Shown here piece after piece: positions 1 to 64,000 of a stretch of DNA of 64,000 nucleotides (positions are counted from its first letter, which is position 1; every line of letters begins with the position of its first letter). The stretch is taken from IMG/VR virus record IMGVR_UViG_3300026549_000895, positions 64,001-128,000 of that record; one strand, given 5' to 3'. This DNA comes from a virus. Taxonomy: Duplodnaviria; Caudoviricetes. The position numbers and the translations under genes are program-made. The notes beneath the pieces are model-generated. The model worked only from the letters and a program-made list of their open reading frames with translations. It made no database searches and was not told the origin of the DNA.

Positions 1-1
1 T

Positions 2-1237
2 GCTAAGGCTAAACTCACTGGCGAGAAGTATGAACCATCTGATCCTAAGGTTAAACGTGAATACGAGGAACTCTGTAATTCAGGAATGGATGAAGAATCC
101 GCAATGTCTACGGCATGTGATAAATGTGCAATATCCAATGACAAGTATTATACAAATGATTCTATCAATGACATCATCGATGACATTGACGATTTCACAG
201 AATCATTTGTTGAATCAGTTGCCAATAACCTCACTCTTGCATCATTGAATGATACTCAGGAAGTATATATGGAATACGCTGATATGTTCTATATGGAAGG
301 TATACAGAATGCGACTGATGAGTCTGTCAAGAATAGCAACAAAGTTCATCCTATCAGATTCATCATTAAGACATTTACGGGTATAATCAAATTCATTCGT
401 AAGATAGTTACTCGTATTAGAGAATTCCTCAGAAAAGTTCATATTAAAGATATGAACAAAATAAACTGGATAAAGAAGCATGGTATAAAGGATCTATTCA
501 AAGAAGGTATCTGGTTATATACATGGAGTGATAAAGGTGATCATGGTGAAAACGTAAGAGCTTTGTATCAGTATCTTGATTTGTTTGACAGAGTAATGGC
601 TACTATTCAGAATTCTATGCATGACAAGAAAGAAGCACTTCCTGTTACACAAACAAGAGTCAATGCAAAGGTTCCTAATCCAATAAAATTCAAGAACATT
701 GAACATGGTGTCAGAATACTAAGAAATGTTATTTTCTCAAAAGAGAAGGTGCTAATCACTGAGAATAATGAACAGGATCTCGAGAAAATATTCTTTGGTA
801 TAACCGATAATGGAACATCTGGTCCTTCATGGAATATTTACAATTTCCTTGATATACTTTCAAATGGTTTTGAAAGTCTGAGTAAAGATTGTGAACAGTT
901 GCTTCAGGATCTCCAGGATCTCGAAGGAAACTATGACAGCGTATACTCAAAGAACCCGAAGCTGTATAATCTGTTGATATCTTCAACAAAGGGATTATCA
1001 AAAGAATTTGGTAAGTTCTCCAAAATCATTACTCATGATACAACAACTATCATGCAGCTCAACTCCGGTTTGTATGAGCTCATGAAAGAATATGATGAAT
1101 CCAAGAAATACAACAAAGGAGAATCCGAAGAAGCTCAGGAAGATATTGCAAATAACAAGTTCCAGAAAAAGAAAACTTCCGAAGATCTCAAGAGATATTA
1201 TCCTGGGATTGATGAAAATCGTGAACCTGGTGAATGA
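2..1237 (+). CDS. hypothetical protein, possibly virion-associated; 5'-truncated by the window
   Basis: Frame 2 is open from the window start through the listed 86..1237 ORF; acidic and helical; followed by a terminator. Confidence 0.6.
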   Translation, partial: AKAKLTGEKYEPSDPKVKREYEELCNSGMDEESAMSTACDKCAISNDKYYTNDSINDIIDDIDDFTESFVESVANNLTLASLNDTQEVYMEYADMFYMEGIQNATDESVKNSNKVHPIRFIIKTFTGIIKFIRKIVTRIREFLRKVHIKDMNKINWIKKHGIKDLFKEGIWLYTWSDKGDHGENVRALYQYLDLFDRVMATIQNSMHDKKEALPVTQTRVNAKVPNPIKFKNIEHGVRILRNVIFSKEKVLITENNEQDLEKIFFGITDNGTSGPSWNIYNFLDILSNGFESLSKDCEQLLQDLQDLEGNYDSVYSKNPKLYNLLISSTKGLSKEFGKFSKIITHDTTTIMQLNSGLYELMKEYDESKKYNKGESEEAQEDIANNKFQKKKTSEDLKRYYPGIDENREPGE

Positions 1238-1242
1238 TATAA

Positions 1243-1274
1243 ATCCCCCGGGAAACCGGGGGAATATCTTTTTT
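1243..1274 (+). terminator. intrinsic terminator
   Basis: TCCCCCGG-GAAA-CCGGGGGA stem followed by a T-tract. Confidence 0.8.
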
Positions 1275-1279
1275 GTATT

Positions 1280-1294
1280 TATATACTTATTATG
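1280..1294 (+). promoter_or_regulatory. putative early phage promoter (TATATACTTATTATG)
   Basis: One of seven copies of the intergenic motif TATATnTTTAnTATG found upstream of operons. Confidence 0.55.
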
Positions 1295-1336
1295 AGAAAC
1301 GAGAATATCATATCTCGTAATATATTAAAAGGATAG

Positions 1337-1570
1337 GTGATCTTAATGAAAATGTATATTGATAATGGTGCTAATGCACTGACCCAAGGAAGACATGCTT
1401 TGACTCCTGCTGATACTCATGGAGCATTGTCATTCACTACGATAATGAATGAAATTGTGAGTGGTGAATTCCAGTGTGGTTCTAAACAACCATTCCCAAT
1501 AGTTTTCGAAAATGATAAACTTCCATGGGGTGAAAAGACTGAATCCCCGTGGGATAAGATTGAATATTAA
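1337..1570 (+). CDS. hypothetical protein
   Basis: 77-aa ORF with AAGGATAGG upstream. Confidence 0.6.
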   Translation: MILMKMYIDNGANALTQGRHALTPADTHGALSFTTIMNEIVSGEFQCGSKQPFPIVFENDKLPWGEKTESPWDKIEY

Positions 1571-1595
1571 TGATTAATATGAAAGGAGAATCAAA

Positions 1596-4500
1596 ATGTC
1601 TGTAACAAAAGAACAACTTGATGAATATCTAAAAGCTTACCAAGCAGGTAAACCTCTTATAGATGACGAAGAAGTTTGGTGTACAATACATTATCGAGAT
1701 ATACACAATGATATGTATGAAGTATCCAATTATGGCAGAATTCGTAGAAAAGATACTTTAAAACTAATGTGTCCGAATGTCCGAGGAAATGGATATGTAT
1801 ATGTTAGATTAAGTCTAAATGAATGTGGTAAAAGTAGAATATTCACAATACATAGATTAGTAGCATTTCATTTCTGTGAAGGATATTGTGAAAAAACAAC
1901 AAATATTGTTAATCACAAAGATGGAAATAAATTGAATAATTTTTATGTAAATTTGGAATGGTGTACGCAAAAGCACAATAGTCAACATGCTGTTGATACA
2001 GGACTTCGTGAAATACGATATGGTGATGATAGCAATAGGCATTTTGTTTCATCTGTGTTGGTAGAACGAATATGTCAGATGTTGATTGAATATGATGGCT
2101 CTATAAAACCGATATTAACCATACTAAAAACCGAAGGAATTTATTGTACTTTTGGCATCATTGAAAGCATCAAGCAAAAAGAAACATGGATTCATATTTC
2201 TGATAAATATTTTAATAAAGGATATTTCGATGAGTTGAAAAACAATGATATTAGAACAATATGCGAAAATATTAAAAAATATAATGGCAATAGAAAAAAT
2301 ATCATGGAACATACAAAGCTCAAATCGGTTAAATTAAATAAAAAGATGCTGGATAATATTATTGAGAAACGGCTTTACAAGAAGATTTCTGACGAATATT
2401 TCGACAAAGATGCATATCTTACAAAGAAATTCTTTTCGGAAAATGATGTTAGGCGTATATGTGAATTATTAGTAAAATACAAAGGAGATGTAAAAATGGT
2501 TTTTAATAACTTAAAAGATTCGATTCCGAATGCAACAATAGACCGAATATCCGATATTAAGCATAAGGGATCATACGAAAGCATTTCTAATGAATATTTT
2601 GAACGAGGAGAGTTCAACCAAATATGTACTGAAGATCTCGATTTTATTAGAGAACTTTTAATGACAAAAACAATCTCTTATTCGCCGTTAAAATTATATG
2701 AAATATTGAATCATGAAAAATATCCAAGATTAACAATCAGCGTCATCGGAATGATTAGCAGATGTTCCCATGATGTGTATAATCAGTCAAACAAGATGCA
2801 AATCGAAAAATTCATTAAAAATAAAGAAAATGGAGTAACCGTTCCTATATCAAAAGAAACGTTATCTAAATTAATAGCTTCATATTCATCGGGTTTTAGT
2901 GATATAACCGATACGGGATATGACGCACTTCTTGAAGAATATCTGAAAAAACATGGAGAATCTCTCAGGCCGTTCTTGAGACAATCTCAGACTGAATCCA
3001 TTGCAGATATTGTCTCAACGCTCCCAAAAGTATATGGTATTAGCGTTCCTATGAGGCAAGGTCAAGCAACATATGAGGAATGGCGACACAAACATGAATT
3101 CAAATCAGCCATAAAAGTTATACAACCAAAATTTGATGGTTGTTCTGTTGCATATGATTTGAAAGCAAAGAGATTCTTTACAAGAGGAGATACTGATAAT
3201 GGAGAATCCGTTGATGTTACTGATTTATTTTCTAAACATGATTTGAATGAAAAGAATCTGAATGAATTTGATGCCATAAAGTTTGAAGCTATTCTTTCAA
3301 GGCAAGTTTATAATGAAGCATTTTCAGATTTATATAAACGACCAAGAGATGTAGTAGCGGCTGTTATTCATTCCAGAGATAAAGAGTTGGCTAAATATAT
3401 CACTTTGATTCCATTAAGAAAGATAAAAGATAAGAAATTATACTTATCCGATACTTTACAAGAGTTATCTCTGACTTTCCAAACTCTTAATCAGATAGAA
3501 GAATTTGATACTATTCAAAATTTCATTGATGAAATATTATCAGCTAATGCAACTCGTTGTTTTCAATATCAAACATTTGAATGCGATGGAGTTGTACTAT
3601 CCAATGTTAATAGTTCCAATGAAGTATTGATAGAAGAGATAGCTATAAAGATTCTGAATTTACAGAAGAAAACCAAATTGAAGAAAGTTATTTTCTCAAT
3701 GGGAAAATCTGGAAGGGTAACTCCTGTTGCTGAAGTTGAACCTGTTAAATTCGATGCAGTCACAGTTTCAAATATCTCATTGGAGAATCTGAATAGAATG
3801 ACTGAACTTAGACTAAGAGACGGAGACACTGTGAATATTATGTATAACATCAGACCTTATCTTTTATCATCTGACCATGATGGTGGCCATGAAATTCCGA
3901 TACCTGACAGATGTCCGATATGTGGTTATAAATTAACACGACTTGGACCAGAGCTCGTAGGATGTGAGAATCCGAATTGTAGAGGAAATGAAATAGGTTC
4001 AATAGTCAGATATTGTCAGAACATGAAAATGTATGGAATATCTACATCGACGGTTGAAACTCTATATGACGCTGGACTTATCAAATCAATATCTGATTTA
4101 TATCATCTGAAAGCAGAAGACATATCCAAACTCGATAGATTCGGTAATATCTCTGCTGCAAATATTGTCAGGTCAATAAGAAAAGCATCTACTAATGTGA
4201 ATCCGTTAAGATGGTTATCATCATTACCCTGTAGAAACATTGGTTTGAAAACATGGATGCTAATTCAGAAAGGTGCTTTCGAAGATGATAATCTGAGACT
4301 TGGTAATATTCTGAAAGACGTGTGTAAACAAGAAACTCCTGATATGTTCATAGAAGAACTTTGTAAGCCAGTATTTGGTGTTGATGATTTAACACTCAAT
4401 GCAATCAGAGTTGGAGTTACGTATGCTTGGAAAGATATTCGAGAGATGATTCAATACATTACATTCACAGCATTGACTCCAATGAAGCATTCAAAGGGAA

Positions 4501-4700
4501 CTGTTGTATTATCAGGAACTCGTGACAGACTACTGATAGAGTATCTTGAATCCGCTGGATATGAAGTATCAGATTCATTTAAATCCGATGCTAAATATGT
4601 TATCGTTCCAAACTTAAATTTCTCATCTTCAAAAACTAAGAAAGCACGTGAGAAAGGTATACCGGTTATAAATGCTGAATCAGCTCTTAAACTTTCTTAA
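1596..4700 (+). CDS. ligA: NAD-dependent DNA ligase with an in-frame NUMOD4-HNH insertion
   Basis: KFDG adenylation motif, TRGD, DGVV, GKSGRVTPVAEVEPV OB fold, CPIC..C..PNC zinc finger, HhH repeats, C-terminal BRCT; residues 27-441 are an endonuclease insert. Confidence 0.92.
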   Translation: MSVTKEQLDEYLKAYQAGKPLIDDEEVWCTIHYRDIHNDMYEVSNYGRIRRKDTLKLMCPNVRGNGYVYVRLSLNECGKSRIFTIHRLVAFHFCEGYCEKTTNIVNHKDGNKLNNFYVNLEWCTQKHNSQHAVDTGLREIRYGDDSNRHFVSSVLVERICQMLIEYDGSIKPILTILKTEGIYCTFGIIESIKQKETWIHISDKYFNKGYFDELKNNDIRTICENIKKYNGNRKNIMEHTKLKSVKLNKKMLDNIIEKRLYKKISDEYFDKDAYLTKKFFSENDVRRICELLVKYKGDVKMVFNNLKDSIPNATIDRISDIKHKGSYESISNEYFERGEFNQICTEDLDFIRELLMTKTISYSPLKLYEILNHEKYPRLTISVIGMISRCSHDVYNQSNKMQIEKFIKNKENGVTVPISKETLSKLIASYSSGFSDITDTGYDALLEEYLKKHGESLRPFLRQSQTESIADIVSTLPKVYGISVPMRQGQATYEEWRHKHEFKSAIKVIQPKFDGCSVAYDLKAKRFFTRGDTDNGESVDVTDLFSKHDLNEKNLNEFDAIKFEAILSRQVYNEAFSDLYKRPRDVVAAVIHSRDKELAKYITLIPLRKIKDKKLYLSDTLQELSLTFQTLNQIEEFDTIQNFIDEILSANATRCFQYQTFECDGVVLSNVNSSNEVLIEEIAIKILNLQKKTKLKKVIFSMGKSGRVTPVAEVEPVKFDAVTVSNISLENLNRMTELRLRDGDTVNIMYNIRPYLLSSDHDGGHEIPIPDRCPICGYKLTRLGPELVGCENPNCRGNEIGSIVRYCQNMKMYGISTSTVETLYDAGLIKSISDLYHLKAEDISKLDRFGNISAANIVRSIRKASTNVNPLRWLSSLPCRNIGLKTWMLIQKGAFEDDNLRLGNILKDVCKQETPDMFIEELCKPVFGVDDLTLNAIRVGVTYAWKDIREMIQYITFTALTPMKHSKGTVVLSGTRDRLLIEYLESAGYEVSDSFKSDAKYVIVPNLNFSSSKTKKAREKGIPVINAESALKLS
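1674..2918 (+). mobile_element. in-frame NUMOD4-HNH homing endonuclease insert
   Basis: YEVSNYGRIR (NUMOD4), IHRLVAFHF..VNHKDGNKLNN..NLEWCTQKHN (HNH); splits the ligase domain Ia motif DDEE/YDALL. Confidence 0.85.
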
Positions 4701-4713
4701 AGTTATTTTACGA

Positions 4714-4737
4714 TGTACCCGGAAACCTCCGGGTACA
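4714..4737 (+). terminator. hairpin, putative terminator
   Basis: TGTACCCGG-N6-CCGGGTACA. Confidence 0.6.
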
Positions 4738-4764
4738 CGTTTATTTCATGAAAGGAGAAAATTC

Positions 4765-5253
4765 ATGATTGTAATGTCAGGTAATGTTTTGGAGACTCCG
4801 ATTGAAATTATAGCTCATCAGGTTAATTGCCAAGGAGTCATGGGAGCGGGTCTTGCAAAACAAATAAAAGATAAATATCCGAAGGTATATACATGGTATC
4901 GAACCAAATGTCATAAACACTTGTTCGGACACAAAACTCTTGGAACTGGTCAAATAGTACCAACTGATGATGGGCATACTTTTTTCAATATATTCGCCCA
5001 AGATGGATATGGAACAACCATAAGACAAACTGATTACAACGCTTTCAAATCGGCATTCAAAGATGCAATTGATACATACAGATTCTTCGCAAATGATGCT
5101 TTATCAAATTTGGAAATTGCAATTCCATATAAAATTGGATGTGGATTAGCCGGAGGAGATTGGAAAGTCATACGTGCAATTTTAGGACAAATTGAAAAGG
5201 AATGTAATGTAACATTTTATATTTATAAATTAAGGAGTGATAAATATGAATAA
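4765..5253 (+). CDS. macrodomain protein (Poa1p/TARG1/DarG-like)
   Basis: IAHQVNCQGVMGAGLAKQIK and IPYKIGCGLAGGDW motifs; AAGGAG before the ATG at 4765. Confidence 0.9.
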   Translation: MIVMSGNVLETPIEIIAHQVNCQGVMGAGLAKQIKDKYPKVYTWYRTKCHKHLFGHKTLGTGQIVPTDDGHTFFNIFAQDGYGTTIRQTDYNAFKSAFKDAIDTYRFFANDALSNLEIAIPYKIGCGLAGGDWKVIRAILGQIEKECNVTFYIYKLRSDKYE

Positions 5254-5959
5254 AATCCCAGAAGGTAAACAAGGAAAGCTTTGTCATGATGCAGTATCCG
5301 AACAGAAAACTGTAATCTCTACAATGCTGAATAATTGTGAGAAAGCAAATCATAACATTTATGTTGTAACTGATTTACATTTATTCAAACGACTCGAAAA
5401 AGGTAAGTCAGTGTGTAAAAGAAGATATAATTTCTCCGAAGTCTTAAAGAATTACAAAAACACTGTAAAAGATGACGATGTTGTTATCTTTCTTGGAGAC
5501 TTGTGTGATGGAGAGTTGTATAGTCCAAATGAACTATCCGAAATAATATTATCATTACCCGGAAAGAAAATCCTTGTTCTTGGTAATAACGATTTGTTCG
5601 GATTCGATAAATATCGTGATATGGGATTTAAAATAGTTACATATTCTTTCATATGGAGGAATATAGTATTCTCTCACTATCCTCTTGTAAATACTCAATC
5701 AGTTAATGTACATGGTCATCTTCACAATTGTAAGCAGTATTGGATACCTTATCAGAATCAGATAGATGCTGCTTATTGTGATGCTCGTGTTAAGCCGGTT
5801 CTTCTGAAAACTGTCATAGCAGCACAACCAGAATACTCCAAACATATAACAGTCAAGGAAGAAAACTTCTTCAAAGAACAAGCTGGAAATCTTGATATTG
5901 ATGGAATGGCTGAATACTATGATTACAATGTTTTGTTCAGAGATCCAGTAGATGACTAA
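5246..5959 (+). CDS. calcineurin-like metallophosphoesterase
   Basis: DLH, LGD, GNND, SHYP and HGHLH motifs. Confidence 0.85.
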   Translation: MNKIPEGKQGKLCHDAVSEQKTVISTMLNNCEKANHNIYVVTDLHLFKRLEKGKSVCKRRYNFSEVLKNYKNTVKDDDVVIFLGDLCDGELYSPNELSEIILSLPGKKILVLGNNDLFGFDKYRDMGFKIVTYSFIWRNIVFSHYPLVNTQSVNVHGHLHNCKQYWIPYQNQIDAAYCDARVKPVLLKTVIAAQPEYSKHITVKEENFFKEQAGNLDIDGMAEYYDYNVLFRDPVDD

Positions 5960-5976
5960 GGAAGGAAACCTGATAA

Positions 5977-7041
5977 ATGTATGCATTCATAGCGGACGTA
6001 CATCTTGGAGTGAATCTAAAGAATGAAGACTTTATGAAGTCACTCGATATGCTACTCGATATAATACGTAAACACAAAGAACCTTGTCATTGCATCTTTG
6101 TGTGCGGAGACTTATTCGATCATCGTCTTAATATAGACGAATATAAGTTTGCCACGAAGTTTCTTTTGAAATTGGTGTGCAATAACTTATCCAGAGATAT
6201 AGACAAATCTCATATACCCGTTCATTTTATAAAGGGAACTGATTCTCATGATTGTGGTCAATATGATATATTCATACCCATGTTATATAAATTGAATGGT
6301 AATGTATATTATGCGAAAGAGAACAATGAATACGTTAATGAAGTCGGTCATCGTATTCTATATCTTCCACAATTATATCACAACGTGAATTATGATGAGA
6401 TATTCTCACAATCATATGATATCATTGTTGGACATGGACCGATGTCATCTGCAACAATGTCTCCATGTAAATGCGCTAACTATGAGATTCTTCAATCAGC
6501 AGATAAGTTGGGCTCTATTTCAAAAATATGTGTCTTTGGACATTACCATGGATTTACTGATTTTGGAAATAATGTATTTTATACTGGGCCATTACTCAGA
6601 TGGCAATTTGGTCAACCTGAGAAACGAGTATTCACATTGTGTGATGATAATTTCAATATGGAAACTTATGACAATCCATATGCAATTGAATATAAGAAAC
6701 AAAATATATCTGATGTGGAGAGTTTGAGAAATCAAATCTCACAGGGTATAACAACCCCTGTCAGATTCATTATTGATGTAAATCAAGATACAAATATGGA
6801 AGAATATTATGCAATAATGAATCTGACAAAGAACAATAAGAACATTTCATATCAGATAAAGACTTCTGTTATTGAAGAATCTGATAATGAGAATGAACCA
6901 GTCGTAGAACATGAGACCACAATTGTTTCCTCCGATATTGTTGATCGTGTAGAATCATTGATTCAATATGTTTCTGAAAAATATAAAACCGATACAGCTA
7001 AAGAAATCAGAGAATATGAATCCAAAATAAAACAGGAGTGA
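5977..7041 (+). CDS. SbcD/Mre11-like nuclease subunit
   Basis: ADVHLG, GDLFD, GTDSHD and GHYH motifs; adjacent to the recombinase. Confidence 0.8.
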   Translation: MYAFIADVHLGVNLKNEDFMKSLDMLLDIIRKHKEPCHCIFVCGDLFDHRLNIDEYKFATKFLLKLVCNNLSRDIDKSHIPVHFIKGTDSHDCGQYDIFIPMLYKLNGNVYYAKENNEYVNEVGHRILYLPQLYHNVNYDEIFSQSYDIIVGHGPMSSATMSPCKCANYEILQSADKLGSISKICVFGHYHGFTDFGNNVFYTGPLLRWQFGQPEKRVFTLCDDNFNMETYDNPYAIEYKKQNISDVESLRNQISQGITTPVRFIIDVNQDTNMEEYYAIMNLTKNNKNISYQIKTSVIEESDNENEPVVEHETTIVSSDIVDRVESLIQYVSEKYKTDTAKEIREYESKIKQE

Positions 7042-7092
7042 TTTTTGGACAATATCTTACTATTGTATTTTATGGAAGGAATGATTTAATAA

Positions 7093-8454
7093 ATGGCTAA
7101 AAAGAAAATCGAAGTTGTCACCCGAGAACTTGAAGGTGCCGACTTAATGACCATACTCGCAGATGGTTGTTCATCTGACCTATTCGACAAGAACAAACTT
7201 GTCGACTTCTCATATTCAACAGGTATCCCGGTTATAGATTATCTGTTGGGATACGAGACACTTGTAAAGGATCCTGAGACAAAAGAAATTATCAAGAAAA
7301 GACAAGTCCTTGGTTTACAAGCTGGATCTTTCAATATCTTAACTGGTAAATCACAATCTTTCAAAACAACAATTGGTATGAACATAGTCTCAAACATTGC
7401 GGTTGATCCTGATGTAAACGGAAACGTTGTTCATTATGATGCCGAGGGTAGACTTGTTCTTCAGCGTGTAAAGACCATTACTCAATTACCTGATGAATGG
7501 TTCAATGCTGAACATCCTCGTTATGCATTGAAGTCAGGAACAATTGGTTTTGATAGACTGAAGAAAGATATCGCTGAGATATATGAGTCTAAGATGAAGC
7601 ACAAAGATTTGTTGTTAAGAGATACTGGTGAAGTTGATGATAAGAACAGACCTATTATATTGATGCCTCCGACACTTGTACTCATAGATTCTCTTCAGCA
7701 TATTGTTATCAGTGAAGATGCTTATGATGTAAATGATAAGCAGTTCCAGGGCTCTAAGGAATTGCGTAACAACATGGTTGGCGCAATTACTGCAAAGACT
7801 ATAAGAGGATTTATATCTGATATTATTCCTATGCAAAAAGAAGCAAATATCATTGTTCTGTGTGTTGCTCATAAGACAGGTAATGTTTCTACAAATGCTT
7901 TCTTAGCACCTTCAAAACAGTTCCAGTATGGATCTGTTTCAGAGAGAATCTCTGGTGGTTCTGCTGTTGAGTATGATCCTTCAGCACTGATGTCATTCAC
8001 AGGTTATTCATCAAATGATTCTCGTTTCACTAAAGAACAGGATGGTTTTGACGGAAACCTTGTATTGTTTGAACCTATTAAGTGCTCGACAAATCAGTCT
8101 GGTAATGCCAAGACGGGTATAAGTGTTGATATCGTAATTGACAAAGGTCGTGATGGCGTTGATAACTACAGAACTCTTTCCCTCTTCCTTAAGTCAAAGG
8201 GTAGATTGAAAGGTAATAATGCAGGTTGGAAAGTTATCAAAGCCGATGGTACTGAAACAGAAACTCGTTATAGATGGAAACACATCTATGATGATATGGA
8301 AAAGGATCCTAAGTTGTTTACAGAATTCATGCAGGCATCTATTGAAGAGCTTGAGAAACTCTTGTCACCTGCTGTAAATAACACAGGTAAGAAGCCAATG
8401 AAAATCAATAACATTCTGAAGGAACTGAAAGCTTCGTCGGAAGTAAATGAATAA
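7093..8454 (+). CDS. uvsX: UvsX/RecA-like recombinase
   Basis: STGIPVIDYLLG, Walker A GKSQSFKT, YDAEG, LIDSL, SGGSAVEY. Confidence 0.85.
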   Translation: MAKKKIEVVTRELEGADLMTILADGCSSDLFDKNKLVDFSYSTGIPVIDYLLGYETLVKDPETKEIIKKRQVLGLQAGSFNILTGKSQSFKTTIGMNIVSNIAVDPDVNGNVVHYDAEGRLVLQRVKTITQLPDEWFNAEHPRYALKSGTIGFDRLKKDIAEIYESKMKHKDLLLRDTGEVDDKNRPIILMPPTLVLIDSLQHIVISEDAYDVNDKQFQGSKELRNNMVGAITAKTIRGFISDIIPMQKEANIIVLCVAHKTGNVSTNAFLAPSKQFQYGSVSERISGGSAVEYDPSALMSFTGYSSNDSRFTKEQDGFDGNLVLFEPIKCSTNQSGNAKTGISVDIVIDKGRDGVDNYRTLSLFLKSKGRLKGNNAGWKVIKADGTETETRYRWKHIYDDMEKDPKLFTEFMQASIEELEKLLSPAVNNTGKKPMKINNILKELKASSEVNE

Positions 8455-8460
8455 GAAAAG

Positions 8461-8481
8461 TCCCCCGGCTTAGCCGGGGGA
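8461..8481. terminator. bidirectional terminator between convergent genes
   Basis: TCCCCCGGC-TTA-GCCGGGGGA flanked by A and T tracts. Confidence 0.8.
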
Positions 8482-8489
8482 TTTCTTTT

Positions 8490-11400
8490 TTATGGTCGGG
8501 GATTATAATCGTATCCGTTCGGAAGTCCACGAGTTAAGAAAGCAAATGGTGTCTTTCCATCATCAAGAGTTCCTGTACAGGTAATACTATCAATGAGAGT
8601 TGTTCCGGTTATATCGTACCATGAAGCAGTTAAACCATCACACACAATTTTGATGTCAGTATCATATGTTCCTGTGTTGGTTTCAATTGTTAATGTACCT
8701 CTTCGATATCCAAATCCTCCGTTACGAGCTGACCAGAATTCGAAATGATACTCATCCTCATTATCACATTCTTGTGAACCGAATAAACACATTGATATTG
8801 CTGCACCAGTGGGAGGTGTTGGAATTCTACCATACCATTCAACTTTTGTATTCTGAGTATGGATGATTGGTGTTGTCATATTTGCCGTTGTAAACCAGTT
8901 GGCATCTCCACTTGTATGAGCAAGCGAATATACCTGTGTATATCCGGATGGCAAATTATAGTCTGTTGTTATTGTGGTGGAAGTATCAGCTGTTATACTC
9001 AAAGGATCTAAAGGCTCTAAGAATTCATCAGCTATTGTATCATATAATCCGGGAACTGAATCAGTGTCTCTAACACATGGAACAAATCTATGTGCTAATG
9101 TAGTAGATTCAAACATATCAATTCTATATATGGTACAATAACAGCAACTTTGAGGATCAACCGGATCCATTGTTAATCTATCCATTGTCGTGCTATACAA
9201 TATTTGGAAGAATTCTGTATATGGTAACGAGAAGGGATTGTTATAACCAGACAATGAATTTGTAGATATTGTCATCTTATGACAGATGAATTTTTCTATC
9301 GGAAGAATATTAATGGTAGATATATCTGAACCCATAAAGTTTCCTCTGAATAGAACATCACCTTTGTAGATACATGATTGATCAATTTTGGTCTGACGTT
9401 CCCAAATATCCGTATTACGTGTGTATATTGGTGGGAATGAACCTGTATCGAGAATCAAACCAATATCGAGTATATTATACCAGTGCGGGGACCACTCGGA
9501 ATAATTATCTCCTTTGTTTGTTGATGAAAATCCAAAGACCAATTGTTTATTATTATTGATATATGTCAAATGGCACTCTCTTGGATAAATATGTTTGATA
9601 TTCTCGTGTGCCAGTTTCATAAACTCATAAGGGCTATCTGGTCGAACAATAACCATTTCACCATAGTTAGCATTATCAGGGCACATGATAGCACATTCAT
9701 TATTATAACCGCACATACAATTCCAACCAAAAGCGTTTGTCCAGATTGTTTTATCAACCTTCCATTCTTGAGTTGAAGTGTTGTAGAAGTAAGTAAACCA
9801 ATCACCGGTAGCATATTTCGCTGTTATGTAAATGATTCCATTATATCCGACATAGCCTTTGATTTCTGTAACAGAACTATCAAAAGATTGAATATCTATT
9901 GTATCTGTAACTGTACTGGTTTCCATGTTATAATAGTAGAATGTCATTCCATCTTTGGTATATATCAGATGATGATTACCATAATCAAAGTTATATGACA
10001 ATATTCCAGAATCAACCAAAGTCTGTGTTGGAGTATCTTGATTTGGTCCTCCATGGATTTTGACAGCTACAATTTCTTTTGCATTTGGTTCATAACCTAT
10101 CCAGAAATCGCCATCCCATGCATGACTAATATCACCGGCATATTCTCGGGTTTTGTTTGTGAAATCCAACTGTATATCAGCATATGGCAAATCTACATTT
10201 GGATTCATGTTAATCAAAGGATCAGATATGTCAAGTATTCTGATATGTGTAGCTGATGTGCTCGTATTAGCATGCCTCCAGTCATGCTCGTCATAATACC
10301 AACCGGAACAAATTACGACTTTATCATCGAAACAATGTCTATATGCTGTTGAAACTTCCTTAGCAGTTGCATCACCAACAACTGATTGTGGCCATGTGAA
10401 ACGCAAATCTCTCTGAACACATGCTGTTACTTGATCATATCCACCAGGTAAACCTTCTGGATGGAAGAACATATAATACGGAGTGCAATACATTTCGTAC
10501 TGATCAGAAACCATCAATGGACTTACAGCATCGCTGCTGTCATAAGTGTGTTCAGTGTCCCATGTGTATTGCTTTCCATCACATATGAATTTTGGAAATT
10601 GTTGATTACGAGTAGGCCTTAATCCTCCTTCAACAACGCTTTCCGAAATATAGTATCTCTTAGTACCTTGGGATTGCGTTAATTCGCTGAAGTTTGTGAT
10701 CAATATCCAAGTTGTGTTATTCCACCATTCGTCTGTCGCATATAATACAATACTACGTACTTCGAATTTTGTTATTGGAATATTAACATTGTTATTTGTA
10801 AATATATAAACGGTTTTGGAGATACCATCTGGATTCTGCATCCATACAGAAGAAGAGTATGTGAGACATAGCTCGTTGAATTCAGAATTTTCGCACGAAG
10901 TAAAAGTATCAGCAATATTCCACAAATGATCTTTATGGTTATACATATAAGAAGATTCTATTTTGAAATTACCAACTGGAAAAATTCCATATCCATAGCT
11001 ATCATTGAAACCGCTTCTTATAACTGATTGGAAAACATTGTTCAAAGAAAGATTTGGAGTGTTATCATCTGAAAAGATGTGATCACATACCAATTCTTCT
11101 CTGTCACCATATACCGGCATAATGAATAATTGATTCATATTATAGTAACCTGAATATTTATTAGAAGCTAAACGAATATTTGAAATGTATTCATAATTGC
11201 GTTCACAAAGAATAGCAGGCGCTGCTATGAATTTATCGCATCTTCGCATTTGAGCATTCTTCGAGACTGCTGAAGTGTATCTGTTGATGGCTACTTTGTT
11301 ATCGTCAGATTGATGTGTATATGAATCATACGGTATATATGTATTCGACCACCACTGACAGTACAACGTTTGGTCCCCATATAACCAGTTTGGTTGTAAT

Positions 11401-12002
11401 ATACCATATATACCAGCGCCAATCAATCTTCTTTGAACTTCTGGACTCATTACATACATCCATCTGATTTCAATAATCATTTTGTCATATAATTCTTTTC
11501 TTATTGAAGAAGGCTGTCCTGAAGAATCAAGTACCAATCCATGTGTTAATAATAAATCCTCATAATCCCGATAACTCAAACCAAATTCAGTTATATCAAA
11601 AGAAGTATTTAAGAAAGTATAGTCAAGCGTATATCTACCTATTTTTCTTCGTTGACATATTAAGTCTCTATCAGAATCATAGAACAATGGAAAGTTTGAT
11701 TTTGATGTATCCGGATCTACAGCGTGTCCTAAATAATGAAATAAAGTTGTGTCTTCGAATGACGGCGTACCACTACCATCTCCCAAATACAGCTTCATAT
11801 TATAACCACCATCTATTGGTGAATAATCAAATCCGGCTCTTGTCATCAAATTGACTCCGAATTTTTCATCTTTGACATTTCCATTTTTATCGATTACTGT
11901 AAACACATACAAATTTCTCAAAGGAAACTTTTTGTTCTTGCTATAATTCTTTGCAAATTCTTCCACCTTATCCGATGGGAGATTGCAATTTTCTATATTC
12001 AT
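8490..12002 (-). CDS. large virion/tail-associated protein with a C-terminal lectin-like beta domain
   Basis: 1170 aa, beta-rich; N-terminus paralogous to 12601..15321; FVPCVRD..GLYD motif typical of tail carbohydrate-binding modules. Confidence 0.6.
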   Translation of the reverse strand: MNIENCNLPSDKVEEFAKNYSKNKKFPLRNLYVFTVIDKNGNVKDEKFGVNLMTRAGFDYSPIDGGYNMKLYLGDGSGTPSFEDTTLFHYLGHAVDPDTSKSNFPLFYDSDRDLICQRRKIGRYTLDYTFLNTSFDITEFGLSYRDYEDLLLTHGLVLDSSGQPSSIRKELYDKMIIEIRWMYVMSPEVQRRLIGAGIYGILQPNWLYGDQTLYCQWWSNTYIPYDSYTHQSDDNKVAINRYTSAVSKNAQMRRCDKFIAAPAILCERNYEYISNIRLASNKYSGYYNMNQLFIMPVYGDREELVCDHIFSDDNTPNLSLNNVFQSVIRSGFNDSYGYGIFPVGNFKIESSYMYNHKDHLWNIADTFTSCENSEFNELCLTYSSSVWMQNPDGISKTVYIFTNNNVNIPITKFEVRSIVLYATDEWWNNTTWILITNFSELTQSQGTKRYYISESVVEGGLRPTRNQQFPKFICDGKQYTWDTEHTYDSSDAVSPLMVSDQYEMYCTPYYMFFHPEGLPGGYDQVTACVQRDLRFTWPQSVVGDATAKEVSTAYRHCFDDKVVICSGWYYDEHDWRHANTSTSATHIRILDISDPLINMNPNVDLPYADIQLDFTNKTREYAGDISHAWDGDFWIGYEPNAKEIVAVKIHGGPNQDTPTQTLVDSGILSYNFDYGNHHLIYTKDGMTFYYYNMETSTVTDTIDIQSFDSSVTEIKGYVGYNGIIYITAKYATGDWFTYFYNTSTQEWKVDKTIWTNAFGWNCMCGYNNECAIMCPDNANYGEMVIVRPDSPYEFMKLAHENIKHIYPRECHLTYINNNKQLVFGFSSTNKGDNYSEWSPHWYNILDIGLILDTGSFPPIYTRNTDIWERQTKIDQSCIYKGDVLFRGNFMGSDISTINILPIEKFICHKMTISTNSLSGYNNPFSLPYTEFFQILYSTTMDRLTMDPVDPQSCCYCTIYRIDMFESTTLAHRFVPCVRDTDSVPGLYDTIADEFLEPLDPLSITADTSTTITTDYNLPSGYTQVYSLAHTSGDANWFTTANMTTPIIHTQNTKVEWYGRIPTPPTGAAISMCLFGSQECDNEDEYHFEFWSARNGGFGYRRGTLTIETNTGTYDTDIKIVCDGLTASWYDITGTTLIDSITCTGTLDDGKTPFAFLTRGLPNGYDYNPRP

Positions 12003-12016
12003 AAACTTTTCCTCCT

Positions 12017-12583
12017 TTATTCATTTTGATTTACATCGGTTATAGTTGCCTGACTCGATGCTATGTTTGATACAAATATTCCATGTGAATCACACACGTT
12101 TCCATATTTTGATTCTGAATATATTTTTGGTGTTACATAGTTACCATTGAAACAAACAACTCCGATTGTTGAGTGTCCTTCATCTTCAATAGTTTGTTGC
12201 GTGGTTGAATATTTATTAGCAGTGACTTTTCTATTATTGAGACATATAATACCGATTGTTGAGTGTCCTTCATCATGAATCATATCAGATGATGTAGTGT
12301 ATTTTTGCGGATTGAGATGTCCTGAGTTAAGTTTCACAACTCCGATTGTTGAATGTCCTTCATCTTGAATTACTTCTGATGAAGTTGTATAATCATGAAC
12401 TTCGACATGAGAAGTATCAATATTTGTTATAGTGACATGATGATCAATATCAAAAATAGAACGATGAATACCAGCTACCCATAGTCCCCGAATGGGGACT
12501 ATGGGAGTATCCTTTACGGTTGGATACTGAGTCGAACGAGTTAGCTTCACATAAATTTCGGGTGATTTAAAAAAGTATTTCAT
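12017..12583 (-). CDS. structural protein with 30-aa tandem repeats
   Basis: Three IxDEGHSTIG repeats. Confidence 0.7.
   Translation of the reverse strand: MKYFFKSPEIYVKLTRSTQYPTVKDTPIVPIRGLWVAGIHRSIFDIDHHVTITNIDTSHVEVHDYTTSSEVIQDEGHSTIGVVKLNSGHLNPQKYTTSSDMIHDEGHSTIGIICLNNRKVTANKYSTTQQTIEDEGHSTIGVVCFNGNYVTPKIYSESKYGNVCDSHGIFVSNIASSQATITDVNQNE
12162..12364. repeat. coding tandem repeat with 90-bp period
   Basis: CCGATTGTTGA(G/A)TGTCCTTCATC at 12162, 12252 and 12342. Confidence 0.85.
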
Positions 12584-12600
12584 TTATATCACTCCTTAAA

Positions 12601-15321
12601 TTATAATGATGCCATATTTCCAGGAGGTAATCCATGGAACTTAGGTGTGTTAGTAAACGTCGTTCTCCAATATTTATTACTGATATTCTTGTAATTATTC
12701 TGAGTAGTTATCGTTCGTGTTTTACAAATAACCTTGTGAGGCATTGCATATTGTAAAGCAGTCTTGATATGATTGTCAACCATCAAGAACTGACCATATG
12801 GAATGATAGTACCATATCTGTTATTACGAACATAATCATCGCCATTGTCATTGTAAACATTATCGATACCAATTGAGTTATTGCCAGTCGAATACCACAA
12901 GCCTAAATCGAGGACAATATTCATTGAACCTTGTTGAGAATAATATGTTCTTGAAGACATAATCATTGCACAAGTATGATCGGAAGTATTTGTCACAACA
13001 TTCCTCAAGGTAATATTTAAATTATACCAATTCGGATCACCATTAGCACATCTCAAATCCGTTAATGATTTAACTTGCTTTGGAGCATCACTGCGAACAA
13101 CAAATGCTTGATTATGTGAATAAATAGTTTCTGTATAATTATAACCAACAAAGAAGTTATTGGTAAATGAACAGAAGAAGTTTTCGAAGGATGAGCTTGC
13201 TCCCCATGGAATATAAGTATCACACTTTTCATATGAACCATTTTCGATGTTGATATAATAAGTATTGTTAGCAGAACTATCCGAAATCCAAACATACTTG
13301 TTCAGACCAATCAGGATAGAAGGATCACCTGTCAATGAAGGCATTGTCAAAGTTGTATAGATTTGATGTGTATCATAATCATACACAATGATTGTATTTG
13401 CTGCATTAGAAGGTATATAAGCAACCTTCCGAGTATTCGCAATACAACACGCCATGATGCAACCAGAAATCAGTTCATTTGTCGTGAATGTAGTTCCATC
13501 GAAAGAATCCAAATCAACAACAACCGCTTGTGAGTTCGTCTTGTCGAATAAGCAAATCAGTCCTGTATTTGAATCAGTTCTATAACAACTTGAAACGATG
13601 TTTGAAACAGTCGTTCCAAAGGCGGGAGTTAAAGAATAAGATGTCAATGAAACAGGATGCTGAGATACTACATTTGTCATGTCATATATCGTCATTGTTG
13701 AATCGGTATTGAAGTTAACCAACCATTTATCCCATGTCATAGAATAACTTGAACTTGTTGTATATGTCATGAGCGTATCTGGTACATATACTATCTCATT
13801 ACCTTTATACCATCCGAATTCATAGTTATCGACATTCAAAAGAAGAGAACCTGTAATCTTTTCAAATGGTAAATCCGTTGAACCAGCACCTGCTTTCGGA
13901 GTTATACTAAACCCAGGAAGTTCTCTTTCAACAACAAGATCAGTGACATTATCACCAGTGAGAATATATTTGTAATTCTTATATGCAGCTGGAATGTGTA
14001 ACGGGTCTTGGACGTTAACCCAAGTAGAAGTATCCCAATACTTTTCCGCCATATATATGATAATATTTCCTGAGGTGATAGCAGTTATTCCATCTAACTG
14101 ATTTATGTTTTGATGAACATAAAGTCTTTGAACAGTATTATTTGACATATAATAGATTGGCTTTCCGAATGTTGTCATCAATGGCGTTTCATCATACCAC
14201 TTGCGAGAATCATTAACAAATGCTTCAGAATTTACCCACGTATTTGTTGTATAATCAAACAATGAAACCGATGTGATATCTTCAAGTTGAGTGAATCTGT
14301 ATAGATCGCGAATTCCAAATCCTATATGTATTCCGTTCGAATACGGAGTGGAAGGATACATAACCATGTCGATGTTTTCTAAATGATCCATCTCTTCACG
14401 TTCGACAATACACATACCAGGAGAATCACTGATGAAACCATCAATGTATCCATTGGCAGATTTTATTCTACCATCACCACTTGTAGTTTCGAGAGTAAAA
14501 CTATTCGCGGTTTGCGTATTGGTCATGTAGGTTTCCTCAATGGATGTCGCCGTATCAATAAAAGCTATTGGCTGATTCTTGGTTGAATCTCTTTGAAAAG
14601 TATAGATTGTTGTGGGAACCATTCTCTGAAACATTCTTTCTGGAGTTGTGATGACTGTATAACTACCATACTTGCCATCGACATGACCTGAATCGTTCCA
14701 TTGATTCATTATCATACTTTCATAATATGACAAACATAGGAAGATTGTAAATTCCAAACGTTCACCATTATTCTTCGTAACATGAGTTGGTGCACCAGCC
14801 GAAGTATACACTCTGGAGTGAGTCCACAAATTTGAAGAATCTTCTCCAATTCCGAATTCATATATCAACTTTGATTGTTCGGATATTCCGTATGCTGAAT
14901 TGGAATAATCCATATAACAAACCATGTACTGACAAAAGACAGTTATCAAACCACCTCGTTCAGTACTTGATGAAGTAGCGTCATAATAGAATGGACACTG
15001 ATAATCTTTCGTGGTCGAAGAATTTGTCAATGCTGTTGTAGATATTAAATTCTGAAGAACCTTGGAATCTTGAGAAAAATATCCACCCGAAGGAATGCCA
15101 TCACCAACATAAACATTCGTTGGCCATCCGACTTTATCAACGAAGTGACGTCTGAAACCATAGTCGGTCATTAAATTCTCACCAAATTTGGTTTCCAATG
15201 TATTACCGTCTTTATCTATTCTGCGTATTACATAAAGATTTGATATTCCTTGTTGCATTGGTTCTTTAGCATGTTTATTTTTCATAAACTCAATTGCTTC
15301 ATTATAAGCCTGAATATCCAA
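12601..15321 (-). CDS. large virion/tail-associated protein
   Basis: 906 aa; NLYV..IDK.GN...KFG.NLMT..GF..Y.GDG shared with 8490..12002; propeller-like C-terminal half. Confidence 0.6.
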   Translation of the reverse strand: MDIQAYNEAIEFMKNKHAKEPMQQGISNLYVIRRIDKDGNTLETKFGENLMTDYGFRRHFVDKVGWPTNVYVGDGIPSGGYFSQDSKVLQNLISTTALTNSSTTKDYQCPFYYDATSSSTERGGLITVFCQYMVCYMDYSNSAYGISEQSKLIYEFGIGEDSSNLWTHSRVYTSAGAPTHVTKNNGERLEFTIFLCLSYYESMIMNQWNDSGHVDGKYGSYTVITTPERMFQRMVPTTIYTFQRDSTKNQPIAFIDTATSIEETYMTNTQTANSFTLETTSGDGRIKSANGYIDGFISDSPGMCIVEREEMDHLENIDMVMYPSTPYSNGIHIGFGIRDLYRFTQLEDITSVSLFDYTTNTWVNSEAFVNDSRKWYDETPLMTTFGKPIYYMSNNTVQRLYVHQNINQLDGITAITSGNIIIYMAEKYWDTSTWVNVQDPLHIPAAYKNYKYILTGDNVTDLVVERELPGFSITPKAGAGSTDLPFEKITGSLLLNVDNYEFGWYKGNEIVYVPDTLMTYTTSSSYSMTWDKWLVNFNTDSTMTIYDMTNVVSQHPVSLTSYSLTPAFGTTVSNIVSSCYRTDSNTGLICLFDKTNSQAVVVDLDSFDGTTFTTNELISGCIMACCIANTRKVAYIPSNAANTIIVYDYDTHQIYTTLTMPSLTGDPSILIGLNKYVWISDSSANNTYYINIENGSYEKCDTYIPWGASSSFENFFCSFTNNFFVGYNYTETIYSHNQAFVVRSDAPKQVKSLTDLRCANGDPNWYNLNITLRNVVTNTSDHTCAMIMSSRTYYSQQGSMNIVLDLGLWYSTGNNSIGIDNVYNDNGDDYVRNNRYGTIIPYGQFLMVDNHIKTALQYAMPHKVICKTRTITTQNNYKNISNKYWRTTFTNTPKFHGLPPGNMASL

Positions 15322-15338
15322 TTACCATTCATCTCCTT

Positions 15339-16562
15339 TCACATTTTTACTTCTTTCAGGATATTGTAATCATTCTTTGACACAGATATTGCATAGAGAT
15401 TTCGTGATTGATCAATTGTTTCAATTTCTAAATCACGTGAAATATCAGGATATGTAATATCTCCGTCGTTTATCGTAACATACGTATCCGTGAATATAAT
15501 GAATCTATCATCATATTCATAATCGGATGCTGTTGTTAAGTTATATACTAATTGAATATGACTCGCAATAGGTCCAGCGTTATACTTCAAATCAGTTTCA
15601 TATCTGATATAGCACATTGTTTCTCTGGCAATCATCCAAACTCCATCAAACATATCAGCTCGTGTTAAACGAGCTGATTCCAAACTTGGTAAAGTCCATT
15701 GCATCAAAAAAGAATAAATCAAACTTGAATCAATATCATATAGAAACGCCTTATTCGAATTATTATTTATTGCATAACAATTGTTATTATGAACTCTTAA
15801 CTCGAGAGGAGTTGACCATCCAACCGATATTTGAGAACTCCATGTATCAGTTTCTTCTTCGTAATAGTATAATGCATTTGTCATTGCAAAATAATATTTG
15901 CCATTATCATATGCGACTGATGTTGGTGTTGAATTATTGGGCAATTTATAAGTAGATGCAGTTTGATTTTCTATATCATATTTGGTATGAGTTGAAAAAA
16001 TATACTTCTTTCCCACACAGTAATCGGTTCCAGATGTACTACCATTTGTCATTGGCAATACTGTTATCGAGTAATCAATAATATTAAACTTTAACAAATT
16101 CGGTCCATCATCTAACATAATGAAATTGTTAGAATCAATCCATTCCAATTTACCATAACAGATATTATTTCTGTCTGTCGTATATGCCCACTGTGACTCA
16201 GAGCTTTTTTCCAAATCAATGATATATAAAAATTTTGCTCCATTATCAAATGACAAATATATTTTGTTCTTATCATCAATAAGAAAATCTGTAACAGATG
16301 CAAAATTATAATAATCTCGATCCCATATCATCTCCGAAGTATTAGTATATAAATTATATTTGAATAATGAATAACCTATTCTATTGGAAGTATTTCTATA
16401 ATAAATAAGAATGTAAATCATTCTGTTATGTTCTTTGATCATTACAGAATATAATTCACTATAACTTGGAATGGAATAGTTCAAGTATTTTTGTGGAGCA
16501 CTCTTGCCAATTGTCGTTGGTAACAGTGATTGATAATTAACATCTACTGGTATATTAGCCAT
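15339..16562 (-). CDS. putative beta-propeller structural protein
   Basis: 407 aa of repeated short beta motifs within the structural operon. Confidence 0.55.
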   Translation of the reverse strand: MANIPVDVNYQSLLPTTIGKSAPQKYLNYSIPSYSELYSVMIKEHNRMIYILIYYRNTSNRIGYSLFKYNLYTNTSEMIWDRDYYNFASVTDFLIDDKNKIYLSFDNGAKFLYIIDLEKSSESQWAYTTDRNNICYGKLEWIDSNNFIMLDDGPNLLKFNIIDYSITVLPMTNGSTSGTDYCVGKKYIFSTHTKYDIENQTASTYKLPNNSTPTSVAYDNGKYYFAMTNALYYYEEETDTWSSQISVGWSTPLELRVHNNNCYAINNNSNKAFLYDIDSSLIYSFLMQWTLPSLESARLTRADMFDGVWMIARETMCYIRYETDLKYNAGPIASHIQLVYNLTTASDYEYDDRFIIFTDTYVTINDGDITYPDISRDLEIETIDQSRNLYAISVSKNDYNILKEVKM

Positions 16563-16577
16563 TATATCACCTCCGAT

Positions 16578-19500
16578 CTATATACTGTAAACATTGACTG
16601 TGAATACTTTTAATTTCTTATTAGATTCATCAGCCTTCTTCGTTAATTTTAAATCGGTTTGAACTGTTGTCGTCGATGATGTTCGTATACGTTTTGAATC
16701 ACAGTCAACACCGAATACTGAGGAATCATATGAATCAACGTCAATCGAAGTCTTTTTAACACCCATATCATCTTCAATAACAGAACGAATAGTTTGTTCT
16801 TTTGGTACAACTGTCAAAGCAACTCGCGTCAATTCAGATGGCGCTTTGAATATGATTTTGTAATCATCTGGTAAACCTATGTCATTTACTATATAAGAAG
16901 AACCGTAAGTGTTGAAATCATCGTCAGAAGGTAATTCATAAGCAAATGACTCCCATTCTGATGATGTGTCATTGAATCGATAGAAGTTGGTCATATCCAT
17001 ATTTGAGCATAGAAATTTTGCTTTGATGCCAACAACTGTAATTCTGACCAAACTTCGTCCAGTCGGAAGATTATTTCCTCCAGCAGTGAGGGTTGCATCT
17101 GTTAAACAATCGCTTGGATCGGTTAATAAGTAACCAGATGGTTTGAAAGAATTTGGTAATAATACATAACCACTTCCTCCGCATCCACCTTCATCGTCAT
17201 CACTACTGCCGTCAGGCCATGTTCCAGAGCCTCCGAACCAACCACCGCCTCCGGCACCACCATATCCATCACTGTCAAATTTACCATTTCCACCTACTCC
17301 AAAAGCTCCACATATATCAACAACTGAAGAGTCATAAGGTGATTCTGTTTGTGTACCAGGTCCGGGTGTTGTTCCATAAGTCTCCCATGATGCCCATCCT
17401 CCTACTTCACCACCACCGTGTCCGCCGAGTGAGCTTTCACGACCTTCGGAGCCGGCACCACCGGCAACAATGATTCGAGCATACAATGAGTCGGTATCAA
17501 TACGAATATCAGTTCCGCCTCCACCAGCAGTTGATGCTTGACTGGTAGAACCAGGACGTCCACCGCCATTGTATGACATTGTGGGATTATATTTCATGCA
17601 CCATGTCTGATCAATCCAGTTAGCAAACAAACCAGAACCTCCAACGTTGATATATGCTTCTCGAGGTATGGTTGTTTCAAATGTGCCAGTAGTATATCCG
17701 CCTCGTGAATTGTTTGGATATAAATAGTAATAATTACGGAATCCACCATCGCCACCATAACATTCAAAATTATAAATGCCAGGCATTAAACGTATATGTT
17801 CAGATCTACCAACGCATGGAAATGTTATAATGTCATCTTTCATTAAAGAATCGATTTCTTTATATATGACAATCTTAGGCGTGTTAGAAGTTCCAACTCC
17901 CAAGAATGTATCAGTTAATTCTAAATCAGACGGTGGTTCATATGAACCGGGGGGATATGGTCTGTAGGAAGTCGATGTTAAAACATATCCACTTCCTCCA
18001 CCACCATTTGTTGATGTATATGAGGAATCAGTTATCGATGCTGAATAGCCACCAAACCATCCACCTCCACCTCCGCCAGCACCTTCATAGTTCAATGTAT
18101 ATCCACCCGTACGCTTTATAGGTGTTTCGCCGGTTCCGAATGAATAACCATCTGTCTGAGTTGGATATTTGTAATCATTGTTACCCTGGTAAATTGGTGA
18201 ACCGCCAACTTCACCACCACCGAATCCAATCGCTGATGTGAAATAGTTTTGTTCAGTAATCCACATTTGTCCACCACCACCACCAGCAACAATGATTCGA
18301 GAAGCCAATGATTCATCAACTTTGGTTTTCAAAGTTATCGTAGGATCAACGAGAACATTTCCCGCTGTTAAATGACAATTTCCAAATGTAAGTTTTTCAT
18401 TGTACTTTACAGCTTGAGCAAATGTGCCTGACAATACTTCGTATATGCCCACTTCATCAGCCGTATATTCTATTCTGACAGAACCAACATCCGAAGGTGT
18501 AATATCAGAATCATTTGGAAATTTTAAACACAAACGAATACTTCTACAATGTCCGTATAATGTTGAAGGTTGACCAGATGACAACCATCCGTCATCGGAA
18601 ATATAACCGCCATTCAATGCATCGTATTCCATTACATTATAATCCAAATCATTTCCGTTTGAATCAGTTGCGAATATACGGAAAGAGCGTGGACGATTCT
18701 TGTAGTCCCATTCAAGATATCCGGGTGTTCTGACACGTGTTGAAGAATTCTCATTACCCGAACCTGTAATAGTACCTTGTTCCCAAATCAATTCAGATGT
18801 AAATTCAGATGTCACATCAGCAGCTTTTGTTTTAGCAGGAATATAACATTTCTTAAGAACACCTTGTTCATATACACACATTTTGTAGAAGGTTAAAGAA
18901 GCATATGAACCATCGTCGAAGTCAGATCCATCGTTTGTATCAAATATCAAACATGGCCAATTACATGGTGAATATGTAGCAGTGGTCGTTATTTCACCCA
19001 ACTTCGTATCATTGGTATCGTACCATTCAGCTTTCGATGTGTTTATTTTATATAACACTCGTTGTCCATATGGAGCTTGAATTAAAGAAGGCCCTTCTTG
19101 TTCTACAGTACCTACCATCAAACATCCACGGTCTCTTCCTGCGAATCTATAGAAAAAAGAAAATGCTTCATGAAATGCGGAATTACGAGCTCCGAATAAA
19201 GATCCATAATTTCGTGGGTCAGAACCAGTCAAGTTACAATCGAATTCAACATAAGTATCTTTCTTGTGAAAGTAGTCTGTATGAATAGCGCCACCGTTTT
19301 GAGCATCTGTTATACAATAATCCAAGTATTCATATTTCGTTGTATCTAATTCAAGTTCATACTCTATTATTTCGGGAGGTTTTAAACTACACCTGATGTC
19401 TGTAGCTCCACCTCCACCGGCACCGGTGTTATATCCATCAACGGGTTCTCCACCATCTCCGCCACCATTCCATCCACCTCGACCAATAGTGACATGATCA

Positions 19501-19748
19501 TCATTTCCATCTTCGCCGACACCACCGACGAATGCATATAAAGTTTTTGGTTCTGATATATTCAATACTCCATATGATGTTCCACCATACAAAGGTTCTG
19601 CATAGTTTGCAGTCTTTCCACCTGGTGCTCCATCACATTCTAACAAGTATTCTCCAGCTGGTAAAGTAAACTCTTCATAGTTTCCGGTATATTCGAATTC
19701 TCTATAAGGTGCCCATATCTTATCATGATAACCTAATAAGTTTCTCAT
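16578..19748 (-). CDS. glycine-rich domain tail/receptor-binding protein
   Basis: Two glycine-rich modules (GGGGATDIR..RIIVAGGGGG..GGGGGWFGG); the first is interrupted by lectin-like domains. Confidence 0.75.
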   Translation of the reverse strand: MRNLLGYHDKIWAPYREFEYTGNYEEFTLPAGEYLLECDGAPGGKTANYAEPLYGGTSYGVLNISEPKTLYAFVGGVGEDGNDDHVTIGRGGWNGGGDGGEPVDGYNTGAGGGGATDIRCSLKPPEIIEYELELDTTKYEYLDYCITDAQNGGAIHTDYFHKKDTYVEFDCNLTGSDPRNYGSLFGARNSAFHEAFSFFYRFAGRDRGCLMVGTVEQEGPSLIQAPYGQRVLYKINTSKAEWYDTNDTKLGEITTTATYSPCNWPCLIFDTNDGSDFDDGSYASLTFYKMCVYEQGVLKKCYIPAKTKAADVTSEFTSELIWEQGTITGSGNENSSTRVRTPGYLEWDYKNRPRSFRIFATDSNGNDLDYNVMEYDALNGGYISDDGWLSSGQPSTLYGHCRSIRLCLKFPNDSDITPSDVGSVRIEYTADEVGIYEVLSGTFAQAVKYNEKLTFGNCHLTAGNVLVDPTITLKTKVDESLASRIIVAGGGGGQMWITEQNYFTSAIGFGGGEVGGSPIYQGNNDYKYPTQTDGYSFGTGETPIKRTGGYTLNYEGAGGGGGGWFGGYSASITDSSYTSTNGGGGSGYVLTSTSYRPYPPGSYEPPSDLELTDTFLGVGTSNTPKIVIYKEIDSLMKDDIITFPCVGRSEHIRLMPGIYNFECYGGDGGFRNYYYLYPNNSRGGYTTGTFETTIPREAYINVGGSGLFANWIDQTWCMKYNPTMSYNGGGRPGSTSQASTAGGGGTDIRIDTDSLYARIIVAGGAGSEGRESSLGGHGGGEVGGWASWETYGTTPGPGTQTESPYDSSVVDICGAFGVGGNGKFDSDGYGGAGGGGWFGGSGTWPDGSSDDDEGGCGGSGYVLLPNSFKPSGYLLTDPSDCLTDATLTAGGNNLPTGRSLVRITVVGIKAKFLCSNMDMTNFYRFNDTSSEWESFAYELPSDDDFNTYGSSYIVNDIGLPDDYKIIFKAPSELTRVALTVVPKEQTIRSVIEDDMGVKKTSIDVDSYDSSVFGVDCDSKRIRTSSTTTVQTDLKLTKKADESNKKLKVFTVNVYSI

Positions 19749-19760
19749 TGTATCACCTCA

Positions 19761-20183
19761 TTATTCAGGGAATACATAAGGAGTGTCCGAAGGAGAAAAT
19801 ACAACAACAACTGAACCCTCGTCCAGATTCTGTACTTCTTCTCTTGTAGGATCGTGATCCATAACAACCAAATTTTCAAATGGAATACCATTTATCAATT
19901 TCAGATTACCTTGTCTTACATCAGTATCTACATCTATAGAAGTATAACTGGTTGGAGACACAACGAGATACAGATTGTTGTTATTTGTATCATTCAACAA
20001 AGCATTGTGATTATAAACAACTCCTGACTCATAATCTGATATGGTGGCATTACCTCCACCACCTCCGCCTCCACCTTGTCCAATTTCAAGACGTTGAAGT
20101 TTTAAAGTTAATTCTGCCAATAGAGATTGATTTCTCGCAAAAGCAGTAAGGAAATCTCTGAAAATTTGTTCCATATAATTCAA
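19761..20183 (-). CDS. hypothetical structural protein with a poly-Gly linker
   Basis: 140 aa, first gene of the minus-strand structural operon. Confidence 0.6.
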   Translation of the reverse strand: MNYMEQIFRDFLTAFARNQSLLAELTLKLQRLEIGQGGGGGGGGNATISDYESGVVYNHNALLNDTNNNNLYLVVSPTSYTSIDVDTDVRQGNLKLINGIPFENLVVMDHDPTREEVQNLDEGSVVVVFSPSDTPYVFPE

Positions 20184-20214
20184 CTCACTTTCTGTGAAAT
20201 TTAACCAATCGGCT

Positions 20215-20226
20215 TACGATTCCGTC
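20215..20226 (-). promoter_or_regulatory. putative late promoter GACG-N6-TA
   Basis: GACGGAATCGTA upstream of the structural operon; same spacing as other copies. Confidence 0.5.
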
Positions 20227-20257
20227 ACTCTCAGGAAAAAAGAAGAAAAAAAGAAAC

Positions 20258-20275
20258 GCCTCCCTTTCGGGAGGC
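20258..20275 (-). terminator. terminator of the tRNA/ncRNA operon
   Basis: GCCTCCC-GAAA-GGGAGGC followed by a long U-tract on the minus strand. Confidence 0.85.
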
Positions 20276-20293
20276 ATAACTTTAATCATTCAT

Positions 20294-20368
20294 TGGTGAC
20301 CCGTACGAGAATCGAACTCATGTTTCCGGGATGAAAACCCGGCGTCTTAACCGCTTGACTAACGGGCC
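20294..20368 (-). tRNA. tRNA-Glu(TTC)
   Basis: Cloverleaf; anticodon arm CCGGG-TT TTC AT-CCCGG; TTCGA T-loop; encoded CCA. Confidence 0.95.
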
Positions 20369-20373
20369 ATATA

Positions 20374-21307
20374 GACGCCGTGATAGTTTCACGACGTCCA
20401 TACCGCTTCGGTTATTGATTGCTGGGCTAACCAAACCCAGCTGGTCAACATCATAAGTCATTACCTCATGATGTTGATATATTTGATTGATGATATTCTT
20501 TCATGACGTAAGCATGAGGGTTGTGGGACAAGTCCTAACCTTTCATACTCCTCTTACTTGAACTACACATCGCATTTGTGGTGACGCCAACGACCGGGTC
20601 ACATCTGCATCAATCGCATATACTAATCTTACAGAGGAATTACGAAACAACCAACGTTTCCACCAACCTTGCTAACCAAAGTGACGAACTTTGGCTTTCA
20701 TGGTATGCGAAGCTTATAAACCAATACCAAGGACATTTGTTACGACATATAGATTTAACGTACATGCACGGAGCATCATATGCCGTGTAAGATTATAAGT
20801 TTGAACTATGATTCGCTACTAACGATGTGGCCACCATCTGGACCAAGATCATCGCCGTCATAATGGGTTAGTTAATTCCCACACACCGTCACGACCATTA
20901 ACCTATAATCTCCGAAAGCTATATATCATTTCAAGACAGTCGGAAGTCCTCAGGTGTGTTCAAACTTTGAGAAGCATCCATCGGTTCCGGATTCCTTTTT
21001 ATAACGCACATGGTGAGCGTACCCTGTGATGCTTCTCTATGGGTCGGGGTATCATGTAGGTATGACAAGGTTTCCCTATATGCCAATTATGGACACAATA
21101 CCCCACTGGTCCGGAGTTTCTTATCTGGGTCATTGCAAAGAAGCTTTTCATTATACTAATCAATTGACATACGATTCAATCAACGCCGTATAATGATTCC
21201 AGATCTCCGGTGGTATGTATCAATAATATGTAATTCCTATATACTACGTTGAGGATCTTGGGATCAACGGACCCGTGCTGGAACCGGTCTTCTTATTATC
21301 GATACAT
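20374..21307 (-). ncRNA. about 930-nt structured noncoding region made of abutting closed-stem domains
   Basis: No credible ORF; GC higher than flanks; ten consecutive inverted-repeat-closed domains between two tRNAs. Confidence 0.7.
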
Positions 21308-21383
21308 TGGCGTCTGATGTAGGACTCGAACCTACGACAACGTGATTAACAGTCACGGGCTCTACCTGCTGAGCTAATCAGAC
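21308..21383 (-). tRNA. tRNA-Asn(GTT)
   Basis: Anticodon arm CGTGA-CT GTT AA-TCACG; GGTTCGAGTCC; CCA. Confidence 0.95.
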
Positions 21384-21541
21384 ACATATAATTTTCCATT
21401 ACTTCAATCCCTGACCACAGGTGCAATTATGGTCTTCCAGAAACATTCATTCAGAGCTATAGTGAATGACATTCAGTGTTTTCCTATTTAAACTATTAGG
21501 ATTGAATAATGGATGACGTTTGTTTCGTAAGCAACAAACGT

Positions 21542-21628
21542 TGGTACCTGAGGTGGGACTCGAACCCACAGTTGTCTTTCGACACTTGATTTTGAGTCAA
21601 GCTCCTAAACCAATTCGGATACTCAGGC
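21542..21628 (-). tRNA. tRNA-Leu(CAA)
   Basis: Anticodon arm CTTGA-CT CAA AA-TCAAG; long variable arm; CCA. Confidence 0.95.
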
Positions 21629-21641
21629 ATGTAAAAATATA

Positions 21642-22080
21642 TTTCAACCCGCGTGTGCCAGGGGGATGGTCTTATTATTGCCATCTTTTAAACTGTCTGT
21701 AGAATGACTGTTAAACACACGCGGGAGAAATAACAAGGGCTCCACGGGGCGTAGGGATAATGATAACTACATTTGGCTGTTCTTTTCCTTTCTGAATTGA
21801 TGGATTTAAACTTCCAAAGTGTTCATTGCCCCGTGGTGCCGCATTTCATTTTGTGGGTTGCAATAACCCACGGGAGATGTCGGAGATATAGCTCCGTACA
21901 CACCCATCTTCTTATAATGGAGCCTCTGGCAGTAGCACTCAATGCTGTCTGCTGTATGACTGCATCATGCTTTACACCTGTTCTTCCAGTAGGCATCCTA
22001 CCTCACCCTCCCATTTCTGGAGTGTTGCGTGCACACAACTCGGTGAGTATATTATCACACCATCAGAAAGGACTTTGCAA
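21642..22080 (-). ncRNA. structured noncoding RNA domains upstream of tRNA-Leu
   Basis: Stems CCCGCGTGTG/CACACGCGGG, CCACGGGGC/GCCCCGTGG and GTGGGTT/AACCCAC; GC-rich; no credible ORF. Confidence 0.55.
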
Positions 22081-22111
22081 AGAATTTTCTTTCATCTTTC
22101 TTTTGGTGTAA

Positions 22112-22123
22112 TAAGCAGTTGTT
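22112..22123 (-). promoter_or_regulatory. putative late promoter AACA-N6-TA for the RNA operon
   Basis: AACAACTGCTTA just upstream of the noncoding cluster. Confidence 0.45.
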
Positions 22124-22138
22124 AGTTGATAATATTAT

Positions 22139-22849
22139 TTATACTTTTTTATATTTTTGAATACTCAGATTCGGAATATACAAACCATCTTCAGTTTGTT
22201 CCAATCTATCAAGATAGCCTTCACCTCTTAAAAGTTCAAAAGCAGTCTTGAAACAATACTGACCATTGTCAACTCTTGACAATGATAATTGATCGCCAAA
22301 ATGAGTTTTATCTTTGGTGTACATTCCAGCTGGCGAATAATACACTTCGTAGAAGTGATTGTTGATTTTATAAATATAATCGCATGATGGCTTATCATCG
22401 AATGCTTCCTTTATAAAGGAATACTTGTAGCCTTGTAAACCATTAGTATCTTGCCCATTGATGATAACATGAACAATGGAATCAGTGATTATCATTTGAC
22501 CGTAGTAAACGGTTGTGACTTTCACGTTTTCCATCAGGAATTCATCAAACGGAATTTTGAATGTTTCAAAATCAAGCATCTTTGCAATTCGAGATTGTGG
22601 ATCATATTCCGCATCCTTATCAATAATATGCTCGGATGCTACTGATTTGCATCTCATGCATTTGTTTTCCCAATCAGGGAATAATCTTAAATTGGTAAGG
22701 TGTAATTGTGAAGACCCAATCTTCAAGTCAATATTGACTGTGTAACTGAGTTCTTCCAGATAATCTTCAATTACCTTTTCGGAATTTTTCTCAATATGTT
22801 CCTCACGGAAATATTGCTTCAATTCTTCATTTAAATAGAATCTGTACAT
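22139..22849 (-). CDS. hypothetical protein
   Basis: 236-aa ORF with AAGGTG SD. Confidence 0.7.
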   Translation of the reverse strand: MYRFYLNEELKQYFREEHIEKNSEKVIEDYLEELSYTVNIDLKIGSSQLHLTNLRLFPDWENKCMRCKSVASEHIIDKDAEYDPQSRIAKMLDFETFKIPFDEFLMENVKVTTVYYGQMIITDSIVHVIINGQDTNGLQGYKYSFIKEAFDDKPSCDYIYKINNHFYEVYYSPAGMYTKDKTHFGDQLSLSRVDNGQYCFKTAFELLRGEGYLDRLEQTEDGLYIPNLSIQKYKKV

Positions 22850-22873
22850 ATTATATCACCTTTCATTTCTTAA

Positions 22874-23755
22874 TTAGTAAAATTTAATAGGGAATTGACG
22901 ACCATCAGCAGTAATTACAATACCCTTATTTTCATCATGCTCGATTATAGGTGTTTGCGGTAAAAATGGATAGTCCGGGATTTCATTACCATTTTCATCG
23001 TACGCTTTAAAAACATACTTATCCATTTTAATTTCACCAAAAGGAGTATTCTCTTGTACTTCTTCTTTCACTGCGTATATGGGTACATTTTGACATATGT
23101 CAGGCTTGGAATTGCCGATCTTGAATATAGAATCAAGTAAACTTCCTATATCTGTCTCTTTCGTATCTTTATCTGGGATATTTTCATTAACATCTTCGGA
23201 GTCATCATATATTCCGGACTTCATCAATTTTCGTATAATGGAGAAATATTTCTTCATAGTTTCGGAATCAAATGCTAATGGATCTCCTGATATCAGCAGT
23301 TTATATTCGGACACTGTTAGTATGTCCATGACTTTTGCATGACGATTTACATATCTTCCATATGATATAGGAGTGAATACATCTAATATTGGTTCTCCAA
23401 TAAAACCATGAAGAAGCCATTTGTTATTTAGGCGATCATTCACAACTAAATATTCGCCTATGTTTTTCATTTCTTTTCTCTTGATTTCTGGTACCACTTC
23501 TCCGACGGGTTTCTTTCGTTGTTCAATATCATACAATGCGAGTGATCTAAGCCTGGTATATTCGGATATATTGTCAATATTGTGAGGATCCATTCCTCTT
23601 TTTCTGAGAAAATCACGTTCGGATTGTGTGAGCATATTGCCATCGCCGATGTTAACACCGTTACGTAGATTAACATCGCATTGTATAAATTGGCGAACTG
23701 TTTCGAAATCAATTCCGCCAAGATGTGTTTTTGAGCCGTATGGATTATTATTCAT
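22874..23755 (-). CDS. hypothetical protein
   Basis: 293-aa ORF with AAGGA SD. Confidence 0.7.
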   Translation of the reverse strand: MNNNPYGSKTHLGGIDFETVRQFIQCDVNLRNGVNIGDGNMLTQSERDFLRKRGMDPHNIDNISEYTRLRSLALYDIEQRKKPVGEVVPEIKRKEMKNIGEYLVVNDRLNNKWLLHGFIGEPILDVFTPISYGRYVNRHAKVMDILTVSEYKLLISGDPLAFDSETMKKYFSIIRKLMKSGIYDDSEDVNENIPDKDTKETDIGSLLDSIFKIGNSKPDICQNVPIYAVKEEVQENTPFGEIKMDKYVFKAYDENGNEIPDYPFLPQTPIIEHDENKGIVITADGRQFPIKFY

Positions 23756-23773
23756 ATAGATACCATCCTTTCG

Positions 23774-24073
23774 TTAAACATATTTGACACATATGCATTT
23801 GAAGGCATCATTTGTGATGTCTTTTAAGTTTATTTGAATACCTTGTGAGAGATCTCGAAAGTATGCGTCCCAGAAACAATTGGGTTTCATGTCAAGTTTT
23901 TCAAAGTTGAAGTCAGCGCGATTTCTTTCAAGAATATCAGTGTTTAAATGATCGATAATATTTGACAACGCATGTTCGATGCCCTTTGCTTTAACAATTG
24001 CGAAATGCTGAATCAATATCACCGTGCCACGTTCTGATATGCATGCTTTGTATGTCTTATCATCATTTGCCAT
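23774..24073 (-). CDS. hypothetical protein, paralog of the adjacent gene
   Basis: AKG..DF.FEK...P..WD..I..KDIT shared with 24088..24399; start reassigned to MANDDK. Confidence 0.7.
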   Translation of the reverse strand: MANDDKTYKACISERGTVILIQHFAIVKAKGIEHALSNIIDHLNTDILERNRADFNFEKLDMKPNCFWDAYFRDLSQGIQINLKDITNDAFKCICVKYV

Positions 24074-24087
24074 AAACTCATCCTCCT

Positions 24088-24399
24088 TTATCTTACCTCT
24101 ATGGGCTTTATGCATATTACACGACAATCTTCGTCGGTAATATCTTTGATGTGTATTCTAAAATCATTTTTAGTATCTTCATAAGCCACATCCCATATTT
24201 CATCTGGTTCATCTGATGTTTTTTCGAATTTGAAATCCACATTCTTTACCATAAATTCTTTTCGTATTTGTTCAACAATTTTGGGTATGATCTCATCGAA
24301 AGAATTTCCTTTTGCTACCGCAAACATTTGTCTGGCAGTCATTTGACGATACATGAAAGCATGTTTATGTGTCCATGCACATACTTTATACAGTCTCAT
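24088..24399 (-). CDS. hypothetical protein, paralog of the adjacent gene
   Basis: Same shared motifs as 23774..24073. Confidence 0.7.
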   Translation of the reverse strand: MRLYKVCAWTHKHAFMYRQMTARQMFAVAKGNSFDEIIPKIVEQIRKEFMVKNVDFKFEKTSDEPDEIWDVAYEDTKNDFRIHIKDITDEDCRVICIKPIEVR

Positions 24400-24790
24400 T
24401 ATTACTATTCCCTTCATTCAAATTGTGAGCGAATCGTAAAATCTTTTTGATTCTGTCATCAATGTATATGAATTTATGTGCTTGATGTTTATTCATCCAT
24501 CTCCACCAATACTTTGTTTCGCGTCTTAAAGATCTTACATATCTTATTTGTTCATTTCTTGAAACAGGATCAGTTTTATATTTGAATCTGACACGCATGT
24601 TGAGAATTGCGATTAAGCGTCGTATATGCATGTTCATTAATTTGGAACGAGCATAATCATTCCATTTGTAAGATGTCAATGGATACGCGTTAGGATATTC
24701 TTCTTTTATTTTTGCAAGCTTAGGCTGTAACATTAACAACAACCTTTGATATTTATTGCGATGCTTTTTCTTTATTCGTTTATTTGCCAT
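24386..24790 (-). CDS. basic hypothetical protein (NKRIKKK N-terminus)
   Basis: Begins MANKRIKKKHR. Confidence 0.7.
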   Translation of the reverse strand: MANKRIKKKHRNKYQRLLLMLQPKLAKIKEEYPNAYPLTSYKWNDYARSKLMNMHIRRLIAILNMRVRFKYKTDPVSRNEQIRYVRSLRRETKYWWRWMNKHQAHKFIYIDDRIKKILRFAHNLNEGNSNNETV

Positions 24791-25223
24791 CTCTCATTAC
24801 CTCCGGACGTGCATGAATCGGTAATGGAAGTTTATCCTCTACCATCTTCCATAACACAGATTCATTGTTTTTATCACGACGATATATACCCATCTCGAAT
24901 CTGAAATTCAATTCATTGGCAGATGTTATGTATTCATTGATGTTAACGCCACCTCTTTTCATGATGAGCTTAGTAATCTTCTTGTTATTCCTTTCGGATA
25001 ACTTGGTTAATGCACCACATGATGGACAATAATATCCATACCATATATCAGGTAAGGTGCGAGGCATGCTATTTTCAAAACCGCTGATATAGGATATATC
25101 AAAAGCATCTTCTAAAAGACATTTACATCCACATATACATTTGGCTTTTATGTGGAAATCTTTTGATGTTTTTAAAATAATCTTGGGCGTTTTAAGTATT
25201 TGCATTTTCGGTTTCTCCTTCAT
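24780..25223 (-). CDS. zinc-ribbon-containing hypothetical protein
   Basis: CICGC and CPSCG. Confidence 0.65.
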   Translation of the reverse strand: MKEKPKMQILKTPKIILKTSKDFHIKAKCICGCKCLLEDAFDISYISGFENSMPRTLPDIWYGYYCPSCGALTKLSERNNKKITKLIMKRGGVNINEYITSANELNFRFEMGIYRRDKNNESVLWKMVEDKLPLPIHARPEVMRDGK

Positions 25224-25546
25224 TTAAATATATCCTGGGCAGACTTGACAACATTTGCGGTATCGGAATCGTTGTCAGCTTCTTCGTCATCGAAATTTTC
25301 ATCCATGTATTCAGCAATGAGTTTATCTTCAAACTTTTCCTGTTCCGAAACTACCCGATCGGTTATTTTGTTAAATACCGATTTTTCCATATCAGAAAGA
25401 TCATCGGGATTAAATTGTGGATTCATAAGTTTTTTACCCATGCTGGCAACGGCTTTCATTTCTTCTTCATTCAAATCTTCTAAAGGATTGAATGAAGTTT
25501 CAACTGTTTCATCATCAAATGTTAATTTTCTCTTATTGTTGTTCAT
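25220..25546 (-). CDS. acidic hypothetical protein
   Basis: AGGAGG SD; lies just downstream of a promoter motif. Confidence 0.7.
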   Translation of the reverse strand: MNNNKRKLTFDDETVETSFNPLEDLNEEEMKAVASMGKKLMNPQFNPDDLSDMEKSVFNKITDRVVSEQEKFEDKLIAEYMDENFDDEEADNDSDTANVVKSAQDIFK

Positions 25547-25584
25547 AATGAACCTCCTTTGATTTTGTAGATATCGGTTTTCTA

Positions 25585-25599
25585 CATATTAAAGATATA
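25585..25599 (-). promoter_or_regulatory. putative early promoter TATATCTTTAATATG
   Basis: Identical 15-mer at 57322 (-) and 61375 (+). Confidence 0.7.
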
Positions 25600-25649
25600 T
25601 CTACAAAAAGAAAAAAATCAATTTTCGTCATTTATTGTATAGAAAAATT

Positions 25650-25672
25650 ACCCTCCCCATGCGGGGAGGGAT
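25650..25672 (-). terminator. intrinsic terminator
   Basis: CCCTCCCC/GGGGAGGG stem with a minus-strand U-tract. Confidence 0.75.
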
Positions 25673-25678
25673 AATCTT

Positions 25679-26155
25679 TTACGGAATTATTATTGGTGAC
25701 TTCTCAATACGAAGTTCACCTTTAATTTTCTTTTCATACTTCTGATAGAGATCTGTTAAAGTTCTCATACCCTGTAATGGGTGTAACCAGAAGATTGCCG
25801 CTCTTGCATCAATGATTGTTGGATCAGCATGAAGTACCTTTCTCCATGGGATATAAATGATATCGTCCAACTTATCCTTTGTTTTGATATCAGCACGACG
25901 TATCAATTCGATGTATCTTGCTTCATCGATAACTCTGTCATGGTGACAACAGAACTGTCTTGTCTTGGTATCAAAGGAACCTGATATTGGCATCCTTCTT
26001 AAATCAATCCAATTCACTAATCGATTGACACATAACAGCGGATCATAACCAGCCTCACACTGATGTTTGAAATGAGCTTTGATATCATCATCAGTCAGTT
26101 CAAATTTCTTAGCGACTTCTTTTGCAGCTTGTTCTTTATTCTCGTTCTCCATCAC
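25679..26155 (-). CDS. hypothetical protein
   Basis: 158-aa ORF with AGGAGG SD. Confidence 0.7.
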   Translation of the reverse strand: MMENENKEQAAKEVAKKFELTDDDIKAHFKHQCEAGYDPLLCVNRLVNWIDLRRMPISGSFDTKTRQFCCHHDRVIDEARYIELIRRADIKTKDKLDDIIYIPWRKVLHADPTIIDARAAIFWLHPLQGMRTLTDLYQKYEKKIKGELRIEKSPIIIP

Positions 26156-26879
26156 TATCGACCTCCTTTAGTGGTTCATACTCGGAAGTTATGGTAATGG
26201 TGGTCTTTAATTTGGCATGATCGATTTTATCCAGTATTACGTCATATTTGATTTTCTCTTCTAAAGATATGCCGACATTTGCATTTGCAGTTGCTTCCTC
26301 TTCAAGACTATAGTATTCTCTGAGGTCATCTATTGTCTGTCCTTTGGTATGATCGAGAGCTTCATTATAATCAAACCTTGCTTTTTCACGACGAGCTCGT
26401 TCTTCTCTGTATTCATCATAAGCCATTCCATTAAATCTTATATAATCTAACACATGACCAAATTCATGGCGAAGTGCCAAACGAAGATAATCCATAACAA
26501 GATCAAGATGATCCAAATTTTCAATTATGAAACTATATATTTGATCTCTAAGAAGGAGGATATTTAAAGTATCTACTATCATTTTATTATTATCATCCCT
26601 GTAACCACCAAATTCAGTCTGCATCAATGAATACGTGATAGAATATTGCTTGTCATTAAAATATTCATATAGTTTTTTACGTGATAAATCACCTTGCATG
26701 TGACAGATGTCTTCCCATATAGAAATGAGATTACTTCTTGAAAATAATTTGATTTCACATGGAGCATTTTTCAATTGGTTTTTGAACTCTTTCTTGAGCT
26801 TTTCGAATTCTTCGGAGATTATATAGTTTATCCAAACTTTAACATTGAATCCTTCGATTTCCATTTTTACGGAATTCAT
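26136..26879 (-). CDS. putative zincin-like metallopeptidase
   Basis: HEFGH motif with downstream EEEA. Confidence 0.55.
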   Translation of the reverse strand: MNSVKMEIEGFNVKVWINYIISEEFEKLKKEFKNQLKNAPCEIKLFSRSNLISIWEDICHMQGDLSRKKLYEYFNDKQYSITYSLMQTEFGGYRDDNNKMIVDTLNILLLRDQIYSFIIENLDHLDLVMDYLRLALRHEFGHVLDYIRFNGMAYDEYREERARREKARFDYNEALDHTKGQTIDDLREYYSLEEEATANANVGISLEEKIKYDVILDKIDHAKLKTTITITSEYEPLKEVDSDGERE

Positions 26880-26885
26880 TATTTA

Positions 26886-27221
26886 TCACATCCTTGCAAA
26901 AACGATTCTGTCTTCATAAACATTTTTCAATTCAGAATAACCAAACTGATTGATTCTGAATAAATCCATAACTTCACTGACCTTTTTATCAGATACATGA
27001 TTAATATCAAAGATAATAAGGTCACTCATATTTGTGATAGCATCAGATATAAATTCTAATATAGAAACAGCATCATCGCTTTCTTCAAGAATTCCCCCGA
27101 TGGCTTTCTTCGCAGTACGACCAGTCTTACCTCTGTAATCGTCTGCGGCAAATGCGAACATCTGACGCTGTCCCTCGACTTCGTCTTTTTCGTTAAAATT
27201 AATTTTGATAATATCTCTCAT
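26886..27221 (-). CDS. hypothetical protein
   Basis: 111-aa ORF starting 9 nt after the tnpB right-end motif. Confidence 0.65.
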   Translation of the reverse strand: MRDIIKINFNEKDEVEGQRQMFAFAADDYRGKTGRTAKKAIGGILEESDDAVSILEFISDAITNMSDLIIFDINHVSDKKVSEVMDLFRINQFGYSELKNVYEDRIVFARM

Positions 27222-27230
27222 TTATTTTTC

Positions 27231-27349
27231 CTGACGATTTATTCTTACCCAAGAAATCCAACGATTTCAGACGGTAAGCTATCACCCGGTGTCGAATCCG
27301 GGCTATTATGAATTAAATATTAATCGTCTTTTCCTTTTCTTAATATTTT
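27231..27349 (-). ncRNA. TnpB omegaRNA scaffold / element right end, copy A
   Basis: Conserved with 36433..36553 with compensatory stem changes; ends AAATCGTCAG. Confidence 0.75.
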
Positions 27350-28525
27350 TCAACATAATATATTTAATCCATTAACGTAATTAAATGCATATTGTTTAAG
27401 ATTGATAGCCGCATTAACATCTCTATCAATCGTTAAACCACATTCATTACATTCATAAATTCTATCCGATAATTTTAGTTCGGATTTTATATTTCCGCAT
27501 TTGGAACATCTTTTAGATGATGGAAACCACTTATTTGCCAAAATAAGTTTATGATATGGAATTCGCTCTTGTTTGTATAATAACATTTCACGAAACATAC
27601 TGAATCCATTATCCATCGTGGATTTCCCAAGATGTAAACACTGCGACATATTCTGCATGTCAATATCCTCAACGCAGATTATACTAAACTTCTTGGTTAT
27701 CGAAGTTGATAATTTGTGTAAGAAATCTCTTCGTTGATTAGATATCTTTTCATGAAGAATACGAATCTTGTTTAATGTTTTTCCTCTATTAGCACCTCCT
27801 TTCTGTTGTCTTGAAAATTTCTTTTGTAGTATTCGTAATTTTTGTTGGTTACTTCTATAATACTTTGGATATGAAGCATTATTACCTTCGCTATCCATAT
27901 ACAATGAAGATGATGAATAATCAATTCCAAGAATATTCAACTTGCTATCATTTTGAATATTATCAATATTAATTGAATATTGGAAACATATCGAACAATA
28001 ATATTTGTTTGTAGTGGATTTAGATATTGTGATATGTTTTATTTTCCATTCATCTGGAATTTGTTTTTCTCTTGGATTGTACTTAACCCACCCAAGACAT
28101 GGAATCTTTATTTGGTGATTATTGTTGTCAATACGTGTTTGCTCGCCATGATAATTTGAATAAGAATTCTTACAATATTTCTTGGATTTAAATCTTGGAA
28201 AACTTTTTGGTCTTCTATCCTTTCTCATTTTGATGTTACCATTCTTGATATTATCAAAATATCTTGAAAAAGCTGAATGTAAGAATTGTTTAACATTATT
28301 CACGGAATGTCTATCGAATTTGTATTCTTTATTATCTTTTGACAACCATGAATTTTGTAATACGATATCTCCATAGTTAGGAATCTTCAATTGGCCATCA
28401 TCATACGATTTTATGGAAGATTCCAACATTTGATTCCATATGAATCTACAAACATTGAATGTATTATTGATTATTTCTGATTGATTATCATCTGGATATA
28501 TTCTGATCTTTCTGGATATTATCAA
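27350..28525 (-). CDS. tnpB: IS200/IS605-family RNA-guided endonuclease TnpB, copy A
   Basis: N-terminal HTH (RIYP..Q), RuvC GID / VED / DRDVNAAIN intact, CxxC-CxxC; TTG start after AGGAGG. Confidence 0.93.
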   Translation of the reverse strand: MIISRKIRIYPDDNQSEIINNTFNVCRFIWNQMLESSIKSYDDGQLKIPNYGDIVLQNSWLSKDNKEYKFDRHSVNNVKQFLHSAFSRYFDNIKNGNIKMRKDRRPKSFPRFKSKKYCKNSYSNYHGEQTRIDNNNHQIKIPCLGWVKYNPREKQIPDEWKIKHITISKSTTNKYYCSICFQYSINIDNIQNDSKLNILGIDYSSSSLYMDSEGNNASYPKYYRSNQQKLRILQKKFSRQQKGGANRGKTLNKIRILHEKISNQRRDFLHKLSTSITKKFSIICVEDIDMQNMSQCLHLGKSTMDNGFSMFREMLLYKQERIPYHKLILANKWFPSSKRCSKCGNIKSELKLSDRIYECNECGLTIDRDVNAAINLKQYAFNYVNGLNILC

Positions 28526-28551
28526 ATCAACAATTTTCCTCCTTTTATCAT

Positions 28552-28878
28552 TTACCGTCCACATATTTTTGTAATTACTTCCATCCAGTCAATATGTGGC
28601 GGGCTTTGCCCAAATCTGTAATAGAAATACCAATCCATGAAACCTTCTTCATTGTCCATCCAAGCACAATATTGTGTTATTTTACGAACTTCTTCTGCTA
28701 AATAATTACGTCTGTTCTCGTCGTCAGTACTCATTATTTCAAGCACATACTTATCCCTTAAATCCCTCAATTTATGGACATAATCAACAACATCATCCAA
28801 AGTAAGCATTTTGGGCGGGTTAGTATAGTAAGTACCGAATAATTCCTCGTCTGTTTGAATATTATCCGTAAAAATCAC
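28552..28878 (-). CDS. hypothetical protein
   Basis: 108-aa ORF with AGGAGG. Confidence 0.65.
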   Translation of the reverse strand: MIFTDNIQTDEELFGTYYTNPPKMLTLDDVVDYVHKLRDLRDKYVLEIMSTDDENRRNYLAEEVRKITQYCAWMDNEEGFMDWYFYYRFGQSPPHIDWMEVITKICGR

Positions 28879-28893
28879 CTCCTTAAAATTGTA

Positions 28894-28919
28894 TGTACGC
28901 CGGTGTTACCCGGCGTACA
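28894..28919. terminator. hairpin, putative terminator
   Basis: TGTACGCCGG/CCGGCGTACA. Confidence 0.6.
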
Positions 28920-28930
28920 TTATTATGTGA

Positions 28931-30763
28931 TTAATAACCTTTGTGGTTGATATCAAGAGAGTCGTCGTGTTCGATCCACTCTTTGACTGGAATGATATTA
29001 TACATACCATTCTTTTGTTTTGCAACAACCTTTTCGATTCCTGAGTTGATGATGACTCTCTTGCACATTGCACAGCAGTCAGCATTGGTGTATGATCCAT
29101 CGGGTTCAACACCAACCAGATACAAGGTAGCTCCTTTCATTTCTTCCTTTGATGCGTTTATTATTGCATTCATCTCCGAGTGCGAACTTCTGCATCGTTC
29201 GTACATGGCCCCGTGTGGGATATTATTTGCTTCTCTGAAACAGTAGCCAATATCACAACAGTTCTGTCTACCAGACGGAGCTCCAGCATATCCCGTTGAA
29301 ACGATTCTATCATCTTTAACAATAACAGAACCGTATCTTCTACGAAGACAAGTTCCTCTTGTGGAAGCAACTTCTGCCATAGCGAGATAATATTCTTCCT
29401 TGGTAGGTCGCTTGCCATCTTTGATAAGACTCTGTGAGAAAGCTGAGAGTTCTTTATTCGGCATGGTTTTTGTTTTTATCCATGCATTGATATCTTTTAT
29501 AATATTTTCCAAAACATCCTTTGGGATATCTTTATTTGGAGTTCTGAACAAAAGAGCATCTGTCATCCAGCATGCCTCACCCGGATACACCACGATATTT
29601 ACATTGGAAGCGTTGTCTATGTAAATCTCCCAATGATCTTTATTAAGGTTACATCCGATTGATTTTGACATACAACGCTGGCGATCAATAATGGCATATT
29701 TAAACAAATCCTCATATGTCGTGAGTGACCATGAATTTCTATGGTATTTTCCTGGATATTTATGATGATCTGACAAATCATTTTCAAGAATACCTTTTAT
29801 ATTTTCGAAAATGATTTTCATAAGTTCTTCTTTTGGTATGAGCTTAGATACTTCTTCCTTATCATCAGATGTTTCACATGATTCCATCTGTTCCTCGTGA
29901 GTATCTTCTTTGACTTGCCAATTATTGTTTCTACAAACGCCCAGCATATCACATAATGTTTGGATATCTTTCATGCATAATGGATCGGGAATGAAAGCAC
30001 TGATACCAGCAACAATATGTTCATTGGCGTTAACGACTATACGCGGTTTCGTTGTATCACCAATAAAGATAAGCCAACTATCAAGATCCGTATCGAACTC
30101 AAGTATGACATCGATTGTTTTCTCTCCAAGGGTTATCCTTCTGAGAGAGCCTGATTTTTCATATGATCCACCGACGATTGAGTTAGCTATTAGCGTATCA
30201 CAGAACGAATCTAATGTTGCATTAATTCCCGCTCTCATAGTTTCCCAACGAGTAGCTTTTTCGGATTCATCAGATTTTCCTTCGGGATGATATTCAATAG
30301 ATAATTTTGTTTTGTTCTTTGCAGGTTCGACAAGCCAACAAAGCAAACGCTTGAAAGTAGAGGTTATCTTTGTTGATTCTCCAATGAATATACGATTGGT
30401 TTCTGCTTCGTAACAAGGATGCACTCTTGGAAAATGTTCAGTTGCAGCTATCAACTCAATGAACTGCTGATTTGTTGATATAATATCTGCTATGAATGTT
30501 TTTGTATCCTCGTCATATTTGATGCATGACACCTTTGCAACAGGATCAATTGATGCATCATTTATTATACCGGGATAATCTTTCTGTGAATAAATAAGAT
30601 GATTGTTGAGAGAACCACGTGTGGCAACAATCTCATCAGCCATTTGTTTCTGGTTCTCGATTTCATGAACGTTGTCTTTGTCATTGAATGACCATAACGG
30701 AACTTCATGAATAGAAAGTTCTCTATGAGGTAGCTCTCCGTAAATAAATGCTTTTGGTTTCAT
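28931..30763 (-). CDS. dCMP deaminase (ComEB/Dcd-type) fused to a large unknown N-terminal region
   Basis: C-terminal 160 aa: RPTKEEYYL..STRGTCLRRRYGSVIV..HSEMNAI..CCAMC; start moved to MKPK (TAATG coupling). Confidence 0.8.
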   Translation of the reverse strand: MKPKAFIYGELPHRELSIHEVPLWSFNDKDNVHEIENQKQMADEIVATRGSLNNHLIYSQKDYPGIINDASIDPVAKVSCIKYDEDTKTFIADIISTNQQFIELIAATEHFPRVHPCYEAETNRIFIGESTKITSTFKRLLCWLVEPAKNKTKLSIEYHPEGKSDESEKATRWETMRAGINATLDSFCDTLIANSIVGGSYEKSGSLRRITLGEKTIDVILEFDTDLDSWLIFIGDTTKPRIVVNANEHIVAGISAFIPDPLCMKDIQTLCDMLGVCRNNNWQVKEDTHEEQMESCETSDDKEEVSKLIPKEELMKIIFENIKGILENDLSDHHKYPGKYHRNSWSLTTYEDLFKYAIIDRQRCMSKSIGCNLNKDHWEIYIDNASNVNIVVYPGEACWMTDALLFRTPNKDIPKDVLENIIKDINAWIKTKTMPNKELSAFSQSLIKDGKRPTKEEYYLAMAEVASTRGTCLRRRYGSVIVKDDRIVSTGYAGAPSGRQNCCDIGYCFREANNIPHGAMYERCRSSHSEMNAIINASKEEMKGATLYLVGVEPDGSYTNADCCAMCKRVIINSGIEKVVAKQKNGMYNIIPVKEWIEHDDSLDINHKGY

Positions 30764-30945
30764 TATTTTTCCACCTTTCGTGAATTGAATTTGTTCGAGA
30801 GGTATTTCTGTTTCCTCATACAAACAATATACATTTGTTTGTATTGAAATCGGGGAATATTTGAATATTTTAATCGAATGACTCTTTCCAACAATACTCG
30901 AGCGAATCTGGTTGAATTCTTGATTACATCTTTCTTTTTCTTTAT
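30763..30945 (-). pseudogene. copy of the small basic ORF at 37743..37913 lacking its ATG
   Basis: Translates IKKKKDVIKNSTRFARVLLERVIRLKYSNIPRFQYKQMYIVCMRKQK... Confidence 0.6.
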
Positions 30946-30946
30946 T
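30805..30946. repeat. 142-bp dispersed duplication, copy 1
   Basis: Nearly identical to 37761..37902. Confidence 0.95.
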
Positions 30947-31784
30947 TATCCCCCATCACTTTTATAAATTCATCGTCATATTTTGTGATACGTGAATTTA
31001 TTTCGTACTTGAGTTTTGTTGATTTTTTATACAGCCGATCAAATTTATCAGGATCATTTTTATACCTCATCATCATTTGTTTGATATTTTTCCGAGCTTT
31101 AATAAGTACTATTATTTCAGATTCTTCTTGGTCTATTAATTTCTTCAATGACTCATAATCATCAGATTCAGATTTAAAGAATTTTGGAAATAATTCTAAC
31201 ACGTCAAGAGTATTGATGATATTAAGATCAAAATAGTTAAATGTGTATTCATTCCATGTTTTAAGTTCCAACATATTAATTCGAATCAATTCTTCAAATC
31301 CATATTTTTCTATATCGGCTTTTACTTGTGCATTATCAAAGTCGATGACCATGCAACCATTCTTCCATAAGCATCCGCAAACATCATCTTCCATTCTTGT
31401 TATAACAGAATCAATACCATCTGGAATATTTTTATCATCCCATTTCATTTGGAAGTATTTGATCGGCTTCGGGTTCTTAACATTCAAACATTTCACAAGA
31501 CCATCTTTTTTGCAAACAAATCCATATCGATGTTTTGATAAATCATAAGGTTTGATTATGATGGACGAATCCGGGTCGTTTGAATTTTTTATTTGCTTGA
31601 GTAATTCGAGATTTATCTCGACTTTATCATCATGCGCGGAAGAATCACATTTCATTACCTCCAATACATGATAATCTCTTCTATTGTATACGCTATGAAT
31701 GTATACGTGTGATCCTTCTTTTAAACGTGGAACTTTGATTTGATCAATTTTTATTGATTCATCTCCTTCAATTTTCATTGACAA
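30942..31784 (-). CDS. hypothetical protein
   Basis: 280-aa ORF. Confidence 0.7.
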   Translation of the reverse strand: MSMKIEGDESIKIDQIKVPRLKEGSHVYIHSVYNRRDYHVLEVMKCDSSAHDDKVEINLELLKQIKNSNDPDSSIIIKPYDLSKHRYGFVCKKDGLVKCLNVKNPKPIKYFQMKWDDKNIPDGIDSVITRMEDDVCGCLWKNGCMVIDFDNAQVKADIEKYGFEELIRINMLELKTWNEYTFNYFDLNIINTLDVLELFPKFFKSESDDYESLKKLIDQEESEIIVLIKARKNIKQMMMRYKNDPDKFDRLYKKSTKLKYEINSRITKYDDEFIKVMGDK

Positions 31785-32385
31785 TACCCTCCTTCTTTAA
31801 TATTCTGAATATTTCGATTTGTTCATCAAACAATTTATCTGGTTCTTCATTTGCTTTCAGAACTTCGGTTTTGTCTAAAGTAATTAATGTCTGTTGGAAA
31901 TGTCTGAAATTTGGATTTTCATCATCTTTCAGATAGAAATTCATCAGATAAATATATGATGTATCATCTAACTTTTGCTGGAATATAAGTTCAGTCAAAT
32001 CGTTATGATAATATGATTGAATCTTATATGGAACATCCAGAAATCGTTCTTTGTTTTTGGATATAATTGATTCATATAATCTATATGGATAAAAGAGTTC
32101 ATCCAGTTCTTCTATACCTAAACTCTTGTGCTGTATGTTCTGTGTATCATCTTTGTTCTCTATCAAGTAAAGGTCGTCTTCATGTCCAATTGCAAAGGGA
32201 TTGCCTTGGACTAAAACAATTTCCCATTCTGTTAAATCATTTTTGTTTATAATCGTATGTGCCTTTTCGTCGCGTTTCTTTGGTTGCTCGAGCATGTAGA
32301 CATGAGATGCCCGAACTTCTTGTACATCTACAAGTATTCCAGCCCATCTATCAACTATGCCACGCCATTTCAGATCATCTATCAT
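31768..32385 (-). CDS. hypothetical protein, paralog of 32471..33112
   Basis: Shared K.L.I.ELDE.FY...YE.IIS.N...FLDVP..FQQK..YIY.M.F. Confidence 0.75.
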   Translation of the reverse strand: MIDDLKWRGIVDRWAGILVDVQEVRASHVYMLEQPKKRDEKAHTIINKNDLTEWEIVLVQGNPFAIGHEDDLYLIENKDDTQNIQHKSLGIEELDELFYPYRLYESIISKNKERFLDVPYKIQSYYHNDLTELIFQQKLDDTSYIYLMNFYLKDDENPNFRHFQQTLITLDKTEVLKANEEPDKLFDEQIEIFRILKKEGIVNEN

Positions 32386-32470
32386 TTATCATTACCTCCG
32401 ATAAATTTATTGTAAAAAATATTAGGGGGGTGTGAACCCCCTAAATTAATACAGTATTACATAATCGAAT

Positions 32471-33112
32471 TCATTTTATAATGCCTTCGTTTTGTAATAT
32501 TTTGAGTATCTCAAGTTTTTCTTCAAGCAATCCTCTTGGGTTTTCCACACCATCAAGAATTTCTGCTTTGGACAAATTCAACAATCTGGAGTACACCTTG
32601 GGTAGTTCTGGTTCTTCTGAATCAGAAAACAGAATAAAATCCATTCTATAAATGTATAAGTCTTCATTTATTTTCTGCTGGAATGTGAATCGAAAACTTT
32701 CTGGAATCTCATTGTCGGGCCTTATTTCAGAAGGCACATCCAGAAATGCTTTTCTGTTTTCTGATATAATTTGTTCATATCGAGCTCGAGTATAAAACTC
32801 TTCATCGAGTTCAAGTATATTCAAACTTTTTGGGTTTGAACATTTATAGTCATCTTCTTTAAATAAAAGAAAGCACATAGACAACTCTGGTCGATTTGTT
32901 GTTGGATCGTCATTATATGTATTGATTTTCCATAATGAAAGATCCTTTTTGCATATCGCATCAAATATGTATGGACGCTCATCTTTGTCAGGATCTTTCA
33001 TAGTCATTCCGATACCTGGGCCATTACTAACATATTTGATAGCTTGAAAATGACGTAATGTTTTTATCCATCTTTCCTGAGCAAATACTATTTTCTGTTC
33101 ATCTGTCATCAT
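32471..33112 (-). CDS. hypothetical protein, paralog of 31768..32385
   Basis: Same shared motifs. Confidence 0.75.
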   Translation of the reverse strand: MMTDEQKIVFAQERWIKTLRHFQAIKYVSNGPGIGMTMKDPDKDERPYIFDAICKKDLSLWKINTYNDDPTTNRPELSMCFLLFKEDDYKCSNPKSLNILELDEEFYTRARYEQIISENRKAFLDVPSEIRPDNEIPESFRFTFQQKINEDLYIYRMDFILFSDSEEPELPKVYSRLLNLSKAEILDGVENPRGLLEEKLEILKILQNEGIIK

Positions 33113-33483
33113 TATTCCCTCCTATCGAATATGCAGAATGGACCACATACATACCTAAAGTTCAGAGATTTCTTTTCCTTGCTCTTCTTTGACTTGGACA
33201 TCAATTCAAAGAATATAACACACTTTCCTGTGTGATGAATATATTCAACAGCCTTTTGTAATTTCAGACCGCTGAAATGCAGACCTGTTACGAAAGCTCG
33301 TAAATGAAAGATATCAATCCTATCATTGTCTGTTATATATTTCTTTTTCAAATTATCCATCAAATTATCAACGAATTTATTGAAGTTTTCTTTGGAAAGA
33401 TTCCAGTCGCATCCTACGGTAAATCCAACATGGTTTGTCGGCATTCCCTTTATAGATACTCGAATATATTTTCGTGTGCTCAT
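33112..33483 (-). CDS. hypothetical protein
   Basis: Translationally coupled ORF. Confidence 0.6.
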   Translation of the reverse strand: MSTRKYIRVSIKGMPTNHVGFTVGCDWNLSKENFNKFVDNLMDNLKKKYITDNDRIDIFHLRAFVTGLHFSGLKLQKAVEYIHHTGKCVIFFELMSKSKKSKEKKSLNFRYVCGPFCIFDRRE

Positions 33484-33944
33484 ATATAATCATCGCTCCC
33501 TTGTATTTGTTTCATGAACTTTTCAAGTTCCTTTCGTTTTTCAATATTGATATCATGAACCGGACCCATATACACTCCGGACAAACGAAGAGTTTTCAGT
33601 TTGTTAAGTTGTGTCTGATTTGGCTCTCCTCGATATCCTTGGGACCATACTGCGATGCATCCGGTTTTTGCACAAAGATATTCACACATGTCAAGTGATG
33701 CTGTCCACGCAGCTTCAACGATTTCTTTTTTCGTTTTTTCATAATTGTCAACGCCAAATCTGCTCATGTAGATTTCGCATAGTTTGTGAGTATGACTTGG
33801 CACAGCATAGAAAATCTCCCCGTTTTCATCAATGATCACTTCGAGATATGAAACGAAAGTTTCCTTATGCGTATTAATATCAAACGGAGAATTCAAAACT
33901 TCTTGCTGTCTTTCAAAGCTCGGTTGTTCCCACATGATAATCAC
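33480..33944 (-). CDS. hypothetical protein
   Basis: 154-aa ORF. Confidence 0.7.
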   Translation of the reverse strand: MIIMWEQPSFERQQEVLNSPFDINTHKETFVSYLEVIIDENGEIFYAVPSHTHKLCEIYMSRFGVDNYEKTKKEIVEAAWTASLDMCEYLCAKTGCIAVWSQGYRGEPNQTQLNKLKTLRLSGVYMGPVHDINIEKRKELEKFMKQIQGSDDYI

Positions 33945-33959
33945 TTCCCTTTATGGCTA

Positions 33960-34391
33960 TTAATATCCCTGTGCGTCCATTATCTTTTGAACAGCCTTTC
34001 TTTCAGCCATACCTTTCTTTGTTGTGCCCGGAAGGACATGTTTGAAAGAGTTAATATAATTTGGTAACATTGCAATGGGGATTAATTCCCCATTGTAAAA
34101 GTTACCATTGTTAGCCGATCTTGGATATGTACGGTATACGCCATTTATATCATAAGCGACATTATCGAGCATCCATACGATATGTCTATCATCTCTTGTC
34201 ATGTATATTTCACCACGACCATCAAAAGCTTCTTTCAGTATTATGGCGAAATAATAACAGAAGCCTCTGGAAAAAACAGCAGATACAGCATCGATTTCTT
34301 CCTGTTGGAATTCGCCAAATAGAGTTGCGAAATTATCAATGAATTCTATTATTACTTTTTTGGATCTTGAAGAAATATGTAAACCTTCCAT
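33960..34391 (-). CDS. hypothetical protein (G.CYYFA..H..YDI.G motif)
   Basis: 143-aa ORF with Cys/His/Asp spacing of a possible papain-like fold. Confidence 0.6.
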   Translation of the reverse strand: MEGLHISSRSKKVIIEFIDNFATLFGEFQQEEIDAVSAVFSRGFCYYFAIILKEAFDGRGEIYMTRDDRHIVWMLDNVAYDINGVYRTYPRSANNGNFYNGELIPIAMLPNYINSFKHVLPGTTKKGMAERKAVQKIMDAQGY

Positions 34392-34394
34392 ATA

Positions 34395-34751
34395 TCATTC
34401 TCCTTTTTCATCATCATTATCAGCTTCGATTATTGGCGGAATTATTTTCGGTAATTCAAAATATTTGATATCCTTACATAAAGCTTTAGCAAATTCGATC
34501 TCTTCTTTTGTTGAATCGCCAATATATCCTCCTTTATTCACAACAAGAATAGCATCGGACATAGCGATCATATCACGATGAATATCAACCAACAGATCTT
34601 TGAGATCAGGACGTTCTTCATTACTGTAATAGCAATGAGGCATCAGAACTATCCAACCCATTTTTGTATATTCTGAAGCGAGCTGCTGAAATAAATCGCG
34701 GAAACGTGTTGAACCGCAAAATGTTATTATTTTTCTTTTATTACCTGACAT
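34395..34751 (-). CDS. nucleoside deoxyribosyltransferase-like (DUF4406-like) protein
   Basis: ITFCGSTRF..SDAILVVN.GGYIGDSTKEEIEFA. Confidence 0.7.
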   Translation of the reverse strand: MSGNKRKIITFCGSTRFRDLFQQLASEYTKMGWIVLMPHCYYSNEERPDLKDLLVDIHRDMIAMSDAILVVNKGGYIGDSTKEEIEFAKALCKDIKYFELPKIIPPIIEADNDDEKGE

Positions 34752-34754
34752 ATA

Positions 34755-35825
34755 TTATTCCTCCTCTTCATTGATATGGTCATATAATGCACCAACGATT
34801 TCTTCCATTCCGTCAGCCAAACTATTATCGACTTTTGAAATTGATGAACCAATGGTGTGAATCATTATTGGCATATCCGGATCTTTTTGTGGTGATTGTT
34901 TGATACATGATTCTACTATCGGGAAAGTATTGTCATCCATATCCTTCATAATACTCTTAATGGTTTTGGTTAAAACCTCGCTTTCCTCATCGGTATAACC
35001 AATTGACTTTCCATTCTTATTACAGAACCATATGAATCCATATCCCGCTAAACGGTGAATCATTTTCAAATTTTTTCGTCTGATTTCTTCGTCGATGCAG
35101 CACATATAATATTCCATGCTGTTTCTATCGATTGTTCCATGCGGAATTATAATTTGAGAAATTCCATGTAATCGACAATGTGGATCTGAATATTGTCCGT
35201 ATTTGTACATATTCATACGAACAAACATATTCAATAGAATTTCAATATTCTCATCTTCGATATATTCCGTTGGTAGAATGATTGTCCAATGGACATATGC
35301 GTGACGGAAGTCCGATGCTTCTTCAGCCATATAATCTGTGTATATGTGATTGATGTAATCATGTAATAATTCGCATATTGAGATATCATTCATATCAAGT
35401 GATTCATTCTCATTGTCATGAGTCGTTATGAACTCTTCTATTACATGTTTCAGAACTATATCATTCTTTTCATCCTGATACAGAAAAGCATATATTGAAT
35501 CTTCAACACACTTTAACTGTAGATTTGGTGTCTTGACTTCTGTCATATGTTTTGCAACGATATGACAGTAAGTCGTCCACATACTTAAATCGTCCTTTGG
35601 TATTTTTGCACATACGAAAAGACGATTATCAGGCTGAGGATTATACTCAATCTTGTCAGAATTATCTTCCATCTCCCCGTAATCCGTGGAGATTGGTATT
35701 GGAACTATCATTGGTGTGTCTTGAGTCATCATTATTCCATCGATTAAATCTTCTGGAAACTGTAACAATGTATCTACTGTTTGAGTTCCGTTTGCATATA
35801 ATAGGTATACATTTTTGGTGTTCAT
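34755..35825 (-). CDS. hypothetical protein
   Basis: 356-aa ORF with AGGAGG. Confidence 0.7.
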   Translation of the reverse strand: MNTKNVYLLYANGTQTVDTLLQFPEDLIDGIMMTQDTPMIVPIPISTDYGEMEDNSDKIEYNPQPDNRLFVCAKIPKDDLSMWTTYCHIVAKHMTEVKTPNLQLKCVEDSIYAFLYQDEKNDIVLKHVIEEFITTHDNENESLDMNDISICELLHDYINHIYTDYMAEEASDFRHAYVHWTIILPTEYIEDENIEILLNMFVRMNMYKYGQYSDPHCRLHGISQIIIPHGTIDRNSMEYYMCCIDEEIRRKNLKMIHRLAGYGFIWFCNKNGKSIGYTDEESEVLTKTIKSIMKDMDDNTFPIVESCIKQSPQKDPDMPIMIHTIGSSISKVDNSLADGMEEIVGALYDHINEEEE

Positions 35826-35843
35826 AATTTTTTAACCTCCTAT

Positions 35844-36245
35844 TTAGCTAAAATCCATTTTCTGAACAATCAACAAAATATCGGCATACACACTGTGAGG
35901 TTCTGGATGAATGAATTTGTAAAATATTGACACATCCAAAGTTTTAGTATCGTTGATATTATTCACAACGGGTTCGATAAACATTTCATTGTGGCAAATT
36001 GTCATACTTTTGAAATTCTCAATATATGCTGATACAAAGAGTTTCAGATCCGTGAATGTACATTTACTGTCTTCTCGATAAATCTTATCGAAATCGATAT
36101 CGATATTTTGAGTAATAAATCTCTCATATTTTTCAATTCCGAATATTGAGAAATCTTCATCATAGATTTCTATGAAAGGATGTTTTATCTTCTTTGGGAG
36201 AGCTTTTCCTTCATAGATTATTTTGTAATCTTTTAAATTTTTCAT
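35844..36245 (-). CDS. hypothetical protein
   Basis: 133-aa ORF; its SD overlaps a second right-end motif. Confidence 0.65.
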   Translation of the reverse strand: MKNLKDYKIIYEGKALPKKIKHPFIEIYDEDFSIFGIEKYERFITQNIDIDFDKIYREDSKCTFTDLKLFVSAYIENFKSMTICHNEMFIEPVVNNINDTKTLDVSIFYKFIHPEPHSVYADILLIVQKMDFS

Positions 36246-36432
36246 GAAAGCCTCCTGACGATTTGTTTTTCCACTTTCTCGAAGTGTTTACATAAAGAAT
36301 TTGACAGATGTACTTTGGAGCACATCTGTCGATATTGATGTTTGATGGACGTCTTACCGAAAGATCCTATAGTCAACATTTTCCAATTCGTTCTTTTCTT
36401 ATCAACAACGAATTTCATCAAATATTGACGAA

Positions 36433-36553
36433 CTGACGATTTGTTCTTACTCAAGGAATCTATTGATTCCAGACAGTAAGCTATCACCCGGTGTCGAATC
36501 CGGGCTAATTACAGATTAAATATTAATCGTCTTTTTCCTTTTCTTAATATTTT
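36433..36553 (-). ncRNA. TnpB omegaRNA scaffold / element right end, copy B
   Basis: Homologous to 27231..27349 with covariation. Confidence 0.75.
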
Positions 36554-37738
36554 TCAACATAATATACTTAATCCATTGATGTAATTAAATGCATATTGTT
36601 TAAGATTGATAGCAGCATTGATATCTCTATCAATTGTTAAACCACATTCATTACATTTATAAATCCGATCTTTTAATTTCAAATCGGATTTGATATTTCC
36701 GCATTTGGAACATCTTTTAGATGATGGAAACCATTTGTTTGCCAATATCAATTTATGATGTGGAATTCGTTCTTGTTTGTATAATAGCATTTCACGAAAC
36801 ATACCAAATCCATTATCCATTGTGGATTTTCCAAGATGTAAACATTGTGACATACCCTTCATGTTGATATCCTCAACACAAATTATTCTAAACTTCTTGG
36901 TTATCGAAGTTGATAATTTGTGTAAGAAATCTCTTCTTTGATTGGATATTTTCTCATGAAGAACTCTTATTCTTTGTAATGTTTTATCTCTATTAACACT
37001 TCCTTTCTGCTGTCTTGAGAATTTCTTTTGTAGTATTCGTAATTTTTGTTGGTTACTTCTATAATACTTTGGATAGTTGGCTTTATTGCTATTACTATCA
37101 ACATACAGCGAAGATGATGAATAATCAATTCCAAGAATATTAATATTCTTATCTTTATTCTTTTGAATATTATCAATACCAATTGAATATTGGAAACATA
37201 TTGAACAATAATATTTGTTTGTAATGGATTTGGATATTGTAATATGTCTTATTTTCCAATTGTCCGGAATATTCTTTTCTCTTGGATTGTATTTAACCCA
37301 TCCAAGACATGGAATCTTTATTTGATGATTATCATTGTCAATATGACAATCTTTCCATGCGTTATAATTTGAATATGAATTCTTACAATACTTCTTAGAT
37401 TTGAATCTTGGAAAACTTTTTGGTCTTCCATCCTTCCTCATTTTAATATTACTATTCTTGATATTTTCAAAATATCTTGAAAATGATTCGCGTAGAAATT
37501 GTTTTGTATTAGATACAGCATGTCTATCAAAGCGGTATTCTTTATTATCTTTTGATAACCATGAATTTTGTAATACAATATCGCCATAATTAGGAATTCT
37601 TAGTTGACCTTCATCAAATGATTTTATGGATAATTCCAACATTTGATTCCATACAAACCTACAAACATTGAATGTGTTATTGATAATGATTAATTGATTA
37701 TCATCTGGATAGATACGAATCTTTCTGGATGTTATCAA
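36554..37738 (-). CDS. tnpB: IS200/IS605-family RNA-guided endonuclease TnpB, copy B
   Basis: RuvC D/E/D intact; zinc finger; highly similar to copy A. Confidence 0.93.
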   Translation of the reverse strand: MITSRKIRIYPDDNQLIIINNTFNVCRFVWNQMLELSIKSFDEGQLRIPNYGDIVLQNSWLSKDNKEYRFDRHAVSNTKQFLRESFSRYFENIKNSNIKMRKDGRPKSFPRFKSKKYCKNSYSNYNAWKDCHIDNDNHQIKIPCLGWVKYNPREKNIPDNWKIRHITISKSITNKYYCSICFQYSIGIDNIQKNKDKNINILGIDYSSSSLYVDSNSNKANYPKYYRSNQQKLRILQKKFSRQQKGSVNRDKTLQRIRVLHEKISNQRRDFLHKLSTSITKKFRIICVEDINMKGMSQCLHLGKSTMDNGFGMFREMLLYKQERIPHHKLILANKWFPSSKRCSKCGNIKSDLKLKDRIYKCNECGLTIDRDINAAINLKQYAFNYINGLSILC

Positions 37739-37742
37739 ATCA

Positions 37743-37913
37743 TCAATTGTCTCCTTTCTTTTTCTGTTTTCTCATACAAACAATATACATTTGTTTGTAT
37801 TGGAATCGGGGAATATTTGAATATTTTAATCGAATGGCTCTTTCCAACAATACTCGAGCGAATCTGGTTGAATTCTTGATTAAGCCTTTCTTTTTCTTTA
37901 TTCTGGTATTCAT
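37743..37913 (-). CDS. small basic protein (56 aa, MNTRIKKKK...)
   Basis: Below the ORF-track cutoff; ATGA coupling to the upstream gene; two synonymous differences from the duplicate copy. Confidence 0.6.
   Translation of the reverse strand: MNTRIKKKKGLIKNSTRFARVLLERAIRLKYSNIPRFQYKQMYIVCMRKQKKKGDN
37761..37902. repeat. 142-bp dispersed duplication, copy 2
   Basis: Nearly identical to 30805..30946. Confidence 0.95.
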
Positions 37914-38374
37914 TCTGGATGATACATTCCCTTCTCTCCTTTATTATGCATCCAAAGATTCAGTATACCAACGGCTGAGACATTAGATGGTACCCCATAA
38001 TCGATCGTGGCATTAGTTAGTGTGACAAGATTGTATCTTTTACATATCTCACGAGTTTCATCTTTTATCATGTTTGATATACATTCGTGATGTTGGGATT
38101 CTCCAACCTCAACATCGCATATGTAGTCTAAGTTAAAATCAAACATGATTCCGGTTACATTACATATTTCCTGAAGAGCTTTTAAAATATCATATGTTAA
38201 TATAATATCAACCTTTTTTCCTTCTGGGATGGTAGTGTAAATAAGTTGAATCATTTCGCACAAAGTTTTGATGTGCTCGTCAACATTATTGACGTTTGCA
38301 ATATATTTAGCGGCACTATAAACAGTGCCCTCCCTATACATTAATACTTTACTCATTATATACCAGACCTCCAT
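37910..38374 (-). CDS. hypothetical protein
   Basis: 154-aa ORF. Confidence 0.65.
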   Translation of the reverse strand: MEVWYIMSKVLMYREGTVYSAAKYIANVNNVDEHIKTLCEMIQLIYTTIPEGKKVDIILTYDILKALQEICNVTGIMFDFNLDYICDVEVGESQHHECISNMIKDETREICKRYNLVTLTNATIDYGVPSNVSAVGILNLWMHNKGEKGMYHPE

Positions 38375-38786
38375 CTTCCGTCACGGAAATATTCTCAAAT
38401 GGAAATTCTGTAGCGAATGTACTGCAGATTATTGTTAATTTAAAAACCGTAAGAGGAGGCTGATCTTCGTTGAAAAGATTTTTTGATTTATAAACATAAT
38501 CAATATATTTCTTTTTTATCAACACATCTGCATCCATGTGATGGTCGAACAGAGATGAAAATGTTTTGGTTTTTATCCAATCATTTTCATTTTCTGATAT
38601 GATGAGTTTCATAAACTCATTCCAATCAACGTTTTCTTCTTTGTCAATATGATGAGTATTGGTGTGCTTATTTTCGTCATATTGTCCGGAAGTATAGAGG
38701 AATATACTTCCATCTGGATAATGCTTAAAACATATGATTGAATCAATGTTGATTATCAAGTTCTCTGTAAGTTTTTTAAATCTCAT
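38349..38786 (-). CDS. hypothetical protein
   Basis: 145-aa ORF, ATGA-coupled. Confidence 0.65.
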   Translation of the reverse strand: MRFKKLTENLIINIDSIICFKHYPDGSIFLYTSGQYDENKHTNTHHIDKEENVDWNEFMKLIISENENDWIKTKTFSSLFDHHMDADVLIKKKYIDYVYKSKNLFNEDQPPLTVFKLTIICSTFATEFPFENISVTEDGGLVYNE

Positions 38787-39553
38787 TTTTCTTCCTCCTT
38801 TGATAAGCCAAGAATATCATCGATTGCTTCTTTTGTTTCTTTCCTTATTTCATCGATAGCATCTTTGGGTATTGATGCATCAACATCTGGAAAACCATCA
38901 ACAGGAACGCCTTTCTCCCAATTTTCATAAAGTCGTCTCCTCAAATTACTCAGAACATGTTGCATCATATCGTGTCCATGATGAATATTATACCGGGTCG
39001 AATCAATCTCATCATCAAATATATTATCGATGTAAAGATTCTTTCCTTTTATACGGTGAATCTCACCCATGCAATTATGAAGATACAATGCTGCCTCATC
39101 ATCCGTCATCTTCATCTGTGTAGGATATGCAGCGTTATATAATGCTGATAACCTTAGATGAGGCGGGACTCCTTTCCATGAAACGTATGGACTATAGCGG
39201 TCTTTTACAACCTCCACTTTCAGACCTGATTCCGGAAGTGTCACTGCCATGGATTGTGACACTTCTTTTTCGATTATACGTGATCCGGCGACTTCGGAAA
39301 AGTTTTCTTCGAAGAGTCTTTTGTTTATGTCAATTACTTTTTTATCCTGACAAAGTTTATCTGGATTTTGTTCGGCAACTGAACAGATATATTTAATATC
39401 ATTGATTTTATTGAGAATCATATCATCTGAATTTGGTACTGATGAGAAATAAAATGTAAGGTTTTCACAAGTAGTTTTTAACATCTTGCAGAACTTTCTG
39501 AGTTCCTTATTTTCACGAGTTCTCCTCTTTTTTCTTATCCTTTTATTTGCCAT
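38783..39553 (-). CDS. hypothetical protein (NKRIRKK N-terminus)
   Basis: Begins MANKRIRKKRR. Confidence 0.7.
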   Translation of the reverse strand: MANKRIRKKRRTRENKELRKFCKMLKTTCENLTFYFSSVPNSDDMILNKINDIKYICSVAEQNPDKLCQDKKVIDINKRLFEENFSEVAGSRIIEKEVSQSMAVTLPESGLKVEVVKDRYSPYVSWKGVPPHLRLSALYNAAYPTQMKMTDDEAALYLHNCMGEIHRIKGKNLYIDNIFDDEIDSTRYNIHHGHDMMQHVLSNLRRRLYENWEKGVPVDGFPDVDASIPKDAIDEIRKETKEAIDDILGLSKEEEK

Positions 39554-39905
39554 CTCCTTGGGTCTCCTTTCTATATCTTGTCATGAAGTGAGCCTTTGTC
39601 TCATAATGACATTCGATTTTATCGAAGTCAATACCGAATCTCTCTTCGTATCTTTTTCTCACGTCTTCCTCTCTAACTTTCTCACCAAAGAAGTGAGTCA
39701 TTGATGAAATGAGAACATATTTATCAAAGAACTCTTTGATTTGCTCATCTGAGTAACCCAGATTGTCCAATGCTCCGACAGCCATAATGGCTGCGGATAT
39801 AGCGGCTGAATCTACACAGTTTGAGAATACCTCATACTGGAAATCCAGTCTTGTCTGTTCTCTGCACTTCTGGCAGTCAATTATGTTTCTTGCGCGTGAT
39901 TTCAT
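39543..39905 (-). CDS. hypothetical protein
   Basis: 120-aa ORF with AGGAG SD. Confidence 0.7.
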   Translation of the reverse strand: MKSRARNIIDCQKCREQTRLDFQYEVFSNCVDSAAISAAIMAVGALDNLGYSDEQIKEFFDKYVLISSMTHFFGEKVREEDVRKRYEERFGIDFDKIECHYETKAHFMTRYRKETQGDGK

Positions 39906-39956
39906 TTTTAATTACTCCTATCCTATTATAGATTTAATGGAATACTTTAATTCCAT

Positions 39957-39971
39957 CACATTAAAAATATA
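39957..39971 (-). promoter_or_regulatory. putative early promoter TATATTTTTAATGTG
   Basis: Motif copy at the head of a long minus-strand operon. Confidence 0.6.
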
Positions 39972-40081
39972 CATTTATAAAGTCAAAAAGTTATTATCAA
40001 AATAAAAATTTTAACCGCGAAATAAGTTCAAAGAATCAATAAACATTTAAATATTATTTTTATTTAAGGAGGACTTTATTT

Positions 40082-40366
40082 ATGAATGTCATACTTACAA
40101 ATGGAGATATCTCCACATTACCCCAGGAGGAAATTGAAGCATACAAAGAACACGTCAAAAAGAAGTATCCGAATGATTACATTGATGAGTTAATTCTGAC
40201 ACTCGATGGAGATTATGTCAATATGGAAATTCACAAACATGCAAAACCATTTGACAGAATTCGCCGTATAACCGGCTATTTAGTCGGAACTCTTGACAGG
40301 TTCAACAACGGAAAAAGAGCTGAAGAACGTGACAGAGTTAAGCATGGTGTGACGGAGGAATCTTAA
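40082..40366 (+). CDS. stand-alone NrdD C-terminal glycyl-radical domain protein
   Basis: RIRRITGYL..RFNNGKRAEERDRVKH matches the class III RNR C-terminus. Confidence 0.8.
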   Translation: MNVILTNGDISTLPQEEIEAYKEHVKKKYPNDYIDELILTLDGDYVNMEIHKHAKPFDRIRRITGYLVGTLDRFNNGKRAEERDRVKHGVTEES

Positions 40367-40692
40367 TGCCATCAAGAGAAGAAATATTAAAAAGAGATTT
40401 CTCAGAAGAGTTTGTTACAAAAATGAAAAACTCTATCGAGACATCATTCTACAAATATGGATATACTTCAAAGACATATCCAGAACTTGCTCAAGCATAC
40501 AAGAGTATTCGCAAAAGACTTGAGTTGTATGAAGAAACTCACAATACCGAATACCTTGTGGACATCGCAAATTTTGCGATGATTGAATTCAAATATCCTT
40601 CATTCAAAGATTCTAAATATGACCCAAAGGATTCAGACCAGTCTCCGGGTTTGACCGATGGTATATCATATAAAGAATTGATGGGTGAATGA
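40366..40692 (+). CDS. putative all-alpha NTP pyrophosphohydrolase-like protein
   Basis: KYG..RLELY..NTEYLVDIANFAMIEF. Confidence 0.5.
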   Translation: MPSREEILKRDFSEEFVTKMKNSIETSFYKYGYTSKTYPELAQAYKSIRKRLELYEETHNTEYLVDIANFAMIEFKYPSFKDSKYDPKDSDQSPGLTDGISYKELMGE

Positions 40693-40725
40693 TAAAATAA
40701 AACTCCAAAGGAAGGTGATCAATAA

Positions 40726-41142
40726 ATGAAACCATCTATCGAAGAGCGTATGCTGAGGCAGATTGGTAAGACACGTAAGTACAATGGTATGTTTGATGCT
40801 GCAGTAACATCTGTAGAAACAACTACTGCTACTACTTCCGTAGAGACCATGGATAATCAGTACACTGTTACCAAGGACCTTTTCAAGGTATACATCCAGT
40901 GCACAGATAACGATTATTCTACAATCATTGTTAGCATCGATTACGAAAATCAGCCGGGTGGATATACTCGTGTTGCTGATTTGTCAATCAATGCCGACGG
41001 TGTATACGAGGAGAATTATCATTCTATTCCTCGTCCGATCCGCACCACAGTATTCAATATCGTCAACAATGCCATTGATGACGTTATTGCATTCATTGAA
41101 GGATTCGATCCTGATGCTGATCCTTCTTCAAACGAAGAATAA
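40726..41142 (+). CDS. hypothetical protein
   Basis: 138-aa ORF with SD. Confidence 0.7.
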   Translation: MKPSIEERMLRQIGKTRKYNGMFDAAVTSVETTTATTSVETMDNQYTVTKDLFKVYIQCTDNDYSTIIVSIDYENQPGGYTRVADLSINADGVYEENYHSIPRPIRTTVFNIVNNAIDDVIAFIEGFDPDADPSSNEE

Positions 41143-41171
41143 TAAAAACGTTATTCTTACAAAAAGAAAGT

Positions 41172-41201
41172 TATATGGGCTCCCGTGAGGGAGCCCATAT
41201 A
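41172..41201. terminator. bidirectional terminator hairpin
   Basis: TATATGGGCTCCC-GTGA-GGGAGCCCATATA between convergent genes. Confidence 0.8.
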
Positions 41202-41212
41202 ATCTTTATTGC

Positions 41213-41483
41213 TTATTTTAAATCTTTCTTAAAGAGTCCTTCTTCGATTTTTCTCATTGGAGCAAGAGGCTCTTCATTGATAGAATCAATAAATTGCTGA
41301 TATGGAGATTTGCATGATTCTCCATATTCAGAAGCCATTTCCGTTTTCGGATGATGTATTTTCTGCTGGAGCTTCACGTACTGATCAACATATAACTCAT
41401 CGGTTGCTGAATTATATGTGACCTCGTAATATTTTCCGTCAGATAAATTTGTACTGATTGATTGTTACTAAATACTTATCCAT
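41213..41483 (-). pseudogene. frameshifted small phage gene (DUF6275-like motif)
   Basis: MDKYLVT + ISTNLSDGKYYEVTYN..YVDQY; frame broken by a 4-nt duplication at 41455..41462. Confidence 0.65.
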
Positions 41484-41485
41484 TT

Positions 41486-41920
41486 TTATCTCTCCTTTTT
41501 AAATATATTTTGAAAAAGCTGCCTAAAAGCCTCTTGTATTTCGTGAGTCTCTTCCCATATCTTCGGAGTTGATCGAAATCCAACTACTGGAGCTTTTGCA
41601 TCCGAGATATACATATTGCATATCATCAGACCATCATAACATACTTCAATGAATCTCTCATGGAAGGAAACACGAAGTGTTATTTTCCTATGTGTTTTAT
41701 CAATAGAATAGTCGTCGAAGATTCTTATGAAGACATCTTCATTTCTGTCCCATTCGGTTTTATATTCATATTTATTAGAAAGATATCTTTCCACATAACC
41801 TGCAAGAAGTGCGAAGTTATTTTTAACTTCGCATGGAATATCATAATTAGAATTGAAAATCCAGTCATATGCGGTCATCTGAATTAGATAATCAATCTTC
41901 TTTTTCTTCGGCATTGTCAT
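41486..41920 (-). CDS. hypothetical protein
   Basis: Start after AGGAGG (MTMPKKKK). Confidence 0.65.
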   Translation of the reverse strand: MTMPKKKKIDYLIQMTAYDWIFNSNYDIPCEVKNNFALLAGYVERYLSNKYEYKTEWDRNEDVFIRIFDDYSIDKTHRKITLRVSFHERFIEVCYDGLMICNMYISDAKAPVVGFRSTPKIWEETHEIQEAFRQLFQNIFKKER

Positions 41921-42389
41921 CACCTCCTTCATCAAACGAATATGACCATTTACCATCTTTATCGGTAATACCAGAAACATTGAATTGAAGACAGATATTC
42001 TTAAGCATCTCAATCATATCATCTTCTTCTAAGTCCCTGATAGTAACATCAGAAAAACCGAATTCGTTCTTAGTAATGGAGACATCAAGTGCTTTGCTCG
42101 GGCATCTGACATCAACAACTTTAGGCTCTTCTTTTTCTTTGTACCAATCTTCGGTCAGTTCGAAAACCATTTCGATTTCAGACTTTATACCCATTCTTAT
42201 TACTTCAGCTTCTAAAATGGAATCCTTCAAGAAACATTTAGGCTTGAAATCAGAACTGAACGAGCATACTGTTTCCTTTTCCGAACCGTCCAAATAGTTA
42301 TAGATTTCATAATCAACAAGAGTGAATGTCGTATTTTCTTCTCTTGCAGAACGCATGATAGCTAATAACTCTTTAAGTTTCATTGTCAT
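41892..42389 (-). CDS. hypothetical protein
   Basis: 165-aa ORF. Confidence 0.7.
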   Translation of the reverse strand: MTMKLKELLAIMRSAREENTTFTLVDYEIYNYLDGSEKETVCSFSSDFKPKCFLKDSILEAEVIRMGIKSEIEMVFELTEDWYKEKEEPKVVDVRCPSKALDVSITKNEFGFSDVTIRDLEEDDMIEMLKNICLQFNVSGITDKDGKWSYSFDEGGDDNAEEKED

Positions 42390-42850
42390 CTCTCCTTTTC
42401 ATCTATTATTACAGGATTGCCATTTTCATCATATCCCCAGTTGTCGAATCTGTGATCAAGAGTCTTTATATTATAATGAATCAATTTTAATCCATTAACG
42501 AGCTCATTATATAATTCGACGGAAACTTCTTTATTTGCGAATCTCGCAGTGTACCAGTCCTTCATAGCCTTCCGGAATACTGATGACAACTCAATTTCTT
42601 TATGAAATGAAGGCCATGATTTGAATCCTTGTAAATCAACCAGAGTTGTAGATGAATCATCCACAAGATCTTTGGTGACAAGATTCCAGATGTTTTTGAG
42701 AATCTGATATTTGGAACCTCTACCGCTATATACGATTACTCCTATCATGGCGATTAACCGATTCCAACACCAATCGATGTCATCTCCGGTTATAAACTTC
42801 TCATATTCTTCCGGGATTTCCATGGTGTAATCTTTTAATTGAATCTTCAT
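42386..42850 (-). CDS. hypothetical protein
   Basis: 154-aa ORF. Confidence 0.7.
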   Translation of the reverse strand: MKIQLKDYTMEIPEEYEKFITGDDIDWCWNRLIAMIGVIVYSGRGSKYQILKNIWNLVTKDLVDDSSTTLVDLQGFKSWPSFHKEIELSSVFRKAMKDWYTARFANKEVSVELYNELVNGLKLIHYNIKTLDHRFDNWGYDENGNPVIIDEKER

Positions 42851-42852
42851 AA

Positions 42853-44277
42853 TTAATCTTCCTTTCTCAGAATTTCCAGAACTTCATCATATGATTTCTC
42901 ACATACGATTTCATTTTGCAATTCTGCAATCAATAGATCTGTGTTCACTTTCATATCATCTGGGATATGTTTTCCGAAATGATAAAACATAAACTGATCG
43001 TATTCATTTCTACCTGGACGATCAATATGAATCATCTTATCAATTCGACCCGGTCTGATAAGTGCTGGATCCAGATGATCGATATGATTTGTTGTAAAGA
43101 TATAGATGACATTTTCCAGATTGGAAACACCATCAATAGTATTTAGAACCTCTGACAATGATACGTTTATTTTTCCAAATGAACGACGCATGTAATCTGA
43201 CTCATCGTCTTCATATGATATTTCAGAGACTTCAACTGTAGGTCCTTCCTTCTTATCAAAGATTTTATCTTCTCTTTTCTGAAGATATGTCGCGTCTATG
43301 TCTTCAATGACAATCATACGAGGTTTCATTGACATCTCGTATGCTTCATTGCGAACTCCAGGAAGATCCCCGACGTTCTTCAGATACAATGGAGAATTAA
43401 CATTGTTCTTATACTTCTCAATGTATTCAGTTATCAGAGCTCTGATAAGAGTTGATTTACCAGTTCCAGGAGGTCCGTACAGAAGAATTCCATAATGATA
43501 TGGAACGAAATTCTTTTCATACCAAGCTTTTCGATTTACAAACGCATCAATCGAATTGATAAGATTCTCCTTTGTGGATGAATTCATAAACACGGTTTCC
43601 ATGGAACGCTTTCGCATCATCGTAGACTGAAAACCATTAAGCTGGATGAAGGCATTTTTGTCACCGTTCATCGTTTCCTTAGCCTTCTTCTGAATCACGT
43701 TCTTAAAGAATAACTTAAGATTTTTCTTATTCTCTTTGGTATTTGTAACCATCAGTACAAAATCACGTCTTCTCTGTTGAGTCGTGAAAACTGGTGCTGG
43801 GTCTGGGCAAAAAGCTCCACTTAAATCTCCATCATAGTCACCGGATGTAGATGCACCACATTGACCATTAAGATTATAAAGAAAGCTGGGTCGAAGCTTT
43901 ACAGCCTTCTTCTGTAATTTTTCTTCAGGATTTCTGTTTGATGGAGCAAGCAGTAAAATAGGCGTTCCGTGATATACAATAATCCTGAAAGGTTTATAAA
44001 TAGATCTTAACTTTTCAGAATTATCAAGATGAATGGTTCTTTTCTCATCCAGGAGGTACTCAAGTAATACACTGTGAATAGACTGCGTTGTCTGAGAAAA
44101 TGGAGGACCTACTTCGATAGTATATACGGTAGCTTTCTTTACAGAATCTTTCAGACTCTGTAATGCCCAGTTCTCTGCTTCTGTTACTGCATCGAAAATT
44201 GACTGACCGACGCATGCTTCGAATGCATATTTTATTGCGGCTTTTGTAAATGCCTTTCTTTTTTCTTTCTTTGTCAT
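42853..44277 (-). CDS. AAA+ ATPase, BCS1-like
   Basis: GILLYGPPGTGKS, IVIEDID, LSEVLNTIDG, TTNHIDHLDPALIRPGRID. Confidence 0.88.
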   Translation of the reverse strand: MTKKEKRKAFTKAAIKYAFEACVGQSIFDAVTEAENWALQSLKDSVKKATVYTIEVGPPFSQTTQSIHSVLLEYLLDEKRTIHLDNSEKLRSIYKPFRIIVYHGTPILLLAPSNRNPEEKLQKKAVKLRPSFLYNLNGQCGASTSGDYDGDLSGAFCPDPAPVFTTQQRRRDFVLMVTNTKENKKNLKLFFKNVIQKKAKETMNGDKNAFIQLNGFQSTMMRKRSMETVFMNSSTKENLINSIDAFVNRKAWYEKNFVPYHYGILLYGPPGTGKSTLIRALITEYIEKYKNNVNSPLYLKNVGDLPGVRNEAYEMSMKPRMIVIEDIDATYLQKREDKIFDKKEGPTVEVSEISYEDDESDYMRRSFGKINVSLSEVLNTIDGVSNLENVIYIFTTNHIDHLDPALIRPGRIDKMIHIDRPGRNEYDQFMFYHFGKHIPDDMKVNTDLLIAELQNEIVCEKSYDEVLEILRKED

Positions 44278-44313
44278 AATTTTACTCCTTTTTGATTTAT
44301 TCAGTTTCCCGGG

Positions 44314-44580
44314 TTATTCCCGGGAAACCAATCTTTTTACAAATTCATCCAAGGCTTCATTGAAGCTCTTGTCAAACTTTTCTTTTGCATGGTCATAGAT
44401 CGATTTATCATCAATCTTTTTATTTCCATATTCGATAATAGTGTGTACCTGAAAGCGATCATCTTCGTTCAGTTCAATGTCAAATATTAAACCAAACTTG
44501 GCGATAGTTAGAGTATTGCAGAAAACATAAAATCTCCCATCTGTCGGTTCTGGTGATAATTGTGCTTTAGTTATTTTCAT
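44314..44580 (-). CDS. hypothetical protein
   Basis: 88-aa ORF behind the shared leader. Confidence 0.65.
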   Translation of the reverse strand: MKITKAQLSPEPTDGRFYVFCNTLTIAKFGLIFDIELNEDDRFQVHTIIEYGNKKIDDKSIYDHAKEKFDKSFNEALDEFVKRLVSRE

Positions 44581-44590
44581 AATAAACTTT

Positions 44591-44620
44591 CCTTTCTGAT
44601 ATCAATTGTAGGAAGATATC
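44591..44620 (-). repeat. 30-bp identical leader with RBS, copy 1
   Basis: GATATCTTCCTACAATTGATATCAGAAAGG, also at 57280..57309. Confidence 0.9.
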
Positions 44621-44635
44621 CTTTCCTTATTTTAT

Positions 44636-44650
44636 CATAATAAAAATATA
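44636..44650 (-). promoter_or_regulatory. putative early promoter TATATTTTTATTATG
   Basis: Motif copy. Confidence 0.6.
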
Positions 44651-44673
44651 CATATGAAATGATGAAACCTTAA

Positions 44674-44685
44674 AACGCAACCATA
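44674..44685 (+). promoter_or_regulatory. putative late promoter AACG-N6-TA
   Basis: AACGCAACCATA upstream of the tail fibre gene. Confidence 0.5.
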
Positions 44686-44726
44686 AGCCTCTTAATTTAT
44701 TACATGACGAAAGGAGAATTTTCATA

Positions 44727-47700
44727 ATGGCAAGATTAGAAGAATTTGATGATGTTCAGCTTGACGTTGAATTTACACAAGCTGGCACAAGATCAAATAT
44801 TACATCAAATGAAAATATAGCAATATCATTCGGCAAAATTGCCAAATGGTACGAAGCATTGGTACCCACTGGTGGATCAAGCGGTCAATTCTTAGGATTC
44901 AATTCTTCAGGTACTGCAAAGTGGGTTTCTAATCCAAATGTAGATGAAAAAGTAAAAGCTACTAAATTAGCTCAGTCTACTGCTGATGCAAGTTATTATC
45001 CAACGCTGGTAGCAGGTGAAGGAACTGCAGGTGTTAGTATATTTGATTCAGCAAAAATTAATCATACCAAAGGTACTACATCGGCTGTTGGTAATACACG
45101 TTTGATATTGGGTAATGCAACAAACGAAGGTACTACAAACAACGAAGAAGGTTTGTTAAGAATATATTCACCTGGTACAAAGTATCATACTCTCAAAGGT
45201 GCAAAAATAACAACTGACAACGTTGATCATACATTACCAACAACAGGTGGTACTATTTTAAATACAGGAACAACTTCCTTTACGCAAACATTGTCATCCG
45301 GTACAAAAATTGGTACTATTAAAATCAATGGAACCTCGTCAGATATCTATGCTCCAACGGATACTGATACAAAAGTAACTGATACTGTCGGAACTGCAAA
45401 TACTTATTATCCCGCGGGTGGAACTTCAACTTCTACAGCAACTGGAACACAAGTATTTGATACTTCTTTAAAGTTTATTGGAACAACCGGTTCCACATCT
45501 GCTGTTGGTAAAGCTCAGCTTGTTCTGGGTAATGCAACCGCTTCTGGTACAGCAAACAATAAACAAGGTTCTATTGTTGTTTATGGTTCAACGGCATATG
45601 CTCATACTATACAAGGAGCACCAACTGCGGCAAGAACTCTAACATTACCTGACAAAACAGGTACATTTGCACTCACAAGTGATATACCTTCTGTTCCAAC
45701 GGTAAATGATGCTGCGTTAACATTGAAAGGTGCTGGAACAACGGTAACGACATTTACAGCAAATGCATCATCCGCTAAATCGCTTGATATTGTTGCGGGT
45801 TCAAATGTTACTGTAACTGCAGATGCAACTAATGCAAAAATATCGATTGCAGCATCACATCCAACAATCACAAAATCAACAGATACAACATCAACTGCAT
45901 CACCCGCACATGGTGGGACATTTACAGTTGTCGATTCTATTACCCGTGAAGCCAATGGCCATGTTACAAAAATAAATACAAAAACTGTCACATTGCCAGC
46001 TGATTCTAATACAGATACGAAAGTAACCCAATCACAGACTACCACAACAAATTATCGTCCAATATTGTTTGGTGCAAAGGATTCTACGGACATTTCAACA
46101 TTGGCGAATACAGTAACAGATCAAGCATATACATCAACAAAAATGTTTGCTAAACCGGATACTGGAAATCTATATGCATCAGGATTTTCAACATCGAGTT
46201 ACATAAACGGAACTGGAGCACAATTAAATCAGTATGGATTATATTTAAAATCATATAAATCAGCATCATTGCCAGCAGGTGGTAATTACAGTTATGCGGA
46301 ATATGCTATAAGAGTATACGATGGAAAAGCTACAGATAATAATGGAATGCTACTGACAATAGATGGTGGCGGACTAACAATAGTTGGTGGTGGCGAATCT
46401 GCAAAATCTTTAGCAGCTCTTATATCCGATGATCAGCGAGATTCAAATACATCAAGGACAAGACTGAATGTTGGTGGAACGCTGAATACGGCATATCATG
46501 GATCCGAAGAACAACTTATACTTTCATCAGATAATAATATATACTTCTTAACGACTTGCCAAACTATCGCCAATAGAAAACCGGTTGTATTAGATGTGAA
46601 TTCATATTTTTATCCGGGTACAACAAAGACTGGTTCAATCGGTACTTCGTCATATATGTGGAATTCAGTTTATGCTGCGACAATATATGAGAACGGTACA
46701 TCATTAGCGAGCAAGTATGCAGCTATAGGTCATACACATACAACGACAATAGCTGCTGATTCAGGTACGAATCAACTTACATTAGCAGCAAGCACAAAGT
46801 ATAAGTTGACTACAGGTGGAACTAATTTCATTTTCACAACTCCTCCAAATACTACTTATTCAGCCGGAACAGGATTGTCTCTATCAGGAACAACTTTCAA
46901 TCATTCTAATTCTGTAACAGCCGTAACGTCGGCAGTTTTCAAAAAGATAACATATGATGCTCAAGGTCATATAACGGGAACTGCTAATGTGACTGCTTCG
47001 GATATCCCATCGCATACTCATTCTTATTTACCACTCTCAGGCACTACGATAAACAATCCAAACACATCCTCGGTATCTTTCACCAATGGAATGACCGGAA
47101 ACATATTGTTCGCAAATACTGGAAACACAAATGGTGTTGCACGAGGTATAGGTGGTATTGTTGGTACGACCGATTCATGGTCTGTTAGAGGATATCAGAC
47201 GGGTGAGAATAAAGGTTGCCTTGAAATATCCGTCGGTGATGACGGTGATGAAGGTATATATGTTCGTCAATATACATCAGGAGCGTATAAAGCAACATTC
47301 TCTAATAATGCTGGTTCTGCAAGCGGTCTTACTTATCGAGAACTCGTACTGATGGCGCCAAGCACAGGAGCGTCCACATTCCCTTCTGATGTAACACTTT
47401 CTGGTGGTAGGCTATATCTATCCGGAAGTCCTGGAAACTATGGTCAGCTCAATTTGAAATCCGCATCATACAATGTTATGTTCCGTAATGACAACGCGAA
47501 CACATATATCCTACTAACAGCACAAGGTGATCCCGACGGAGCATGGACATCTTCAAGACCATTGACAATAAATAATTCAACAGGTATATGCTCAATCAAT
47601 GGTAATGCTGCTAATGTGACAGGTACTGTTGCTATAGCTCATGGTGGCACTGGAGCTACAAATAGATTAGCCGCTTTAAGAGCATTAACAGAGGAAAATG

Positions 47701-50700
47701 TTGGTACAAGTGCACAGTACTTCTTAACAATAACAGATAGCTGGGGTAAAGGTGGATATACAACAGTAGCAGATGCTAAAACTGTATTGGGATTGAAATC
47801 TGCTGCATATACAGCATCGACAGATTATCTATCATCATCTACAAAATATGCAGGTTCTTCATCAGCTGGCGGCGCGGCAACATCTGCGAATATATTAAAT
47901 AAAAATAATGCAGCTGGCGCTACGACGGCAGGTGTTCAATATGCGAACGGCCCGCTCACAGTAGGAACTGCTGATGGAAATGCTGTAGAGGGTAGTAATG
48001 GTTCATATAAATTATGGAGTTATCCGGCTGGTGGAACGGCTGTTGGAGGAGGAACGGCGAATATACAAAATCTTAGATTATATTGGTCATCCACATGGTT
48101 CAGAGATATATTCATATCACCAAATAATTATGATATATATCACAGGAGTGTAGCTGCAGGAACAGCACAGCCTTGGAGAAAAGTATTAGATTCCGGTAAC
48201 TACACATCATATACTCTTCCAAGAAATATCAAGCATATTCATACAGCCAGTGGAACGGAAGGATCTGCCGGATGGGTAAAGATTGCGAGAATAACCGTAA
48301 CAGCGGATTATCCAAATCACCCAATGACATTCACAATTGCGCAACGCGGCGTAATGCAATATCGAATACATTTAGTATTGAAGAACTACCGTGTTGCATC
48401 TGCGGCAATTTCTGAATTTATTATAGCCAGAGATAATTCATGGACAGATACCAATAATAATCCTCGAGCTTATATTATAAAACCATCTGATGGTATTTTT
48501 GATCTGTATATTAGAAAAATAGAAGCATGGGATCATATATTTGTTGTTGATTTTACGAAGGCCGATGGTAGTGAGGGTGACAATTATTCAGTTACTTGGA
48601 CAAATGTTCATGCAGCTGATTCTGAAATAACAGGTGGAACAGAAGCTGTTAAAAAATTATATCTTCTGACAACAACAAACTATGCTGGTTCATCATCGGT
48701 TGGTGGTGCCGCTACATCTGCGAATAAACTTAATACAAATGCCGGTGCAACAAATCGACCTGTATATTTTTCTGGTGGTGTTCCTGTTCAATGTGATGCA
48801 CCAGAATCAAAAACATGGTTTAAAGGTGTCCCATCAATAGGAACTAATGGTGTTATGGAAGTTGGTCGCTATTTTGATATGCATTCAACAAATACTGGAA
48901 CGAGCGACTATGATGTGAGACTTGACGCTTCTGGTGTTTCATCTTTCAGATTCACTTTTAACACACCAGCGAGTAGCTCGATTGCTCCATCAACAAACAA
49001 TCAGACATCTTTGGGAACTTCATCCCTCAAATGGTCGAATGTATATGCTACAACATTTTATGGTGCTTTATCCGGAAACGCTTCAACTGCAACAAAACTG
49101 GAAACAGCAAGAAACATTGCGTTGGCGGAAGATTTCGCCGGAAGTGCAAATTTTGACGGCAGTGGTAATATATCAATCTCTGGCACCTTCTACCGTTGCT
49201 CAGCATCCAGCAATAATACTGCCAATTATCCATGGCATCGTATAGCATACAGAACAGGTGTTACTGGCAGTTATAATGATACAGATGCCATTTTCATGAT
49301 AAGAGCATGCTATAATAGTGGCCCATTCGGTATAATTAAAGTTGCAATGAGAACAAATGGACCCGGAACTAACTGTCAAGTTGCAGCACGTTGGCTTGTT
49401 AGACAAAATATTGCTGCGGACGATGTGTATATTGCACAATGGGGAAAAACCGGTCAATCAGTATATGCGGATATATTCTTAAAAGGAACAACATATAATC
49501 GAGCATACGTGTATCAAATTGCTGGTAGTAGATGGTGGACTCTTGTTAATAGTGCTGAAGCAATTGATACAACAACCAGTGATAAGAAAACAAGTACTGA
49601 AGTATATGCGAGTATTGCAGCAGCTGGAACTACACTTCATAATCAAGCATATACACAAACCGTAGCGGGCATTGATGAAGGTCATGTTAATTCAGCAAAT
49701 AGTGCCGCATATGCAACGCGTGCGAACTATCTTGATGTTGTTGCTGGTAATGAAGTTCGGTTTTACAATAATAATCAATTTAAAGAGGCTCGTCATTTTT
49801 GGTTAGGCTATTCTTGGGCTGATGGTTCACATTACACACCATCCGGTGGAAGCGACACGAGTTCAACAACCGCTCCCAATATAACAAAATTCGTCATGGG
49901 TGATTGTTCAGGAGGAGGTCTTACAAGCGTACATGCTAAAACATTTATATTAGGCAATGGGTCATCTCCTACGTTTAGCTCAAAAACAACAACAATTACT
50001 ACAGCTGCAACTACAACCGATAGAACAATAACACTTCCTGATGATTCTGGTACTGTCGCTTTAACGTCTAAAACATTTAATGTGACTCGAGGATCTTCAA
50101 AATCGACTGCAACAACTGGTTATTGGGCTGCTATGTGTAATTCAACACAAGCAGGATCGCCGACATTACCAACAGCTGTAAAATGGTGGCATGTAATATC
50201 GATGGATTGGACCAATAATGATACCAATAATTGGATATCTCAATTAGCTATTGCAACACAAGATGGAAGTGGCGTTTGGTGGAGACGAAATAATGCCAGT
50301 GGAACATCTATAGATTCATCTTCGTGGCATAGGCTTGCAGAAGGAAATTCTTCTGGCGCTGCAACGAATATCGCGACAGAAGTTGAAAGTTCAGCTGGTG
50401 CTCGCCCTGTATTCTATGCATATCTGGGTGATAATACTCGTGTTGTATATAATACAAATTTCACATATAATCCATCCGGTAATGTATTAAAAGCAACAAC
50501 ATTTGATGGCGAAATAACAACTCTTGCATTCCATAACAGAATATATGCTCTTTCTCAAACACCGTCAGGTTCTACTTGGAATGGCAATGAAACATTAATA
50601 ACCTCAATTCCAAGTTCGTCCGGAACTTCGACTCCAAGCTATCAGCGTGTTAAAACAATCGATTTCGTCAAAGATTGTATTTCAGGTTTGAAGGAACCAG

Positions 50701-51080
50701 TTCTCTATGAGAATACAACCAATCCTTCGACAAGCACAACGATACAATTACCAAATGGAATTCCAAAATATCTCAAAGTATTCATTGGAGTAGAATATAG
50801 TAGTGACGGATCAACATACAGTGATTCAGCAGCTTGTATAAATTGTATTGATGTTGATATGGCTCACACCCACCACGGTGGCTTCATTGGTTATGATACA
50901 CCTGGTCAATCAGGAGTTGGAAACTATTTGGCATATTGCTATGTCAATGTAAAACAAAATACCGGAAGTACGACGGCGTATACAGTTGGTATTTCATATG
51001 CAAAATTCTTGAATTTAGCAACATCGGCAACCGTGCAAAATATTATCGCTCGTATCGTAAAAATAATAGCTGTGTACTAA
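44727..51080 (+). CDS. long mosaic tail fibre protein
   Basis: 2117 aa, T/S/G-rich; fibre motifs GNASTATKLETARNIAL, YDAQGHITG, YAGSSS.GGAATSAN (twice). Confidence 0.85.
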   Translation: MARLEEFDDVQLDVEFTQAGTRSNITSNENIAISFGKIAKWYEALVPTGGSSGQFLGFNSSGTAKWVSNPNVDEKVKATKLAQSTADASYYPTLVAGEGTAGVSIFDSAKINHTKGTTSAVGNTRLILGNATNEGTTNNEEGLLRIYSPGTKYHTLKGAKITTDNVDHTLPTTGGTILNTGTTSFTQTLSSGTKIGTIKINGTSSDIYAPTDTDTKVTDTVGTANTYYPAGGTSTSTATGTQVFDTSLKFIGTTGSTSAVGKAQLVLGNATASGTANNKQGSIVVYGSTAYAHTIQGAPTAARTLTLPDKTGTFALTSDIPSVPTVNDAALTLKGAGTTVTTFTANASSAKSLDIVAGSNVTVTADATNAKISIAASHPTITKSTDTTSTASPAHGGTFTVVDSITREANGHVTKINTKTVTLPADSNTDTKVTQSQTTTTNYRPILFGAKDSTDISTLANTVTDQAYTSTKMFAKPDTGNLYASGFSTSSYINGTGAQLNQYGLYLKSYKSASLPAGGNYSYAEYAIRVYDGKATDNNGMLLTIDGGGLTIVGGGESAKSLAALISDDQRDSNTSRTRLNVGGTLNTAYHGSEEQLILSSDNNIYFLTTCQTIANRKPVVLDVNSYFYPGTTKTGSIGTSSYMWNSVYAATIYENGTSLASKYAAIGHTHTTTIAADSGTNQLTLAASTKYKLTTGGTNFIFTTPPNTTYSAGTGLSLSGTTFNHSNSVTAVTSAVFKKITYDAQGHITGTANVTASDIPSHTHSYLPLSGTTINNPNTSSVSFTNGMTGNILFANTGNTNGVARGIGGIVGTTDSWSVRGYQTGENKGCLEISVGDDGDEGIYVRQYTSGAYKATFSNNAGSASGLTYRELVLMAPSTGASTFPSDVTLSGGRLYLSGSPGNYGQLNLKSASYNVMFRNDNANTYILLTAQGDPDGAWTSSRPLTINNSTGICSINGNAANVTGTVAIAHGGTGATNRLAALRALTEENVGTSAQYFLTITDSWGKGGYTTVADAKTVLGLKSAAYTASTDYLSSSTKYAGSSSAGGAATSANILNKNNAAGATTAGVQYANGPLTVGTADGNAVEGSNGSYKLWSYPAGGTAVGGGTANIQNLRLYWSSTWFRDIFISPNNYDIYHRSVAAGTAQPWRKVLDSGNYTSYTLPRNIKHIHTASGTEGSAGWVKIARITVTADYPNHPMTFTIAQRGVMQYRIHLVLKNYRVASAAISEFIIARDNSWTDTNNNPRAYIIKPSDGIFDLYIRKIEAWDHIFVVDFTKADGSEGDNYSVTWTNVHAADSEITGGTEAVKKLYLLTTTNYAGSSSVGGAATSANKLNTNAGATNRPVYFSGGVPVQCDAPESKTWFKGVPSIGTNGVMEVGRYFDMHSTNTGTSDYDVRLDASGVSSFRFTFNTPASSSIAPSTNNQTSLGTSSLKWSNVYATTFYGALSGNASTATKLETARNIALAEDFAGSANFDGSGNISISGTFYRCSASSNNTANYPWHRIAYRTGVTGSYNDTDAIFMIRACYNSGPFGIIKVAMRTNGPGTNCQVAARWLVRQNIAADDVYIAQWGKTGQSVYADIFLKGTTYNRAYVYQIAGSRWWTLVNSAEAIDTTTSDKKTSTEVYASIAAAGTTLHNQAYTQTVAGIDEGHVNSANSAAYATRANYLDVVAGNEVRFYNNNQFKEARHFWLGYSWADGSHYTPSGGSDTSSTTAPNITKFVMGDCSGGGLTSVHAKTFILGNGSSPTFSSKTTTITTAATTTDRTITLPDDSGTVALTSKTFNVTRGSSKSTATTGYWAAMCNSTQAGSPTLPTAVKWWHVISMDWTNNDTNNWISQLAIATQDGSGVWWRRNNASGTSIDSSSWHRLAEGNSSGAATNIATEVESSAGARPVFYAYLGDNTRVVYNTNFTYNPSGNVLKATTFDGEITTLAFHNRIYALSQTPSGSTWNGNETLITSIPSSSGTSTPSYQRVKTIDFVKDCISGLKEPVLYENTTNPSTSTTIQLPNGIPKYLKVFIGVEYSSDGSTYSDSAACINCIDVDMAHTHHGGFIGYDTPGQSGVGNYLAYCYVNVKQNTGSTTAYTVGISYAKFLNLATSATVQNIIARIVKIIAVY

Positions 51081-51094
51081 AACAAAAAAAATAT

Positions 51095-51121
51095 GTTGGA
51101 GCCCCATTACGGGGCTCCAAT
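51095..51121. terminator. bidirectional terminator
   Basis: TTGGAGCCCC-ATTAC-GGGGCTCCAA. Confidence 0.8.
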
Positions 51122-51131
51122 AACTTTTTGT

Positions 51132-51986
51132 TTACTTGTTTTTTATTTCTTCTTTGGCCTTTCGCTCGTATCTTGTGAGTCTACATGAGCTGCATCTTTT
51201 AGGAATCGATAATCCTCTTCCCAGATAATAATCTCGATGTGACTTGGAAAGTATGAAATAATCTCCACAATCTTTACATCGAATAACTTCCTCATTTATC
51301 TTCTTCAGGATGGACTCGGCTCTCTCCATATCTTCATCTATTTCATGAACATAAATTCGTTTCAATTGTTTTTCTATATATTCAACAGATGAAGCAGAAT
51401 TTTCAAATATTCCGAATATCGAATCTGTTATTGTACCTCTAACATCCAGATGCTCAGTTAAATGGTAATCAGTCATGAATGTTAAAGCTTCACCATTATC
51501 ATTCATACTAATACCATTAGCGTTGTGAAGTTCCCCAAGATGAAATAAATTCTTCCTGTCAAATCTTATATCATACACAGGAATATATGTTTTCAGAACT
51601 CTTCTCAGTCTTGGATTCTTAATAACATTACGATGCTGATCAGATTTGTCCCAAACGACAGCATACATGTCATAATCACTTCCATTGACTTCTTCAATCA
51701 AAGTGTTTATTACATTAAGATTATCAGGAATATTCTGAATTTTGTGATTAGTAGCTTTGTCAAAATAGTACTTATCACCAAGATATGAACGATATGTGTC
51801 ATTATTGTTTATAAAAGATTGTGCAGTTTTCGTTCTTTTCTCGATTCCTTCTTTTAATCCATCGCGAATATCATACAGATATTCGAGAATGTCGTTTGTG
51901 TATGAAATGTTTTCATCAGAGTCATTATATTCTCTGATGACCCAGATTTTATTTTCCTTGAAATCTACAGTGTTCATTATTTTCAC
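51132..51986 (-). CDS. protein with a C-terminal zf-trcl-like zinc ribbon
   Basis: CKDCGDYFILS...Y..RGL..PKRCSSCR. Confidence 0.75.
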   Translation of the reverse strand: MKIMNTVDFKENKIWVIREYNDSDENISYTNDILEYLYDIRDGLKEGIEKRTKTAQSFINNNDTYRSYLGDKYYFDKATNHKIQNIPDNLNVINTLIEEVNGSDYDMYAVVWDKSDQHRNVIKNPRLRRVLKTYIPVYDIRFDRKNLFHLGELHNANGISMNDNGEALTFMTDYHLTEHLDVRGTITDSIFGIFENSASSVEYIEKQLKRIYVHEIDEDMERAESILKKINEEVIRCKDCGDYFILSKSHRDYYLGRGLSIPKRCSSCRLTRYERKAKEEIKNK

Positions 51987-52002
51987 TCCTTTGTATTATC
52001 TA

Positions 52003-52029
52003 TGTTGGAGCCCTGTGACGGGCTCCAAT
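52003..52029. terminator. hairpin similar to the one at 51095
   Basis: TTGGAGCCC-TGTGAC-GGGCTCCAA. Confidence 0.65.
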
Positions 52030-52058
52030 AATCTTTATGGCTTCTCATAGATAGTTGG

Positions 52059-52253
52059 TCATGTTGAACTTGGGTAAGCTCCTTCCGCGGCATATATCTT
52101 TTTAATACAGCCGCGCCTTGTTGTTTCGCAAATTATGAGATTTGTATTTGGATATGTTTGACATACATTCTGTGTTATTTTTGCGAGTCTTGCATCACAG
52201 TAATGCATTCTTCCAAGTCTCTGTTTTAGCTTCTTTCTTATTCTTACTTTCAT
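52059..52253 (-). CDS. small basic protein (MKVRIRKK)
   Basis: Start reassigned to the internal ATG. Confidence 0.5.
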   Translation of the reverse strand: MKVRIRKKLKQRLGRMHYCDARLAKITQNVCQTYPNTNLIICETTRRGCIKKIYAAEGAYPSST

Positions 52254-52620
52254 TATTTGAAAACTCCTCATCAAGAAATTCCAATATAGACATATCTTCA
52301 AGATATTCAATTTTTGATTGAATAATATCGTTGAACTTTAAATGCGATTCACGAGTCGGCTTTTTAGGAATTCTTTTTATTTTCTTAAAATACTTATAAG
52401 CACGCTTAATATTTTTATTGAATATCTTGTAAGTAGGTAATTCAGATTCTTTTAAGCAATTCACCAGAACATCATTCATCACACTCTTATATTTTTTCAG
52501 ATATGCTTTATCAAGTCCTCTCTGATAATATTTCAATAACTCCCCGTAGCCTATTGCTGTACAATCATATGCAGGGATATAAATCTGATGTTTCTTTGAA
52601 TATCTATATGCTGCTATCAT
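52195..52620 (-). CDS. basic hypothetical protein
   Basis: KNI.RA.KY shared with the adjacent gene. Confidence 0.65.
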   Translation of the reverse strand: MIAAYRYSKKHQIYIPAYDCTAIGYGELLKYYQRGLDKAYLKKYKSVMNDVLVNCLKESELPTYKIFNKNIKRAYKYFKKIKRIPKKPTRESHLKFNDIIQSKIEYLEDMSILEFLDEEFSNNESKNKKEAKTETWKNALL

Positions 52621-52982
52621 TCTACTTCACCTGCCTCATATGCTCGATTGAATGCATGAAATGCGGATACTGATAAATCCAAAATTATCTTATCCCACAT
52701 TTCCTGATTTCTGGCAAACGACGAATTCTTATTTTTATACTTAAAAGCTCTGCGAATATTCTTTTCGAACATCGAGGATTTTTTCTTAGGCGGATTGTGC
52801 ATTATAAAAATCATGCGGTCATGCATCCAAAATCTGTATTTGTGACGATAATTCAATTTAAAAGCCATTCTTGTTATTGCTTTTCTTAAATAAGATGAAT
52901 AAGATTCATTTACGACAAATTTATTATCACTACCGAAATTAAATTGGATTTGATGCTTCTTTCGAATACGTTTATTTGGCAT
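52617..52982 (-). CDS. basic hypothetical protein (NKRIRKK N-terminus)
   Basis: Begins MPNKRIRKKH. Confidence 0.65.
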   Translation of the reverse strand: MPNKRIRKKHQIQFNFGSDNKFVVNESYSSYLRKAITRMAFKLNYRHKYRFWMHDRMIFIMHNPPKKKSSMFEKNIRRAFKYKNKNSSFARNQEMWDKIILDLSVSAFHAFNRAYEAGEVE

Positions 52983-52994
52983 CTTCTTCACTCC

Positions 52995-54125
52995 TTACTT
53001 CACGGATGTTCTTGACCCGATATCAAAATGACGGAAGCCAACTTGGTCACATGCTGCGAGTGTGAAAGGTCCGTATGGTGCACAATCCTTATTATGAGGA
53101 CCACCATATGACAATTGACATTCCTGATTCTCTCTTGGACTTACATAATATGAATTGCAGAAACGTTCTAAATGTGCAACGTTATTATCTACAATTGCAT
53201 ATGGTATAAATAACCAGTCATATTTATGCGTCGTATCCTGATAGAACGACCATACGAAGCCGGATGTAGAGGGTAAAGAAATGTGTGTTTCCACTTCATC
53301 AATGACAAGAGCACCAAATATATCAACTTTCGCATTTGATATATATTGATATTTCGTTGGGTTAATAAAATCTTCTATTCCGTGATATGATGCATAAGGA
53401 CGACTGTTCAAACCATACTCAATGAAGTATAACATCTGAAGGCCTGATGCAATTTGAATTGTCCAAGACATAGATAAATCATTCGCTCCAGGAATCTCAA
53501 CATTTTTAGATATGCATACGCTATATATGAATCTATTGGCTTTACGATTCCAAAACATTGGATGAACTTTAAAACCTTCTGGTATTTTTGATGTTTCATC
53601 AAATGCTCGAGATGGAATGATTTCGTATTTAACAATGTTGCCATCATCTATATACGAAACTTTGTAAGCGAATTGTCTGATGAGAATCGAGTTATTTGAT
53701 TTACTAATAAACAATTCTGACAAATCGTTTTCTTCCGTTGTCACATATCTTTCGTTAATGTTATTTCGAGTATCATGATACACGATTGAACGTGTATAGA
53801 TTTTTGGTTCTTCTTTCTCTTCATCATCTAATTCTTTGACTTCTTCATTGTCAGAAGCATTTAAGTCAAACGGTAATGGCTTTTCTATGGTATACATTCC
53901 TTGACATATACCAAACATGCTTATACACGCGGTTTTTGGTTCTCCATTGTCATCATATATTCTGAATATTAATTTATGATTTTCATCATCAATTTCACTC
54001 AGAGTACCTGTATATGTTTTGTTCATATTATATGATGTAATCAAATACGGATATCCAGGTGTCAATGCATCTTTGTTGAATATCTGCACGACAACATCGT
54101 TAATTTTTTCATTGTTCAGTTTCAT
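52995..54125 (-). CDS. hypothetical protein with a degenerate FGE/C-type-lectin-like C-terminal domain
   Basis: FKVHPMF, LQMLYFIEY, YHGIEDF, GG...GPF...IGSR. Confidence 0.5.
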   Translation of the reverse strand: MKLNNEKINDVVVQIFNKDALTPGYPYLITSYNMNKTYTGTLSEIDDENHKLIFRIYDDNGEPKTACISMFGICQGMYTIEKPLPFDLNASDNEEVKELDDEEKEEPKIYTRSIVYHDTRNNINERYVTTEENDLSELFISKSNNSILIRQFAYKVSYIDDGNIVKYEIIPSRAFDETSKIPEGFKVHPMFWNRKANRFIYSVCISKNVEIPGANDLSMSWTIQIASGLQMLYFIEYGLNSRPYASYHGIEDFINPTKYQYISNAKVDIFGALVIDEVETHISLPSTSGFVWSFYQDTTHKYDWLFIPYAIVDNNVAHLERFCNSYYVSPRENQECQLSYGGPHNKDCAPYGPFTLAACDQVGFRHFDIGSRTSVK

Positions 54126-54322
54126 TATTATTCCTCTTTTCTCTTAAATATTTTTCATTCTTTTTAAACAATTACTATCCATTGACAACAGCATGTTGAT
54201 AATTTCATCTTGTTCATTGCTTATTGAATTAATTGTTGGCGTAATATTTTTCAACGGATCCATTGTGTAAATAATCATTATTTATAACCTCCTGAAGTTA
54301 TTGACAGATATTTTCATATCTT

Positions 54323-54337
54323 CATTTGAATAATATA
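54323..54337 (-). promoter_or_regulatory. putative early promoter TATATTATTCAAATG
   Basis: Divergent motif copy. Confidence 0.5.
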
Positions 54338-54396
54338 CATATAAAGAATTAAATGTTAAAAAGCCCCGGATTTACCGGGGCCTTTATTAATAAGAA

Positions 54397-54885
54397 TCAA
54401 GCAATGGTTCCATCCTTGGGTTTGCTGGGATCTTCTACAATTTCAACCTCAGGTGCTTTCTCCTCTTCTGAGTCCTTCGGATCGTTCCTTTCCTTAATTA
54501 CCTGAGCAACTTCGCAGAACAAGCTTGTTATGGTATTTGCTTTTCCCGAAGATGTGTCAATTTCTGATAATCTCAAAGACTGAATCATTGACCAGTCAAT
54601 GGTGTTTATTGTCAGCTGTCCGATGGGAATTTCTTTTTGAGCTGTAAGATCAACATCAAGAACTTCGACTGTTACAGTCTGTGCAGTATGAGTTATAGCA
54701 CAGAAAACTGACTTGTCTTTTGCAATTGATGCCACATATGCATCGCGATCTTTGTTATATACAATGGCATCCGGACCCAACTGGAATTTGGAAGATACAG
54801 TTGCAATAGCTCTGTCAATAACATTGTAGACCTTTGTGATGTTGTTCTGAGCATTCATCATTTGCTGTTCGATAAATCCATTCAT
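54397..54885 (-). CDS. hypothetical protein
   Basis: 162-aa ORF with AGGAG; terminator hairpin at 54363..54381. Confidence 0.7.
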   Translation of the reverse strand: MNGFIEQQMMNAQNNITKVYNVIDRAIATVSSKFQLGPDAIVYNKDRDAYVASIAKDKSVFCAITHTAQTVTVEVLDVDLTAQKEIPIGQLTINTIDWSMIQSLRLSEIDTSSGKANTITSLFCEVAQVIKERNDPKDSEEEKAPEVEIVEDPSKPKDGTIA

Positions 54886-54918
54886 GTGAATTTACTCCTT
54901 TCAATTTTAAAAAGATAT

Positions 54919-55494
54919 TTATTGGTCTTTTGAGGTTGTAATAAATATACCAGCTTTGTCATTCAGTGCGATTCCTACATTTCCATATGTTGATTGAATC
55001 TGATATGAATAATCAAGAAATGAATGTTCCTCAATCGCTTTAACATATTTTGATACTATGTGTAGTTTTCCATCACGGATATCATAACCTAAAATTGAAC
55101 TGAATGATTTGACGTCTTTTGCATATATTTGTTCGCACTCAGATAGATTCAATAGTGTGTAAGGAGAACATATAAATTTTCCATCATCAAATATTAATTT
55201 TATTGTCTGAAGAAAATCCTTGTTTCGTATTATAGTAAACTCTTCAAGACTTGGTTTGAGATTCAGAAAAGAAACTCTTTCATCTATATTCGAAATCGAT
55301 ATTCCGTAATTGGGTTCATTATCTTCCTTTGTATGGGAGTGCGGAGACTTGTACAGCTTTTTGACGTTCTCAGAATCTCCATTGATAGAAATTAAAATCT
55401 TTGAATATTTGCTAATACCCGGAAGCTTGGAAGTTTCTGTTATACGTACTTTCGACAAATCGATTGAATTGTAAAATTTGTCTTTCTCTATCAT
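54919..55494 (-). CDS. hypothetical protein
   Basis: 191-aa ORF. Confidence 0.7.
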   Translation of the reverse strand: MIEKDKFYNSIDLSKVRITETSKLPGISKYSKILISINGDSENVKKLYKSPHSHTKEDNEPNYGISISNIDERVSFLNLKPSLEEFTIIRNKDFLQTIKLIFDDGKFICSPYTLLNLSECEQIYAKDVKSFSSILGYDIRDGKLHIVSKYVKAIEEHSFLDYSYQIQSTYGNVGIALNDKAGIFITTSKDQ

Positions 55495-55573
55495 GACTAA
55501 GTCATCTCCTTATAAAAAATTATGTTCATGTAGAAAAAAGAACACCCCTCATATAGAAGGGTGCTCGTTCATA

Positions 55574-56635
55574 TTAGAAATATTTATTGGCAATTCTTTC
55601 GAATCGTCTCTTTTCTAATATAGATTTTGCAAATCCATATCCAATCTGATAATTTGTATCAGATTCGATATTGGAAATATCTTTGTTGTGTGCTACTATA
55701 TATTCACACGCAGCCACGGCGTCTGATTCGTCGTATTGACCATTCGGAGCCTTATATGAAGCAAATGTCGATATCGACAAATTGCCATATGACAAATCAC
55801 TCTTGTTTCCATTTAAAACAGAAACATGGTGATTATCTATTTCATGGTGAACATAACATTCGAGTGCTAACAGTCGAGCTGAGTGATTAGATTTACCACC
55901 AAGCACTGACAAATACAATGCCCTCGGGCTTTTAATGATTTTGTTTTCTTTTATCGTCTTTCCATCCGGAAGGAGATAAAAGAAAACACCATCCTCTCTG
56001 CACCATAAATATTTAAATTTAGGATGTCTGTATAATGTCATGTTAGTTTCATCGAATTTTCTTTCGTTCGGAAAATCATCTGATTTTGCTTTCAGATGGA
56101 TTTTGTCTCCATCCACAGTATAGATGTTTCGTAAATATTCACGAAACTTTGCATATATTTGGTTATTTGGTTTGATATCTGCATATAATGAAAACATTCT
56201 GATGATTTCATCAATAGGTGTTAATGCCTTCGGTGATTCATCGTGAGATATCTCATTATATGAGTCAAGGATAAATTCATCAAATTTATCCTTCAGAGGA
56301 TCTTTTTCTTTCTTCTTTGGAGTTGTTGTAGTTGTAGCTTTCTTTGGTGTCTTCTTCTCTTTTGGAATATCAACTATGGTTCCATCCGAATGATATTCCG
56401 TTATTCCCTCAACCTTTTCTTCCTTCTTTTCAGAAGGTGAAGGTCTTCGATTGTTAACATTACTGCTGACTTTACATTCGAGAAGAATCTCGCGTACCTT
56501 GAAGAACGCCGAGCGAAATTCTGATGAAGCCATTCTAAGTCCCATTATACATGCAACTGCGTCTGGCTCTTCATTGAATATTGTTTCCAATTCTGTCATG
56601 TTTTGGTATAACTTATTAATCTTTTCAATGTTCAT
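55574..56635 (-). CDS. protein with a degenerate HNH-like C-terminal region
   Basis: SARLLALE..VSVLNGNKSDLSYGNL followed by the C..I..IANKYF repeat. Confidence 0.55.
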   Translation of the reverse strand: MNIEKINKLYQNMTELETIFNEEPDAVACIMGLRMASSEFRSAFFKVREILLECKVSSNVNNRRPSPSEKKEEKVEGITEYHSDGTIVDIPKEKKTPKKATTTTTPKKKEKDPLKDKFDEFILDSYNEISHDESPKALTPIDEIIRMFSLYADIKPNNQIYAKFREYLRNIYTVDGDKIHLKAKSDDFPNERKFDETNMTLYRHPKFKYLWCREDGVFFYLLPDGKTIKENKIIKSPRALYLSVLGGKSNHSARLLALECYVHHEIDNHHVSVLNGNKSDLSYGNLSISTFASYKAPNGQYDESDAVAACEYIVAHNKDISNIESDTNYQIGYGFAKSILEKRRFERIANKYF

Positions 56636-56668
56636 AATATGAACCCTCCTTCTAATCCGTAAGGTGGA

Positions 56669-57271
56669 TCAAGCCGTTGTTTTTGTTTTAGTTGTGTAAG
56701 TTTCTTCTGTGAATATCGGAAGAAATTCATTTACGACATTATCATTGAGCTCTTCGAACTCAAGATATATGTCATGTTCGTCTTGGTGATAATCCACCAA
56801 GGTTCGAGGTTGCTGAACGTTGTCAGCCCCTCTGCAGTCGAAACATGTCAGTGGATTTACCAAGTTTCGAGATGAGTAAAACGCACTCTCTTTTTTGGAC
56901 AGAATGAAGACCCTACCACATTTTCTGCAAATTGTAGGTTCTTCATACGTGTCTGTTTTGTTCAACTTTTTCAGGTCACGGATACAGTTGTTTAGGGATT
57001 TGAATTTGTCCCATGACCTAACTTTGTATCTGGTTGGGTCGTATGGATTATCTATTACTCCGATAATCCATTTGTTTTCATACAAATCAAAGAGGGGTAT
57101 AAACTTCCTCTTGAAATACGAATTCAGAACTGCCAGTCTAATCTTTGTTAAAGAATTGACATTGTTAACAGTCCACTCCGGTGTTGGTATTGTGAATTCA
57201 TCAGCGATGTCTCCATCATCGCGGTGAACAACAATACTATTGTTGTTCTTAAGAACGATGTCTATGGTCAT
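56669..57271 (-). CDS. protein with a zf-trcl-like zinc ribbon
   Basis: CRKCGRVFILS..FY..RNL.NPLTCFDCR. Confidence 0.75.
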   Translation of the reverse strand: MTIDIVLKNNNSIVVHRDDGDIADEFTIPTPEWTVNNVNSLTKIRLAVLNSYFKRKFIPLFDLYENKWIIGVIDNPYDPTRYKVRSWDKFKSLNNCIRDLKKLNKTDTYEEPTICRKCGRVFILSKKESAFYSSRNLVNPLTCFDCRGADNVQQPRTLVDYHQDEHDIYLEFEELNDNVVNEFLPIFTEETYTTKTKTTA

Positions 57272-57279
57272 AATGACCT

Positions 57280-57309
57280 CCTTTCTGATATCAATTGTAG
57301 GAAGATATC
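57280..57309 (-). repeat. 30-bp identical leader with RBS, copy 2
   Basis: Identical to 44591..44620. Confidence 0.9.
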
Positions 57310-57321
57310 GTATCCTTTTTC

Positions 57322-57336
57322 CATATTAAAGATATA
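57322..57336 (-). promoter_or_regulatory. putative early promoter TATATCTTTAATATG
   Basis: Identical 15-mer at 25585 and 61375. Confidence 0.7.
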
Positions 57337-57435
57337 AATATATAAAAAATAAAATATTTTTTGAAAATAAAAATTAATGAATCCCGGGAATAACCCGGGA
57401 TTTTGATGAAACAAATTGTCTATGCTAATTTAATG

Positions 57436-57447
57436 GACGGAACCGTA
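57436..57447 (+). promoter_or_regulatory. putative late promoter GACG-N6-TA
   Basis: GACGGAACCGTA, one mismatch from the 20215 copy. Confidence 0.55.
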
Positions 57448-57495
57448 ATGGTCACTCATCTCATACTCAATACAAAAAAGGAAGGTCGTGTTTAT

Positions 57496-60315
57496 ATGAG
57501 TTTAAAAATTATGACAGATGTGGATTTGAATCAGAACGCGGTTAGAAATATTCCTGATAGTATAGAAACTGTATCGGGAAAACGAATGCATGCATTAGAT
57601 GCCGAATTGTCTTCAGAGTCCGAAAATCCAGTTCAGAACAAAGCTATCAAAGAAGCACTTGATGCACTTGATACAAAGATTGATGGAAAGACCGTAAATG
57701 TTGATGGTAGTTCCGTGATGAAAAGTACGGTCAATAATAGCGAAGTTCTATATGCAGTAGGATATCGAAACATTGTAAACAACGTTGAAAAAGGTGAATC
57801 ATTCAATGTTTCATTTGGTGGTAGAGTACCCCCTGCTGGATCATTGACTGCGACAGGTTTACAGTCACATGCAGAAGGAAATCATCCTACAGCCGAGGGT
57901 GATTACTCTCACGCCGAAGGATACTATGACACAGCTACCGGAACAGCATCACATGCCGAGGGAAATACAACTGTTGCTACAGGTGACTATTCGCATACCG
58001 AAGGTCATCAAGTTACGGCATATGGCGAATCTTCACATGCTGAAGGATATGGTGAACATCAGTATCAGTCCAGTATGGGAACGAACGTAAGATCATTATT
58101 TGACATCGCGGGTACGGCTAATGGTCGTATGAGTTTGGCATTTGGAGATTATTCGCATGCTGAAGGATCATCATCTGTTGCACTTGAAGAAGCTTCACAT
58201 GCTGAAGGAAAATATTCTCGAGCAATGGGATCTTTCTCTCATGCTGAAGGTTTTATGTCATGCACCTCCAAACAAACAGGAAACGCATCACATGCAGAAG
58301 GAATTGAAACTGATGCATATGAGTCTGCCTCACATGCGGAGGGCTACAGAACAAGAGCTGTTGGATATGGCTCTCACGCCGAAGGTCTTGGATCAAGCCG
58401 TAATTCGATTCCTTCATATTATCTTTATGAGAATATGAGTGGATATCAAATTGCACAAATGTGGATCAATTCTGATATAAATGTTGCATATTCAAATGCG
58501 TGTCATACCGAAGGTTGGGGTTGCGTGGCAATTTCCGAATACTCTCATGCCGAAGGAAGCAATACTCTTGCTTATGGTTCTACGTCACACTCAGAAGGCG
58601 AAAGCACAGATGCTTATGGAAATTATTCTCATATAGAAGGATATTCCTCTAACAAATTTTTTCCAACTTCGCTCAGTGATAGTAAAATAATATCAGCATT
58701 TGGGCAAGGCGCTTTTTCATTGGCGAAAGGAACTGCTTCGCATGTTGAAGGTAGTTGCAATATTGCATTAGGCGATAACTCACATGCTGAAGGAGCATAT
58801 AACGCTGTGATCAATCCACACTCGCATGTTGAAGGAATACATAATATTGTATATGGTTCAGAATCACATGCTGAAGGAGACTCAAATACAATAAATTCTG
58901 GATCGAATTACTCTCATGCCGAAGGATACTATAATACTATATCGGGTAATGGTTACTCTCATGCTGAAGGCAAACAAAATGTGATAAATGGAAATTGCTC
59001 TCATGCCGAGGGTTATTCTAATAATATCACAAGCGCAGATTATGCTCATGCTGAAGGTTCTAATAATACAGTTTCAAACAGCAGTGCGCATGCTGAAGGC
59101 TACAGAAATACTGTATCAGGATTACGTGCACATGCAGAAGGTTCTAATAATTTAGCATCTGGAAATTCTACTCATGCCGAAGGTTATGATACTGAAGCAA
59201 CCGGTGATTGTGCTCATGCGGAAGGCGAAAGCACAGAGGCTTCTGGTGATCAGTCTCATGCAGAGGGCTCTACCACATATGCTCAGGGAAATTATTCACA
59301 TGCTGAAGGTTTTACCAACTATGCAGAAGGACAGTGCTCTCACGCAGAAGGTTTTAACAATCATGCATATGATCCATTCTGTCATACAGAAGGTACCGGT
59401 AATGAGGCGCGTGGTGAGTGTTGTCACGTAGAAGGAAGCTTTAATATTATTACAGGAGATTCTGCACACGGTTCTGGAAGCCATAATAAAGGAACTGGTA
59501 AAGGCGGAATGTTCATAACAGGATCCTTGAATACAGGAATTGATAATAATAATCAATACGCTTCTCTTGTTGCAGGTCAAAGCAATAGTATTGGTGAACT
59601 CTCGTATGCCATCGGTACTAATTTGCATGCAAAGAACGGCTCATTTGTAATAGGAAATTACAACAGAACGCATACTACACCAACTCCTGGTGGAAATGTT
59701 CTGAACAATGTTATCAGATTCTTCACTCCTCAAAGTGGAGAAACTTTCTTACCAGAGAATGTGGTTTATGAGAATAAAATCATTGTAAAGAAAGATGACC
59801 AAGATAATGTTGTTAGTTTGATTATGTGCTTAAGAGGACTTGAGTCCAATGTCACAAAGAATCATATCACAAGTGTTACTGTAAACACAAATTTGGTTAA
59901 TGCACAATATTACTCCGTTGAGCGTAGTGCTGGAATTAGTCAGTGTATTGATCTGACAACTTTGCAAGCTGGATATCTGATAATTGATGCCGCTGGAATT
60001 ACTATCGATCCAAATGATAATTATCACGTTGATGTCGAGTATGTAAGTGCCCTTAATGATTCAAGAATCTTCCAAGTAGGAAATGGCATGTATGCAGAAT
60101 TTGAAGATTGTAATAATGAACATGAAGCGAATGCATTCTCTGTTTCTTATGATGGCACAGCAAGAGTTCAAAAGGATATCACATTCAAATACAAAGAACC
60201 CGGTACTGGTCCAATGGCAGGAATACATCGTATTTCCTGTCAGAAGATAGTTCAAGTTTTACTGAACATGGGTGTTAACATAACTGATTTGGAAGTATTA
60301 GATGATACTCCATAA
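57496..60315 (+). CDS. tail fibre/adhesin with SHAEG (YadA head-like) repeats
   Basis: About 30 14-aa SHAEG repeats; LSSESENPVQNK; FQVGNG..NAF.V..DG; start moved to MSLKIM. Confidence 0.85.
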   Translation: MSLKIMTDVDLNQNAVRNIPDSIETVSGKRMHALDAELSSESENPVQNKAIKEALDALDTKIDGKTVNVDGSSVMKSTVNNSEVLYAVGYRNIVNNVEKGESFNVSFGGRVPPAGSLTATGLQSHAEGNHPTAEGDYSHAEGYYDTATGTASHAEGNTTVATGDYSHTEGHQVTAYGESSHAEGYGEHQYQSSMGTNVRSLFDIAGTANGRMSLAFGDYSHAEGSSSVALEEASHAEGKYSRAMGSFSHAEGFMSCTSKQTGNASHAEGIETDAYESASHAEGYRTRAVGYGSHAEGLGSSRNSIPSYYLYENMSGYQIAQMWINSDINVAYSNACHTEGWGCVAISEYSHAEGSNTLAYGSTSHSEGESTDAYGNYSHIEGYSSNKFFPTSLSDSKIISAFGQGAFSLAKGTASHVEGSCNIALGDNSHAEGAYNAVINPHSHVEGIHNIVYGSESHAEGDSNTINSGSNYSHAEGYYNTISGNGYSHAEGKQNVINGNCSHAEGYSNNITSADYAHAEGSNNTVSNSSAHAEGYRNTVSGLRAHAEGSNNLASGNSTHAEGYDTEATGDCAHAEGESTEASGDQSHAEGSTTYAQGNYSHAEGFTNYAEGQCSHAEGFNNHAYDPFCHTEGTGNEARGECCHVEGSFNIITGDSAHGSGSHNKGTGKGGMFITGSLNTGIDNNNQYASLVAGQSNSIGELSYAIGTNLHAKNGSFVIGNYNRTHTTPTPGGNVLNNVIRFFTPQSGETFLPENVVYENKIIVKKDDQDNVVSLIMCLRGLESNVTKNHITSVTVNTNLVNAQYYSVERSAGISQCIDLTTLQAGYLIIDAAGITIDPNDNYHVDVEYVSALNDSRIFQVGNGMYAEFEDCNNEHEANAFSVSYDGTARVQKDITFKYKEPGTGPMAGIHRISCQKIVQVLLNMGVNITDLEVLDDTP

Positions 60316-60318
60316 TTA

Positions 60319-60355
60319 TAATTATATCCTCCCCCAAAACGGGGGAGGATATAAT
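60319..60355. terminator. bidirectional terminator
   Basis: TATATCCTCCCCC-AAAAC-GGGGGAGGATATA. Confidence 0.8.
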
Positions 60356-60358
60356 TCA

Positions 60359-60580
60359 TTATGGATTTGGAGAAACATCTCCACCTTGTTCTGCCAACCA
60401 TTCATCAACTCTTGCAATGATTCCTTCAAGAGAAGCATTTTGAGATTGCATCAAATCTGTTGCTGCTTCCATGAATTCCGTCATTTGAGAAACAACATAT
60501 TTCCATGTAATTAAATACACATTCTTGTTGTCATCTTTTGGGAGTTTGAATCTGATTTGATCAGGTATACTGTTTGCCAT
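60359..60580 (-). CDS. hypothetical protein
   Basis: 73-aa ORF with AGGGGG SD. Confidence 0.6.
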   Translation of the reverse strand: MANSIPDQIRFKLPKDDNKNVYLITWKYVVSQMTEFMEAATDLMQSQNASLEGIIARVDEWLAEQGGDVSPNP

Positions 60581-60710
60581 ATTTATTACCCCCTTTAATA
60601 TTCTTCATAATATTCAACAGCACAATCACATTCAATTGCACAGATATAGGGTCAGACAAAGATGAATAAAAGATTCATAAAGAAACATGAGTGTTCATTG
60701 CCTTGCCTCC

Positions 60711-61307
60711 TCAGAACTTGATACCGTATACGCGCACAAGTCCGTTTGTGTCCGATAAGTTATTAGCTATTTTCTGTACAGTCGTGTCTTTAATGTACCA
60801 ATTGGTTGAGCGTCTCTCGAATGAAGTATGGAGGAAGTAATTATTTTTTAGCGAATTATTAAGCACATACACCGGTATTATCGGAGAAAACATCGTTGCG
60901 TTCCAGCGAGGGTCATCCAGATCATCACTCCACGATACCATCTCGAGTTGTATTGCGTCATAGTTGTTGATGTTATCGTGCAGCGTCCCCGTGAACGGCT
61001 CATATGGGATAGTGCCGCTGTTGTCTGCGGTGTAGTCCCATAGAACTGTAATACTGTAATTTCCACCACCGCCTCCACCTCCTCCTTCTTCGGGAAAGTA
61101 GTCGTAATAATTTCTTCCATTTATGACGTTTGACGTTCCAGATTCATATACCGTATACTTAGGAATCTGAATAAGATCCTTTACTTCCTTTGCATTTGCA
61201 GAATATCCAATAACTGGATTCGGCAAATTGATAATTGCTATATTGATGGGATTTAACTCCGGAACAGAGATATCATAAACATCAATACTTATTGTATGAT
61301 CAGCCAT
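60711..61307 (-). CDS. putative virion accessory protein with a poly-Gly linker
   Basis: GGGGGGG linker; C-terminal L.DNINNYDAI..RVYGIK module of the type seen at tail-fibre tips. Confidence 0.6.
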   Translation of the reverse strand: MADHTISIDVYDISVPELNPINIAIINLPNPVIGYSANAKEVKDLIQIPKYTVYESGTSNVINGRNYYDYFPEEGGGGGGGGNYSITVLWDYTADNSGTIPYEPFTGTLHDNINNYDAIQLEMVSWSDDLDDPRWNATMFSPIIPVYVLNNSLKNNYFLHTSFERRSTNWYIKDTTVQKIANNLSDTNGLVRVYGIKF

Positions 61308-61335
61308 GGCTTTTCGTTCCTTTCTATAATTTAAT

Positions 61336-61347
61336 TAAAAATCCGTT
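61336..61347 (-). promoter_or_regulatory. putative late promoter AACG-N6-TA
   Basis: AACGGATTTTTA upstream of 60711..61307. Confidence 0.45.
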
Positions 61348-61374
61348 CGAAACATTATTCCTTCTTCATACATG

Positions 61375-61389
61375 TATATCTTTAATATG
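61375..61389 (+). promoter_or_regulatory. putative early promoter TATATCTTTAATATG
   Basis: Identical 15-mer at 25585 and 57322. Confidence 0.7.
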
Positions 61390-61440
61390 ATATGATAATG
61401 ATTCATATTATAATTCAATAAAACGGAGGTCGATTTAAAA

Positions 61441-63654
61441 ATGAATAAAAATGAAGAATGGAAATTTGTGGATTGGATACCAGGTTTTCCAAAAGACATA
61501 TTAAAAATATCTTCAACTGGACGAGTTTTGAAGAAAACAAACGACACGCTTGTGGAAGTAATAGGTGACAGATTTAAGGTAAACGTAGATAAACAAAAAT
61601 ACTATTTTAGCGCATCAAAGCTTATGTTTTGGGCTTTTCGTTCAAATGAATTAAATGTTTCTTTTGAAGAATTCAGTGCTTCAACAATCATGATAGTAAA
61701 ACCGAAAGACTACTTTAAGCCATTGGATGTATTTACTAATGCAATCATTCGTAACCCAAAATCATTGGATTATATTAAAAAATATAAACCAATAGAAGAC
61801 AAATTTAAAGAATTCCCTCTAAATTATACGAAATATCATTATGATATAATTCATTTATCATCGGAGGAGGTCAATAGTATTGTTACAAACTATTGTCATG
61901 AAATTGGCCTTCCGGAAAGCAAAGAATTGTTAGATTTGTTCAAACTTGCATTTTGCGATCAAGCAGACAGTAAATCAAAAGTAAGCAAATCAAAGTTACC
62001 TCGCGGTAAGTATTCCCAATATGTTTCGTTATTGAAGACAATACCTAATATTTTGGAACTCCCTGAAGGATTTAAATATGTAAAAATTGACGGAATTCCC
62101 AAGAACAAATACATCATTTCAAAGGATGGTAGATTGTTCAATCGATGGGAAAATGACAAGCCTGTCATAATAAATGATAGATTAAACGATGTAACACTAA
62201 CCGCGTCACCATTAAACCAATATAGGGTATGTATATTCATGGCCCGTTTAATGGCGTTTTGTTTCCATGATGACTTCAATCCTGAATCAGATGTTGTAGA
62301 AATAATAGACACCAATCGAAAAGATTTGTTTGCGCTGGATAATATTGCGTATAGTACACGCACTGGGATATACATGAGAAAAAAATACAAAGGTGACTTT
62401 CAAACAATTTTATTTAATAATTTATCAATAGAAGATAAAAATGTTCCGTTTGACATCATAGAAAAGTTCAGCAAAATAATAGTTGGAGAAAAACAATATG
62501 ACTTCATCAAAAAATATTTGTCTTCAGATCTACAGCGAAGTGACTATGATAACTTTCTAAAAGAATACGGATACAAAACTGACAAAACTTTGACAACTAA
62601 AGCAAAACTCACGCTGAATAAAATATCAAGAGATATTAATACATTTATTGATGGATGGAAAAATGGTGAAATATGGAAAAAGTGTGATTTCATGGGAGAT
62701 GACACAATTCCGGGATATTGGATATCTTCACATGGCAGATTTATTAACGAAAATCATGTAATGCAAAATGAGAAAAGAAATGGACCGGATGTATTATTCG
62801 TTAATGCAATTTTGTCATCTGGTAAATCAAAACAATATCCATTGATTAAATTGATGGCATATAATTTTATACCAAATCCAAAAGGATATTCGCATGTCTC
62901 ATACAAAAATGGATACGATCTTTCTATTGATAATATCGAATGGTGCGAAGAAGGATCTAATAAATCAGATGTTAAAATATCTTTTCATGATTGGGTAGAA
63001 TCCGATAACGACGATATGTGGGTTCCATTAATACAACCCGGTATTGATGAGAATAGGTATGAAATAACCCGTTCTGGTAAAATCAGAGATCTTGTAGAAC
63101 ATAGAATCGTACCCATAACCGGAAGCCGTCGATTAAAATTTACCAATATCAATGAATTTATAAAAATATCTCTTATTGACGAATTCGACAAGATAAGAAT
63201 TTACAATATACACAGACTAATAGCACAATCATTTCTAATTAATGATTATAACGATAAATATGTCATCTTTCTCGATAACAATCATAGGAATATTAATTTG
63301 GATAATTTGTGTTATTCTAAATCACCAATGTTTGAAAAATGGGAAACTTTCAAAAGACATTTCAGATATCAGATTGATGGTCATGATATGATTGAAGATG
63401 TTCACACTACAAGCACAAATATCGAATGTTCCCGTTTCTGTGAACAATCTGATTGCCATATTATATGTAAGGAATTTGTCGAAAATGATTTCAACAAAGC
63501 ACTGACACGACGGAAACTTTATAAGTCTGGAATAAAGGTGAGTAGAGAAACGTTAAACGAGATATTTACTGGAAATTATTATAGAAATATTTCTCGTAAA
63601 TATTTTACGTATGATCCTTCCAAAAAAGGCAAAGCTCGTTGGGTAGCGGTATAA
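61441..63654 (+). CDS. multi-NUMOD4/HNH-derived protein
   Basis: Four NUMOD4-like units (ISSTGRV, ISKDGRL, ISSHGRF, ITRSGKI), each followed by a degenerate HNH-like segment. Confidence 0.7.
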   Translation: MNKNEEWKFVDWIPGFPKDILKISSTGRVLKKTNDTLVEVIGDRFKVNVDKQKYYFSASKLMFWAFRSNELNVSFEEFSASTIMIVKPKDYFKPLDVFTNAIIRNPKSLDYIKKYKPIEDKFKEFPLNYTKYHYDIIHLSSEEVNSIVTNYCHEIGLPESKELLDLFKLAFCDQADSKSKVSKSKLPRGKYSQYVSLLKTIPNILELPEGFKYVKIDGIPKNKYIISKDGRLFNRWENDKPVIINDRLNDVTLTASPLNQYRVCIFMARLMAFCFHDDFNPESDVVEIIDTNRKDLFALDNIAYSTRTGIYMRKKYKGDFQTILFNNLSIEDKNVPFDIIEKFSKIIVGEKQYDFIKKYLSSDLQRSDYDNFLKEYGYKTDKTLTTKAKLTLNKISRDINTFIDGWKNGEIWKKCDFMGDDTIPGYWISSHGRFINENHVMQNEKRNGPDVLFVNAILSSGKSKQYPLIKLMAYNFIPNPKGYSHVSYKNGYDLSIDNIEWCEEGSNKSDVKISFHDWVESDNDDMWVPLIQPGIDENRYEITRSGKIRDLVEHRIVPITGSRRLKFTNINEFIKISLIDEFDKIRIYNIHRLIAQSFLINDYNDKYVIFLDNNHRNINLDNLCYSKSPMFEKWETFKRHFRYQIDGHDMIEDVHTTSTNIECSRFCEQSDCHIICKEFVENDFNKALTRRKLYKSGIKVSRETLNEIFTGNYYRNISRKYFTYDPSKKGKARWVAV

Positions 63655-63661
63655 GATAAAA

Positions 63662-63693
63662 ATGAATAGCCGGGGAATCCCCGGCTATTCATT
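63662..63693. terminator. bidirectional terminator
   Basis: AATGAATAGCCGGGG-AAT-CCCCGGCTATTCATT. Confidence 0.85.
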
Positions 63694-63700
63694 TTTTTCT

Positions 63701-63976
63701 TTATGACAACAATTCAGGTCTTGAATTGCAATGGAGAATTAATACATCTCCTGTATGAACATAATGTTCGCCTGTTGTATTCTCGATATCATCAGAAACT
63801 ATTTTGTCTGATACTATACCAGGTACATGGATTGTTCCAGTTGTTGTATCGACATAAACAGTATTCATTCGGTAACCTAAATTGTCAACGTCTGTAGTTG
63901 AAGACGATGTTTCCGCATATGACATCAGCAGAGGTCTGAGTTTAGCATCTGTTGTAGTTATAAGTCTCTGACGCAT
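63701..63976 (-). CDS. tail-associated protein C-terminal part; may continue beyond the window
   Basis: RPLLMSY..VYVDTTTGTI resembles the fibre linker RPILFG in 44727..51080. Confidence 0.45.
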   Translation of the reverse strand: MRQRLITTTDAKLRPLLMSYAETSSSTTDVDNLGYRMNTVYVDTTTGTIHVPGIVSDKIVSDDIENTTGEHYVHTGDVLILHCNSRPELLS

Positions 63977-64000
63977 ATGGATATCAGTATTTGCAATAGT

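Follow-up and report, generated by a model that had tools for sequence, protein, structure and literature searches.

In the 64,000-nt stretch of DNA that we analysed (the window; bases 64001-128000 of a 239,830-bp IMG/VR virus record, ~89% complete), the NAD+-dependent DNA ligase gene of a rumen jumbo phage has been invaded by a mobile homing endonuclease gene (HEG). The cassette (positions 1668-2918) carries a surrogate for the displaced beginning of the ligase, and endonuclease and ligase are most likely made as one fused protein without splicing. The DNA of the window is contained in bovine gut (rumen) metagenomes of several studies. According to the prevailing view, a homing endonuclease can settle in an essential coding sequence only within an intron or an intein and is otherwise confined to the space between genes. 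The present locus and the related ones suggest that a third route exists in phages, namely a carried spare gene beginning combined with translation as part of the host protein.

Organization of the fused gene

The fusion is encoded by a single open reading frame (ORF) on the plus strand (1596..4700, 1034 codons) that is uninterrupted by stop codons, in agreement with a first-pass annotation of this DNA, which had described a nuclease fused in frame into the ligase. The ORF is preceded by the ribosome-binding site (RBS) of the native ligase gene, AAAGGAG, which ends seven bases before the ATG (RBS and start, 1582..1598, plus strand); the same RBS and start are present in the insert-free locus L001. 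Judged from the sequence, this native ligase ATG is now the only start that serves the whole fusion ORF. Further upstream, a conserved gene of 77 aa (1337..1570, plus strand) represents the left homology arm, which is common to alleles with and without HEG. Homologous ORFs of 71-80 aa are located directly 5' of the ligase in loci L001-L012.

The first 24 codons (1596..1667, plus strand) are the stub of the native ligase. They match the N-termini of insert-free ligases and follow the host lineage in pairs of alleles with and without HEG. The stub contains the first half of the domain Ia motif, separated from its YD partner, and was modelled by AlphaFold2 with a helix at residues 5-16 at low confidence. 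The insertion site corresponds to codon 24-26 of the ligase gene and lies between ISDEE and YD..LLEEY of a conserved domain Ia motif. Between the native N-terminus and the YD motif, 1245 nt intervene (1674-2918), and both these coordinates and the size of 415 codons agree with the first-pass annotation. The left junction of the cassette is ambiguous by two codons (start at 1668 or 1674). The closest empty alleles read S-T where the window has E-E (1668-1673), and a cassette at another site likewise starts with E-E...W. These two E codons had been regarded as ligase codons doubling as the start of NUMOD4, but they are probably those of the cassette.

The nuclease part (1668..2846, plus strand) contains a NUMOD4 motif (residues 40-73, positions 1713-1814; 27.4 bits, Pfam cut-off 23.4) and an HNH_3 domain (residues 86-129, positions 1851-1982; 27.8 bits, cut-off 24.8), both on the plus strand. 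Residues 1-440 were assigned to HNH endonucleases by PHROGs (PHROG 59, E 1.5e-37). Residues 38-139 align to I-HmuI (PDB 1U3E, E 3e-18), and the catalytic pattern DHKDGN...NL.W..QK.N is intact in this alignment. Residues 150-417 (~2043-2846, plus strand) form four tandem helical repeats of ~65 aa each, as revealed by internal comparison (repeat 1 against repeat 3, E 7e-13; repeat 1 against repeat 2, E 8e-8). Values of dN/dS between 0.06 and 0.28 across nuclease, surrogate and ligase indicate purifying selection. From these matches we infer that the window enzyme is an I-HmuI-like HNH homing endonuclease, for which site-specific nicking or cleavage of the empty allele is predicted.

The rest of the ligase including the stop codon occupies positions 2919..4700 (plus strand). 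PHROGs identified residues 418-1034 as NAD-dependent ligase (PHROG 3869, E 1.5e-81), with the domain order adenylation domain, OB fold, four-Cys zinc finger, HhH, and BRCT. The LigA OB fold was found at residues 692-748 (53 bits, Pfam cut-off 32.9), while HhH (19 bits) and BRCT (15.5 bits) scored under the respective Pfam cut-offs. In 76 aligned ligases, K512, D514, and G515 of the KxDG motif (catalytic lysine K512 at 3129-3131) as well as the zinc-finger residues C773, C776, C790, and C795 are invariant. The structural model matched the LigA structures 2OWO, 4GLX, and 1DGS in Foldseek, with alignments over ~600-700 columns to full-length LigA structures. The dN/dS of the ligase part is 0.10-0.24. 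Because of this purifying selection and the retention of all invariant residues, the ligase part is not a pseudogene; we infer an NAD+-dependent DNA ligase (LigA) with a predicted nick-sealing activity.

The surrogate ligase beginning and predicted translation of the fusion

The last 24 codons of the insert (2847..2918, plus strand; residues 418-441) had been noticed in the first-pass annotation as a second, diverged copy of the ligase N-terminus. Compared to native codons 3-26, 7 of the 24 residues (K, E, L, Y, G, I, and D) and 34 of the 72 bases are identical. Since these residue identities are weak evidence when taken alone, the second copy was subjected to a profile test. The profile comprised only the 24 residues preceding the YD motif, taken from 66 distinct insert-free ligases, and it matched the window protein twice, at residues 3-26 (46.5 bits) and at residues 418-439 (i-E 3e-5). 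Scored alone, the surrogate reached 19.2 bits, compared to a maximum of 8.0 in 2000 shuffles and to 3.9 bits for the best other 24-residue window of the nuclease part. The second copy was thus corroborated.

Furthermore, insert-free N-termini align to the surrogate in the 76-sequence ligase alignment, where Y430, G433, I437, D439, Y442, and D443 fall into invariant or >90% conserved columns. The NMN-binding motif of domain Ia (Y..G...I.D..YD) is therefore reassembled from the surrogate and the downstream YD, while the native copy at residues 1-24 is without a YD partner. Studies of E. coli LigA have established that this domain Ia motif is required for the reaction with NAD+. Between the surrogates of L002 and L007, seven synonymous and 0 non-synonymous changes were counted (dN 0, dS 0.64), and the central 30-odd bases are nearly identical across all cassette types. 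In the AlphaFold2 model (mean pLDDT 79), helices are predicted at residues 420-431 and 439-453 (pLDDT 81-88), leading into the LigA-like body. A sequence search of the PDB with residues 400-760 placed the surrogate region on residues 31-43 of Thermus filiformis LigA, at a score below significance, and the family alignment was relied on instead.

An in-frame ATG, GTG, or TTG with a Shine-Dalgarno sequence before the surrogate was found in none of the 8 fused loci, and the one candidate internal ATG is an ATA in L005. The use of the host RBS and start, as originally proposed, is supported for the window, but not for a variant inserted at codon 62, in which the nuclease has its own RBS and ATG (see below). 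Production of the ligase as an obligatory translational fusion is the simplest and most likely reading of this arrangement.

It is unlikely, in our estimation, that the cassette is mobile but the ligase nevertheless becomes a separate polypeptide, either by non-canonical internal initiation near the surrogate or by proteolytic release. Such a scheme would avoid a 417-residue N-terminal extension on domain Ia, which is unusual, and it would suit the AlphaFold2 model, in which the modules are joined by low-confidence linkers. A GGAG is also located 11 nt before the ATA codon at position 2847, in the window and three relatives. But L011 has lost this GGAG, L009, L010, and L012 lack it, and Shine-Dalgarno-preceded starts are missing in all 8 loci. 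Moreover, the corresponding position is occupied by different residues (I, S, P), and there is thus no conserved internal start. The frame from nuclease to ligase is open in every variant, including decay remnants and the type with its own nuclease start. A ligase start of its own would make this open frame unnecessary, and its conservation therefore counts against a separate ligase and in favour of the fusion.

Empty, occupied, and decayed alleles

Relatives were retrieved by a search with the ligase part, and all close ones came from ENA and Logan assemblies. Insert-free ligases of ~617-618 aa include P0003 (84% identical), P0004 (79%), P0008 (77%), and P0010 (73%), whereas fused forms of ~1033 aa are represented by P0002 (87%), P0005 (80%), and P0009 (76%). 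Four additional fused proteins (P0033, P0043, P0068, and P0080) are only ~45% identical. The existence of an insert-free form had been predicted from the window alone, and the alignment confirmed it: in insert-free relatives such as P0003 (618 aa), the native N-terminus joins YD..LLEEY directly. The ligase bodies hardly differ within the pairs P0009/P0010 and P0005/P0008. Here, the stub retains a host-specific spelling, whereas one and the same surrogate is found in all fused alleles and therefore belongs to the cassette.

Cultured relatives were not found: megablast of window positions 1-8000 against cultured phages gave no match, tblastn with the ligase only matches of <30% identity (Staphylococcus and Bacillus jumbo phages), and tblastn with the nuclease only matches of 33% identity or less. 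Nothing was found in IMG/VR and JGI metagenomes by a ligase-based locus search and by the exact pattern of the surrogate's conserved bases. A region-restricted search for an insert-free ligase combining a surrogate-type N-terminus with a nuclease tail returned only the known fused and remnant clusters.

The mobility of the cassette is most directly seen in the near-isogenic pair L005 (with HEG) and L006 (without HEG), whose only differences are the 1245-nt cassette and short co-conversion tracts. Outside these tracts, the identity of the two loci is ~98-100% in the 700 nt upstream and the 2 kb downstream. Close to the junction, we counted 29 mismatches in 56 nt upstream and 25 in 122 nt downstream, dwindling by about +350. 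The first 330 nt downstream in L005 are 92% like L002, compared to 84% farther along. As read from these alignments, the stretches of mismatches flanking the junction are co-conversion tracts. L007 and L008 represent a further pair with presence/absence polymorphism of the HEG. An additional DNA run, X4, contains the same cassette (12 differences in 1286 nt, 99%) behind a different native stub, with flanks that are 94-97% alike.

Between the window, L002, L005, and L007, the base identity of the cassette is 85-97%, but that of the upstream flanks is only 51-68% and that of the ligase 3' parts 73-83% (flanks overall, 51-78%). The corresponding dS values are ~0.3 for the cassette and 1.0-1.8 for the ligase. 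Because the cassette is far more alike between these phages than its flanks, it is younger than its surroundings. The endonuclease itself is a mosaic, since the nuclease module of L005 (residues 27-140) is strongly diverged (dS 1.6-2.0), in contrast to the repeats of this locus (dS 0.3).

A tree of 120 ligase cores, from which the first 60 residues after the junction were left out, showed alleles with and without HEG interleaved. The 16 HEG-bearing or remnant rows require 11 changes, at least 9 of which are forced by well-supported branches. Together with the divergence of cassette versus flanks and the co-conversion, this patchy distribution demonstrates that the fusion is neither ancestral nor fixed; an ancestral and fixed fusion had been named as contradicting the proposed invasion.

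These data also make it very unlikely that the nuclease has been domesticated as a fixed N-terminal domain of the ligase, or that the interrupted ligase is a dead gene. Fusions do occur in ligase lineages that are only 45% identical to one another, and the remnants always keep the last helical repeat before the surrogate. But the nuclease is distributed patchily, near-identical alleles without it exist, the age of the cassette is much lower than that of its hosts, and the HNH catalytic pattern is intact. A dead gene is at odds with the purifying selection on the ligase and the preservation of all its invariant residues.

Two further insertion sites were identified. In L010 (P0012), a related nuclease is inserted after native codon ~43, and the surrogate comprises ~40 codons. 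L009 (P0006) carries a second nuclease subtype after native codon 62. Here, the stub ends as a dead-end ORF of 71 aa, the nuclease has its own AAGGAGG and ATG, and the surrogate reaches past codon 62. Both of these cassettes have a surrogate that extends as far as the insertion site and continues in frame into the ligase. Moreover, L012 (P0007), L011 (P0011), P0036, and P0087 are in-frame decay products without the catalytic part that retain the last helical repeat and the surrogate; L012 shows the layout of nuclease remnant and ligase without a stub. P0011 and P0036 each resemble the full-length nuclease of their own lineage and are therefore of independent origin. Among all these loci, the universal feature is the predicted in-frame read-through from endonuclease to ligase, whereas the use of the host start is not universal. 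The family thus holds empty sites, three insertion sites, near-isogenic pairs, mosaic nucleases, and in-frame decay products, and since all of these stages occur in one family, the life cycle of the element can be reconstructed and tested.

Comparison with known systems and proposed mechanism

The absence of intein and group I intron signatures reported in the first-pass annotation was upheld. No Rfam intron family was detected at E<=1 between positions 1200 and 5000 on both strands, and no Hint or intein domain was found by Pfam in the fusion protein. The insert begins with E/V-W, ends with T-G, and is followed by Y, and thus lacks the Cys/Ser/Thr and His-Asn residues of intein junctions. RNA-library contigs (two libraries, one sample) span both junctions at 100% identity without any joint (1584-1853, 1592-1748, and 2551-3204), although this evidence is weak, since the libraries may contain carried-over DNA and rare forms are lost in contigs. 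For the same reasons, namely contigs as data and possible DNA carry-over, the coverage depth of the RNA libraries was left out as evidence for expression. A joint from 1636 to 3332 in DNA run X4 was discarded as unreliable, since its shorter side comprised 24 letters at 90% likeness.

Endonucleases inserted in frame at conserved motifs of essential phage genes usually belong to inteins or are encoded by intron ORFs, and I-HmuI itself is intron-encoded, but removal of the insert as an unrecognised self-splicing intron open into both exons or as an atypical intein is extremely improbable given the missing intron, Hint, and junction signatures, the unspliced RNA-library contigs (weak evidence, as stated), and a surrogate that keeps the ligase invariants at dN 0 versus dS 0.64, which would be pointless if it were removed.

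I-HmuI is an HNH nicking endonuclease encoded in an intron of the Bacillus phage SPO1 (PDB 1U3E). Its N-terminal DNA-binding sheet and HNH core align to the window enzyme over ~100 residues, and the target of both enzymes is a conserved motif in a DNA-metabolism gene of a phage. But I-HmuI is located in a group I intron, and its C-terminus is a short helical and HTH tail, whereas the window enzyme has four helical repeats of ~65 aa, no intron, and is fused to the host protein. A free-standing endonuclease insertion is also known from Aeromonas phage Aeh1, in which mobE splits nrdA. As in the window, an HNH-family free-standing endonuclease is tolerated in an essential phage gene without splicing. 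In that case, however, two separately translated pieces reassemble, and there is neither duplication nor fusion.

The closest counterparts are the mORF gene hybrids of fungal mitochondria, which have been described for atp6 of Allomyces macrogynus and for atp6, atp9, cox2, and nad3 of Glomus (PMC3630166 and the 1994 work on Allomyces cited there). In these hybrids (PMC3630166), as in the window, a free-standing HEG lies inside a coding gene without intron or intein and carries, in phase, a diverged foreign version of the gene end that it displaced. The native end remains nearby and resembles that of close relatives, in contrast to the divergent inserted end. All three elements of the hybrids are thus found in the window, at the 5' instead of the 3' end. 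The mORF elements replace the 3' (C-terminal) end of the gene, so that the window represents their mirror image, and their endonucleases are of the LAGLIDADG or GIY-YIG type (PMC3630166), in contrast to the HNH enzyme of a bacteriophage. Furthermore, the host protein of the hybrids usually terminates ahead of the endonuclease or of the native end (PMC3630166). Because the 5' end is replaced in the window, its host enzyme can be translated only through the endonuclease, which makes the fusion obligatory.

ShiLan is an actively homing HNH element in DNA methylase genes of actinobacteriophages (PMC11855218). Like the window, it leaves the host frame without a stop and has no detectable intron or intein. 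But its HNH gene is in another frame, translation in the host frame is proposed to loop out, and no part of the host gene is duplicated (PMC11855218), whereas the window combines an in-frame HNH gene with a surrogate that restores the host protein. A report of an HNH-LigA fusion was not found in the literature searched. A search of 1.84 billion representatives with the nuclease part gave 74,422 matches; the long top matches checked by Pfam included no fusions to other enzymes and were all multi-module endonucleases.

We propose the following mechanism. Ribosomes would use the RBS and ATG of the native ligase and produce one protein of 1034 aa consisting of stub, nuclease, surrogate, and ligase. 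The surrogate would supply the Y..G...I.D half of the NAD+-binding motif, so that the ligase could work without RNA or protein splicing. During mixed infection, the nuclease may nick or cut empty ligase alleles near the insertion point, and repair from the occupied allele would copy the cassette together with flanking sequence, from some tens up to a few hundred bases. A spliceless invasion with a replacement N-terminus had already been suggested for the window; it is substantiated by a stub that follows the host, a surrogate that travels with the endonuclease, and the co-conversion tracts.

The occupied allele would be protected because its site is split and the left half is replaced by a copy that is 47% identical at the base level. 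The native left half adjoins the nuclease, and the 47%-identical left half adjoins the native right half; a recognition site that extends across the junction would thus be intact in neither place. However, the 39 nt around the surrogate/ligase junction differ from empty sites at only ~10 positions and are still fairly similar, so that the occupied allele is only putatively immune. I-HmuI nicks intron-containing and intron-less DNA alike. The 417-residue extension might also impair the ligase, since it is attached to domain Ia, and this domain has to swing across the adenylation domain.

The fusion could go beyond a tolerated parasite and be a working bifunctional enzyme kept by selection on the phage, but we consider this rather doubtful. 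If true, it could damage the ligase genes of competitors during co-infection while sealing or protecting its own DNA, or it could instead direct the ligase to particular sites. The last helical repeat, which is preserved in every remnant, would then have been co-opted as an accessory domain of the ligase. Apart from such a role, the enzyme, as a predicted natural nickase-ligase fusion with a modular DNA-binding array, may be of interest for genome engineering. On a practical level, annotation pipelines will label such genes as oversized ligases or "HNH-ligase" proteins, and ligase-based phylogenies of these rumen jumbo phages are mosaic around the site.

With respect to its origin, the cassette may descend from an endonuclease that was translationally fused directly upstream of a ligase. 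It would have entered other ligase genes by homology at its right end and by joining at the break at its left end, leaving the 5' stub of the recipient in place. This scheme would account for the observation that, in each case, the surrogate extends exactly as far as the insertion site; illegitimate joining of the left end is a reconstruction. The free ligase P0094 has an N-terminus similar to the surrogate type, YSSG..ISDEAYD, and provides a lead to the donor lineage.

Possible source of the surrogate N-terminus and an apparent recombination patch in the ligase body

The cassette in the ligase gene ends in a 24-codon surrogate of the ligase N-terminus (window 2847-2918; ..SYSSGFSDISDEAYD..). 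A similar N-terminus was found in only one of 104 free ligases, the insert-free, 646-aa protein P0094, which naturally carries ..AYSSGSSEISDEAYD.. at this position. P0094 may mark the lineage that gave the cassette its spare N-terminus. Directly downstream of the surrogate, the first ~700 nt of the ligase body (window 2919 to ~3650) share just 45-85% identity with the related loci L001 (insert-free) and L002 (with cassette). The upstream flank and the remaining ligase gene are 93-100% identical to the same two loci. This stretch looks like a recombination patch, far longer than the co-conversion tract of the near-isogenic pair L005/L006.

Probable module exchange and decay of the endonuclease

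The nuclease module of the cassette-bearing locus L005 (L005:3079-3420; residues 27-140 of its ligase protein, P0005) differs strongly from those of the window, L002, and L007 with a dS of 1.6-2.0 and is similar to that of the distant fused forms P0033/P0068, whereas the helical repeats of this cassette are close to theirs (dS 0.3). This suggests that modules have been exchanged between endonuclease variants. In-frame deletions that arose independently in two distinct lineages have each produced a 705-aa protein, P0011 (L011:3001-5118) and P0036. In both, native ligase residues 1 to 6-11 run directly into the beginning of the last helical repeat, the joints apparently having formed via a recurring ..EY/..QY plus F/I-E motif.

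A third insertion site and other endonuclease-like genes

The insertion at L009 is a third site within the same ligase gene. Here, 62 native ligase codons form a 71-aa dead-end ORF (L009:2799-3014), which continues into the inserted endonuclease's ribosome-binding site and start codon. A free-standing HNH endonuclease (240-aa frame, minus strand; L014/L015) is located in the same genome, outside the window, at G000:C1:41186-41662, scores 34.5 bits for HNH_3, and is 33% identical to the ligase-borne enzyme. On the plus strand of the window (~61,400-63,654; L017:1-1947), a 746-aa open frame contains three tandem degenerate NUMOD4/HNH-like modules and may represent a multi-module or decayed endonuclease; its sole HNH_3 match (window 63208-63318) is weak, at 16 bits.

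What the first reader, a model, noticed from the sequence alone, without database searches (positions are those of the whole stretch)
20374..21307. Array of abutting closed-stem RNAs, several ending in ACCA, co-transcribed with tRNAs
Seen: read on the minus strand from tRNA-Asn, the region breaks into back-to-back domains, each closed by its own terminal helix. They are 21211-21307 (ATGTATCGATAATA/TATTATTGATACAT + ACCA), 21107-21210 (CCGGAG..CTCCGG + ACCA), 21040-21106 (GGGGTAT/ATACCCC then GACCCA), 20969-21037 (GAGAAGCATC/GATGCTTCTC), 20797-20967 (AAGTTTGAAC/GTTCAAACTT), 20624-20795 (TAATCTTACA/TGTAAGATTA), 20485-20615 (GATTGATG/CATCAATC), 20442-20477 (hairpin ending GACCA), 20421-20441 and 20374-20398. 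None has a canonical T-loop or anticodon arm. Inference: this is either a polycistron of novel small RNAs or tRNA acceptor mimics released by tRNA-processing enzymes (for example decoys for anticodon nucleases or other defence sensors), or one large GOLLD/ROOL-class RNA. Large GOLLD RNAs are known to sit beside phage tRNA genes. This is the best candidate in the window for an undescribed system.
Basis: partly seen in the sequence, partly recalled or inferred. Interest (0 to 1): 0.85.

Follow-up and report, generated by a model that had tools for sequence, protein, structure and literature searches.

The report
Phage tRNA operon of modular RNAs
A 240-kb gut phage carries a 1.9-kb gene-free operon in which three tRNAs are strung head-to-tail with at least ten self-contained folded RNAs, several of which imitate the CCA-bearing end of a tRNA; the folds are kept by compensating mutations and whole units come and go between strains, so they are working RNAs of unknown job.

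Summary
Window 20369-21307 (minus strand) has no ORF under codes 11, 4 or TAG=Q. It folds far better than shuffles (z -7.1, against -3.8 for the plus strand).

Nine sister-phage contigs give the key evidence:
- Helices keep pairing through compensatory changes. D5 has 8 double-changed pairs and D6 has 17, with 0/500 shuffles reaching either.
- D2 and D3 are missing as exact units, cut at their CCA ends.
- D6 and D7 are replaced by divergent homologues.
- D1 always starts on the base after the CCA of whichever tRNA precedes it.

D1, D2, D3 and D8 are 12-14-bp terminal helices followed by a CCA end (RCCA in D1, D2 and D8). D8 has exact tRNA-minihelix dimensions.

No Rfam family matches except the three tRNAs. 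The GOLLD/ROOL reading is not supported.

My best reading is a tRNA-punctuated polycistron of independent small RNAs, released by RNase P at each junction (inferred, not shown). Function is unknown.

The closest known case is T4 rnaC/rnaD. Earlier unchecked notes of this scan report similar CCA-ended mimic arrays in other phages.

The parts
22051..22080 (-). candidate sigma-70-like promoter (TTGCAA-18-GATAAT with TG) at the head of the non-coding stretch
   Evidence: Consensus scan only. Weak: 13 such sites in the region against 7.6 expected.
21640..22114 (-). upstream block of five more closed-stem domains (about 63, 46, 80, 183 and 93 nt)
   Evidence: Fold z -6.9; domain list. Partly conserved in L016, L019, L020 and L024.
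21542..21628 (-). tRNA-Leu(CAA), CCA encoded
21384..21541 (-). 26-nt hairpin starting on the base after the tRNA-Leu CCA, then a 119-nt closed domain (9-bp closing helix)
   Evidence: The same junction is present in L023 and L024.
21308..21383 (-). tRNA-Asn(GTT), CCA encoded
21211..21307 (-). D1: 13-14-bp terminal helix, three inner hairpins (four-way junction), 3' RCCA
   Evidence: It starts directly after the CCA of four different upstream tRNAs in relatives. The tail is ACCA or GCCA.
21107..21210 (-). D2: 12-bp terminal helix (6+6 with a 6-nt bulge), long inner hairpin, 3' ACCA
   Evidence: One search shows a UA-to-GC compensatory change in the terminal helix. Absent as an exact 104-nt unit in L020 and L023.
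21040..21106 (-). D3: 13-bp terminal helix, 3' ACCCA
   Evidence: Absent as an exact 67-nt unit in L016 and L018.
20968..21039 (-). D4: 10-bp closing helix then a single A
   Evidence: GC-to-AU and CG-to-UG changes in the closing helix. The L016 allele has a shorter interior.
20796..20967 (-). D5: 172-nt four-way-junction RNA, 10-bp closing helix then a single A
   Evidence: 8 pairs changed on both sides, 4 of them in the closing helix; 0/500 shuffles reach this.
20623..20795 (-). D6: 173-nt multi-branch RNA, 9-10-bp closing helix then a single G
   Evidence: 17 pairs changed on both sides when the divergent homologue in L019 is included. The apical loops are conserved.
20477..20622 (-). D7: invariant closing helix and 5' half, with a 3' inner arm that exists as three alternative cassettes in relatives
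   Evidence: L019 carries a shorter (89 nt) unit of different sequence in this slot.
20442..20476 (-). D8: 12-bp helix + 7-nt loop + ACCA (35 nt), the dimensions of a tRNA acceptor/T-arm minihelix
   Evidence: Read from the sequence. The junction is conserved in 7 relatives.
20369..20441 (-). D9 (8-bp hairpin plus a small hairpin) and D10 (10-bp hairpin) leading into tRNA-Glu
   Evidence: 97-100% identical in relatives. Replaced by a 152-aa ORF in L024 and L025.
20294..20368 (-). tRNA-Glu(TTC), CCA encoded
20256..20277 (-). intrinsic terminator (9-bp GC-rich stem, T run) closing the RNA operon

Best explanation
The 1.9-kb ORF-free stretch 20256-22114 is one RNA operon of a jumbo phage, read on the minus strand. 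It holds three tRNAs and at least ten (about sixteen counting the upstream block) independent structured non-coding RNAs laid head to tail. Each unit is a self-contained fold shut by its own terminal helix. D1, D2, D3 and D8 end in a 12-14-bp helix followed by a CCA end (RCCA in D1, D2 and D8; ACCCA in D3). That is the geometry of the acceptor/T-arm stack that RNase P and the CCA enzyme measure on a tRNA. D4-D6 end in helix plus one purine. Units abut with zero spacer, so a single RNase P cut at the 5' end of unit N+1 would also create the CCA-3'OH (or discriminator) end of unit N and dice the precursor into discrete small RNAs. Shown here: the lack of coding capacity, the strand-specific excess of structure, selection on base pairing, and cassette-like gain, loss and replacement of units at exactly these junctions. 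Inferred: co-transcription, RNase P dicing, and that the products act in trans as tRNA-end look-alikes. What they bind is unknown.
For: No ORF of 60 aa or more on the transcribed (minus) strand under codes 11 or TAG=Q; under code 4 only chance-length frames appear. Minus strand z -7.1 against plus strand z -3.8, with many G-U pairs on the minus reading. Closing helices and CCA tails far exceed shuffles. Covariation: D5 has 8 and D6 has 17 double-changed pairs, 0/500 shuffles and 0-5 in slid controls; D2 and D4 terminal helices carry compensatory changes. Exact unit indels: D2 is missing in L020 and L023, D3 in L016 and L018. D6 and D7 are replaced by divergent closed-stem units in L019. An extra tRNA-Leu(TAG) is inserted as a cassette before D1 in L024. 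D1 begins on the base after the CCA of Asn, of two Leu(CAA) alleles or of Leu(TAG). A single strong terminator follows tRNA-Glu. The T4 precedent was read directly: tRNA-Arg, 1 nt, rnaD (119 nt, ends ..CACC+A), 6 nt, rnaC. RNase P cleaves non-tRNA substrates depending on a 3' RCCA (abstract of PMC12710915).
Against: There are no expression or end-mapping data. D1, D3, D8, D9 and D10 are 97-100% identical in all relatives, so their folds have little or no covariation support. D8 acquires a C-A mismatch in four relatives. D4-D7 lack CCA. The phage encodes no CCA-adding enzyme, RNA ligase or RtcB that would tie it to tRNA-end biology. A sigma-70-like site lies inside D2, so there may be more than one transcript. 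The family is known only from one narrow phage lineage: the D6 model finds nothing in the nearest distant relative.
Confidence: 0.55

Rival explanations
1. One large ornate RNA (GOLLD/ROOL-like) of about 0.9-1.9 kb that works as a single tertiary assembly. On this view the 'domains' are its arms and the tRNAs are embedded or adjacent.
For: GOLLD and ROOL are often next to tRNAs and in phages (PMC5737381). Phage K lncRNAs sit next to tRNA genes (PMC9241854). The whole stretch is strongly structured.
Against: No Rfam hit even at E<=10 with permissive filters. The centroid fold shows only local domains. Close relatives lack D2 or D3 outright, swap D6/D7 for other units, or replace D8-D10 with a protein gene. 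A single obligatory fold should not tolerate this. CCA tails sit at internal junctions.
Confidence: 0.12
2. Cis-acting processing and stability elements: the hairpins and domains only help fold, space, protect or time the maturation of the three tRNAs and have no function once released.
For: They lie in the tRNA operon at zero spacing. The small hairpins D9, D10 and the post-Leu hairpin look like processing or protection signals.
Against: About 1.6 kb of conserved, covarying multi-branch structure is out of proportion for three tRNAs. The apical loops of D6 are conserved while its stems covary, which points to trans contacts. Units can be lost without loss of the neighbouring tRNAs.
Confidence: 0.15
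3. Evolutionary debris: decayed tRNA genes, scars of homing-endonuclease traffic, or MITE-like inserts whose 'closing helices' are terminal inverted repeats with ACCA target duplications.
For: D2 is flanked by ACCA on both sides. An HNH-NUMOD4 endonuclease gene is inserted into tRNA-Glu in L024. tRNA-like remnant similarity occurs at 21939-21970.
Against: Every unit has a different terminal helix, and no unit has a second copy in the 240-kb genome. Pairing is kept by compensatory and G-U changes, which neither a transposase site nor neutral decay would produce. The structure excess is strand-specific.
Confidence: 0.06

Closest known systems
Phage T4 rnaC and rnaD (species 1 and 2 RNAs)
   Same: They are small stable non-tRNA RNAs of unknown role transcribed from the tRNA region (PMC3014915, PMC9697503). 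Read directly in NC_000866: tRNA-Arg, 1 nt, rnaD (119 nt, last bases ..CACC followed by A), 6 nt, rnaC (139 nt), all on one strand. That is the same head-to-tail layout after a tRNA, with a CCA-type end.
   Different: No sequence similarity: the distant blastn against phages returns only tRNA hits. T4 has two units, this phage at least ten. T4 rnaC keeps a canonical T arm (GGTTCGAATCC), which none of these units has. Units here reach 173 nt with four-way junctions, and they behave as exchangeable cassettes.
GOLLD and ROOL large RNAs (Rfam)
   Same: Large structured non-coding RNA next to tRNA genes in phages or prophages (PMC5737381).
   Different: No match to either covariance model. This is an array of independently closed, individually dispensable units rather than one conserved fold.
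tRNA acceptor/T-arm minihelix, the model substrate of RNase P and the CCA-adding enzyme
   Same: D8 is 12 bp + 7-nt loop + ACCA = 35 nt. D1-D3 have 12-14-bp terminal helices plus a CCA end (RCCA in D1 and D2, ACCCA in D3).
   Different: The loop is not a T-loop. D1-D3 carry 40-70 nt of unrelated structure on top of the helix. No G3-U70 or other synthetase identity set was seen in the sequence.
Mitochondrial 'tRNA punctuation' of polycistronic transcripts (established knowledge)
   Same: tRNA-shaped elements at unit boundaries let RNase P and RNase Z cut a long precursor into its parts.
   Different: Here the punctuating helix is part of each product, and the products are non-coding RNAs in a bacteriophage.

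Membership tests
GOLLD / ROOL (Rfam) | Match to the family covariance model | tested here: not met
   cmscan at gathering score on the window and at E<=10 on 19900-22500 returns only tRNAs and chance hits.
GOLLD / ROOL (Rfam) | One conserved multi-junction fold kept as a whole | tested here: not met
   Whole domains are absent or swapped in close relatives. There are no cross-domain helices in the centroid.
GOLLD / ROOL (Rfam) | Location beside tRNA genes in phage DNA | tested here: met
   The context rule is taken from PMC5737381.
tRNA (RF00005) | Cloverleaf with D arm, anticodon arm and T loop | tested here: not met
   Neither ARAGORN nor the Rfam tRNA model hits D1-D10.
T4 rnaC/rnaD-type tRNA-operon RNAs | Non-tRNA RNA gene directly downstream of a tRNA, same strand, within a few nt | tested here: met
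   T4 layout read; layout here.
T4 rnaC/rnaD-type tRNA-operon RNAs | Sequence homology to rnaC or rnaD | tested here: not met
   The distant blastn of the 1911-nt stretch against 50,697 phage records gives only tRNA matches.
T4 rnaC/rnaD-type tRNA-operon RNAs | Accumulates as a stable small RNA during infection | not testable with these tools
   No transcriptome is available for this uncultured phage.
RNase P minihelix-type substrate | About 12-bp coaxial helix followed by a 3' RCCA | tested here: met
   D8 has 12 bp + ACCA, D2 has 6+6 bp + ACCA, D1 has 13-14 bp + A/GCCA, and D3 has 13 bp + ACCCA.
RNase P minihelix-type substrate | Cleavage by RNase P at the 5' end of the helix | not testable with these tools
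   This needs an in vitro or in vivo assay.
MITE / small transposon | Several copies sharing the same terminal inverted repeats | tested here: not met
   Each unit is single-copy in the 240-kb genome, and all the terminal helices differ.
tmRNA, Y RNA/YrlA, 6S, RNase P RNA, HEARO/omega RNA | Match to the Rfam model | tested here: not met
   ARAGORN finds no tmRNA.

The most novel reading that the evidence does not exclude
The array is a phage counter-defence battery. RNase P dices the precursor into a set of anticodon-less RNAs that present tRNA-like helix-plus-CCA ends. These soak up host factors that act on the tRNA 3' end, for example toxins that pyrophosphorylate, extend or cleave the CCA/acceptor end, or the enzymes that process it. 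The cassette turnover between strains would then reflect an arms race. This would be a new class of RNA anti-defence, and it would finally give a function to the T4 rnaC/rnaD type of RNA.
Probability: 0.1. Interest if true: 0.9.

Novelty: new variant of a known kind. Interest (0 to 1): 0.62.

Why it matters
Small stable RNAs in phage tRNA clusters have been known since T4 (rnaC, rnaD) and still have no function. This locus is a much richer natural example. It has more than ten units with defined boundaries, clear selection on structure, natural knock-outs of single units in sister strains, and a built-in, testable processing logic: CCA at zero-spacer junctions. If the units are released and carry CCA ends, they are a family of non-decoding tRNA-end mimics. 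That opens direct experiments on what phages gain from imitating only the acceptor end of tRNA. It also adds several new structured RNA folds, D5 and D6 above all, that are absent from Rfam.

Tried and rejected
- **Known RNA families.** Rfam at gathering score and at E<=10 gives only tRNAs.
- **Protein coding in other genetic codes.** No credible frame under code 4 or TAG=Q.
- **Cultured-phage relatives.** blastn and tblastn with the flanking proteins find none.
- **More relatives in IMG/VR by exact D1 and D10 words.** None. The 236-aa neighbour finds none. Genome contigs gives none, so no host was identified.
- **Homologues in the distant relative G001.** None by DNA or by the D6 covariance model, which also finds no paralogue in G000.
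- **'Hypervariable relative to its flanks'.** Rejected. Aligned RNA blocks are 90-95% identical. They sit between the 137-aa gene (98-99.5% in the relatives fetched through that identical protein) and the 1056-aa gene (84-93%). What is unusual is unit presence or absence, not the substitution rate.
- **An 8-nt complementarity between a D1 loop and D5.** Dropped because L019 changes one side only.
- **Shared internal motif among units.** None found.
- **tRNA-repair or CCA enzymes in the phage.** None found. The RNA_lig_T4_1 search had no positive control, so it is uninformative.

Full report
**Where it is.** The window is bases 64001-128000 of a 239,830-bp IMG/VR virus record, 89% complete by CheckV. 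That makes it an uncultured jumbo phage. Identical and near-identical contigs come from animal-gut metagenomes. The finding lies in the longest ORF-free stretch of the genome. This stretch runs from the stop of a 236-aa gene (22139) to the start of a 137-aa gene (20174). ARAGORN and Rfam place three tRNAs in it on the minus strand: Leu(CAA) 21542-21628, Asn(GTT) 21308-21383 and Glu(TTC) 20294-20368. All three have CCA encoded. A 9-bp GC-rich terminator with a T run follows tRNA-Glu at 20277-20256. The genome has only one other tRNA, Gln.

**Checking the observation.**
- The 939 nt between tRNA-Asn and tRNA-Glu fold at -300.9 kcal/mol, against -248.6 +/- 7.3 for dinucleotide shuffles (z -7.1). 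The complementary strand gives only -259.3 (z -3.8).
- In 100 shuffles the region yields 1.1 +/- 0.9 top-level domains with 8 or more uninterrupted closing pairs. The real sequence yields 8.
- Shuffles give 0.11 stems followed by CCA. The real sequence gives 4. No shuffle reached either value.
- No frame of 60 codons or more is open on the minus strand under code 11 or with TAG=Q. Under code 4 only chance-length frames appear.
- Neither ARAGORN nor Rfam, even at E<=10, sees any known RNA besides the three tRNAs.

**Relatives.** Cultured phages and IMG/VR gave almost nothing. Looking up contigs that encode the flanking 137-aa protein returned nine sister loci with different versions of the spacer: L016, L018-L025.
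- Where aligned, the RNA blocks are 90-95% identical to the window.
- That lies between the 137-aa gene (98-99.5% in the relatives fetched through that identical protein) and the 1056-aa tail-protein gene (84-93%).
- So the locus does not evolve unusually fast by substitution. It differs by whole units.

**Units behave as cassettes.**
- D2, from CCGGAG to CTCCGG-ACCA, is missing as an exact 104-nt unit in L020 and L023.
- D3, from GTGGGG to GACCCA, is missing as an exact 67-nt unit in L016 and L018.
- In L019 the D6 and D7 slots hold other closed-stem units of similar build.
- In L024 and L025, D8-D10 are replaced by a 152-aa ORF, and an extra tRNA-Leu(TAG) sits between tRNA-Asn and D1.
- D1 begins on the base after the CCA of whichever tRNA precedes it: Asn, two alleles of Leu(CAA), or Leu(TAG).
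- tRNAs and non-tRNA units are therefore interchangeable cassettes of one array, and every breakpoint is a unit boundary.

**Selection on pairing.**
- D5: 8 pairs changed on both sides. Four are in the 10-bp closing helix, which reads AAGTTTGAAC/GTTCAAACTT here and GAATTCAAAC/GTTTGAATTC in L019. 94.5% of cells are paired, 0/500 shuffles reach this, and slid controls give 0-1.
- D6, with its divergent homologue from L019: 17 double-changed pairs, 95.7% paired, 0/500 shuffles, slid controls 0-5. Apical loop sequences such as TTCGTCA stay fixed.
- D2: UA-to-GC inside the terminal helix, plus two changes that pass through G-U.
- D4: GC-to-AU and CG-to-UG in its closing helix.
- D7: keeps its closing helix and 5' half invariant, while its 3' inner arm exists as three unrelated cassettes.
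- D1, D3, D8, D9 and D10 are 97-100% identical everywhere. Their folds rest on thermodynamics and geometry only. D8 even gains a C-A mismatch in four relatives.

The many G-U pairs and the strand asymmetry argue for RNA on the minus strand, not DNA hairpins.

**Anatomy and inferred mechanism.**
- D8 is 12 bp + 7-nt loop + ACCA. Those are the exact dimensions of a tRNA acceptor/T-arm minihelix.
- D2 stacks 6+6 bp before ACCA. D1 has 13-14 bp before A/GCCA. D3 has 13 bp before ACCCA.
- D4, D5 and D6 end in helix plus a single purine, in every allele, including the divergent ones.
- All junctions have zero spacer. One endonucleolytic cut at the 5' end of a unit would also finish the 3' end of the unit before it.
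- Bacterial RNase P recognises a helix plus a 3' RCCA on non-tRNA substrates (abstract of PMC12710915).

My reading is a tRNA-punctuated polycistron diced by host RNase P into discrete small RNAs, several of them bearing tRNA-like CCA ends. This step is inferred; nothing here shows transcription or cleavage. What the products do is unknown.
- They cannot decode, and they lack anticodon arms, so a decoy role for anticodon nucleases is unlikely.
- Mimicry of the acceptor end is what the sequence supports.
- The phage has no CCA-adding enzyme, RNA ligase or RtcB. The RNA_lig_T4_1 search lacked a positive control.

**Rivals.**
- A single GOLLD/ROOL-like RNA fits the context (PMC5737381; phage K lncRNAs, PMC9241854). 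It fails the covariance models and cannot easily absorb deletion or replacement of whole domains.
- Purely cis-acting processing elements cannot be excluded for the small hairpins. They are an unlikely account of 172-nt covarying four-way junctions with conserved loops.
- Debris or MITE-like inserts are contradicted on three counts: the units are single-copy, every unit has different ends, and substitutions are compensatory.

**Comparison with the known.** I read the T4 tRNA region directly. tRNA-Arg is followed after 1 nt by rnaD (119 nt, ending ..CACC then A), and after 6 nt by rnaC (139 nt, which retains a T arm and folds with z -4.6). Both are stable RNAs whose roles are still unknown (PMC3014915, PMC9697503).
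- The present array has the same layout and the same kind of 3' end.
- It shares no sequence with the T4 RNAs and lacks any T arm.
- It is five times larger and shows cassette turnover.

I file it as a new variant of that kind, not as a member of any Rfam family.

**Wider hints.**
- The 490 nt upstream of tRNA-Leu are equally structured (z -6.9).
- The genome's fourth tRNA (Gln) is also followed directly by a closed domain of about 120 nt.
- A distant relative, G001, embeds its nine tRNAs in 1.1-1.6-kb ORF-free, over-structured stretches. These have no detectable homology to the units here.
- Earlier unchecked notes of this scan describe CCA-ended tRNA-mimic arrays in other phages, so the theme has been seen before on other DNA. 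I did not test those claims.

**Verdict.** This is a real, selected, modular RNA operon. Function remains open.

Noticed in passing
L036:817-1610 and L030:1591-1803 (G001, IMGVR_UViG_2061766007_000342): Eight copies of a 23-24-nt motif GAWGCAG-N7-8-RGWTMCWTC lie in the ORF-free tRNA-flanking stretches of the distant relative. None occur in the other G001 loci held, and none in G000. One copy lies inside a tRNA-like unit (L036:1090-1224) that keeps the acceptor, D and T arms but has about 85 nt in place of the anticodon arm.
   Followed up: partly
L024:2146-3346: In this sister phage an HNH-NUMOD4 homing-endonuclease gene (348 aa) is inserted into the 3' acceptor strand of tRNA-Glu. ARAGORN no longer calls that tRNA. 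D8-D10 are replaced by a 152-aa ORF with no Pfam or PHROG match.
   Followed up: partly
G000:C1:218600-218792 (outside the window): The phage's fourth tRNA (Gln, TTG) is followed directly after its CCA by a domain of about 120 nt closed by GGTAAC/GTTACC. It sits in an 822-nt ORF-poor stretch. This is the same design at a second locus.
   Followed up: no
window 21150-21179 (-): The best sigma-70-like promoter match in the region (TTGAAT-18-TATAAT, 10/12) lies inside D2, the unit that some relatives lack. It could be an internal start site, or it could be chance.
   Followed up: no
L016:4849-4935 with window 21308-21628: L016 and L018 lack tRNA-Asn and the spacer after tRNA-Leu. The breakpoint lies in the shared T-arm sequence GGTTCGAGTCC, which suggests deletion by recombination between two tRNA genes. 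L019 and L020 carry a different 85-nt tRNA-Leu(CAA) allele, and most relatives carry a divergent tRNA-Glu allele.
   Followed up: partly
window 20515-20565 (-), alignment A1 columns 73-125: The inner 3' arm of D7 exists as three unrelated alternative sequences among relatives, while the rest of D7 is invariant. This is a constant-scaffold, variable-arm design.
   Followed up: partly
window 22139-23755 versus L016:2871-4496 and L019:2734-4368: Upstream gene content differs between sister phages. The 293-aa gene of the window is absent, and a non-homologous 294-297-aa gene sits between the 236-aa gene and the RNA operon.
   Followed up: no
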